A stretch of 29,830 nt of DNA from Candidatus Parcubacteria bacterium (GTDB lineage: Bacteria; Patescibacteriota; Minisyncoccia; Minisyncoccales; UBA6532). Positions within the stretch are counted from its first letter, which is position 1. Every line of letters begins with the position of its first letter. The notes beneath the pieces are model-generated. The model did not search any database. It saw only the letters and a list, made by a program, of their open reading frames with translations, and was not told the DNA's origin. A program made the position numbers and the translations under genes. Where the stretch lies: contig JAUSNC010000006.1 of NCBI GenBank assembly GCA_030645645.1, forward strand, positions 1 through 29,830, given 5' to 3'. Shown here one piece after another: positions 1 to 29,830 of the stretch.

Positions 1-344
1 TAATCAATTTTCAGATTCCATGCTTCTATAAATAAACGCTGTATTTTGGGGTCAACCAGCTTATACCGTCCGGCCATCTGATTAACCATCAGTTCAGAAT
101 CAGACTTTATATCAACCTCCAGCCTTTTTATCTTATCCTTCCCATAAAGCGCTTTTATTTTCTTCAAGGCAAAAATAAGAGCTCCGTATTCAGCTTCATT
201 ATTGGTGGCATGGCCTAAATAATGGCCGTACTTTTTAATCAAATGCCCGTCTTTATTAAGAATAACGACTCCTAAAGCGGCAGGTCCAGGATTTGAACGC
301 GATCCCCCGTCTGTAAAAACTGTAATTTTATTTAAGTCTTTCAT
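1..344 (-). CDS. rnhA: Ribonuclease HI family protein (3' end truncated by window edge)
   Basis: Not in the ORF track; my translation from ATG at 344: MKDLNKITVFTDGGSRSNPGPAALG...HATNNEAEYGAL...IKSDSELMVNQMAGRYK. Contains the RNase HI motifs DGGSRxNPG, TNNEAEY and xSDSEL. Confidence 0.93.
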   Translation of the reverse strand, partial: MKDLNKITVFTDGGSRSNPGPAALGVVILNKDGHLIKKYGHYLGHATNNEAEYGALIFALKKIKALYGKDKIKRLEVDIKSDSELMVNQMAGRYKLVDPKIQRLFIEAWNLKID

Positions 345-351
345 ATTAAAA

Positions 352-1503
352 TTAATTATTTTTAAAATATTTAATAAGGCATTTTTTAAAATCTTTCAGG
401 TTTTCGTTTTTAAGGCGGAACCCGGCGGCTTTGGGATGCCCCCCGTAAATTCCAAGATATTTCCTGCAGGAAACCATAGCCTTCACGCCGTCGCATCCTA
501 TAGGCGTTCTTACCGCTCCCGGACTTTCCTTTTTCAGATGCCGGTAAAGAAAAACCGGCTTATTGTGTTTCTGACAGACTTTAGAACCCACAGGACCTAA
601 TAATACAAGTGGCCATGATTTATCTCCTTCAAAAATAATTGATTCCTCGGATGAAGCAATTTTAAATTCAGTCTCTTCATTAATCCTTTTAATTTCCTTC
701 TTTCTGATTTCCTGCTTTTTCATCAGCAACCGGGCCAGTTTTTCCGCTTTGCCTTTATTTTTCTCAATCAGGAAAATAAAAGCGTCGTTTAAATGATCCT
801 TGGCATTTGAAGCATTCAGAGGAGGTACGATCTTTTGGCGTATTTCATCAATTCCATTACCTGTATATTTTGTTAGCTTAATAAGTGCTTTTAATGCGGG
901 ACGTTCCGTTAAATTGAGAGAAAGTAATCCGTCATTAATTAATTTTTTATTATCCGCTTCAATAGGCATTTGATCAGAAATGGTGGCAATTGCAACTAAT
1001 TCAAGGAAACTTTCCAACTTGTGTTTCTTCCCGGCGGAGGAAAGCAAAGCTTTTGCAATCTTATATACCACGCCTGCACAAGCGAATGTCTTGAATGGAT
1101 ATAAATCTCCTTTCTGTTTTGGATTAATAATAAGCGAGGCATTGGGTTTTTTAGGAAGAGGCTCGTGATGATCAATTATTATCACCTCAAACCCCATTTT
1201 CTTTGCCATATCTACCTCTTCTATATTACCCAATCCGCAGTCAAAAACAATAAAAAGAGCGGGTGCTTTACTTTTTAGAATATTTAACGCCGTTTTGTTT
1301 ATTCCATATCCTTCTTTTTCCCTGTCCGGGAAAAAAAACGCGTTGATTTTACCGCCCAGCGCTTCAATAGCTTCTTTGAAAATTATAACAGAAGAGACTC
1401 CGTCAGGATCAGAATCGCCATAAAGAATTATTTTTTCCTTATTAGCAATCGCTGTTAAAACTCTGTTTATGACTTTATCTAAATTTTTGAATTTCTTTTC
1501 CAT
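352..1503 (-). CDS. recJ: RecJ-like DHH/DHHA1 phosphoesterase (ssDNA exonuclease family), short 383-aa form
   Basis: Motifs GDSDPDG, DCG, DHH, TISD and C-terminal GGHPKAAG; shorter than canonical RecJ. Confidence 0.8.
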   Translation of the reverse strand: MEKKFKNLDKVINRVLTAIANKEKIILYGDSDPDGVSSVIIFKEAIEALGGKINAFFFPDREKEGYGINKTALNILKSKAPALFIVFDCGLGNIEEVDMAKKMGFEVIIIDHHEPLPKKPNASLIINPKQKGDLYPFKTFACAGVVYKIAKALLSSAGKKHKLESFLELVAIATISDQMPIEADNKKLINDGLLSLNLTERPALKALIKLTKYTGNGIDEIRQKIVPPLNASNAKDHLNDAFIFLIEKNKGKAEKLARLLMKKQEIRKKEIKRINEETEFKIASSEESIIFEGDKSWPLVLLGPVGSKVCQKHNKPVFLYRHLKKESPGAVRTPIGCDGVKAMVSCRKYLGIYGGHPKAAGFRLKNENLKDFKKCLIKYFKNN

Positions 1504-1509
1504 TTATGA

Positions 1510-1518
1510 ATTCTATCA
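1510..1518 (-). promoter_or_regulatory. Extended -10 promoter, probably leaderless, for recJ-like gene
   Basis: Minus strand reads TG-A-TAGAAT-tcataa-ATG, with 6 nt between the -10 and the start codon. Confidence 0.55.
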
Positions 1519-1531
1519 AAAAACCTAAAAA

Positions 1532-2587
1532 TTAGGAATTTTCCAATGCCACAATCCCCGGCAGTTTGTCCCCGCTTAGAAATTCCAGCATTGCTCCCCC
1601 GCCCGTTGATACAAAACTAAAATTATCGGCTAATCCGACAGCATTGATGAATTCTACTGTCTCTCCTCCTCCGGCCACTGAAAAAGCCCCGCTCGAAACA
1701 ATTGCCTTGGCAATTTCCTTTGATCCTTTCTGATATGCCGTTTTTTCAATCATACCCAAAGGACCAGACCAGAAAACTGCCTTGGCGGATAATATCTTCT
1801 CTTTGAATAAATCTATTGTTTTCGGTCCTATATCATAAATATTATTTCCCTCTCCTAGGCCATCAACCGGCATAATGATTTTTTCTCTGTATTTAAAGAT
1901 GATATTTTTATTTTCAATTTCATCCTGTATCCGGTTGCTCACAAGAATCCAATCTGCTTTTTCGGAAATTCTTTCAATGACCTTGGCTTTTGCTCCAACC
2001 TTAATCCCTCCTATTATTCCAATTAAAGATTTTGGCGGGTTTTTCAGTAAATTTTCAAGAGCATCAATTTCTTTTTTAAATAAGAGTCCAATGCCTGAAG
2101 GAAGGATTCCGGGTATGCCTGTGATGGATGCATGGGCGCGATGAGAAGCTCCGAAAGCATCATTGATATATATATCTCCAAGCTTTGCCAAATTTGCGGC
2201 AAAGTCCGGATTGTTTTCCTCTTCCTCTTTGTGAAACCTCAGATTCTCAAGCAGGATTATTTCTCTAGGATCCATTTGATTAACCAGATCCTCCACTTCC
2301 TTGCTAATGCAGTCCTGCGCTTTCACCACCGATACATCAAGATATTTATTAAGCGTATTTTGAACCGGCGTTAATCTTAAACTTTCCACAACCTGGCCCT
2401 GTGGCCTGCCAAGATGGCACATTAATATTATTTTCGAGTTTTTCTTCAGTAAATACTCAATAGTCGGGATAGTTTTCCGTATTCTGAAATCATCTAAAAC
2501 AACGCCGCCTTCGTTAAGCGGCACATTAAACTCGCATCTCACTAGAACTCGTTTCCCGTTAAAATCAAAATCTTCAAGAGTCTTCAT
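1532..2587 (-). CDS. pgk: Phosphoglycerate kinase (short, divergent)
   Basis: Motifs FNVP, SHLGRP-like CHLGRP, LLENLRF, NDAFGASHRAHAS, DIGP, GGGET and STGGGA. Confidence 0.9.
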   Translation of the reverse strand: MKTLEDFDFNGKRVLVRCEFNVPLNEGGVVLDDFRIRKTIPTIEYLLKKNSKIILMCHLGRPQGQVVESLRLTPVQNTLNKYLDVSVVKAQDCISKEVEDLVNQMDPREIILLENLRFHKEEEENNPDFAANLAKLGDIYINDAFGASHRAHASITGIPGILPSGIGLLFKKEIDALENLLKNPPKSLIGIIGGIKVGAKAKVIERISEKADWILVSNRIQDEIENKNIIFKYREKIIMPVDGLGEGNNIYDIGPKTIDLFKEKILSAKAVFWSGPLGMIEKTAYQKGSKEIAKAIVSSGAFSVAGGGETVEFINAVGLADNFSFVSTGGGAMLEFLSGDKLPGIVALENS

Positions 2588-2596
2588 AGGATTAAA

Positions 2597-4372
2597 TTAA
2601 AATTTGACAGTTTCTCCCGGAGCTATAAATCCCTTCTTTTCCCCATTATTCTTTCTCTTTTTATTGGAATCTTCTTTATCTAAAGATTCTCCGATAGCTT
2701 TTTTTAATTCATTTAAATCGGGACCGCTTCCTTTAGGATTAGAAGTATGGGATTCCGTGGTTTGTCTCTGCTGTCTAAAAGACATTGCGCCCTTCTCAAT
2801 TGCTTCCTTTAATGATACGGGAGGAGTGCGGGGAGCTATTTCCGGCGGCGGAATTCTTCTTCCTTCTTCCTTTTCATTCTCAATTTTTTTCCGGCAAGGC
2901 TTACAGTAAACCGGCCTGACTCCGTCCGGCTGGAATACTACTTTGGTTGATTTACCGCATTTTGAACATTGGGCATCATATAGAGTATGTTGCGGTTCTT
3001 CAGGTATATCTCTTCCAAAAAAACTTTGGGGCAACCCGGGGGAACGGGGCTCCTGGCTTTTTGTCTGGGCAGATTTTTCAGCCGATGCGTCTGAAACTCC
3101 TGCCCAGTCCGAGATATATTCATCAACGATTTTACGGGGTGTTCCGTATTTTTCGCGGGATGATTCATTAATTTCTTTTTCGTAGGATTGATCAGGCTTC
3201 GGCATTGGTTTTAAAGTTTCAGCTGAAAAAGGCCGTCCGGCTAAACCGTCAATCATAAGCTTAAGATAAATATTATATTTTCCGAGATTAACCAGATCCG
3301 CAGCCAAGAAATCAGGGGTGAATTCCCTTTCTAAAAACTCTGCATCATCGGCTCCTACGCGGAATGTAACAAGCGTTCCTACATTGCCAAAAACGGCGTC
3401 TCTGACTGTTTCATCCATTTGAGTGATATATTGATGGGTAAGGATCAGAGTCAGGCGGTATTTTCTGGCTTCAGATAAAATATTAGCAAATGATTCCGTT
3501 GCAAAATTTTGGAATTCATCTACATAAAGATAGAAATCTTTTCTGTCTTTTTCCGGCATATCAACGCGGGACATAGCGGCCAACTGCAGTTTAGTCACCA
3601 CAAGCGCCCCAAGAAGCCTGGAATTATCCTCTCCGACTTTTCCTTTAGAGAGATTGATGATGAATATCTTTTCCGTATCCATAATTTTTCTCATATCGAG
3701 CTTTGTCTTTTCCTGTCCGACGATATTACGGATAAGAGGCGCTGAAATGAACTGACCTATTTTATTCTGGATTGCCGCAGTGGCTTCAACTTCATATCGC
3801 TGGGTATATCTTGCAAATTCCTGGGTCCAAAAAGCTTTTACCACTGGGTCAGTAACTTTATCTATGACTTTTTTCCTATAAACCAAGTCGGAAAGCATTC
3901 TGTTTACGCCCAAAAGCGTTGATCCGGGATATTCCAAAAGAGCTAGAATGCAGTTATTTAAAATATATTCCATTCTGGCAGACCAGACATCCGGCCATAT
4001 CTTCTTAAAAACGCCCATTAACCCGCCGGCGACCAAATGACGGTATTGCGGAGCCACTTCCTCCATAATATTGAAAGCTATCGGAAAATCAAAGTCGGAA
4101 GGATTAAAATAGACTACGTCTTTTACTCTCTCCTTGGGGATAAAGGCCAGGATCTCTTCTGCCGCCTCTCCGTGCGGATCAATAAAGGCCATGCCGTGTC
4201 CGGCAGTTATATCTTGAATTGCCATATTTACAAGCATATTCGTCTTCCCCATTCCCGTCTTTCCGACAACATACATATGGCGCCTCCGGTCATCTGTTTT
4301 TATGCCAAATTTCTTTCGCGCATTGCGGAAAGTCGTTTCAGCAAAAAAATTTATTTCTGTTTTTTCAGCCAT
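2597..4372 (-). CDS. VirD4/TraD/HerA-like P-loop ATPase with C-terminal CxxC-x17-CxxC zinc-ribbon
   Basis: Walker A GKTGMGKT, IDPHG, Walker B LYVDEFQNF, SEARKY; CSKC-17 aa-CKPC near the C-terminus. Confidence 0.85.
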   Translation of the reverse strand: MAEKTEINFFAETTFRNARKKFGIKTDDRRRHMYVVGKTGMGKTNMLVNMAIQDITAGHGMAFIDPHGEAAEEILAFIPKERVKDVVYFNPSDFDFPIAFNIMEEVAPQYRHLVAGGLMGVFKKIWPDVWSARMEYILNNCILALLEYPGSTLLGVNRMLSDLVYRKKVIDKVTDPVVKAFWTQEFARYTQRYEVEATAAIQNKIGQFISAPLIRNIVGQEKTKLDMRKIMDTEKIFIINLSKGKVGEDNSRLLGALVVTKLQLAAMSRVDMPEKDRKDFYLYVDEFQNFATESFANILSEARKYRLTLILTHQYITQMDETVRDAVFGNVGTLVTFRVGADDAEFLEREFTPDFLAADLVNLGKYNIYLKLMIDGLAGRPFSAETLKPMPKPDQSYEKEINESSREKYGTPRKIVDEYISDWAGVSDASAEKSAQTKSQEPRSPGLPQSFFGRDIPEEPQHTLYDAQCSKCGKSTKVVFQPDGVRPVYCKPCRKKIENEKEEGRRIPPPEIAPRTPPVSLKEAIEKGAMSFRQQRQTTESHTSNPKGSGPDLNELKKAIGESLDKEDSNKKRKNNGEKKGFIAPGETVKF

Positions 4373-4421
4373 TATTATTCAGTAAAAACTTAGATTGATA
4401 ATAAATTTATTAAACTTGCGA

Positions 4422-5726
4422 TTATTCCTCTACCGGCAAACCGGAAGGCGCTTCTCCTTTCTTAGACTCTACGCGTTCCATAAAAGGCGCGGATGTTACG
4501 CTTTGCCCCGGAAAATGAAATAGCGTTGCCAATTCTTCGGTGCTTAAAATGAAATTGCCTCCGGGGTCCGGGAAAAGAGCGTTAAACCTTCTGACATATT
4601 TTTTAAACAAATTTCTTTTCCTGACATAAACTCTCCTGGGTATCAGGTAATTCCAGGGAACAAACCAATGTTTCTTTACCTTTGTCATCGTCCCTATTTT
4701 TGCATTGGGCACCATGGCATTAAGATTAGTAGTTGAAAACTGCTGAAAAAAACTCAAAGGAATGGTCTTAGCGGGCCCTGAATAAACCTCTCTCTTGGCG
4801 AGATAGATAAATCTTACTCCGACGGAATAGCACCTTTTTGCGATTTTTTCTTCTATCGCAGAAACAATTGTCCTCTCTCCGGGAGTTAATTTCATTTCCG
4901 GCGGAATAATCTCTTCTTTTCTCTGTTCCGTCGAAGGCGGCTTGCCAGTGGCAAAGATATCAAAGATATCAAAGATAATGGGTTTAGCCATGGGCTTCTC
5001 CGGACGCTTTACAAGCTTATCCACTAATGCTTTTCCTCTGTCAAAATAATGCGTGCCGGCATCGTCATTAATGGCTGGGGTTGCCAAAAACTGAACCCAA
5101 AGATTTTCGCCTTGGCCAAGTTTTCCCATGCCTTCTAGAAGAGAAGACAAAGGATCCAACCTTTTTTCTTCCATTGGCGCATCCGGTTTTTCTTCAAAAA
5201 AAGACGCGTAGGTTTTTATCGGATATACATCATTTGAAAGAAGCGTATAATCGCAGCCCCACATCTCCCAATTTTTATTCGGTATGTCCTGGGGAACATA
5301 CTTTGTATAATCGTCGTGTTGCGATATTTCAACATTGGGATATTGGGCGTATATATTGGCTTCCACTGTTTTCCGTATTCCTTGAGGACATTTTATGAAA
5401 AAATGCGGTTCTCCATTAATGCAAACTATTTCTAAGCCGTAGGCATGCTGGATTTTTCCCTCTATCCATGTTTCCCACCAGTCAGGAGGATCATAAATAC
5501 TGCCCCAAAGACCAGAAAAAACTTGATCCATAGCCTTTAAAGGTTGCAAAACATCCTTCGGGATTTTTAATTCCAATAAAACATATTTTTGTTCGGCCAG
5601 CCAAAGTTCCACTCTCCACCACCTCCAGAGGAATAAAAAAGGCCGATGCAAAACAACCGGCAATAATAGCCACCACCAATTCATTATAACTGTCCAGATT
5701 GGCTGGAACATGTTTAAAATTGCCAT
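4422..5726 (-). CDS. Membrane-anchored hypothetical protein, partner of the downstream ATPase
   Basis: 434-aa ORF with Trp-rich hydrophobic N-terminus and C-terminal ELATLFHFP motif; co-oriented, ending about 50 bp upstream of the ATPase. Confidence 0.75.
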   Translation of the reverse strand: MAILNMFQPIWTVIMNWWWLLLPVVLHRPFLFLWRWWRVELWLAEQKYVLLELKIPKDVLQPLKAMDQVFSGLWGSIYDPPDWWETWIEGKIQHAYGLEIVCINGEPHFFIKCPQGIRKTVEANIYAQYPNVEISQHDDYTKYVPQDIPNKNWEMWGCDYTLLSNDVYPIKTYASFFEEKPDAPMEEKRLDPLSSLLEGMGKLGQGENLWVQFLATPAINDDAGTHYFDRGKALVDKLVKRPEKPMAKPIIFDIFDIFATGKPPSTEQRKEEIIPPEMKLTPGERTIVSAIEEKIAKRCYSVGVRFIYLAKREVYSGPAKTIPLSFFQQFSTTNLNAMVPNAKIGTMTKVKKHWFVPWNYLIPRRVYVRKRNLFKKYVRRFNALFPDPGGNFILSTEELATLFHFPGQSVTSAPFMERVESKKGEAPSGLPVEE

Positions 5727-5740
5727 TATTTCTTGAAAAA

Positions 5741-6763
5741 TTAAGCCTCCTTTACGGAATAACGATCGTTTGAATCCCTTAAAAAGTATTTTTTATCCTG
5801 GAGATTTAATAAGATTGTGTTCTTTTTCACCTGACGTTGTTCAAGAACCTTACTGACTATTTCTGTTTTAGACAAGGGACCTGAAGAAGCCTGCAGAGTT
5901 TTTACAATGACATCCTTGACTACACCAGCCTGATATCCCCATTCCTTTAATGCATAAAGCCCTCGGCCAACCAAAACAAACCTTTGATCTTTAATTAATT
6001 CATTATGAACCGTCTGAGTATGAACTTGTTTTCTGCTGTTTTCCGGAATATTCAATTTCTGAATAAATTCTGCAACTTGAGTGAAATGAAGAGGTTCATT
6101 CTCCTGTTTTAAAACCAAATATGCTTTATCCTTAATAAATCTTGGATTTATTTCCGCCCACTCCCGAAGCCCGTAAAAACCTCCAGGGCCCTTCATTATT
6201 TTCTTTGAGACTTCAATATAAGATTGGATTGCTTCAGTTCCAAGATTAGGAATTTCCGCATGTATATTCGTCTGTAAAACCTCAAAAGAAGCAGGTTGCT
6301 TTTTTTCTCCGAACATTCCTTGCAGATAATCAGAAACTTTCTTTGAAATATTACGAGAATCTTTTTTAACGGCCCAGAAAGGATAAAAGCTTTTATCGCC
6401 TGAGAATCTTTCAAACTGATTAGAAAGCGTCAGAAGGAAATAAACATCATTATTGTATTTTGAATCTCCCAATTCTGAAAGAAGCAAATCTTCCCTCCTT
6501 AGTCCGCCTTTGCTGTCTATATGATTAAAAAAATCCTTAAAGACATTATTAAAATTCTGGCCGGCTGTCTGTCTGCATTTTTCCAATCCGACCTCAACGA
6601 TCTGGCGCACTCTTTCTCTGGTAATTTTAAAATCCTGTCCTATGGCTTCAAGAGTTTCCATTTCTCCTCCGTTTAATCCAAAACGTCTGGCAACCAGGGT
6701 TTTAACCCGCGGTTCCAGATTATTAAGTATTTTCTGTGAAATTGTTCTACAATTATATGCCAT
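5741..6763 (-). CDS. Sigma-70 region-4 HTH plus HARE-HTH/RNAP-delta-like protein
   Basis: N-terminal RRFGL...TLEAIGQDFKITRERVRQI (sigma4-like); C-terminal TVHNELIKDQRFVLVGRGLYALKEWG winged-HTH segment. Confidence 0.75.
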   Translation of the reverse strand: MAYNCRTISQKILNNLEPRVKTLVARRFGLNGGEMETLEAIGQDFKITRERVRQIVEVGLEKCRQTAGQNFNNVFKDFFNHIDSKGGLRREDLLLSELGDSKYNNDVYFLLTLSNQFERFSGDKSFYPFWAVKKDSRNISKKVSDYLQGMFGEKKQPASFEVLQTNIHAEIPNLGTEAIQSYIEVSKKIMKGPGGFYGLREWAEINPRFIKDKAYLVLKQENEPLHFTQVAEFIQKLNIPENSRKQVHTQTVHNELIKDQRFVLVGRGLYALKEWGYQAGVVKDVIVKTLQASSGPLSKTEIVSKVLEQRQVKKNTILLNLQDKKYFLRDSNDRYSVKEA

Positions 6764-6771
6764 ATATTTTA

Positions 6772-6800
6772 ATTAAAGCACATTAAAGCACATTAGTCAA
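6772..6800 (-). promoter_or_regulatory. Sigma70-like promoter containing a 10-bp tandem repeat
   Basis: Minus strand TTGACT-17 nt-TTTAAT, then 8 nt to ATG 6763. ATTAAAGCAC occurs at 6772-6781 and 6782-6791, plus a partial third copy. Confidence 0.6.
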
Positions 6801-6806
6801 GTAATT

Positions 6807-7712
6807 TTACTTTTTCACCTTTATACCCCTTTGGTACCAGCTTACCAGAAGAGGGCTGGCCACCAGTACTGATGTATATGTTCCGACAATAACTCCGACT
6901 ATCAATGTAAATGCAAAATCATGTAAAGTTTCCCCTCCTACTAAAAATATCGCCACAACCATAAGAAGAACAGTAAAAGAGGTGCTGAAAGACCTCATTA
7001 AGGTTTGATTTATGGATTTATCCACTGTTTCTTCAAAAGTCTTTCCCGCTCCTTTTGATAAATTTTCCCTTATCCTGTCAAAAACTACAATGGTATTGTG
7101 AACTGAATATCCTTGAATAGTCAGCAATGCCGCAACTATAGGTATTGTAATCTGCAAGCCGTAGAATTTTCCCATTAATGCTAAAGCACCTATTGGTATT
7201 AAAACATCATGAAATAAAGAAACCAGAGCGGTCACTCCATAGCGCAGAGAACTGATTGGCCGACGGACTTTCCGGAAAGCTAAAGCTATGTAAGACACGA
7301 TTGCAATTAATGCGAAAATAATTGCCGACAGCGTTTTTTGTTTCAATTCCCTACCTACTACCGGCCCGATTGATTCAAATCTTTTTTCCTCAATTGCAAT
7401 CTGGCCGTTTTGTGAAAGATTTCTAATGGCTTCCTGATGAGTTTCTTCATTTATATCTTTCATTTTAATCATCACTCCTTTATCGCCCACAGGCTGTATT
7501 GAAAATGTTCCTAAATCAATTCCTTCTAATGTCTTACTTATTTCCTGATTTACCGGCCTGTTATCCTTGTATTCAATTTCAATAATGCTTCCTCCTACAA
7601 ATTCAATTCCGTAATTTAATCCGAATTTAACCAAAGAAAATATACTAATACCGATTAATGCAATAGATATTATATAATAGACTTTGCTGTATTTTATGAA
7701 AGGAAAAAACAT
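6807..7712 (-). CDS. secF: Protein translocase subunit SecF
   Basis: GIEFVGG, FESIGPVVG, GYSVHNTIVVFDRIREN and GTYTS motifs. Start set at MFFPF (7712) to avoid overlapping secD. Confidence 0.95.
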   Translation of the reverse strand: MFFPFIKYSKVYYIISIALIGISIFSLVKFGLNYGIEFVGGSIIEIEYKDNRPVNQEISKTLEGIDLGTFSIQPVGDKGVMIKMKDINEETHQEAIRNLSQNGQIAIEEKRFESIGPVVGRELKQKTLSAIIFALIAIVSYIALAFRKVRRPISSLRYGVTALVSLFHDVLIPIGALALMGKFYGLQITIPIVAALLTIQGYSVHNTIVVFDRIRENLSKGAGKTFEETVDKSINQTLMRSFSTSFTVLLMVVAIFLVGGETLHDFAFTLIVGVIVGTYTSVLVASPLLVSWYQRGIKVKK

Positions 7713-7714
7713 AT

Positions 7715-9118
7715 TTAAATTAAGGGTGTCCAAAGTTTTTTATATTTCTCGAACCTTGTTCCTATAAATATTCTCAGGAATTGGCGGGTTATGAAAATTG
7801 CAGAAAACATACTGACAATAATACCCAAAGAAAGGGTTAAGGCAAATCCCTTAATAAAACTGGTGCCTAAGCTGAAAAGAATAAATCCTACTATCAGACT
7901 GGTTAAATTACTGTCCCTAATTGAAGGCCATGCTCTCCTAAATGCCTCTTCTAAGGCCGTAGAAAAATCTTTATTTTCCGCCAATTCTTCCTTTAGCCTG
8001 GCGAAAATCAGAATATTGGCGTCTATTGCCATTCCTATAGAAAGGACAAATCCTCCTATTCCCGCCAGTGTCAAAGTAACCGGAATCAATTTAAATATAG
8101 ATAAAATAATGACTACATATATAAATAGAGCAATGGCTGCTAAAAGGCCCGGCAATTTATAAAAGATTATCATAAATATAACTATGGCCAGGAAACCATA
8201 TATGCCCGCTTTTAGAGATTTTTCAAGGGAAGATGCTCCTAAAGTAGGTCCTACTTTCTGTTGGGAAATCAAATTTATCGGTACTGGCAATGCTCCTGCG
8301 CTTAAATTTCTGGCTAAAGTTTTAGCTTCCTCAACCGTAAATTGGCCGGTAATTTGCGCTTCGCCTCCTGCAATAGCCTCCTGCACAACCGGTGCTGATA
8401 TTAATATATTATCTATATAAATTGCCAAAGGCTTTCCAATATTTCTGCCGGTCAAATCCTTAAATAGATCAGTTCCTTCCTTATTAAATTTAATGGAAAT
8501 TGAAGGTCTGTAGGTTGTTTGATCAAACGCCAGTTCAGATCTTTCCAGATAACGGCCGTTAAGATCGGTCGGTTTAAAATTAGGATCTTCCAATGCCAGT
8601 TGCCAATCAGGAATATTTTGTGCTTCCTCAAGAGATTTCCCTTCAACTTCTTTCTGCTTATCCAATATCATTTGGGTTTCTTCGCTTGATCGCTGCTCCC
8701 GGAATTCAAGGAAGGGAGTTTCTCCGATCATTTTTATTGCTTGCGCAGGATCCTGGACTCCGGCCAGCTCCACGAGCAATCTATAATGATCTCCCGCTTC
8801 TTCAACTTGGACAACGGGTTCCTGTACACCGAACAAATTAACTCTCCTTTCAATAACATCCCTCAATCCCTGCATTGCGGTATTATAATCGGCTTTATTT
8901 ACCTTGGACAAATCGGCGTCATAAAGAAGCTGAACTCCTCCTTCCAAATCCAAACCCATCCTGAATGGAACATCAAAAAAATGCGGGACAGCAAGTCCTA
9001 ATCTTGCATTCAAATAATCCATCCCTTGATTGAAATATTTGGGATAGCTGTAATTTCCGGCCAGAAATCCGAGAATGGCAACCGCGATAATTATTATAAC
9101 AACGTTATTTCTTTTCAT
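7715..9118 (-). CDS. secD: Protein translocase subunit SecD
   Basis: GLDLEGG, RRVNLFGVQEP, GALP, GMAIDANILIFARLKEE and DSN motifs. Confidence 0.96.
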   Translation of the reverse strand: MKRNNVVIIIIAVAILGFLAGNYSYPKYFNQGMDYLNARLGLAVPHFFDVPFRMGLDLEGGVQLLYDADLSKVNKADYNTAMQGLRDVIERRVNLFGVQEPVVQVEEAGDHYRLLVELAGVQDPAQAIKMIGETPFLEFREQRSSEETQMILDKQKEVEGKSLEEAQNIPDWQLALEDPNFKPTDLNGRYLERSELAFDQTTYRPSISIKFNKEGTDLFKDLTGRNIGKPLAIYIDNILISAPVVQEAIAGGEAQITGQFTVEEAKTLARNLSAGALPVPINLISQQKVGPTLGASSLEKSLKAGIYGFLAIVIFMIIFYKLPGLLAAIALFIYVVIILSIFKLIPVTLTLAGIGGFVLSIGMAIDANILIFARLKEELAENKDFSTALEEAFRRAWPSIRDSNLTSLIVGFILFSLGTSFIKGFALTLSLGIIVSMFSAIFITRQFLRIFIGTRFEKYKKLWTPLI

Positions 9119-9134
9119 TTTCTTTAATTAATAA

Positions 9135-9148
9135 CCGCCATAAGGCGG
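9135..9148. repeat. Short GC palindrome CCGCC-ATAA-GGCGG just upstream of secD
   Basis: Perfect 5-bp stem with 4-nt loop in an AT-rich intergenic region; function unknown. Confidence 0.4.
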
Positions 9149-9250
9149 ATTCTATTTAACTATATTCGCACAAATTAAAATTTTTTTCAACCTATAGATA
9201 ATCTATCTTAGTTAACTCTTGCATAAGAACATTATCGGTTACCTTTTATT

Positions 9251-9352
9251 TTATTTCCCATGGCACTTCATATTCGCACTGCTGTACTCAGTATTTCGTC
9301 GCCTGCACTCATCAACTACGCGTTATCATGCGCCATGACAACGCTTATATTT
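9251..9352 (-). repeat. Repeat unit A (att-like; contains two secA-end relics and a 25-bp palindrome)
   Basis: Minus strand: AAATATAAG-cgtTGTCATGG-CGCATGATAA-cgcg-TAGTTGA-21 nt-TGAGTAC-...-aagTGCCATGGGAAATAA. Palindrome at 9320-9344: GCGTTGTCATG/CATGATAACGC. Confidence 0.75.
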
Positions 9353-9361
9353 CTCTCGTTA

Positions 9362-9619
9362 TTAAAAATAAATATCGTGATCGCCAACGGCAAGGAGTAC
9401 TGCCTCGGCGCGGGACAAATATAAAAATACAATGCGAAACCGATAATTTATCGCAAAACTATAACGCCCCGCAAGGCGCCCATGCAATTTATGAACCTTT
9501 AATATGCTATGATTTTTACGATCTTGGAATAAACTTATTTTTTCAAGAATCTCCTCTCGAAGAGGCCTATTAAGCACCTTGAATTGACGTACAAAGTTGG
9601 GCGCGTAAGATATTTTCAT
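9362..9619 (-). CDS. RelE/ParE-superfamily type II toxin (HigB/YafQ-like)
   Basis: 85 aa; HKLHGRLAGRYSFAINYRFRIVF and C-terminal VGDHDIY; directly downstream of the antitoxin. Confidence 0.85.
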   Translation of the reverse strand: MKISYAPNFVRQFKVLNRPLREEILEKISLFQDRKNHSILKVHKLHGRLAGRYSFAINYRFRIVFLYLSRAEAVLLAVGDHDIYF

Positions 9620-9624
9620 GCGGG

Positions 9625-9846
9625 TTACGGCATTTTGCCCGCAAGTTTTTTGAGATTACCCCGCAATACCTTGCCTTCATGAACCTCTTGTTCCGACTTT
9701 AAAACCGCCACAACAGCCTGTTCTTCGGCAAGAAACCGAAGCGCTTTGCGCACCACCTCCGCCTTGTTTTGTGCAAACCCCTCTTTTACCAGCATGTCAA
9801 TAAATTCTTCCAGCGTGGGACTTAATGGAATTGATAATGTTGCCAT
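9625..9846 (-). CDS. Ribbon-helix-helix (ParD-like) antitoxin
   Basis: 73 aa; N-terminal beta strand TLSIPL followed by helices with the NKAEVVRKALR RHH signature; 5 nt upstream of the toxin. Confidence 0.8.
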   Translation of the reverse strand: MATLSIPLSPTLEEFIDMLVKEGFAQNKAEVVRKALRFLAEEQAVVAVLKSEQEVHEGKVLRGNLKKLAGKMP

Positions 9847-9863
9847 AGTTTTGTATATAATTA

Positions 9864-9917
9864 TATGATATTATAATATTACAATATCATACTATCAAAC
9901 CATAATCAATCTGTCAA
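9864..9917 (-). promoter_or_regulatory. TA promoter with overlapping palindromic operator
   Basis: TTGACA (9917-9912)-17 nt-TAGTAT (9894-9889), with extended TG. 28-bp near-perfect palindrome TATGATATT-A-TAATATTA-C-AATATCATA at 9864-9891. Confidence 0.8.
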
Positions 9918-9922
9918 GATTA

Positions 9923-9994
9923 TTATCTTCCATGGCATTTTTGGTACTCATCCCATTATAGAAATTGTCATGCGGGAAAAATTTCCTTATATTT
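9923..9994 (-). repeat. Repeat unit B (att-like; ends in secA-end relic YQKCHGR*)
   Basis: Minus strand: AAATATAAG-11 nt-CGCATGACAA-tttctataatggga-TGAGTAC-caaaaa-TGCCATGGAAGATAA. Confidence 0.75.
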
Positions 9995-10024
9995 ACTGAC
10001 TTTTTGATGTTTTTTCGAAAAACC

Positions 10025-10074
10025 TGTCATGTGTTTTTTCGTCAACTATGCCGGTTTATAGAAAATGTCATGCG
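10025..10074 (-). repeat. Partial repeat unit C
   Basis: Plus 10056-10074 TTATAGAAAATGTCATGCG matches 9956-9974 at 18/19, exactly 100 bp apart. Also has TAGTTGAC (minus 10048-10041) and another TGTCATG at 10025-10031. Confidence 0.7.
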
Positions 10075-10080
10075 AGCTTT

Positions 10081-10533
10081 TCAACCAGAAACCACATAGG
10101 CAAGGACATCGAAGCTTGGATCGTGAAATTCAATCATCTCATACTCTGGCCGCTTAATGAGGCGCAAATTATCAGGATGGTCGGATAGGTAATCTTTCTT
10201 GAAGGATTCATAACCTGTCTCGAAGTCATTACATCCAACCTGTGGGCGTTCTGGGTCGGGCCTTCTAATTCGCAGGTGTGTTATCTGATTTTTCCCAGCA
10301 ATAATGGGCTCATTTAGCTCAACTCGCGGGCCGTTATTGTAGTTATATAGCTTTCCCATTTCTTCCAATATCTTGGTTAGCTTTTCGAACTCAGCTTCCG
10401 AGTGGGCAAATATCGTTAATGATTTAATTGGTAATTCTTTGTCGATTACTTTCCTAGCCAACTCAGAAGTCCTGATGGCTACATACTGCACCGCCTCGAC
10501 CAACTCTTCTTTGTTCTGGATCGATTTTTCCAT
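10081..10533 (-). CDS. Hypothetical protein, 150 aa (possibly VOC/glyoxalase-like fold)
   Basis: Probable start MEKSIQNK at 10533, 4 nt after the secA stop; the longer ORF-track start overlaps secA. Motif LRIRRPDPERPQVG..DF. Fold call is tentative. Confidence 0.7.
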   Translation of the reverse strand: MEKSIQNKEELVEAVQYVAIRTSELARKVIDKELPIKSLTIFAHSEAEFEKLTKILEEMGKLYNYNNGPRVELNEPIIAGKNQITHLRIRRPDPERPQVGCNDFETGYESFKKDYLSDHPDNLRLIKRPEYEMIEFHDPSFDVLAYVVSG

Positions 10534-10537
10534 GATT

Positions 10538-13012
10538 TTATCTCCCATGACACTTCTTAAATTTCTTACCGCTTCCGCAGGGACAGGGATCGTTCCTGCC
10601 TGCAACGCTCACGGACTTATTTATAGAAGAATTATTACTGGTTTGTGAAACAAAATTCTGAATAGGATTTTTCTGTTCGCGCATTTCCGCCTTAATAATG
10701 GATTGCACAATACCGCTCTCCATATTTTTTAAAAGATTCTGGAACATCAGTCTTGACTCTCCTTTATATTCTATTAAAGGATCTTTTTGTCCGTACGCTC
10801 TCAACCTGACTGTATCGCGAAGATGCTCCATATTATCCAGATGTTCCATCCATAAAAAATCCAAAATCTTCAGACTGGAAAATTTTTCAAGACTGCGCAT
10901 ATTTTCACTTCCTATCTCTTTTTCTTTTTTTACATAATCTTCTTCCGAAACACCGGAATTTCTGAACATCTCCAGAATATCTTCCTTTAAGGTTCCATCC
11001 TGCTCTTTCTTTAAAATCTCTCCTCTTTTTCTATAAATCACGTCCCTGTGCTTATTTAAAACGTCGTCGTAATCCAGAACATGCTTTCTTAAATCAAAAT
11101 TTGCTCCTTCAATTTTCTCCTGAGCGGATTCAATAACTCCGGAAACCATTTTGGCTTCTATTGGTTCGTCTTCCGGCACTTTAAGCATTTCCATTATGGA
11201 TTTAATTCTGTCTCCACCGAAAATCCTCATTAAATCGTCTTCTAAAGAAATAAAGAATTGGGTGGAACCGGGATCTCCCTGCCTGCCTGATCTTCCTCGT
11301 AATTGATTATCTATTCTTCTCGCTTCATGCCTTTCAGTGCCTATCACATGGAGCCCGCCTTGCTCTGTAACTTTTTGAGCCTCCTCTGGGCTCAGCGGAT
11401 TCCCACCGAGAACGATATCCACTCCACGGCCTGCCATATTGGTGGCAATTGTTACTGCGCCGAATCTTCCTGCTTGGGCTATTATTTCTCCTTCTTGTTC
11501 ATGATGCTTTGCATTTAGAATCTTATGAGGGATACCTTCTATGTCCAATAGTTTTCCCAGATATTCGTTTTTCTCTATTGAAACAGTTCCAACTAGAACG
11601 GGCTGGCCTTTTGCATGCATTTCTTTTATTTCTCTTACCACTGCCCTAAACTTTCCCTCCCCTGTTTTATAAATTCTGTCCGGCAAATCATTACGAACCA
11701 TCGGAAGATGAGTGGGAACTATTGCAGTATCCAGTTTATATACCTTTTCAAATTCCTCGGCGGAAGTGGCGGCAGTACCTGTCATTCCTGCCAACTTCTT
11801 ATACATTCTGAAATAATTTTGAAACGTAATTGAGCCTAATGTTAAGGATTCCGGTTGTAATGTAACACCTTCTTTAGCTTCAATGGCCTGGTGCAGTCCG
11901 CCTGACCATCTGCGCCCCGGCATTACCCTGCCAGTAAACTCATCTACAATAATTACCTGTCCGTCTTTCACAATATAGTCCTTGTCTCTGGCAAAAAGGG
12001 GCTGACCGGTTTTTGAATTTATCGCCTGCGCTCTCAATGCCTGCTCCAGGTGATGCAAATATCTTATTCCTTTTTCCTGATAAATATCTTTCATTCCTAA
12101 AATCTCTTCAACCTTCTCTATTCCATGCTCAGTTATTGTTACCGCTCTCATTTTCTCATCAATTTCATAATCAAGACTGGGGTCCAACCGGCGTATTATT
12201 CCGGCAAATTCAGAATACATTTTTGATGACTCCGTATCAGGGGATGAAATAATCAGAGGAGTTCTTGCTTCATCAATCAGAATAGAATCAACCTCGTCAA
12301 CTATGGCAAAATTATATCCGCGCTGAACCTGATCTTTTAAGTCATACGCCATGTTGTTGCGTAAATAATCAAATCCGTATTCATTATTAGTTCCATAGGT
12401 TATATCCGCTGAATATGCTTCTTTTCTTGAACACGGCCTTAAAAAATCCTCAACTACTTTAAATGCGCCGAGTTCATCTCTTATTTTATCCATCTTTTCA
12501 TCCTGTTTTTTAAAAGCCGGGTCATACAGGAAAGATTGGTCATGGTTTATACATCCGATTGTTAGTCCTAAAAAGTTGTATATCTGACCCATCCACACGG
12601 CATCTCTTCTTGCCAAATAATCATTCACTGTTACCAGATGGCAACCTTCTCCTGTCAGCGCATTTAAATATACAGCCAAAGTAGCGGTTAATGTTTTCCC
12701 TTCTCCTGTTTTCATTTCAGCAATCTTTCCCTGGTGCAGAACTATTCCTCCGATAAGCTGAACATTAAAATGACGCTGATTCAAAGTTCTTTTACTCGCC
12801 TCTCTTACCAGGGCAAAGGCTTCAGGAAGAATATCATCAAGTGTTTTGCCTTTTTTAAGACTTTCCTTTAATTCGTCAGTTTTTAGCCGCAGATCTTCAT
12901 TAGAAAAACCCTCGAATTTTGGTTCGAGGCGATTTATCATCTCAATCACCGGCTGTAACTCCTTTATATATTTATCGTTGGCGTCTCCGAATATTTTGGT
13001 TAGAAATGACAT
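10538..13012 (-). CDS. secA: Preprotein translocase ATPase SecA with SEC-C motif
   Basis: MKTGEGKT, DEVDSILIDEARTPLIIS, TNMAGRGVDI, RRIDNQLRGRSGRQGDPG; C-terminal GRNDPCPCGSGKKFKKCHGR. Confidence 0.98.
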   Translation of the reverse strand: MSFLTKIFGDANDKYIKELQPVIEMINRLEPKFEGFSNEDLRLKTDELKESLKKGKTLDDILPEAFALVREASKRTLNQRHFNVQLIGGIVLHQGKIAEMKTGEGKTLTATLAVYLNALTGEGCHLVTVNDYLARRDAVWMGQIYNFLGLTIGCINHDQSFLYDPAFKKQDEKMDKIRDELGAFKVVEDFLRPCSRKEAYSADITYGTNNEYGFDYLRNNMAYDLKDQVQRGYNFAIVDEVDSILIDEARTPLIISSPDTESSKMYSEFAGIIRRLDPSLDYEIDEKMRAVTITEHGIEKVEEILGMKDIYQEKGIRYLHHLEQALRAQAINSKTGQPLFARDKDYIVKDGQVIIVDEFTGRVMPGRRWSGGLHQAIEAKEGVTLQPESLTLGSITFQNYFRMYKKLAGMTGTAATSAEEFEKVYKLDTAIVPTHLPMVRNDLPDRIYKTGEGKFRAVVREIKEMHAKGQPVLVGTVSIEKNEYLGKLLDIEGIPHKILNAKHHEQEGEIIAQAGRFGAVTIATNMAGRGVDIVLGGNPLSPEEAQKVTEQGGLHVIGTERHEARRIDNQLRGRSGRQGDPGSTQFFISLEDDLMRIFGGDRIKSIMEMLKVPEDEPIEAKMVSGVIESAQEKIEGANFDLRKHVLDYDDVLNKHRDVIYRKRGEILKKEQDGTLKEDILEMFRNSGVSEEDYVKKEKEIGSENMRSLEKFSSLKILDFLWMEHLDNMEHLRDTVRLRAYGQKDPLIEYKGESRLMFQNLLKNMESGIVQSIIKAEMREQKNPIQNFVSQTSNNSSINKSVSVAGRNDPCPCGSGKKFKKCHGR

Positions 13013-13023
13013 TTTACCCTTAA

Positions 13024-13052
13024 ATAGTACCTAAAAAATGTCACTTTGTAAA
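13024..13052 (-). promoter_or_regulatory. Putative sigma70 promoter of secA
   Basis: TTTACA-17 nt-TACTAT, 11 nt before the ATG. Confidence 0.45.
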
Positions 13053-13082
13053 GAAAAGTGGCTCCTTAAGAGTTATTTTAGA

Positions 13083-13460
13083 TTAATGGATTATCAGCTT
13101 AACTTTCATCTTTTTCGCCTTAAAGAAACTCTTTGCGTATTTTGCCAATTTCTTTGAATCAAAAATGCTGCAGGAAAAAATATTCAAAAATGCTGTACTG
13201 TCATTCTCTATAAAGTGGCCTGTCATAGAACTTACTGAAAGGAATTGCAGAAAAGAATAACCCATGCCAAATAGGCCTCCTCCCATAAAGCGCTTGATAC
13301 GCGAGGGTCCGTATGTTTTAAGCTTCACTTTTTTACTTGCTTCCTGAATAAACTCTTTTATTTTTGATTTGGAGGATATTGTTTTAATATCACATTTGAA
13401 AAGTTCCAGAATGAGTTCCATTCCGTAAATTTTCCTCCCTTCCTTATTTCTTTTATGCAT
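13083..13460 (-). CDS. S-adenosylmethionine decarboxylase (SpeH/SpeD)-like pyruvoyl proenzyme
   Basis: 125 aa; G-x-x-L-I-L-E-L N-terminus, GYS...LSVSSMTGH (aligns with LSESHISIH), NIFSC. Substrate uncertain. Confidence 0.75.
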   Translation of the reverse strand: MHKRNKEGRKIYGMELILELFKCDIKTISSKSKIKEFIQEASKKVKLKTYGPSRIKRFMGGGLFGMGYSFLQFLSVSSMTGHFIENDSTAFLNIFSCSIFDSKKLAKYAKSFFKAKKMKVKLIIH

Positions 13461-13581
13461 ATATTTTCTGAATTGAAATCTTTACAGCAAGATTGAAAGC
13501 TGTTACGATTTATTCTAAAAATTTATTATTTATTAATTATTAATTTCTCTACCACATTGTCAGTGTGGAAAATTGAAATTA

Positions 13582-14886
13582 CTATAAATATCCCCAGGTC
13601 TGGAGCTTATCACTTTCCTGATACCATCTCACTCCTATATCAACCCTGTAAAACATATTCTGCAATCTTATATTTTTGATGTGGTTATATGCTTGTTTTC
13701 TTGCCTCCTCCACGGTTTGCCCGCACCCTGTAACCACAAGGGCATATCCAGATTTACCAGCTAATTTCAGTCTTCCTTCAACCATTTTAACATCTCCAAG
13801 ATGAATTCCATTTAAATTCGGGTCGGGCTGTCGAAATAAAATAGACAAGTCTTTATATGTAGAAATATCTTCTTTATCGGCAGAAACAAAAGGAATAAGG
13901 GCGATGACCACCCCGACCTGAAACCCGACTTTGGTTTTCAATTCAAAATTTTCTCCCTTGGCCAGACGATAAAAGAATTCGCCTTGAGGAGTGAGCATAC
14001 CTTCCATCTGTATGCTTATTGTGGGGTATCCGAATCTTGATGTGAATTCCAAAGGATAAATCCCCCTTCCGTTGGCAATGCAATTGATGTCAAAATAACC
14101 GACGTATCCGGATTTCGCCAATTCGGCTTTCATCTTTTCCAGGGTTTCCCTGAAAATGGCATTGGGTCGCGACCAAAACATGGATGTTCCCATCTCGCCC
14201 GTGAATGGCCCTATTTCTCCGGGAAATAATCTTTTGTGTTCAAAATTGACATTAATGGGATAAATAAAATCCTTTCCGTTGAAAAAAGCTCCTACCGCCA
14301 CTTCCACTCCGGCAACGTGTTTTTGCAGCTGAAAAGATTTCACCTTATTGGATAAAGATTTTTTATTAGAATCTATGATTTCCAAAAGATCTTTTCCGTC
14401 TTCCTCTTCTCCAACAAAAAGCAAACCATGCAAATCTCCTCCTCCAATAACATAATTTGGCTTAAAAACGTAGCGGCCGGGATTCTCCTTAATAAATTTT
14501 ATAGCCGAATCCAAATCAGAAAAATCCCAATGTGGCAGAACCAACATTCCGGTTTTTTTCATTTCCGTCTGGCCAAATTCCCTGTCTTCTTCCAGCTTAT
14601 CGGTATAGACGCTCCCACCCACAACTAGCTTTCCTTTCGCCCTTAATTTATCAGCATCTGCACCAAATCCTACATCATCAAAAATGACAACATCTGCCCA
14701 GTCAACCTGTTCTTCCCAGCTGCTGACTTTTTCCAAGATGCCGTCATAAACATCTATGTCGTCCTTCTCTTTTATATATACTTTAACTTGATGGCCTTCT
14801 TTCTGTATTTGCCAAGCCAAATCGCCGCTCAGACTTTCCCATGAAACGAATAAGAATTTTTTTGGAGTAGAATTATTATTATTCAT
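13582..14886 (-). CDS. Divergent PurD-like ATP-grasp ligase
   Basis: EHKRLFPGEIGPFTGEMG, EFTSRFGYP and YRVDIG resemble PurD motifs; lacks the N-terminal GxGGREH of bona fide PurD. Confidence 0.8.
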   Translation of the reverse strand: MNNNNSTPKKFLFVSWESLSGDLAWQIQKEGHQVKVYIKEKDDIDVYDGILEKVSSWEEQVDWADVVIFDDVGFGADADKLRAKGKLVVGGSVYTDKLEEDREFGQTEMKKTGMLVLPHWDFSDLDSAIKFIKENPGRYVFKPNYVIGGGDLHGLLFVGEEEDGKDLLEIIDSNKKSLSNKVKSFQLQKHVAGVEVAVGAFFNGKDFIYPINVNFEHKRLFPGEIGPFTGEMGTSMFWSRPNAIFRETLEKMKAELAKSGYVGYFDINCIANGRGIYPLEFTSRFGYPTISIQMEGMLTPQGEFFYRLAKGENFELKTKVGFQVGVVIALIPFVSADKEDISTYKDLSILFRQPDPNLNGIHLGDVKMVEGRLKLAGKSGYALVVTGCGQTVEEARKQAYNHIKNIRLQNMFYRVDIGVRWYQESDKLQTWGYL

Positions 14887-14893
14887 TAAAATT

Positions 14894-15259
14894 CTAAATC
14901 TTGTACTTCCGGGGCTTTCTTCTTAGATCAATCATTTTTTTCTTGCGGTTTTTAATCTGTCTCAATATTTCGTCTCTGACTTTTATTATTGCCGAACTCA
15001 TATTGTCGGCGTCCTCAATAGCATTTATAGTTTTGGGCGGAAAAAAAAGATTGCATTCTGCAGAAAAAATAGCACCTTTTTTATGATGTTTGGAATTTCT
15101 CCCAACTATTACACGGATTTCCGAAAGATCTTTTCCTTTTTCAGAATCACGTTTTTCAATATCTTTTAAAAATCTTTCTAGCTTTGCCATTTTCTCTTCA
15201 ATAAAGTCTTCCAGTACTTCTGTAATCTGAATATTTCTGGTTTCAATAATGATTTTCAT
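14894..15259 (-). CDS. hpf: Ribosome hibernation factor HPF/RaiA (short form)
   Basis: MKIIIETRNIQITEVLEDFIEEKMAKLERF...AECNL...A.EDADNMSSAI pattern; 121 aa. Confidence 0.88.
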   Translation of the reverse strand: MKIIIETRNIQITEVLEDFIEEKMAKLERFLKDIEKRDSEKGKDLSEIRVIVGRNSKHHKKGAIFSAECNLFFPPKTINAIEDADNMSSAIIKVRDEILRQIKNRKKKMIDLRRKPRKYKI

Positions 15260-15292
15260 TGATTATAAATAAAAAAATTACATCCTATCTTA

Positions 15293-15321
15293 ATTATTTT
15301 TCATTTCACAATGTTTGTCAA
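15293..15321 (-). promoter_or_regulatory. Sigma70 promoter for hpf and the PurD-like gene
   Basis: TTGACA (15321-15316)-17 nt-AATAAT (15298-15293). Confidence 0.65.
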
Positions 15322-15371
15322 TGCAAATAGTTAAAACCCTTTTTCAAAACCCTAAAAATGGTTGATACTAA

Positions 15372-16349
15372 TCAAAGATTTTTGGAAAATCCCAAAAATT
15401 TAATTTCTTCTGCCAGTTTTATGCCGAATTTTTTCTTTACCGCGATTTTAATCAGTTTTATTAATTTGATTACGTCGCCTGCTTTGGCGTTGCCCGTATT
15501 AATTATGAAATTCGCATGCATCTTGGAAATTTGGGCTCCTCCTATGGTTTTGCCGCGCAACCCGCACTTATCTATAAGATAGCCTGCAGGGACAATTCCT
15601 TTCTTATTAAAATCAATAAGCTCGGGGAATTGATTTAATAGTTCTTTTTTCCCTATTTTCCCAATATATCCTTTAAAAATACTTCCTGCAGACGGAAAAT
15701 TGAGAGGCTGGGTGTTCTGCCTATATTTTAAAGACTTCTCATAACAATCCTTTATCTGTTCTCTTGCTATAGTCTTGAGTTTCAAGGTTGCTGAAAGAAT
15801 AATCAGATCCTTGTTATTTTTAAAAACACTCTCACGATAGCTGAAATTACAGTCCTTTTCTTTAAAAATTTTCAGTTTATCCTCTTTTACGTCAAAAACT
15901 TCCACAGTTTCAACTACGTCTTTTATTGAATTTTCTTTTGAACCGGCATTGCCAAAAATAGCTCCTCCAATAGTTCCCGGCACTCCTACTCCCCAAGACA
16001 TATCTCCTAATCCGTGCTTCGCGGCTTTTTGGATTATTAGTGATAAGGGAACCCCTGACTCCGCATAAACCATATTTTTTTCAAAACGGAAATTCAAAAG
16101 CGAGGATTTTATTATCAAACCTTTAAATCCTTTATCCGAAATAAGCACATTGCTCCCCATACCTAAAATAAAAAACGGTAATTTGAGTTTCTTAGCGGTT
16201 TGAACCGCTTTAATTAATTCTTTTTTTATTCCAGCAATATAGAAATATTCTGCCGGACCGCCGATCTTGAAAGTCGTGAAGTTCTTTAATAAAACGTTTT
16301 TCTTAATTCCGGGAAGCATTTTTTTAATTTCCAGGATTTTTCTTTGCAT
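15372..16349 (-). CDS. murB: UDP-N-acetylenolpyruvoylglucosamine reductase
   Basis: TTFKIGG, GMGSN, PGTIGGA, FSYRES, PSAGSIFK and HANF motifs. Confidence 0.96.
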   Translation of the reverse strand: MQRKILEIKKMLPGIKKNVLLKNFTTFKIGGPAEYFYIAGIKKELIKAVQTAKKLKLPFFILGMGSNVLISDKGFKGLIIKSSLLNFRFEKNMVYAESGVPLSLIIQKAAKHGLGDMSWGVGVPGTIGGAIFGNAGSKENSIKDVVETVEVFDVKEDKLKIFKEKDCNFSYRESVFKNNKDLIILSATLKLKTIAREQIKDCYEKSLKYRQNTQPLNFPSAGSIFKGYIGKIGKKELLNQFPELIDFNKKGIVPAGYLIDKCGLRGKTIGGAQISKMHANFIINTGNAKAGDVIKLIKLIKIAVKKKFGIKLAEEIKFLGFSKNL

Positions 16350-16359
16350 TGTAATTTAA

Positions 16360-16413
16360 GAGCCCGGTAGTTGACTCCAAAACAAAGTCTTTAATGAGTA
16401 CGTCACCGGGCTC
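16360..16413 (-). promoter_or_regulatory. Structured 5' leader of murB (9-bp terminal stem plus inner hairpin)
   Basis: GAGCCCGGT...ACCGGGCTC perfect IR enclosing GACTT/GAGTC. Upstream promoter TTGATT (16448-16443)-17 nt-TACTAT (16425-16420) places +1 near 16413. Confidence 0.55.
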
Positions 16414-16468
16414 AATATAATAGTAATATTTAACGAAGGAATAATCAATGTTAATAATCTGGATTTTT

Positions 16469-17683
16469 TTAAGACTCTGCGGCCAGTCTTTTTATTTTTT
16501 CCATTAAATCAAGACTTTGTATTCTATCTAAAGATCCTTTAGAACATGATTTTTCCGAGAATTGCGCGATTCCGCTTTTCTGACTGTTTGTTACGCCGTA
16601 TATCAGCAAAGGCATAGATTCCAAACAATGGTTTTTCAGATCACAACACGTGGAATGATCGCCAGTTACTGCAAATAAAATATTTTTTAAGGAAACTAAA
16701 GGACTTAAACTTTTATCTATTTTTTCAATGAATTTCTTTTTTCCTAGAAAATTCCCGTCTTCCGCAAAGGAATCTGCCGCTTTAATATGTAGAAAAACAA
16801 AATCATATGTTTTTACCATTCTTTTAGCGGCCATTATTTTTGCATTTAAATCGGTATCAGGAAGACCCGTCGCTCCTTCTACGTTTATCAGTTTCATTCC
16901 TAAAACAGCTCCAATGCCCTTATATAATGCCCCTCCGGCAATACAGCAAGCTTTTAAGCCGTGTTTCTCTTCAAGGTTTTCTATTCTCTTTAATTGTCCC
17001 GCCCCTCTCACTAAAATGTAGTTTGCTGGCAACAATCCTTTTGCCTCTCTTTTTTTATTTGAAATATTATCCTTTAAAACCAGATGCGCCTCCTTAATAA
17101 ACTTATTTAAAACTTCTGCGGTAAATCTTGCTTCTTTGGAATTATCTTCAGGTAATATATTTTTAACGGCTAAACCCGGCTTTCCTGGATCCCCATCAGA
17201 AATTTTAGGGGAAAGATTATCTCCTTTTATGACCAGTACAGCCCTGTGGCCGTAAGATTTCTCAATTAAAAACCTAACTCCCTCCACTTTTATTTTTCCC
17301 AGGGATTTAATTAATCCTCCGGTATTCTTAATTCTTCCGGCCCGCCTGTCTATAACACGGAAATCTTTGTCTATTGTGCCAAAATTAACTCTTAAGGCTA
17401 CATCTTTTTCCTTTAATTTAATTCCCACTCCGGCGGCCTCATAAACGCCTCTGCCTAAATAATACTTTGAGGGATCAAATCCTAATAATGCCAGATGGCA
17501 AGTATCTGATTTTGGAACATCCTGACTTGGTAATAAATAAGGGTTTATCAGACCGCATAATCCCTTACTCGCTAAAAAATCGAGGTTTGGCGTTCTTGCC
17601 GCTTCCAGCGGGGTTTTACCTCTTAGCTCATCCAATGGATGGTCACCAAGTCCGTCAATTATTAAAAGGATTATTTTTTTCAT
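16469..17683 (-). CDS. apgM: 2,3-bisphosphoglycerate-independent phosphoglycerate mutase, archaeal type
   Basis: IIDGLGD, KTPLEAA, SDT, Y.GRG..EA, HIK..D and TGDHST motifs. Confidence 0.9.
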   Translation of the reverse strand: MKKIILLIIDGLGDHPLDELRGKTPLEAARTPNLDFLASKGLCGLINPYLLPSQDVPKSDTCHLALLGFDPSKYYLGRGVYEAAGVGIKLKEKDVALRVNFGTIDKDFRVIDRRAGRIKNTGGLIKSLGKIKVEGVRFLIEKSYGHRAVLVIKGDNLSPKISDGDPGKPGLAVKNILPEDNSKEARFTAEVLNKFIKEAHLVLKDNISNKKREAKGLLPANYILVRGAGQLKRIENLEEKHGLKACCIAGGALYKGIGAVLGMKLINVEGATGLPDTDLNAKIMAAKRMVKTYDFVFLHIKAADSFAEDGNFLGKKKFIEKIDKSLSPLVSLKNILFAVTGDHSTCCDLKNHCLESMPLLIYGVTNSQKSGIAQFSEKSCSKGSLDRIQSLDLMEKIKRLAAES

Positions 17684-17689
17684 TTTCTT

Positions 17690-17698
17690 ATTATATCA
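17690..17698 (-). promoter_or_regulatory. Extended -10 leaderless-type promoter for apgM
   Basis: TG-A-TATAAT-aagaaa-ATG. Confidence 0.65.
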
Positions 17699-17720
17699 AT
17701 TCTCAATATGCCTTACCAAT

Positions 17721-17750
17721 AAAACACCCGCCTCCAGCGGGTATTTTTTT
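17721..17750 (-). terminator. Intrinsic terminator (likely bidirectional)
   Basis: ACCCGC-5 nt-GCGGGT stem flanked by A and T runs, just downstream of the 56-aa ORF stop. Confidence 0.7.
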
Positions 17751-17761
17751 CCTTCCGGTTC

Positions 17762-17932
17762 CTATTTTTCTCTGCCGTCTGCGGTATAATTTATTATTTT
17801 CTTTTCTTCTTTCGGCTGCTCTATTATTGAAGATTCCGGCTGTTTTATTAGAGCGACAGGCTTTTTCGTTTTAAAATAGAAAATTGTGATTACTGAAACT
17901 ATTATAGCTATTATTAGTAAAGTTAGAGCCAT
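17762..17932 (-). CDS. Small single-pass membrane protein, 56 aa (not in ORF track)
   Basis: MALTLLIIAIIVSVITIFYFKTKKPVALIKQPESSIIEQPKEEKKIINYTADGREK*; preceded by TG-A-TAAAAT-6 nt-ATG and followed by a terminator. Confidence 0.7.
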   Translation of the reverse strand: MALTLLIIAIIVSVITIFYFKTKKPVALIKQPESSIIEQPKEEKKIINYTADGREK

Positions 17933-17959
17933 ATATTTATTTTATCATATTAGTTTGAG

Positions 17960-19270
17960 TTAATCCTTTAAGTCAAACAGCTTAATCATATTATAAATAT
18001 CCCCTGCTCCCATTATAACAACAATTTCTCCGCCTTTAATTTCCTTTTTTAAATAATCCATTATTTTTTCCTTTGGGAGATAAATAACAGATTTCTTATT
18101 GACGGTTTTCACTAATTTCTGAGAATTTACATTTTCTTTGATGTTTTTCTCCTCTCTACCAGCAACGTCATATATATCTGTAATTATGATTTTATCCGAA
18201 GAAGCCCTGCGAAAAACTTTTACGAATTCGTTGAATAGAAAATAGGTTCTCTGATACTGGTGCGGCTGATAAATAATAATAATTTTTTTGTTCTGCCATT
18301 TTTCCCGGCAGGAATTAATAGCCGCCTCTGCTTTTGCCGGATTGTGTGCATAATCTGAAACTATCGTTATTTTCTTTCCTTGAAGCTTGGCTTTTATTAT
18401 TTCAAACCTCCTCCATGAACCTTTGAATTCTGAAAGGGCTTTAAAAGAAACAGAATCGGCTATCTTCAGGACTCTTGCGGTTGTTAAAGCGGCCAAAGCA
18501 TCATAAACAATATGGGATCCGGGAATTCTCATTATCTTTTTAATTTTAACAGCTTCCTTTTGTTTTAATGAATATCCCGCCTTTTTAAATTTTTGGTTTT
18601 CAGACAATATCTTTTTAATATTTCCGTCATCCGCATTTATAACCAGGGTTCCCGTGTTAGCCAGATGATTCACGTATTCCTTGAAGGTTTTTAAAATATT
18701 TCTAAGATTCCTGTAATAATCTAGGTGATCCCTGTCTATATTCGTCAAAACTATTACATTGGGCCAATAATTCAGAAAAGAAGCCATATGCTCGTCCGCT
18801 TCAATGACAAGATATTTTGATCTGCCAATTCTGAAATTATTATTTCTGAATTCCTTCAATTTAGTTCCTAGAATTACAGTAGGATCCAATTTTGCCTTTA
18901 CTAATATTAAAGCAAGCATTGAAGTGGTTGTGCTTTTACCATGGGTTCCGGAAACGGCTATTGTAAACTTTTCTTTAGTTAAATCACCAAGGGCTTCAGG
19001 ATAGCTTTGAATTCTAATCCCCCTTTTTTTGGATTCAAGATATTCAGGATTATCTTTCGGAACCGCCGGAGTATGTACTACAAATTCCACGTCAAAAGAC
19101 AGATTACCGGCATTCTGGCCTATGTAAACTTTCGCACCCTTCTTTGTAAGGAAATCTGTTATTTCGGATTCTGCCAAATCGGATCCTGAAACATCATGTC
19201 CGATTGCCAGATAATATTGGGCAAGACTGGAAACGCCTATGCCTCCTATGCCGATAAAATGAATTTTCAT
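17960..19270 (-). CDS. murC: UDP-N-acetylmuramate--L-alanine ligase
   Basis: IHFIGIGGIGVS, GTHGKSTT, EADE, DHLDYY, DYAH, QPHQY and MGAGDI motifs. Confidence 0.95.
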   Translation of the reverse strand: MKIHFIGIGGIGVSSLAQYYLAIGHDVSGSDLAESEITDFLTKKGAKVYIGQNAGNLSFDVEFVVHTPAVPKDNPEYLESKKRGIRIQSYPEALGDLTKEKFTIAVSGTHGKSTTTSMLALILVKAKLDPTVILGTKLKEFRNNNFRIGRSKYLVIEADEHMASFLNYWPNVIVLTNIDRDHLDYYRNLRNILKTFKEYVNHLANTGTLVINADDGNIKKILSENQKFKKAGYSLKQKEAVKIKKIMRIPGSHIVYDALAALTTARVLKIADSVSFKALSEFKGSWRRFEIIKAKLQGKKITIVSDYAHNPAKAEAAINSCREKWQNKKIIIIYQPHQYQRTYFLFNEFVKVFRRASSDKIIITDIYDVAGREEKNIKENVNSQKLVKTVNKKSVIYLPKEKIMDYLKKEIKGGEIVVIMGAGDIYNMIKLFDLKD

Positions 19271-19274
19271 ATAT

Positions 19275-19880
19275 TTAATCAGCTAGTAAAATGGATTCCA
19301 TTATTGCATAATTCGGGCCTCCTTTTTTTAAAACACGTTCCATAATCTCAATTGAATTTACGGAAAAATTAAGATTAACCTTTTCTTCAACCTGCGGCAT
19401 TTCTTCCGGGTTGATTTTCCTCCATTCAAAAGCACTTATTCTTCCAAGAGTGATATGAGGAGAAAATTCTCTCTTCTCCGATTGTAATCCGAAACCGCCT
19501 GTAAAAAGGATATTTTCCAGATCATTTCTTAACGCCGTTAATTCTTTCGAGCTTTCTCCCTTCAGCCAAATCATTCTCGGCGGCATTTTACCGGGAGGGC
19601 CATATAGAATATCAGTTAATTTTATTGAAAATGCTTGATGTTTTGAAATAATTTCATTTGCAATTATGCAGATTTCCCCGACCTCGTCATCCGATAAATA
19701 GCCAAGGAAAACCAGTGTGATATGCAGATTTGCGGGTTTTGTCCAACGTATAGGCGTAACAGAAGAAAAGTCTTCTCCTATTTCCGGAGCAAACAGTTCA
19801 TTAATCTTGCGCTGACGGATAACAAGCCTTTTTCGGATGTCTTCCGGCAGGTTTATGCCTAAAAAGATTCTATGCTTCAT
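19275..19880 (-). CDS. thpR: RNA 2',3'-cyclic phosphodiesterase (2H phosphoesterase, LigT-like)
   Basis: Two HxT motifs (LHITLVFLG and PHITLGR). Confidence 0.9.
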   Translation of the reverse strand: MKHRIFLGINLPEDIRKRLVIRQRKINELFAPEIGEDFSSVTPIRWTKPANLHITLVFLGYLSDDEVGEICIIANEIISKHQAFSIKLTDILYGPPGKMPPRMIWLKGESSKELTALRNDLENILFTGGFGLQSEKREFSPHITLGRISAFEWRKINPEEMPQVEEKVNLNFSVNSIEIMERVLKKGGPNYAIMESILLAD

Positions 19881-19979
19881 AAAATAAATATATCACGAAG
19901 GAAGCTTAAATTGAAAGGAAAAAGGCGGTTAATGGCAAATTTTCGGAAATGTGATAGTATTGAAAAAGCTACAAAAACT

Positions 19980-20738
19980 ATGGAAAAACTGGAAAAAATA
20001 GTCAAATTTTTGGATAAATACCTCAAAATCCGGGATATTAAAGATATTACCTGGAACGGTTTGCAGGTTGAGGGAAATCCAAATGTGAACCAGGTTGTTT
20101 TTACCGAAAACGCCAGTCTGGATACATTTAAAATGGCGCTGAAGGAAAAGGCTGATTTGATAGTGGTGCATCACGGACACTTTTGGAAGGAAGAAAATCC
20201 TTCACTGATAAAGGACAGTAAAGAGAGGGTGGAATTTTTGCTGAAAAATGGTATTTCCCTTTATGTCGCCCATCTGCCATTGGATCGCCACAAAGAAGTG
20301 GGAAACAACGCCCAACTGCTTAAATTACTGGGAGCAAAAATAAAATCAGAATTTTCGGTATATAAGGGTAAAAATGTAGGCTGGATCGGGGAATTCAGTA
20401 GGCCTCTGCCGGTCGGAGAAATAGTCAAAAAAATAAACTCTAAATTAAATACGAACTGCAAAACTCTTCTATTCGGTAAAAATAAGATTAAAACAATCGC
20501 TGTTTGCAGTGGTGGAGGTAATTATAAAGATTTCAACGAGGCAATTGATAAAGAGGTTGATTTATACTTAACCGGTGACGCAATAGATATTTATCCTTCC
20601 ACCAAAGACGCAAAATTTAACGTAATATTTGCAGGACATTACGCTACGGAAACGGTCGGAGTGAATGCCTTAATGAAAGTCGTTGGAAAGAGACTTAAAA
20701 TTGAGACTACTTATATTGACGACCCGACTGGACTATAA
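19980..20738 (+). CDS. Nif3-like dinuclear metal centre protein
   Basis: NGLQVEG, VHHGHFW, HLPLDRH, GNN and AGHYATE motifs. Start moved to MEKLEK (19980); a promoter ATGGCA-17 nt-TAGTAT lies just upstream. Confidence 0.92.
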   Translation: MEKLEKIVKFLDKYLKIRDIKDITWNGLQVEGNPNVNQVVFTENASLDTFKMALKEKADLIVVHHGHFWKEENPSLIKDSKERVEFLLKNGISLYVAHLPLDRHKEVGNNAQLLKLLGAKIKSEFSVYKGKNVGWIGEFSRPLPVGEIVKKINSKLNTNCKTLLFGKNKIKTIAVCSGGGNYKDFNEAIDKEVDLYLTGDAIDIYPSTKDAKFNVIFAGHYATETVGVNALMKVVGKRLKIETTYIDDPTGL

Positions 20739-20754
20739 ATGAAGTCATTAAAAT

Positions 20755-21216
20755 ATGGTTAAAGAACAGAAAAAATCTGAAAAAATAGCTGATAAACTGA
20801 AAAAGGAAACGGAAATTCAAAGAATTGTGAATCACTATTTCTACAGCAAGGGTCTAAGCTTGAAAGATATCAAGGAAAACGCCAGACAGAAAAAGATAAT
20901 TTATTCCCGCTTCACCAGACCGGCCAAACAATTGCTGGAATTGGCGGGTTCAGTGGAAAAAGCGGAAAAAGCGATGAGCACGGTGGCCGAATGGGCGAAA
21001 TCGCGGGGATTAGACTATGCCATTGAGACTGTTTTTAAGAAATGGTTGGAACTGGATAAATTAAAACCGAAGGAAGTGGTTAAAAAGCCTTTTTTCCTCG
21101 GCAATCCCATGGTTTGGTCAGAAACTAAGAGAAAATGGTATGTCATCAGCGCTATTGGAGAATGGTTGGAATTTGCCGGAAAAGAAGCGGATATTGAATG
21201 GAAAATAATAAAATAA
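20755..21216 (+). CDS. Hypothetical protein, 153 aa
   Basis: Compact ORF tightly packed between Nif3-like and efp; no function recognised. Confidence 0.75.
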   Translation: MVKEQKKSEKIADKLKKETEIQRIVNHYFYSKGLSLKDIKENARQKKIIYSRFTRPAKQLLELAGSVEKAEKAMSTVAEWAKSRGLDYAIETVFKKWLELDKLKPKEVVKKPFFLGNPMVWSETKRKWYVISAIGEWLEFAGKEADIEWKIIK

Positions 21217-21229
21217 ATAACTTTAAAAT

Positions 21230-21793
21230 ATGATCAGTTATAACGAATTAAGAAAAGGCAATCAGATAATAATAGACGGAGAACCCTACGAAGTCCTAGA
21301 AGCAATGTCTTTGAAGAAAGCCCAGCGCCGGGTTATAATCCAAACAAAAATAAAAAACCTCATTAACGGCAATATGATCTCCAGGAATTTTCATCAGGGA
21401 GATATTTTTGAAGAAGCCGATCTTGTTAAATTTGCGGTAAAATTCATTTATTGCCATAAAGACAGGTTTTTCTTTTCCTATTTAAATGATTCATCTAATA
21501 GATTTGATCTTGACGAAAAACAAATCGGAGCCGCTTCAAAATTTTTAAAACAGGGCGAGGAAGTGGAGGCAATAAAATTCCAGGACAAAATAATCGCTAT
21601 TTCACTGCCTATAAAAGTTCAATTAAAAATAAAAGAAACTTCTCCTGGAGTAAAAGGTGAAAGAGCCCAGCCAGGAACAAAAACAGCCGAATTGGAGACC
21701 GGAGCAACAATAAACGTTCCCCTCTTTATTAATGAAGGAGATATTATTGAATTAAATACGGAAACAGGAGGATATACCAGGAGAATTGAATAA
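21230..21793 (+). CDS. efp: Translation elongation factor P with non-canonical loop
   Basis: LRKG..I.IDGEPY, PIKVQLKI.ETSPGVKG and ETGATINVPLFINEGD motifs; PGKG replaced by KAQR. Confidence 0.95.
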   Translation: MISYNELRKGNQIIIDGEPYEVLEAMSLKKAQRRVIIQTKIKNLINGNMISRNFHQGDIFEEADLVKFAVKFIYCHKDRFFFSYLNDSSNRFDLDEKQIGAASKFLKQGEEVEAIKFQDKIIAISLPIKVQLKIKETSPGVKGERAQPGTKTAELETGATINVPLFINEGDIIELNTETGGYTRRIE

Positions 21794-21803
21794 TAAAGGA
21801 AAA

Positions 21804-21833
21804 GAAAAACCCCGTTTAAAGCCGGGGTTTTTC
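21804..21833. terminator. Bidirectional intrinsic terminator between efp and S8 peptidase
   Basis: Perfect 11-bp IR GAAAAACCCCG/CGGGGTTTTTC with 8-nt loop between convergent genes. Confidence 0.85.
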
Positions 21834-21855
21834 AATGACTATTATTTTCCTTAGT

Positions 21856-23049
21856 TTATTGAACAGCCAAATTTGCTATCACTCTTCCCCATCCATAATC
21901 TTTATCTTTCCCAGTCTTGCCTAAATCTTTTGCGGTACCGAATAGTTTATTTTCAACCTGATTCTGAGTATATGAAGGATTAGCATTTTTAACAAGCGCT
22001 ATTACGCCGGTAATCATAGGCGTTGCCATACTTGTACCGCTCCAAGTAGCGTAGGCGCTTCCCAAGATACTGGAGTAGATGCTGACTCCCGGAGCAGTAA
22101 TATCCAAGGCATTACCTCTACCGGAGAAACTGGCAATTTTATCACTGCTGTCGACGGCGCCGACAGTAGTTGAATAACTGATACAACCTGGAATAGAAAC
22201 ACCTGGCCTTCCGCTATTGCCGGCAGCAACAACCACAGTTACATCCTTTTGGACTGCATACTTAATCGCTTCAGTCAAATCGGGTAAAACGCCATCACAG
22301 AAACCTTGATAAAGATAAGGTGATCCTGTTCCTAAACTCAAGCTGATAGCGTCAGCGTTGAAATCATCCTCCGTTCCGTAGATATTATCAGGTCCGTTTA
22401 CCGCCCAATAAACCCCGGCCACAACATCACTGAAGTAACCTGATCCATTTTGGTCCAGCACCTTGCCTGATATGATTCCTGCATCAGGGGCTACGCCTTT
22501 AGCTTTCGGGTCAATGCCGTCAGCAGTAATAATTCCCGCCACATGGCTGCCATGACCCTGATCGTCCCATGGATCGTTATCATTATTTACAAAGTCTATT
22601 CCCCCTAAGTAGCTGGTCACTAATTCGGGATGAAGGTAGTTATAGCCGGTGTCCAGTACTACCACTGTTCTACCACTTCCGGTGTTGCCATTAGCCTGAA
22701 CAATATCAGCTCCAATCTGCTGAATGGCACTGGCACTCGGTGTGCTAGGTATTTTAGGACCTCTTAAAACTCCTGCTTCTTCATTGTCTAAAATAAATAC
22801 TTTTATATCATCTGCCAATGCTAATAATTCAGCTACTCCTTGCGGGCAACGAAGCGCTTTCAATGTCTTCGCATCTCTTACAATCTCGCAACCTAGCGAA
22901 ACCGCTTTATTTACTTCCTCTTCTGTGTGAGCAATAACTCTTTTTTGTACATCACCCTTGTTAATAATTACTCGGGCGTTCACCGAACCAATAAGAGCGA
23001 AAACCGTAATTAATGAGGCGACACATACTAAATATTTCTTAAAATTCAT
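21856..23049 (-). CDS. Secreted subtilisin-family (S8) serine peptidase
   Basis: Signal peptide, then catalytic DTG, HGSHVAG and GTSMATP, with AAGN oxyanion motif. Confidence 0.95.
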   Translation of the reverse strand: MNFKKYLVCVASLITVFALIGSVNARVIINKGDVQKRVIAHTEEEVNKAVSLGCEIVRDAKTLKALRCPQGVAELLALADDIKVFILDNEEAGVLRGPKIPSTPSASAIQQIGADIVQANGNTGSGRTVVVLDTGYNYLHPELVTSYLGGIDFVNNDNDPWDDQGHGSHVAGIITADGIDPKAKGVAPDAGIISGKVLDQNGSGYFSDVVAGVYWAVNGPDNIYGTEDDFNADAISLSLGTGSPYLYQGFCDGVLPDLTEAIKYAVQKDVTVVVAAGNSGRPGVSIPGCISYSTTVGAVDSSDKIASFSGRGNALDITAPGVSIYSSILGSAYATWSGTSMATPMITGVIALVKNANPSYTQNQVENKLFGTAKDLGKTGKDKDYGWGRVIANLAVQ

Positions 23050-23108
23050 AATTTTATATTTTATTTAATTAATCTATTGACCTTTATTAAAGTTTTATTA
23101 TATTTTTC

Positions 23109-23137
23109 ATTTTATCAATCGTATAATAAGCCGTCAA
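23109..23137 (-). promoter_or_regulatory. Sigma70 promoter of the S8 peptidase
   Basis: TTGACG-17 nt-TAAAAT with extended TG. Confidence 0.6.
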
Positions 23138-23167
23138 GGATTTAAAAATATTTTTTCAGCGATATTA

Positions 23168-23242
23168 TGGAGCCGATGGTCGGATTTGAACCGACGACCT
23201 ACTGTTTACGAAACAGTTGCTCTACCACTGAGCTACATCGGC
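23168..23242 (-). tRNA. tRNA-Thr(CGT)
   Basis: Cloverleaf with acceptor GCCGATG/CATCGGC, anticodon stem ACTGT-ttCGTaa-ACAGT, T-loop TTCAAAT; CCA encoded. Confidence 0.97.
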
Positions 23243-23282
23243 ATTTCCAATAGGACTGTCTATATAGGCGGGCCACCCTATG

Positions 23283-23353
23283 AGCGGGTAACGGGAATCG
23301 GACCCGTATCTCAACCTTGGGAAGGTCGCGTTCTACCACTGAACCATACCCGC
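23283..23353 (-). tRNA. tRNA-Gly(CCC)
   Basis: Acceptor GCGGGTA/TACCCGC, anticodon loop ttCCCaa, U discriminator; CCA not encoded. Confidence 0.95.
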
Positions 23354-23358
23354 ATTAT

Positions 23359-23730
23359 CTAAAAAATATTCCACCAGGATTTACCAGTTTCTTCGGTAGT
23401 CGTAACTTGTTCCTGTTCCGGCGGTATGACTGTGATCACCTCCTCACCCGGTTTTTTTAAATTAAACCTTTCCCTTGCCTCTTTTTCCAGAAAATCTTGG
23501 TCTGTTCCCTGGGAAGCTTTAGCCTGAAGATTAGCTTTCTCCTGCTCTAAAGCATCTACCTCCTCTCTTAAACTTTCCAACTGCGCGGTGAGGTCAGCCC
23601 TTCTTTGTCCTATTTTTAAATTGGAAACAACTAAGATTATTATCACAATCAATACTAATCCTCCGAGAAAATATGAAAAGAACATACTTTGGAAGGATTC
23701 TCTTTTCAGTCTCCTGGATTTATTTATCAT
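23359..23730 (-). CDS. ftsB: Septum formation initiator (FtsB/DivIC family)
   Basis: N-terminal TM helix, coiled coil, then EKEARERFNLKKPGE motif. Confidence 0.85.
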   Translation of the reverse strand: MINKSRRLKRESFQSMFFSYFLGGLVLIVIIILVVSNLKIGQRRADLTAQLESLREEVDALEQEKANLQAKASQGTDQDFLEKEARERFNLKKPGEEVITVIPPEQEQVTTTEETGKSWWNIF

Positions 23731-23749
23731 AATATAATATATTTAATAT

Positions 23750-23854
23750 ATGTTTAACGGAAAATCAAAAAAATTGGTCAAAATAATATGGATTGTGGCT
23801 GCGATCATGGTAACGGCAAGTATGGTTTTGGCTTCCTTTTCACAGCTATTCTAG
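23750..23854 (+). CDS. Small membrane peptide, 34 aa (not in ORF track)
   Basis: MFNGKSKKLVKIIWIVAAIMVTASMVLASFSQLF*; fills the ftsB-lepA gap; TATAAT at 23735-23740 lies 9 nt before the ATG. Confidence 0.65.
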   Translation: MFNGKSKKLVKIIWIVAAIMVTASMVLASFSQLF

Positions 23855-23862
23855 CAGTATTT

Positions 23863-25662
23863 TCAACCTTTGAACATCTTCAGAAACACCTCTGCCGGAA
23901 TGCGCACCTGGCCCCTTTCTCTTAATTCCTTTTTTCCTTTTTTCTGCCTCTCCAAGAGCTTCTTTTTCCTGGTATAATCGCCTCCGTAAAGCGGGGCGAT
24001 TACGTCTTTTCCCTTTGCCCTTAAAGTTTCTCTGGCAATTATCTTACCTTGGACTGCGGCCTGCAGGGCAACGGTAAACAGCTGAGAAGGCAGAGTTTCT
24101 TTCAGCTTTTTAACTAATCTGCTCCCTTCCTGATAAGCTTTATTTGAAGGGATTATCTTTGAAAAAGCTTCCTCTACTTCTCCGGCAATCAGAATCTCAA
24201 GCTTCACTAAATTAGCGGTCCGGTAATCCAGAATTTCATAACTCATAGAAGCGTAACCCTGGGTTGCGCTTTTTAGATTGTCATAGAATCCAACTATTAT
24301 TCCTCTTAACGGAACTTCATAGACAAATAATTGCTTCTCCGTTCCTATATATTTTACATCTGTCTGATGTCCTTCAAGGCTTTCTAATATCTTCAAAGTA
24401 TCTCCGAGATAGCTTACCGGAGTAATGACTTCCAATCTGGCCCAAGGTTCCTTGATTTCCTTTATAAGAGAGAAATCCGGCCAATCAGCAGGAGAATAAA
24501 TAGTACTTTCTCCTTTATTGTCCACAACTCTGAATACGACTGAAGGATTGGAAATAACCAATTCCAAACCATATTCCCTGTGCAGTCTTTCTGAAATTAT
24601 TTCCGCATGAAGTGTGCCTAAAAATCCACAACGGAATCCCCTTCCTAAAATAGCTCTCATTTCCGGCTCATATGTTAAAGCATAATCATTAAGCTTTAAT
24701 TTTCCCAGGCCTTCTTTTAGTAAATCATAATCATCGGGATTCTGAGAATAAAGACTGGCAAAAACAACCGGCCTAGGCTCCTGATATCCTTCAAGGGGTT
24801 CAATCTTAGTATTTTCGCTTTGTTGAAGATTTAAAATTGTATCCCCAACATTTATTTTTCCCGGCTCCTTGATGCCCGTGGCAATATAGCCTATCTCTCC
24901 TGATCTTAAAATACCCGTCGGCATCAATTGCGGCTTGAAATAGCCGCTTTCCTTAACCTGCCCATCGGCTTTTCCGGCAACCAGATAGATTTTGTCCCAA
25001 GTCTTCGCTTCTCCGTCTATGATCCTGACATAGGCAAGAATGCCTCGGAAGGACTCAAAATCAGAATCAAAAATCAGAGCCCTTAAAGGCTTCTCGATAT
25101 TAACTTTCGGCGGAGGCACATCCCTGATGACAGCCTCAAGAATCTTCTCTATGTTAGTACCAAGTTTAGCTGAAATTTTGATTATTTTTTCTTTTTCTAT
25201 GCCAAGAATATTTGCAAGATCTTCGGCAGTTTCCTCAGTCCTCGCATTTATCATATCTATTTTGTTTATCACCGGAATTATCGTCAGATTCTGTTTTTTT
25301 GCCAGTTCAAAATTAGCCAAAGTCTGCGCTTGGATTCCTTTTGAAGCGTCAACTAGAAGAATCGCTCCCTCAACAGCTGCAAGAGACCTTGAAACCTCAT
25401 AGCTAAAATCAACGTGGCCGGGCGTATCAATCAGATTTAAGATATAATCCTTTCCCTGAAAATTGTAATCCATCCTTACCGGCTGCATTTTTATCGTGAT
25501 TCCCCTTTCTCTTTCCAGATCCATTGTGTCCAGATACTGGGCTTTCATTTTATCTTTTGCCACAGTACCGGTTAATTCCAAAAGCCTGTCCGCCAAGGTG
25601 GACTTTCCGTGGTCAATATGGGCGGTTATGAGAAAATTGCGGATATTAGAAGATTCTTCCAT
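23863..25662 (-). CDS. lepA: Elongation factor 4
   Basis: AHIDHGKSTL, RERGITIK, DTPGHVDFSYEVSRSL, GFLGTLH and KKLLERQKKGK motifs. Confidence 0.98.
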   Translation of the reverse strand: MEESSNIRNFLITAHIDHGKSTLADRLLELTGTVAKDKMKAQYLDTMDLERERGITIKMQPVRMDYNFQGKDYILNLIDTPGHVDFSYEVSRSLAAVEGAILLVDASKGIQAQTLANFELAKKQNLTIIPVINKIDMINARTEETAEDLANILGIEKEKIIKISAKLGTNIEKILEAVIRDVPPPKVNIEKPLRALIFDSDFESFRGILAYVRIIDGEAKTWDKIYLVAGKADGQVKESGYFKPQLMPTGILRSGEIGYIATGIKEPGKINVGDTILNLQQSENTKIEPLEGYQEPRPVVFASLYSQNPDDYDLLKEGLGKLKLNDYALTYEPEMRAILGRGFRCGFLGTLHAEIISERLHREYGLELVISNPSVVFRVVDNKGESTIYSPADWPDFSLIKEIKEPWARLEVITPVSYLGDTLKILESLEGHQTDVKYIGTEKQLFVYEVPLRGIIVGFYDNLKSATQGYASMSYEILDYRTANLVKLEILIAGEVEEAFSKIIPSNKAYQEGSRLVKKLKETLPSQLFTVALQAAVQGKIIARETLRAKGKDVIAPLYGGDYTRKKKLLERQKKGKKELRERGQVRIPAEVFLKMFKG

Positions 25663-27280
25663 AGATGAATTGTTTGATTAATTTCGCTTCATGCGTCTTA
25701 AATAAAACTGTTCCTGCAAAATACAATAGTATGCCTAAAAGCGCCGCAAAGGCTGAAGAAACAAAAACCGTAAAGAAACTCTGCTCTGAATTAAATACAT
25801 TCGCGGAAATAATCCGGAAAATAAAAGGAGCGGCTATTCCCATAATAACTGCTGAGGATATTATTTTGACGAGAGAATCCAAAAGTTTATTTAAATTAAT
25901 GCCGGGGATTTTCTTCTGTAGAAAATAAAAAAGGAAAATAAACTGCAGTATGCCGGATAAGGAAATCGCAAGAGGAAGGGCAAGAATCCTAATATCCCCT
26001 TGGAGGCCGAAGAAACCTGAAATTGCTTCAGTAAGGGCACCTTGTGAAGACAGCTCCCGCAGGAAAAACAAAGCAAATAGAATATTCATAATAATTGAAG
26101 CAACGCTTATTTTTACCGGCGTTCTGGTATCGTGAAGAGCGAAAAAAGAACGGGCCAGGAAAGGAATGAGCGCTACTCCGAAAAGACTTATACTGAACAA
26201 GCCAAGTGCAGAGGAAACCAATTGGGCATTTTCTGCCGAGAATAGCCCGTTTTTCAGGACAATCCAGACAAATTGCTCACGGAAAACAAAAATTAAAACA
26301 CTGATAGGTATTATCAGAAAGATTATTTGCATTAAGGTTGAAGAAAAATCTGCGGTAAATTCTTCTTTTTTTCCTTCTGCCCATGCCCTGGATAAATTAG
26401 GAAAAGAAGCCAAGGCGAAAGAAACTCCGATCAGGCTTACAGGAAAGAATGCAAGATTATTTGAAAAAGTGAATATGGAAATTGATCCTCCCGCCAACAG
26501 CGAAGCGAGAGCGGTAATGATAATTAAATTTATATTATATGCCGTCTGACCGATTGTTCTTGGCGCCATCAAATTAAACATTTCTCTTAATCCCGATTCT
26601 TTAAAATCAAATATCGGTTTCCAGCGCCAGCCGACGATCAAAGCTGCAGGTATCTGAATCGCCAAATGCAGAAGCGCACCTAAAATGACTCCGAAAGCTA
26701 ATCCGTATAGACCAAAAAGAGGAACAAAAAACAAAATACCTATTATTATCCCGATGTTGTAAAAAACAGGAGCAAATGAATAAACCAGAAATCTCTTAAA
26801 ATATTGGAGTATTCCGGAGAATATACTGGATACTCCAAGAATCAAAGGACTGAAAAACATTATTCTGGCAAGATTTGCAGTGAGATCTTTCTGCGCCGGA
26901 GTGAATCCGGGCGCAATGAGATTTACCAGATAAGGGGCAAAAACAATAAGAACGGCTGATATTAAAATCAAGGAAAAAAAGAAAACATTCAGAACATTAT
27001 TTGCCAACCGCCAGCCATCTTCCTCGTCCTTGCTGAAATATCTGGAAAATACCGGGAGAAAAACCGCGCTTATTCCGCCGATAATAAGAACGCCATATAT
27101 GAAATCGGGAATCCGGAAAGCCGCAAGATAAATATCAAGATTTTCGCTCGCGCCGAATGTGCCGGCTAGAAGCCGATCCCTGAAAAACCCCAAAAACTGG
27201 CTGGTTAGTGTAGAAACGCTAATTAAAACAGCCGCAAAATGGATTGTTTTAGTCTGTGAATTAAGAATCCTGTTAATCAT
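25646..27280 (-). CDS. murJ: Lipid II flippase MurJ (MviN)
   Basis: LGFFRD, AFRIPD, F.PVFYNIGII and RSFFAL.DTRTP motifs; multiple TM helices. Confidence 0.94.
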   Translation of the reverse strand: MINRILNSQTKTIHFAAVLISVSTLTSQFLGFFRDRLLAGTFGASENLDIYLAAFRIPDFIYGVLIIGGISAVFLPVFSRYFSKDEEDGWRLANNVLNVFFFSLILISAVLIVFAPYLVNLIAPGFTPAQKDLTANLARIMFFSPLILGVSSIFSGILQYFKRFLVYSFAPVFYNIGIIIGILFFVPLFGLYGLAFGVILGALLHLAIQIPAALIVGWRWKPIFDFKESGLREMFNLMAPRTIGQTAYNINLIIITALASLLAGGSISIFTFSNNLAFFPVSLIGVSFALASFPNLSRAWAEGKKEEFTADFSSTLMQIIFLIIPISVLIFVFREQFVWIVLKNGLFSAENAQLVSSALGLFSISLFGVALIPFLARSFFALHDTRTPVKISVASIIMNILFALFFLRELSSQGALTEAISGFFGLQGDIRILALPLAISLSGILQFIFLFYFLQKKIPGINLNKLLDSLVKIISSAVIMGIAAPFIFRIISANVFNSEQSFFTVFVSSAFAALLGILLYFAGTVLFKTHEAKLIKQFIYGRIF

Positions 27281-27327
27281 ATGATATATCTATCTTATAT
27301 TCAGATTGCCGATAAAGCAATAAAAAA

Positions 27328-27356
27328 TTGAAATAAGAGTAGATTTGTTCTAAAAT
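27328..27356 (+). promoter_or_regulatory. Sigma70 promoter of miaB-miaA (leaderless type)
   Basis: TTGAAA (27328-27333)-17 nt-TAAAAT (27351-27356), then 7 nt to ATG 27364. Confidence 0.65.
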
Positions 27357-27363
27357 CTATGCG

Positions 27364-28635
27364 ATGAACACGGTTAAATACTGGATTACAACTTACGGTT
27401 GCCAGATGAATAAATCCGATTCGGAAAGAATAGCCTCTGTCCTGGAAAATATGAATTATAGAAAAGCATCAAACCTGGACGATGCTAATTTAATTTTGGT
27501 TAATGCCTGCTCAATACGGCAATCAGCAATAGACCGAATATGGGGACAAACAAAAATAATTTCAAAATTGAAAAAGAAAAATCCTAATATTAAAGCAGTT
27601 TTAACCGGCTGCGTTTTGAAAAAAGACAGGATAAAATTCTATGGCAGATTTGATTTGGTTCTAGATATTAAAGATCTTCCGAAACTCCCTAAGTTTTTAG
27701 GTATACCGAAAAAAACAACAGAGGATAACTATCTTAGAATTAAGCCAAAATATGCCAGCCGCTTCAGTGCCCAAGTGCCCATAATGACCGGATGTAATAA
27801 TTTCTGCAGTTATTGCGCCGTTCCTTATACTCGGGGACGGGAGATATCCAGATCTGCAAAAGAAATTATCTGCGAAGTAAAAAATCTGGTGAATGGCGGT
27901 TATAAGGAAATATGGCTTTTAGGTGAAAACGTCAATTCTTTTAAATCAGAAGGAATAAATTTTCCTGAACTTTTAAAGAAAATCAACGCCATCAAGGGTA
28001 ATTTCTGGATAAGATTTACAAGCCCTCATCCCAAAGATTTTTCCGACGAACTGATTGAAACCATTGCCAGTTCCGAAAAGATGGCTGAATACATCAATCT
28101 TCCTATTCAATCCGGAGACAACACTATCCTAAAAAAGATGCGAAGGCCATATACGGTTAAAGGATATAAAATTTTATTGAAAAAAATAAGGGAGGCCATA
28201 CCGGGCGTTGCCATATCCACCGATGTTATAGTCGGATTCCCCGGAGAAACAAAAAAGAATTTTGAGAACACCAAAAAACTTTTTAAAGAGCTTAAATTTG
28301 ATATGGCATATATCGCCCAATATTCAAGCAGGGCCGGAACCGCCGCCTCATTATTAAAAGATAACGTATCGCATTCTGAAAAAGAAAAAAGGCACAGAAT
28401 TTTAACTGATATTTTAAGAGAAACTGCCGCAAAAAACAATAAAGAATATGAAGGAAAAACAGTTGAAGTTCTAGTTGATGACTCAAAGAACGGTTTTATG
28501 TCTGGAAAAACCAGAACTTTTAAAACTGCAAGGTTTAAAGGAAAGCCAGGCCTAATAGGTAAATTTGTAGAAGTTAAAATAATTGAAGCCCTGCCCTGGG
28601 GATTAAAAAGCGAATTATGCAAAACAAAAAACTGA
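27364..28635 (+). CDS. miaB: tRNA-2-methylthio-N6-dimethylallyladenosine synthase (radical SAM)
   Basis: TYGCQMNKSDSE, NACSIR, GCNNFCSYC and C-terminal TRAM domain; adjacent to miaA. Confidence 0.93.
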   Translation: MNTVKYWITTYGCQMNKSDSERIASVLENMNYRKASNLDDANLILVNACSIRQSAIDRIWGQTKIISKLKKKNPNIKAVLTGCVLKKDRIKFYGRFDLVLDIKDLPKLPKFLGIPKKTTEDNYLRIKPKYASRFSAQVPIMTGCNNFCSYCAVPYTRGREISRSAKEIICEVKNLVNGGYKEIWLLGENVNSFKSEGINFPELLKKINAIKGNFWIRFTSPHPKDFSDELIETIASSEKMAEYINLPIQSGDNTILKKMRRPYTVKGYKILLKKIREAIPGVAISTDVIVGFPGETKKNFENTKKLFKELKFDMAYIAQYSSRAGTAASLLKDNVSHSEKEKRHRILTDILRETAAKNNKEYEGKTVEVLVDDSKNGFMSGKTRTFKTARFKGKPGLIGKFVEVKIIEALPWGLKSELCKTKN

Positions 28636-29510
28636 TTGTAATACTCGGACCCACGGCATCCGGTAAAAGCGATCTTTCGGTAAAATTAGCCAAGGAATTC
28701 AAAGGAGAAATCATTTCTGCCGATTCAAGACAGGTTTATAAAGGAATGGATATAGGCACCGGGAAGATAACTAAAAAAGAAATGGCGGGTGTCCCCCATC
28801 ATCTTTTAAGCGTTGTTGAGCCAAAGAGAAAATTCACCGTTACAAATTACCAAAATTTAGCCGGCAAAAAAATAAATGAAATTTTTAAAAGAAACAATAT
28901 TCCTTTTCTGGTTGGGGGTACCGGTTTTTATATCCAGTCTATAACCGAAGGAATCCAGATTCCTCAAGTGAAACCGGATTGGCGGCTAAGAAAAAAACTC
29001 AACAGTTTTGAAACAGAAGAATTATTTAAAATGCTTAAAAAGAAAGATCCACAAAGAGCGAGATGTATTGATCGCTTTAATCGCCATCGCTTAATAAGAG
29101 CGATGGAAATAGTGATAAAAACAAAAAAGCCTATTCCTTTAATTAAGAAAGAATTGCCGGAATTTAAGATGCTAATGATCGGAATAAAAAAATCCCCCGC
29201 CCAGTTGAGAAAATTAATAAAAGAACGTTTAATGAAAAGATTAAAGCAAGGTTTAATTGCTGAAGTTAAACAATTAAAAAAATCCGGCCTTTCCTGGAAG
29301 AAGCTTGAAGACTCCGGTTTGGAATATAAATATGTAAGCCAATATCTGCAAAATAAAATAATCCGTATGGAAATGATTGAAAAAATCCAGATAGGGTCAG
29401 AACATTATGCAAAAAGACAAATGACTTGGTTTAAACGGAATAAACGCATAAATTGGGTAAAAAATTACCGCGAAGTAAAAATTCTGACAAGGAATTTTAT
29501 TTATAAATAA
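28617..29510 (+). CDS. miaA: tRNA dimethylallyltransferase
   Basis: GPTASGKS, SADSRQVY, VGGTGFY and YAKRQMTWF motifs. Confidence 0.97.
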   Translation: MQNKKLIVILGPTASGKSDLSVKLAKEFKGEIISADSRQVYKGMDIGTGKITKKEMAGVPHHLLSVVEPKRKFTVTNYQNLAGKKINEIFKRNNIPFLVGGTGFYIQSITEGIQIPQVKPDWRLRKKLNSFETEELFKMLKKKDPQRARCIDRFNRHRLIRAMEIVIKTKKPIPLIKKELPEFKMLMIGIKKSPAQLRKLIKERLMKRLKQGLIAEVKQLKKSGLSWKKLEDSGLEYKYVSQYLQNKIIRMEMIEKIQIGSEHYAKRQMTWFKRNKRINWVKNYREVKILTRNFIYK

Positions 29511-29531
29511 AAAAGGAGGCCGGACCTCCTT
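29510..29531 (-). terminator. Intrinsic terminator for gatB
   Basis: AAGGAGG-5 nt-CCTCCTT stem (29513-29531) followed on the minus strand by a T run. Confidence 0.7.
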
Positions 29532-29563
29532 AATTTAGCTCTTTGATTTATTTTAATAAATTA

Positions 29564-29830
29564 TCAACCTGTCAGCGCTTCTATTAAAAGCTTCTGCACC
29601 AATTCCGGTTTGGCCTTGCCTTTTGATTTTGCCATAACCTGGCCCACCAAAAACTGCAAGGAATTTTGCTTTCCTTTTTTAAAATCAGCAACTGCCGCAG
29701 GATTTTGGGAAATGACTTCTTTTACTATATTTTTAATTTCAACTTCATCTGTAATCATAGTTAAATCCTTTCCCTCTATTATATTTGAGGGATCAGCCCC
29801 GGTCTTAAACATCTCAAGTAGAACTTCCTT
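29564..29830 (-). CDS. gatB: Asp/Glu-tRNA amidotransferase subunit B, C-terminal part (5' end outside window)
   Basis: Frame is open to the window edge; NPAAVADFKKGK...FLVGQVMAKSKGKAKP is the GatB/YqeY-like C-terminus. Confidence 0.9.
   Translation of the reverse strand, partial: KEVLLEMFKTGADPSNIIEGKDLTMITDEVEIKNIVKEVISQNPAAVADFKKGKQNSLQFLVGQVMAKSKGKAKPELVQKLLIEALTG

Follow-up and report, generated by a model that had tools for sequence, protein, structure and literature searches.

The last codons of secA, an essential gene of protein secretion, are followed in a genome of a Candidatus Parcubacteria bacterium (assembly GCA_030645645.1, contig JAUSNC010000006.1) by three further copies of the same gene end, and the question is how these copies came to lie among the small genes that separate secA from secD. 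The window analysed here is the whole stretch of 29,830 nt, positions 1 to 29,830 of that contig. A preliminary description, made from the sequence alone, had reported the copies and proposed that the secA tail is a repeatedly used attB-like site behind which gene blocks accumulate in an integron-like array, with an integrase acting in trans. The reported observation was confirmed, as all four sequences are present at the positions given. The proposed interpretation is supported only in part, since repeated insertion at the secA tail is backed whereas dedicated integron-like machinery was not found. The features of the region are as follows, in the order in which they are read on the minus strand.

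10538–13012, minus strand: secA (824 aa), with a live SEC-C tail ending CPCGSGKKFKKCHGR before the stop codon.
10538–10564, minus strand: the live tail (KFKKCHGR-stop), with core TGTCATGG at 10552–10545, then GAGATAA and AATC before the next ATG; the putative head (attB/attL-like end) of the array.
10081–10533, minus strand: cargo 1, a 150-aa gene (orf150) without a Pfam family.
9923–10083, minus strand: unit A, a 160-nt non-coding 3' module of cassette 1, ending in relic c1 ((E)YQKCHGR-stop at 9946–9923, core 9937–9930, stop 9925–9923).
9870–9917, minus strand: predicted promoter(s) and palindromic operator of the toxin–antitoxin (TA) cassette, starting 12 nt after core c1.
9625–9846, minus strand: cargo 2a, a 73-aa ribbon-helix-helix (RHH), ParD-like antitoxin.
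9362–9619, minus strand: cargo 2b, an 85-aa RelE/YafQ/HigB-like toxin.
9320–9352, minus strand: relic c2 (KYKRCHGA-stop at 9352–9326, core 9340–9333), in frame just behind the TAA TAA of the toxin and inside the hairpin GCGTTGTCATG-GCG-CATGATAACGC (9344–9320).
9258–9332, minus strand: unit B, a 75-nt gene-less unit running from just after core c2 to the end of core c3.
9251–9268, minus strand: relic c3 (KCHGK-stop, core 9265–9258), probably the original secA end of this lineage.
7715–9118, minus strand: secD, the conserved downstream anchor of the variable region.

The 8-nt core TG[CT]CATGG occurs five times in the window, always on the minus strand; four copies (10552, 9937, 9340 and 9265) are those of the live tail and the three relics, while the fifth (4719) lies inside a coding gene. 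The longer word AARTGYCATGG occurs four times in the whole genome of 505,551 bp, three of them here, and the reversed-pattern control gave none. In 151 genomes of the order, AARTGYCAYGGNNNNTRR gave 49 hits against 8 for the control, and genomes with several hits have them clustered on one strand within 0.2–1.4 kb. Within the K-C-H-G codons, all five differences from secA are synonymous, where the preliminary description had stated that they were mostly so. It had also stated that c1 keeps the AATC that follows the secA stop codon, and this requires a small correction, as the AATC is offset by one T (TAA-T-AATC).

Pfam searches assigned SecA_DEAD, P-loop_SecA, SecA_SW, SecA_PP_bind and SEC-C (residues 806–824) to secA, and SecD families to secD. 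The product of orf150 gave no Pfam hit but belongs to a conserved Patescibacteria family (330 homologues at 62–89% identity), and is YecM/VOC-like by language-model features only (YecM lead, score 0.96). The antitoxin matched ParD_antitoxin just above the cut-off (E 3.6e-4, 21.3 bits against 21). The HigB-like match of the toxin was weak (17.5 bits, below the cut-off), but it has 125 homologues, which are named RelE/StbE or YafQ mRNA interferase in the source records. Upstream of the TA pair are the promoter-like sequences TTGACA-17-TAGTAT (with TG) and TTGATA-17-TATAAT, together with two palindromes.

For comparison, 151 related loci were analysed (loci and contigs are denoted by L numbers). 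The order secA, gap, secD, secF and a 340-aa gene is kept in 93 related loci, but the gap varies from 7 to 5292 nt (median 950) and contains 153 ORFs in about 66 families, 144 of them co-oriented with secA. Tail relics occur among the cargo in 26 of 151 loci and are strongly enriched there, with 36 in-frame relics on the secA strand and 2 on the other in 209 kb of gap, against 8 and 7 in 1.38 Mb of other sequence. Fixed cargo in relatives, variable cargo without relics, and equally good matches in controls had each been named beforehand as grounds for rejecting the idea, and it survived all three, since the cargo is variable, relics are present among it and controls did not give such matches. 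The pattern is seen in many related ultra-small groundwater bacteria.

Several pairs of loci represent states before and after insertion, in which the old tail is displaced and a new one is brought in. L124 is equal to L120 (secA 94% identical) plus 343 nt inserted exactly after TGTTGCGG; this gene-less insert starts with TAAATAA and ends with TGCCACGG. From position 958 onward, L186 is equal to the live tail and flank of L156 at 98.9% identity, although L186 now has a different tail type. L141 is equal to L015 plus about 1.15 kb inserted at −22 relative to the secA stop, and in L127 a tail relic plus first gene, 97.8% identical to L161, sits between two genes that are adjacent in L150. Relics also match live tails of other genomes. 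Relic c3 matches the live secA ends of L006 (20/20), L016 (19/19) and L007 (17/17), and the 132 nt from c3 to secD fit the 'empty' gaps of 7–150 nt seen in 12 relatives. Relic c2 looks like a displaced earlier live tail, as the same hairpin closes the live secA of L189, L190 and L057. Across this hairpin, which spans C-H-G-x-stop, four stem pairs carry compensatory changes, a level reached by 0–5 of 500 shuffles depending on the measure.

The units are modular. The 150-aa gene travels as one module (tail, TAAAATC, gene, and the 160-nt 3' unit ending in the core) and appears in four other contexts, one of which is not next to secA. The tail, TAAAATC and ATG junction precedes the closest orf150 homologues in L194, L197 and L202, and the module recurs in L194, L202 and L198; in L197 it lies between macA-like and macB-like genes, with five cores in 1.5 kb. 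The 5' block of unit A, CGCATGACATTTTC (10074–10061), is repeated at 9974–9961 and is an inverted copy of the 3' core, with 91% of cells pairing across the alignment against 40–54% when the partner is slid. Unit A is homologous to modules in L197 (two copies), L202, L194, L198, L182 and L018. The TA pair recurs behind secA in four other genomes; in L226, L229 and L230 the cassette starts right after the GG of the live tail, with the same promoter/operator, and in L193 it lies between secA and secD. Some of these TA insertions leave no relic. Unit B is about 80% identical over 95 nt to the last unit of the 343-nt insertion in L124, and contigs of other organisms in two sister samples match 9248–9354 at 85–90% but differ on both sides. 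No other copy of unit B was found in this genome, and it matched no Rfam family.

A recombinase was sought but not found in the window, in any of the 93 gaps, or near secA in 151 genomes, and no intI-like gene lies next to any array; the single Xer-like gene per genome always sits elsewhere. A candidate for an integrase acting in trans comes from two related viral contigs, L212 and L219, which carry a tyrosine integrase (PF00589, E 7.5e-25), a small ORF (possible HTH regulator, read by eye only) and then an isolated site reading CGKKYKKCHGS-stop. This site is 32/34 (94%) identical to the live tail of L013, whose secA–secD gap is empty at 88 nt. Action in trans is plausible, but the link rests on these two contigs, their host is inferred from the 34-nt match alone, and the L212-type integrase has no homologue in the 160 secA loci. 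Among the assembled contigs of the source sample, at about 6.6x word depth and without raw reads (a weak test), one contig spans the region unchanged and none skips a cassette or shows an alternative junction.

Taken together, the best reading, held with moderate confidence, is tandem accretion of integrase-less cassettes at an attB-like secA tail. In this clade of Patescibacteria (Nealsonbacteria/Minisyncoccales-like), the last 20–60 nt of secA would act as the insertion point. Incoming DNA would recombine within the tail, supply a replacement G-x-stop end or a whole new tail, and push the previous tail downstream as a scar, so that repeated events build an array with the newest unit nearest to secA. 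The window would then contain three units, namely the YecM-like gene with unit A (10544–9930), the self-promoted ParD/RelE-type TA pair (9929–9333) and the gene-less unit B (9332–9258), followed by c3 as the ancestral secA end and the ancestral secA–secD spacer. The units are read as comparable to CIMEs (decayed integrative elements that keep their att sites but have lost their recombination genes), and would be deposited or moved by tyrosine integrases of phage-like elements whose attP imitates the secA tail. The repeats, the variable cargo, the displaced tails, the modular cassettes and the hairpin across the stop codon are direct results of the analysis, while the enzyme, the crossover point within or near TGYCAYGG and the order of the insertions are inferred. 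Two further points weigh against this reading. Junctions are not at one fixed position (−7, −20, −22, −35, about −60, and −125/−188 nt before the stop), which fits several different enzymes, or homology-driven events, better than one site-specific system, and one-gene and gene-less units of 51–75 nt are far smaller than known decayed prophages or ICEs.

A possible but less likely alternative is that no site-specific enzyme is involved, and that DNA taken up from relatives recombines through RecA with secA as a long homologous anchor, the far end joining at short homology with a tail-like repeat (homology-facilitated illegitimate recombination, or unequal crossing-over between tail copies). A spare tail copy would then serve as portable homology by which arrays grow and shuffle. 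RecA is present, while no tyrosine, serine or Y1 recombinase was found in this genome, and the variable junctions and the relics with synonymous variants typical of other strains' live tails fit this view. In L186 compared with L156, the last 125–188 nt of secA itself were replaced by a divergent allele while the relic and its flank are 98.9% identical, as an anchor-plus-short-homology event would give, and the L127 insert is flanked by 9–10-nt GAAATAAAA repeats. However, the tail homology is only about 20–40 nt, and secA bodies in the sampled relatives are 60–73% identical to this one, whereas efficient RecA exchange would need much closer donors. Nor does this model explain the conserved hairpin with compensatory changes, the conserved 3' module with its inverted core, the exact junction after GG in L124/L120, the array outside secA in L197, or the integrase beside a tail-like site in L212/L219.

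A true cassette system analogous to an integron is doubtful. Here the secA tail would play the part of attI, units A and B would be attC-like structured sites (an inverse core plus a core that fold together), and an unrecognised recombinase encoded elsewhere would insert and excise single cassettes. The succession of core, cargo, inverse core and core, the 13-bp inverted repeat of unit A, the covarying hairpin, the co-orientation of most cargo and the existence of gene-less units favour it, as does the occurrence of unit A behind at least two cargo types in both orientations (orf150, and reverse-strand small ORFs in L182 and L197, leaving aside the cargo of the copies in L018 and L202). On the other hand, no candidate enzyme was found, unit A occurs in only 3 of 151 genomes of the order, its covariation is no better than in shuffles, the TA cassette has no 3' module, junctions vary, and no circles or skipping sequences were seen in the source-sample contigs. 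It is very unlikely that the repeats are small transposable elements, either MITE-like with terminal inverted repeats or hairpin elements of the IS200/IS605 or REP-RAYT type moved by a Y1 (HUH) transposase, that happen to target TGYCAYGG. Unit A has inverted repeats at its ends, hairpins are present, Y1_Tnp genes are common in the order (77 of 151 genomes, up to 22 copies) and one sits in the L182 gap, but this genome has none, the L182 gene has its own, unrelated hairpins, and 3 of the 6 array-bearing genomes seen in the AARTGYCAYGGNNNNTRR search have a Y1_Tnp match, about the background rate. The units are also not dispersed (one locus per genome), and no target-site duplication pattern typical of DDE elements is present. 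Least likely of all is that nothing mobile is involved and that the look-alikes are chance matches, remains of other small SEC-C-motif genes, or a repeated regulatory or RNA motif. The copies are short (18–27 nt) and AT-rich after the core, and SEC-C motifs occur in other proteins, yet the counts against controls argue against chance, relics continue into flanks 98–99% identical to the true secA downstream flank of other genomes, no Rfam family matches, and the relics are not in a constant frame relative to secA, which excludes read-through.

The pattern was not found described in print, but it can be compared with several known systems. Chromosomal hotspots of gene flux, maintained by homologous recombination, likewise place a hypervariable region between two conserved core genes, here secA and secD, mostly without mobile-element genes, but they are not known to leave ordered, in-frame copies of the upstream gene's last codons between the cargo genes, or to carry conserved hairpin modules. 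Integrons (IntI, attI and attC-bounded gene cassettes) share arrays of mostly co-oriented single-gene cassettes behind one fixed site, a cassette-borne 3' element with an inverse core and a core that can fold together, and TA cassettes with their own promoter inside the array. They differ in that no intI gene lies next to the secA array, the core is TGYCAYGG and not GTTRRRY, the head is the coding end of an essential gene rather than attI, not every cassette has a 3' element, and there is no experimental or read evidence of cassette circles. Temperate phages and genomic islands integrate into the 3' end of tRNA, tmRNA or protein genes and carry a surrogate gene end in attP. L212 and L219 show this classic layout of integrase, small ORF and a site mimicking the gene end, and the displaced tails look like attR scars, although only cassette-sized remnants, and no prophage or island of normal size, lie behind secA in the window. 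The closest parallel is the tandem accretion of integrative elements and their decayed, integrase-less derivatives (CIMEs, microCIMEs) at the 3' end of a conserved gene, such as ICESt1/ICESt3 at fda and elements at tRNA-Lys in streptococci (PMC7563491). In both cases the target is the 3' end of an essential gene that is restored by the incoming DNA, direct repeats of the gene end bracket each unit, several units sit in tandem, and most lack recombination genes and would depend on an enzyme supplied in trans. What is new is the target, the SEC-C tail of secA, and the host group, Patescibacteria; the units also differ in being tiny (one gene, a TA pair, or 51–75 gene-less nt), no conjugation or mobilisation genes occur anywhere, no integrase-bearing partner was seen in any array, and the junction positions vary.

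The locus was re-examined from the sequence, and the gene order on the minus strand is as follows:
13012-10538, minus strand: secA
10533-10081, minus strand: a 150-aa ORF (orf150)
9846-9625, minus strand: a putative ribbon-helix-helix (RHH) antitoxin
9619-9362, minus strand: a putative RelE-like toxin
9118-7715, minus strand: secD

The preliminary description had reported three further copies of the secA 3' end among these genes, and this observation held: the secA end and the three look-alikes (relics c1 to c3, numbered away from secA) are exactly where it placed them. The shared 8-nt core TG[CT]CATGG occurs five times in the window, always on the minus strand. Four copies lie at 10552 (secA), 9937 (c1), 9340 (c2) and 9265 (c3), while the fifth is inside an unrelated coding gene. 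The longer word AARTGYCATGG occurs four times in the whole 505-kb genome, three of them here, and the reversed control gave no hit. In the K-C-H-G codons all five differences from secA are synonymous. The clustering is therefore real. The upstream side of secA is variable too, as an ATP-grasp (PurD-like) gene and a 125-aa gene lie between hpf and secA in the window (13083-14886), whereas in several relatives hpf sits directly before secA.

Scans with SecA returned 80 species-level genomes and 80 metagenome contigs (loci of relatives, designated by L numbers), with SecA identities of 45-73%. In 93 loci the order secA, gap, secD, secF, 340-aa gene is kept, but the gap ranges from 7 to 5292 nt (median 950), and twelve loci are essentially empty. 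The gaps hold 153 ORFs of 80 aa or more, of which 144 are co-oriented with secA, and these fall into 66 families. DUF1614, just upstream of secD, is the only common family (43 loci), and the rest are small enzymes including NUDIX, HD, HAD, Ham1, Maf, HIT, DUF84, ASCH, CutA1 and methyltransferases. Across the gaps of L001-L187 the cargo is rich in nucleotide house-cleaning and small hydrolase families (NUDIX in 5 families, HD in 3, plus Ham1, Maf, DUF84, HIT and metallophosphoesterase), and also includes one histidyl-tRNA synthetase and a LexA-methylase fusion. Fixed synteny of the cargo had been named beforehand as evidence against a cassette array, but the cargo is variable and not in fixed synteny.

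In-frame tail ends (C-[HC]-G plus 0-2 residues and a stop, or CC[WYF]P[KR]) were counted in the same loci. In 209 kb of secA-downstream sequence there are 36 on the secA strand and 2 on the other, while the remaining 1.38 Mb contains 8 and 7, respectively. At least one relic is carried by 26 of 151 loci, and nucleotide alignments found further relics of 20-62 nt. The live tails are of a short type (GSGKKYKKCHG), a long type (DGRPIKYKHCHG) and a type reading CCxPKYG. Many relics match the live tail of another genome better than the tail of their own; for example, c3 equals the live ends of L006, L016 and L007. In whole genomes of the order, the tail word is either single or clustered on one strand within 0.2-1.4 kb. 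A different arrangement is seen in genome G090, where three identical copies of AAATGCCATGGCAATTAA occur (contig C3, 56979-57656, and contig C14, 7759), two of them inverted and 660 nt apart. In L044 (8478-8820) a composite unit consisting of a long-type tail, a spacer with a GTCC...GGAC hairpin, and a short-type tail is duplicated in tandem, followed by two more relics that flank an uncharacterised 122-aa ORF and a 376-aa ORF. In L226 (4053-4075) a tail relic (KCHGK-stop) overlaps the start of a CutA1 gene, and the ATG inside CCATGG serves as the start codon.

Pairs of loci with and without an insertion show how tails are displaced. L124 and L120 share 94% identical secA, but L124 has 343 extra nt exactly after TGTTGCGG. 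The insert begins TAAATAA, which completes G-K-stop, ends in TGCCACGG, and contains four tail relics and no gene; the original GAAGTAG and flank follow it. L186 carries a different tail type followed by about 1 kb, after which comes a stretch 98.9% identical to the live tail and flank of L156, while the secA bodies of the two are 92.7% identical up to 125-188 nt before the stop. L141 equals L015 plus about 1.15 kb inserted 22 nt before the stop, and here the new tail has no zinc finger. The SecA proteins of L141, L017 and L032 all end without the zinc-finger tail (for example, GLVNSEEHQRLLNKK and stop), and since in L141 this follows an insertion into the tail, the SEC-C motif seems dispensable in some of these bacteria. 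In L127, a tail relic plus the first downstream gene of an L161-like genome (97.8%) lies between two genes that are adjacent in L150. Insertions therefore do displace tails, but the junctions are not at one position: in L124/L120 the junction falls exactly after the GG, while other events lie at -20, -22, -35 and -125/-188 nt. An integrative element at a gene 3' end would be expected to have a fixed crossover segment shared by attL and attR.

The units of the window are modules found elsewhere. In the first cassette, orf150 belongs to a conserved Patescibacteria family (330 hits, 62-89% identity) that has no Pfam family and is YecM-like by language-model features only. Its closest homologues keep the same layout of tail, TAAAATC, ATG ... 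stop, and then a 130-160-nt non-coding unit (unit A) ending in AARTGYCATGG. This layout is seen behind a different live tail plus a 60-nt spacer in L194, at a contig start in L202, behind secA in L198-L200, and in L197. A search of genome contigs with orf150 returned only 5 loci. The orf150 protein reaches 85-89% identity in genomes found in searches where the best SecA match was 73%, which fits either strong constraint or recent transfer. In L197 (814-3014) the module lies away from secA, between a HlyD/MacA-like gene and ABC/MacB-like genes, in a 2.2-kb array of five tail-like cores that also holds three small reverse-strand ORFs and is headed by a 200-nt G+C-rich non-coding stretch with no Rfam match. 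In a nucleotide alignment of its copies, unit A also follows reverse-oriented small ORFs in L182 and L197, and further copies occur in L018 and, as a second one, in L202. The 5' block of unit A is an inverted copy of its 3' core, with 91% of cells pairing against 40-54% in slid controls, but covariation is no better than in shuffles. The unit is rare, being carried by 3 of 151 genomes of the order.

The second cassette is the toxin-antitoxin (TA) pair. Assignment of the pair as type II (ParD/RelE-YafQ) rests on weak matches, as the Pfam ParD_antitoxin match is just at the cut-off and the HigB-like match is below it, while homologues are named RelE/StbE or YafQ by their sources. The pair and its promoter and palindromic operator, which are conserved in four genomes, start directly after the GG of the live tail in L226, L229 and L230; the pair lies second in L227, and between secA and secD in L193. 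These copies have no relic behind the toxin. Unit B, the gene-less unit between c2 and c3, is about 80% identical to the last unit of the L124 insertion, and contigs of other organisms in two sister samples match only this stretch. No other copies of unit B were found in this genome, and pattern scans of species genomes for it (TAGTTGA..TGAGTAC..TGYCATGG) gave only chance hits, while a 33-nt consensus gave none. A hammerhead or other ribozyme in unit B (UGAUGAG ... CGAAA look-alike) was considered and rejected, as the core and stems do not fit and Rfam returned nothing at E <= 10.

Relic c2 lies in a hairpin, GCGTTGTCATG-GCG-CATGATAACGC. The same hairpin closes the live secA of L189, L190 and L057, and recurs at relics in L124 and L197. 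The outer stem differs between copies (GCGT/ACGC, GCAT/ATGC, AAGCAA/TTGCTT, GAGA/TCTC), and four pairs carry compensatory changes, a level reached by 0-5 of 500 shuffles depending on the measure, with low values in the slid controls. The hairpin has no T-run, and may act either in DNA or in RNA. In L189 and L190 the live tail with its hairpin is followed 45-55 nt later by a second pseudo-tail, which is the same composite as c2, unit B and c3 in the window, and c2 through c3 is therefore read as a displaced earlier secA end. Stop-codon read-through giving an extended SecA was considered and rejected, as c2 and c3 are in frame in the window and in L124 but not in L189 or L190. The CATGG of the tail is in frame as a start for orf150, but homologues fix its start at the annotated ATG; supply of the start codon by the tail does seem true for CutA1 in L226.

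Searches for a responsible enzyme found RecA but no tyrosine (PF00589), serine or Y1 (PF01797) recombinase in the genome, which is 88% complete. However, 137 of 151 genomes of the order have about one Xer-like gene, never near the secA tail, and its absence here is probably an assembly gap. No tyrosine recombinase was found among the cargo of the 93 gaps. Y1 transposase genes are common in the order (77 of 151 genomes, with up to 22 copies) but show no association with arrays. One of them, a 215-aa Y1_Tnp (IS200/RAYT-like) gene, sits in the secA-secD gap of L182 (6490-7220), and has its own hairpin, CTTAGAAAC-N4-GTTTCTAAG, before, inside and after it. In IMG/VR, two related viral contigs (L212 and L219) carry a tyrosine integrase (L212:7020-7967, minus strand) and a small ORF (a possible HTH regulator, read by eye only). 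About 300 nt behind the integrase gene lies an isolated site reading CGKKYKKCHGS-stop (around L212:6690-6760), which is 32/34 identical to the live tail of L013, a relative with an empty gap. Other viral contigs begin or end within a secA tail. The preliminary description had proposed that an integrase would act in trans, and these contigs give that hypothesis a concrete candidate, but on thin evidence, as there are only two related contigs, their host is not proven, and integrase activity on the site is inferred from sequence alone.

The best supported reading, held with moderate confidence, is that the secA tail is an attB-like hotspot, and that the window holds three integrase-less units stacked by tandem accretion, with phage-type integrases as the likely agents. 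The earlier interpretation, of a repeatedly used attB-like site behind which gene blocks accumulate in an integron-like array, is partly supported. The repeated tails, the variable cargo, the displacement of tails by insertions and the recurrence of the units elsewhere are shown by the sequences, while the enzyme, and the activities of the integrase and the TA pair, are inferred. A RecA or short-homology route fits the variable junctions and the L186 mosaic, but is considered unlikely to be the main explanation. A more novel possibility, also judged unlikely although not excluded, is that candidate-phyla bacteria hold a gene-capture system that works like an integron but has no integron parts. 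In this view, the coding end of secA would serve as the docking site, one-gene cassettes would carry their own foldable inverse-core/core module (units A and B), and a recombinase not yet recognised, or the single Xer-like enzyme of the host, would insert and excise them, giving these minimal genomes a swappable shelf of small enzymes and TA pairs.

Patescibacteria have tiny genomes and few recognisable mobile elements, so how they gain genes is an open question. A fixed docking point at the end of an essential gene, refilled again and again with one-gene units, many of them nucleotide house-cleaning enzymes (NUDIX, HD, Ham1, Maf, HIT) or TA pairs, would be a concrete and testable route of gene gain. 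Literature searches on integration at the secA end, on CPR islands or integrons, and on secA-secD variability returned nothing relevant. Tail relics also provide a practical marker that flags recently acquired genes in metagenome bins, and the same repeats may explain why assemblies break behind secA. If an integrase with a secA-tail attP is confirmed, it would be a candidate tool for site-specific insertion in organisms that so far have no genetics.

Integrons have an intI gene adjacent to the array, and none was found here. Their attC sites are imperfect palindromes with an inverse core and a core (RYYYAAC ... GTTRRRY) at the 3' end of each cassette; unit A has a pairing inverse core and core, without covariation above that of shuffles, but its core sequence differs from GTTRRRY, and the TA cassette has no such module. 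Arrays do differ by whole units between relatives (L124/L120), while no circles or cassette-skipping joints appear in the source sample, for which only assembled contigs at about 6.6x word depth could be compared, one of them identical across 8500-11242. The locus is not the dif-like site at the replication terminus that is expected of IMEX or Xer-dif modules, since GC skew stays negative, without a switch, across the locus and genes on both sides are co-oriented; in the complete chromosome behind L012, secA lies about 70 kb into 517 kb as the record is numbered. IS200/IS605 or REP-RAYT elements would require a Y1 (HUH) transposase and dispersed hairpin copies, but this genome has neither a PF01797 match nor other copies of units A or B. 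A MITE would show terminal inverted repeats plus a target-site duplication in many dispersed copies, and although inverted ends are present, there is only one locus per genome. The closest parallel is with integrative elements at a gene 3' end and the accretion of CIMEs behind conserved genes in streptococci (PMC7563491): direct repeats of the 3' end of the target gene flank each unit, and the gene stays intact, with secA keeping a full SEC-C motif.

What the first reader, a model, noticed from the sequence alone, without database searches (positions are those of the whole stretch)
9251..9994. Units A and B share a conserved att-like architecture with an 11-bp variable spacer
Seen: both units read AAATATAAG-N11-CGCATGAYAA on the minus strand (9352-9323 and 9994-9965), with identical spacing but different N11 (cgttgtcatgg vs gaaatttttcc). 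Both then carry GATGAGTRC/TGAGTAC and end in TGCCATGG-R-A-R-ATAA. secA itself has the left arm (AAATTTAAG), the core and the RARATAA tail, but not the CGCATGA arm. Inference: the pieces assort like recombination products. secA would be B-core-B', 9352-9323 would be B-core-P', and 9946-9923 and 9290-9251 would be P-core-B'. The layout does not match integron attC (no RYYYAAC/GTTRRRY) or dif.
Basis: partly seen in the sequence, partly recalled or inferred. Interest (0 to 1): 0.7.

Follow-up and report, generated by a model that had tools for sequence, protein, structure and literature searches.

The report
Displaced secA gene-ends at cassette junctions
The two repeated "units" are worn copies of the last codons of the essential secretion gene secA (with its stop-codon hairpin), and they sit at the joints where small genes were slotted in behind secA, a gene-capture habit common in these ultra-small groundwater bacteria whose enzyme is still unknown.

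Summary
Observation confirmed; interpretation partly supported. Both units carry AAATATAAG-N11-CGCATGAYAA and end in TGCCATGG-RAR-ATAA, far beyond chance.

They are not hybrids of secA with a foreign element arm. TGYCATGGRARATAA is the end of secA (C-H-G-R-stop). In unit A the "N11" is simply codons R-C-H-G. "CGCATGAYAA" is an inverted copy of that core. Together they form an 11-bp hairpin over a stop codon.

In at least 12 other CPR contigs this palindrome is the real end of a full-length SecA. Unit A (9352-9251) is 85% identical over its length to such a secA-end module. Unit B belongs to the 3' flank that travels with the ORF147 gene in other genomes.

The units lie at homology breakpoints:
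- The ORF147 block (10570-9930) recurs elsewhere at 78-87% nt identity, and the toxin-antitoxin block (9918-9362) at 85-86%.
- The flanking secA and secD are only 65-68% identical.
- Near-identical strains differ by a 954-bp insertion flanked by 185-nt secA-end repeats.

No recombinase gene is linked. So the units are recombination joints, but whether a site-specific integrase in trans or plain homology made them is open.

Unchecked AI notes from this scan report similar secA-tail arrays in at least 36 other genomes.

The parts
10538..13012 (-). secA, 824 aa, ending in the SEC-C zinc-finger tail ...CPCGSGKKFKKCHGR-stop
   Evidence: ORF list. 65-66% aa identity to SecA of L140 and L143.
10538..10570 (-). 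T0: the functional secA tail (G-K-K-F-K-K-C-H-G-R-stop). It is also the 5' end of the ORF147 block. Core TGTCATGG lies at 10552-10545. Its ATG (10548-10546) is in frame with ORF147.
   Evidence: The same tail precedes ORF147 homologues as a displaced relic in L136, L139 and G019.
10081..10524 (-). ORF147, a conserved Patescibacteria protein with no Pfam family. It is the first inserted gene.
   Evidence: No Pfam hit. 289 homologues at 63-89% identity. Several N-terminal extensions read through a secA tail.
9975..10074 (-). Unit U1a: starts with the inverted-core copy CGCATGACAT (10074-10065), then TTTCTATAA and TAGTTGA (10048-10042). It is the 3' flank of ORF147.
   Evidence: Collinear with L139, and its head with L136.
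9923..9994 (-). Unit B:
- AAATATAAG (9994-9986)
- decayed left arm (9985-9975)
- CGCATGACAA (9974-9965)
- GATGAGTAC (9952-9944)
- core TGCCATGG (9937-9930)
- AAGATAA (9929-9923)
   Evidence: The orthologous unit follows ORF147 in L139, and the alignment ends at base 9930. The predicted fold is no better than shuffles.
9362..9918 (-). Toxin-antitoxin block:
- promoter TTGACA-17-TAGTAT (9917-9889)
- operator-like palindrome (9891-9864)
- ribbon-helix-helix (RHH)/ParD antitoxin (9846-9625)
- RelE/YafQ-like toxin (9619-9362)
   Evidence: Pfam, promoter scan, repeats. 85-86% nt identity to L140 and L141, against 65-68% for secA and secD. Antitoxin 92% aa, toxin 81-82%.
9251..9352 (-). Unit A, a displaced secA-end module:
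- tail K-Y-K-R-C-H-G-A-stop (9352-9326)
- 25-nt palindrome (9344-9320)
- spacer with GATGAGTGC (9313-9305) and TGAGTAC (9290-9284)
- second tail copy TGCCATGGGAAATAA (9265-9251)
   Evidence: 85% identical to the L133 module and collinear with L121, L118 and L127. The first 36 nt are 94% identical to the real secA end of G179.
7715..9118 (-). secD, the conserved far flank of the variable interval
   Evidence: Pfam. The secA...secD order is kept in 25 loci, with a gap of 102-4783 nt.

Best explanation
Units A and B are displaced copies of the 3'-terminal module of secA. They mark the joints at which separate gene blocks were added between secA and secD.

The module has four parts:
1. the last SEC-C codons (K-Y/F-K-x-C-H-G-x-stop);
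2. an inverted copy of those codons, which closes a hairpin over the stop codon (the CGCATGAYAA "arm");
3. a spacer;
4. a second tail copy whose CATGG supplies the ATG of the next gene.

Each added block brings or duplicates one module, so old secA ends are pushed downstream.

Shown here:
- the identity of the units;
- their conservation in other genomes;
- breakpoints located at the units;
- horizontal exchange of the TA block;
- one insertion/deletion polymorphism flanked by module repeats.

Inferred: the enzyme. My leaning (about 45%) is that no dedicated recombinase is involved. The tail is nearly identical at the DNA level across lineages and would serve as portable homology for RecA-type recombination of incoming DNA. 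That could be a double crossover between tail copies or Campbell-type insertion of a circle.
For: **Identity of the units**
- TGYCATGGRARATAA is the secA stop region, and its three copies are unique to this locus.
- The palindrome GCGTTGTCATGG..CATGACAACGC ends a full-length SecA in at least 12 contigs. It is a displaced copy behind another functional end in L121 and L133.
- Unit A aligns end to end with such modules (85% identity).

**Orientation and locus**
- A tail profile finds 102 hits on the secA strand against 4 on the other strand in 348 kb of secA-downstream DNA.
- secA...secD is conserved, with a variable gap holding 73 co-oriented ORFs against 13 opposite ones.

**Joints**
- Homology to L139 runs 10567->9930 and stops at the last base of the core.
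- Homology to L140 and L141 runs 9918->9362.
- Unit A starts at 9352.

**Exchange**
- The TA block is 85-86% nt identical, against 67.7% for secA and 65.4% for secD.
- SecA is 65% aa identical, against 92% for the antitoxin.

**Polymorphism**
- L118/L126 differ from L127 (99.6-100% identical otherwise) by a 954-bp DUF1653+TA insertion flanked by 185-nt module repeats at 98.4% identity.

**For homology rather than an integrase**
- No PF00589 or PF00239 hit in G000.
- Most relatives (366 of 401) show a tyrosine recombinase, usually a single Xer-sized one. Wherever I could compare positions it lies far from the array.
- Repeat length varies from about 15 to 185 nt.
- The TA block carries no site of its own.
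Against: - Breakpoints sit very close to the 8-bp core. That is what a fixed crossover site would give.
- The palindrome has 9-11-bp inverted arms around a short variable centre. It is identical in distant CPR lineages while the neighbouring codons vary. That fits a protein-binding core site as well as an RNA hairpin.
- Tail identity between distant lineages is often only 15-25 nt, which is short for RecA.
- G000 is 88% complete, so a recombinase may simply be unassembled.
- Earlier notes of this scan (unchecked by me) report integrases using secA-tail sites in other CPR genomes.
- The first duplication of a tail is not explained by homology alone.
Confidence: 0.45

Rival explanations
1. True att sites. 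A tyrosine or serine integrase supplied in trans (by a phage, plasmid or integrative element, or the host's single Xer-like enzyme) recombines at the TGYCATGG core or the palindrome. Integrase-less blocks accrete in tandem behind secA, like cis-mobilisable elements.
For: - Direct repeats of the target gene's end flank every block, and secA is always reconstituted.
- Homology to L139 ends exactly at the core.
- The TA block lands directly after a tail stop codon in five contexts.
- The palindrome has inverted arms with a variable centre and is conserved at DNA level across lineages.
- Earlier scan notes describe integrases at secA tails in other genomes (not tested here).
Against: - No recombinase in the window or in G000.
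- None lies near the arrays in the relatives checked.
- Repeats vary from about 15 to 185 nt.
- The TA block has no site of its own.
- Most secA ends in the order lack the palindrome, yet still have relic tails.
Confidence: 0.35
2. The repeats are kept mainly for RNA function: a stop-codon hairpin, plus a tail-derived start region that couples translation of the next gene to secA. They multiplied by local duplication. Recombination at them would be incidental.
For: - The ATG inside CATGG is in frame with the next ORF in many loci. P0007 has no second ATG.
- Hairpin arms co-vary with the tail codons: GCGTTGTCATG/CATGACAACGC against GAGATGCCAC/GTGGCATCTC, and a further pair in L133.
- The one mismatch in the window's hairpin is a G-U pair.
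- Spacer hairpins show compensatory changes.
Against: - This does not explain why blocks with different histories meet at the units, nor the 954-bp presence/absence polymorphism.
- Unit B and U1a fold no better than shuffles (z 0.13 and 0.47), and unit A only weakly (z -1.67).
- T1 and the last tail copy are followed by ORFs of only about 10 codons.
- No Rfam family matches.
Confidence: 0.1
3. The arms are operators for the ribbon-helix-helix (RHH) antitoxin or another regulator.
For: The units flank the TA pair. Unit A holds a palindrome.
Against: - The TA block brings its own promoter-overlapping palindrome (9891-9864). That palindrome is conserved with the block in L140, L141 and L143, where units A and B are absent.
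- The unit A module occurs at secA ends with no TA genes nearby.
- Unit B follows ORF147 in L139, which has no TA pair.
Confidence: 0.02
4. Chance resemblance of short AT-rich motifs.
For: The exact 30-nt pattern is at chance level across all GTDB species: 18 hits found, about 17 expected by my own estimate from the pattern's information content.
Against: - Zero expected in the window.
- The CPR hits all carry the secA core as N11.
- The units align over their whole length with other genomes.
Confidence: 0.01

Closest known systems
Tandem accretion of integrative elements and integrase-less CIMEs at the 3' end of a conserved gene (e.g. ICESt1/ICESt3 at fda; from general knowledge, also named in earlier scan notes)
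   Same: The inserted DNA is flanked by direct repeats that copy the target gene's end. The gene is rebuilt after each insertion, and older ends are pushed downstream. Some units have no recombinase of their own.
   Different: The blocks here hold one to two genes (0.5-0.7 kb). No integrase was found in the array or the genome. Repeat length is very variable. The target is the SEC-C coding tail of secA in CPR bacteria.
Integrons (IntI, attI, attC cassette arrays; general knowledge)
   Same: Co-oriented, mostly promoterless small genes are stacked next to a fixed anchor. TA pairs occur inside the arrays. A folded palindrome lies at cassette ends. Expression from upstream is possible.
   Different: There are no RYYYAAC/GTTRRRY boxes, no IntI, and no attI or Pc. 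The repeat is a copy of a coding gene end. The TA block has its own promoter and no attC-like site.
SCC/SCCmec composite regions at the 3' end of rlmH (orfX) in staphylococci (general knowledge)
   Same: Serial insertion into the last codons of a housekeeping gene, with direct repeats bounding each element.
   Different: SCC elements are large and move by the CcrAB/CcrC serine recombinases. No such genes are found here.
pdif modules of Acinetobacter plasmids and other Xer-dependent elements (general knowledge)
   Same: Small modules, often TA pairs, bounded by short palindromic recombinase sites and moved by a host enzyme acting in trans.
   Different: The palindrome here has 11-bp arms with a 3-nt centre (or 9+7), not 11-6-11. 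It overlaps a stop codon, and it is absent from most secA ends in the order.
Variable regions between conserved core genes that turn over by homologous recombination (general knowledge)
   Same: Conserved flanks (secA, secD) enclose highly variable content. The blocks are more similar between genomes than the flanks are.
   Different: Plain flank-to-flank replacement leaves no internal repeats. Here each block is separated by a copy of the secA end.

Membership tests
Integron attC site | Inverse core RYYYAAC and core GTTRRRY at the ends of an imperfect palindrome | tested here: not met
   Read directly from the unit sequences. The inverted pair is TGYCATGG / CCATGRCA, and neither consensus box sits at a unit boundary.
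Integron attC site | An IntI integrase with attI and Pc next to the array | tested here: not met
   No PF00589 hit in G000, which is 88% complete. In relatives with arrays the only tyrosine recombinases lie far away.
Integrase att sites at a gene 3' end (attL/attR, accretion) | Direct repeats copying the target gene's 3' end flank the inserted DNA, and the gene stays intact | tested here: met
   There are three copies of the secA stop region plus a fourth core copy. secA is intact. The same holds in G019, G044, G133, G159 and others.
Integrase att sites at a gene 3' end (attL/attR, accretion) | An integrase gene at one end of the element, or demonstrably acting in trans | tested here: not met
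   Action in trans is not testable with these tools.
Integrase att sites at a gene 3' end (attL/attR, accretion) | Occupied and empty sites in otherwise identical genomes | tested here: met
   L118/L126 against L127 show a 954-bp insertion between 185-nt repeats. This was seen in a related module, not in the window's own strain: read laying gave no usable cover.
Integrase att sites at a gene 3' end (attL/attR, accretion) | A fixed crossover position within a short core | tested here: inconclusive
   L139 homology ends at the last base of the core, and the TA homology starts 12 nt later. In L118 the three mismatches cluster at the right end of the repeat. There are too few pairs to decide.
Xer/dif-type site | Two 11-bp arms around a 6-8-bp centre resembling dif, one per replicon | tested here: inconclusive
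   The palindrome has 11-bp arms with a 3-nt centre (or 9+7). Only a minority of genomes have it. Binding is not testable here.
REP/MITE-type dispersed palindromic element | Many copies scattered through the genome | tested here: not met
   Units U1 and U2 have no other copy in G000. A related spacer hairpin is multicopy in a few other genomes (up to 6 copies).
Intrinsic terminator | A GC-rich hairpin followed by a T run | tested here: not met
   No terminator-like site is called at either unit. The unit A hairpin is followed by GTAGTTGATG.
Antitoxin operator | A palindrome overlapping the TA promoter that travels with the TA genes | tested here: not met
   That description fits 9891-9864, not the units.

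The most novel reading that the evidence does not exclude
The secA-end module (tail, inverted copy forming a hairpin, spacer hairpin, second tail with the start codon) is the recombination site of an undescribed, integron-like gene-capture system in CPR bacteria. A recombinase acting in trans (the single Xer-like enzyme, or a phage enzyme) would insert one-gene blocks into the last codons of an essential gene. There they would be expressed by coupling to secA and held in place by toxin-antitoxin blocks.
Probability: 0.25. Interest if true: 0.85.

Novelty: new variant of a known kind. Interest (0 to 1): 0.6.

Why it matters
CPR/Patescibacteria have tiny genomes, and little is known about how they gain genes. 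The interval behind secA turns out to be a shared landing strip. Unrelated lineages swap small housekeeping-type genes there (NUDIX, ASCH, DUF1653, nucleotidyltransferase, HD) and toxin-antitoxin pairs, and each swap leaves a readable scar.

The scars allow the order of insertions to be reconstructed. They also give a concrete, testable recombination substrate, including a palindrome conserved at DNA level over the secA stop codon. If a dedicated enzyme exists, this would be a new cassette system anchored in an essential gene. If not, it is a clear natural case of a conserved coding tail acting as portable homology for gene capture.

A practical point: these repeats seem to break metagenome assemblies at secA.

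Tried and rejected
- **Read and contig laying.** Only three runs from one study were available, contigs only. None covered the window's own array. Many contigs from other organisms matched just 10538-10600 and 9248-9354. That was a useful lead (unit-A-like sequence is common there), but it shows nothing about excision here. The single joint 9352/10763 came from another organism and is ambiguous.
- **Rfam.** No family at gathering score, and only noise at E about 4.
- **Exact pattern scan of GTDB species.** Hits were at chance level apart from three CPR hits.
- **Dispersed-repeat idea for the units.** No other copy in G000.
- **RNA folding.** Unit B and U1a fold no better than shuffles. Unit A scores z -1.67, driven by the palindrome alone.
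- **Hairpin survey.** It is biased by how I collected the loci, so I used it only to list co-varying arm pairs.
- **Similarity of the toxin's C-terminal codons to the SEC-C start.** Judged to be the toxin family's own conserved motif, so a chance resemblance.
- **Translational bypass between the two CATGG copies.** Considered and dropped, because it would give no different protein.
- **Literature.** Nothing found on secA-tail arrays.

Full report
**1. What is there**

The window is contig C60 of a 505-kb, 88%-complete CPR-type genome. On the minus strand the order is:
- secA (13012-10538), ending ...CPCGSGKKFKKCHGR-stop;
- ORF147 (10524-10081);
- a 158-nt non-coding stretch;
- a ribbon-helix-helix (RHH)/ParD antitoxin (9846-9625) and a RelE-like toxin (9619-9362);
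- a 111-nt non-coding stretch;
- secD (9118-7715).

The key to them is that TGYCATGGRARATAA is simply the last five codons of secA (C-H-G-R-stop). Three direct copies exist, spaced 615 and 672 nt apart, and nowhere else in the genome.

In unit A the "N11" contains a fourth copy of the core, so 9352-9326 reads K-Y-K-R-C-H-G-A-stop. CGCATGAYAA is the reverse complement of that core. Together they form a 25-nt palindrome (9344-9320), predicted as an 11-bp hairpin.

**2. The "element arm" is native to secA**

The first 36 nt of unit A are 94% identical to the real end of secA in G179 and 88% identical in G238.

A metagenome scan for the palindrome found 21 contigs. In at least 12 of them, together with G179 and G238, a SecA alignment runs through residue 823 into the left arm of the palindrome. 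In L121 and L133 the same module lies 65-92 nt behind another functional secA end, as a displaced copy.

The module is followed by a spacer and then a second tail copy, TGYCAYGG-NNN-TAA. Unit A aligns end to end with these modules, at 85% identity to L133. Contigs from other organisms in the source aquifer also match 9248-9354.

Other tail variants carry their own matching inverted arm, for example GAGATGCCAC/GTGGCATCTC. The hairpin is therefore selected for. Whether it acts as RNA or as DNA I cannot tell.

Spacer hairpins of another type (CCGTAGYGAAGC...GCTTCTRCTAC) show compensatory variants. They are multicopy in a few genomes.

**3. Unit B travels with ORF147**

The ORF147 family is strongly conserved: 289 homologues at 63-89% identity, with no Pfam family. 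Several N-terminal extensions in the database are read-throughs of a secA tail.

- In L139 the gene is not next to secA, yet it keeps a relic tail in front and the whole 158-nt stretch behind, including unit B. That is 78.5% identity over window 10567->9930, ending at the last base of the core.
- In L136 the same block (86.7% over 10570->10052) lies behind a secA that has a different, longer tail.
- G019 shows the same arrangement, with two further relic tails downstream.

The N11 of unit B (GAAATTTTTCC) is matched by TAAAATTTATC in L139. It is therefore a decayed left arm, not a free spacer.

**4. The units are joints between independently exchanged blocks**

The TA block, window 9918->9362, is 85-86% identical at DNA level to L140 and L141. 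There it follows the functional secA stop codon. The flanking genes are much less similar: secA 67.7% and secD 65.4%. At the protein level SecA is 65% identical, the antitoxin 92% and the toxin 81-82%.

The block starts 4 nt after unit B's stop codon and ends 9 nt before unit A. It carries its own promoter and palindromic operator.

A clean polymorphism exists in near-identical strains. L127 has secA-module-next gene. L118/L126 have secA-module-DUF1653-antitoxin-toxin-module-same next gene. The 954-bp insertion is flanked by 185-nt repeats (98.4% identical) that start at the G-R-N-D-P codons of the SEC-C motif.

**5. How general it is**

Among 401 genomes of the order, 55 have the 15-mer. Seven of those have two or more same-strand copies within 80-700 nt. 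All of the copies I inspected lie behind secA.

A tail profile gives 102 hits on the secA strand against 4 on the other. More relics appear in G002, G189, G236 and G141.

The secA...secD order is conserved, but the gap between them varies from 102 to 4783 nt. It holds 73 co-oriented ORFs and 13 opposite ones. The contents are very diverse, and the same families recur at different positions: NUDIX (16 members), metallophosphoesterase, DUF1653, ASCH and others.

Earlier notes of this scan describe similar arrays in at least 36 genomes. I treated these as leads only.

**6. Mechanism**

The following are shown:
- the units are displaced secA-end modules;
- they lie at block boundaries;
- blocks move between lineages;
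- one insertion/deletion is bounded by module repeats.

The enzyme is not shown. I found no tyrosine or serine recombinase in G000. Most relatives (366 of 401) show a tyrosine recombinase, usually a single Xer-sized one. Wherever I could compare positions, it lies far from the array.

I lean (about 45%) to homology-guided recombination that uses the conserved tail as portable homology. About 35% goes to a site-specific integrase acting in trans. About 10% goes to RNA-function repeats with recombination incidental. Operators and chance are effectively excluded.

**7. Verdict**

The att-like reading is partly right: the units are recombination joints made of copies of the target. Its arm assignments are wrong, and "att site" in the strict sense remains unproven.

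No paper describing this was found. It is a new variant of accretion at a gene's 3' end, of moderate to high interest.

Noticed in passing
window 10081-10524 (-): ORF147 belongs to a strongly conserved Patescibacteria family: 289 homologues at 63-89% identity, with motifs YNYNNGPRVEL and PQVGCNDFETDY. It has no Pfam family. It often sits directly behind a secA tail, which suggests a possible functional link to secretion.
   Followed up: partly
window 9864-9918 (-): The TA block carries a near-consensus promoter (TTGACA-17-TAGTAT with TG) overlapping a 28-nt AT-rich palindrome. Both are conserved with the block in L140, L141 and L143.
   Followed up: partly
G169:C10:8328-8427 and 23 other genomes: A REP-like hairpin (CCGTAGTGAAGC..GCTTCTACTAC) shows compensatory stem variants. 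It usually has 1-2 copies per genome, but 6 in G169, including three tandem copies 37 nt apart. In G044, G052 and G179 it lies between the secA stop and a relic tail.
   Followed up: partly
L014, L016-L018, L030, L059, L136 (secA 3' ends): Many secA genes carry a longer tail, CPCG-AKKPDGRPIKYKHCHGK-stop. It is followed 55-310 nt later by a relic of the canonical tail (G-S-G-K-K-Y-K-K-C-H-G-K-stop) that overlaps the next gene's start, as if a new tail plus spacer had been inserted after CPCG.
   Followed up: partly
L136 (contig end 94 nt before the ORF147 homologue); G373:C7 end; L118 end: Several metagenome contigs stop inside or next to a secA tail copy. These repeats may therefore break assemblies.
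   Followed up: no
G164:C1 about 11226 (L033/L063): A tail relic followed by an ASCH gene lies about 7 kb from secA, beyond secD, metK, secF and a HIT gene. In G333 the same ASCH gene directly follows the secA stop.
   Followed up: partly
L132:8400-8800 and L017 (G044) 2923-3240: A 95-aa membrane-protein block (MENLEQR...WLKxK) is flanked by secA-end modules in two unrelated genomes, with its 3' end abutting a degenerate SEC-C copy in both.
   Followed up: partly
window 13083-13460 (-): An AdoMet-decarboxylase-like gene lies directly upstream of secA. In L143 a spermine synthase occupies that side, and in L140 a SAM hydroxide adenosyltransferase.
   Followed up: no
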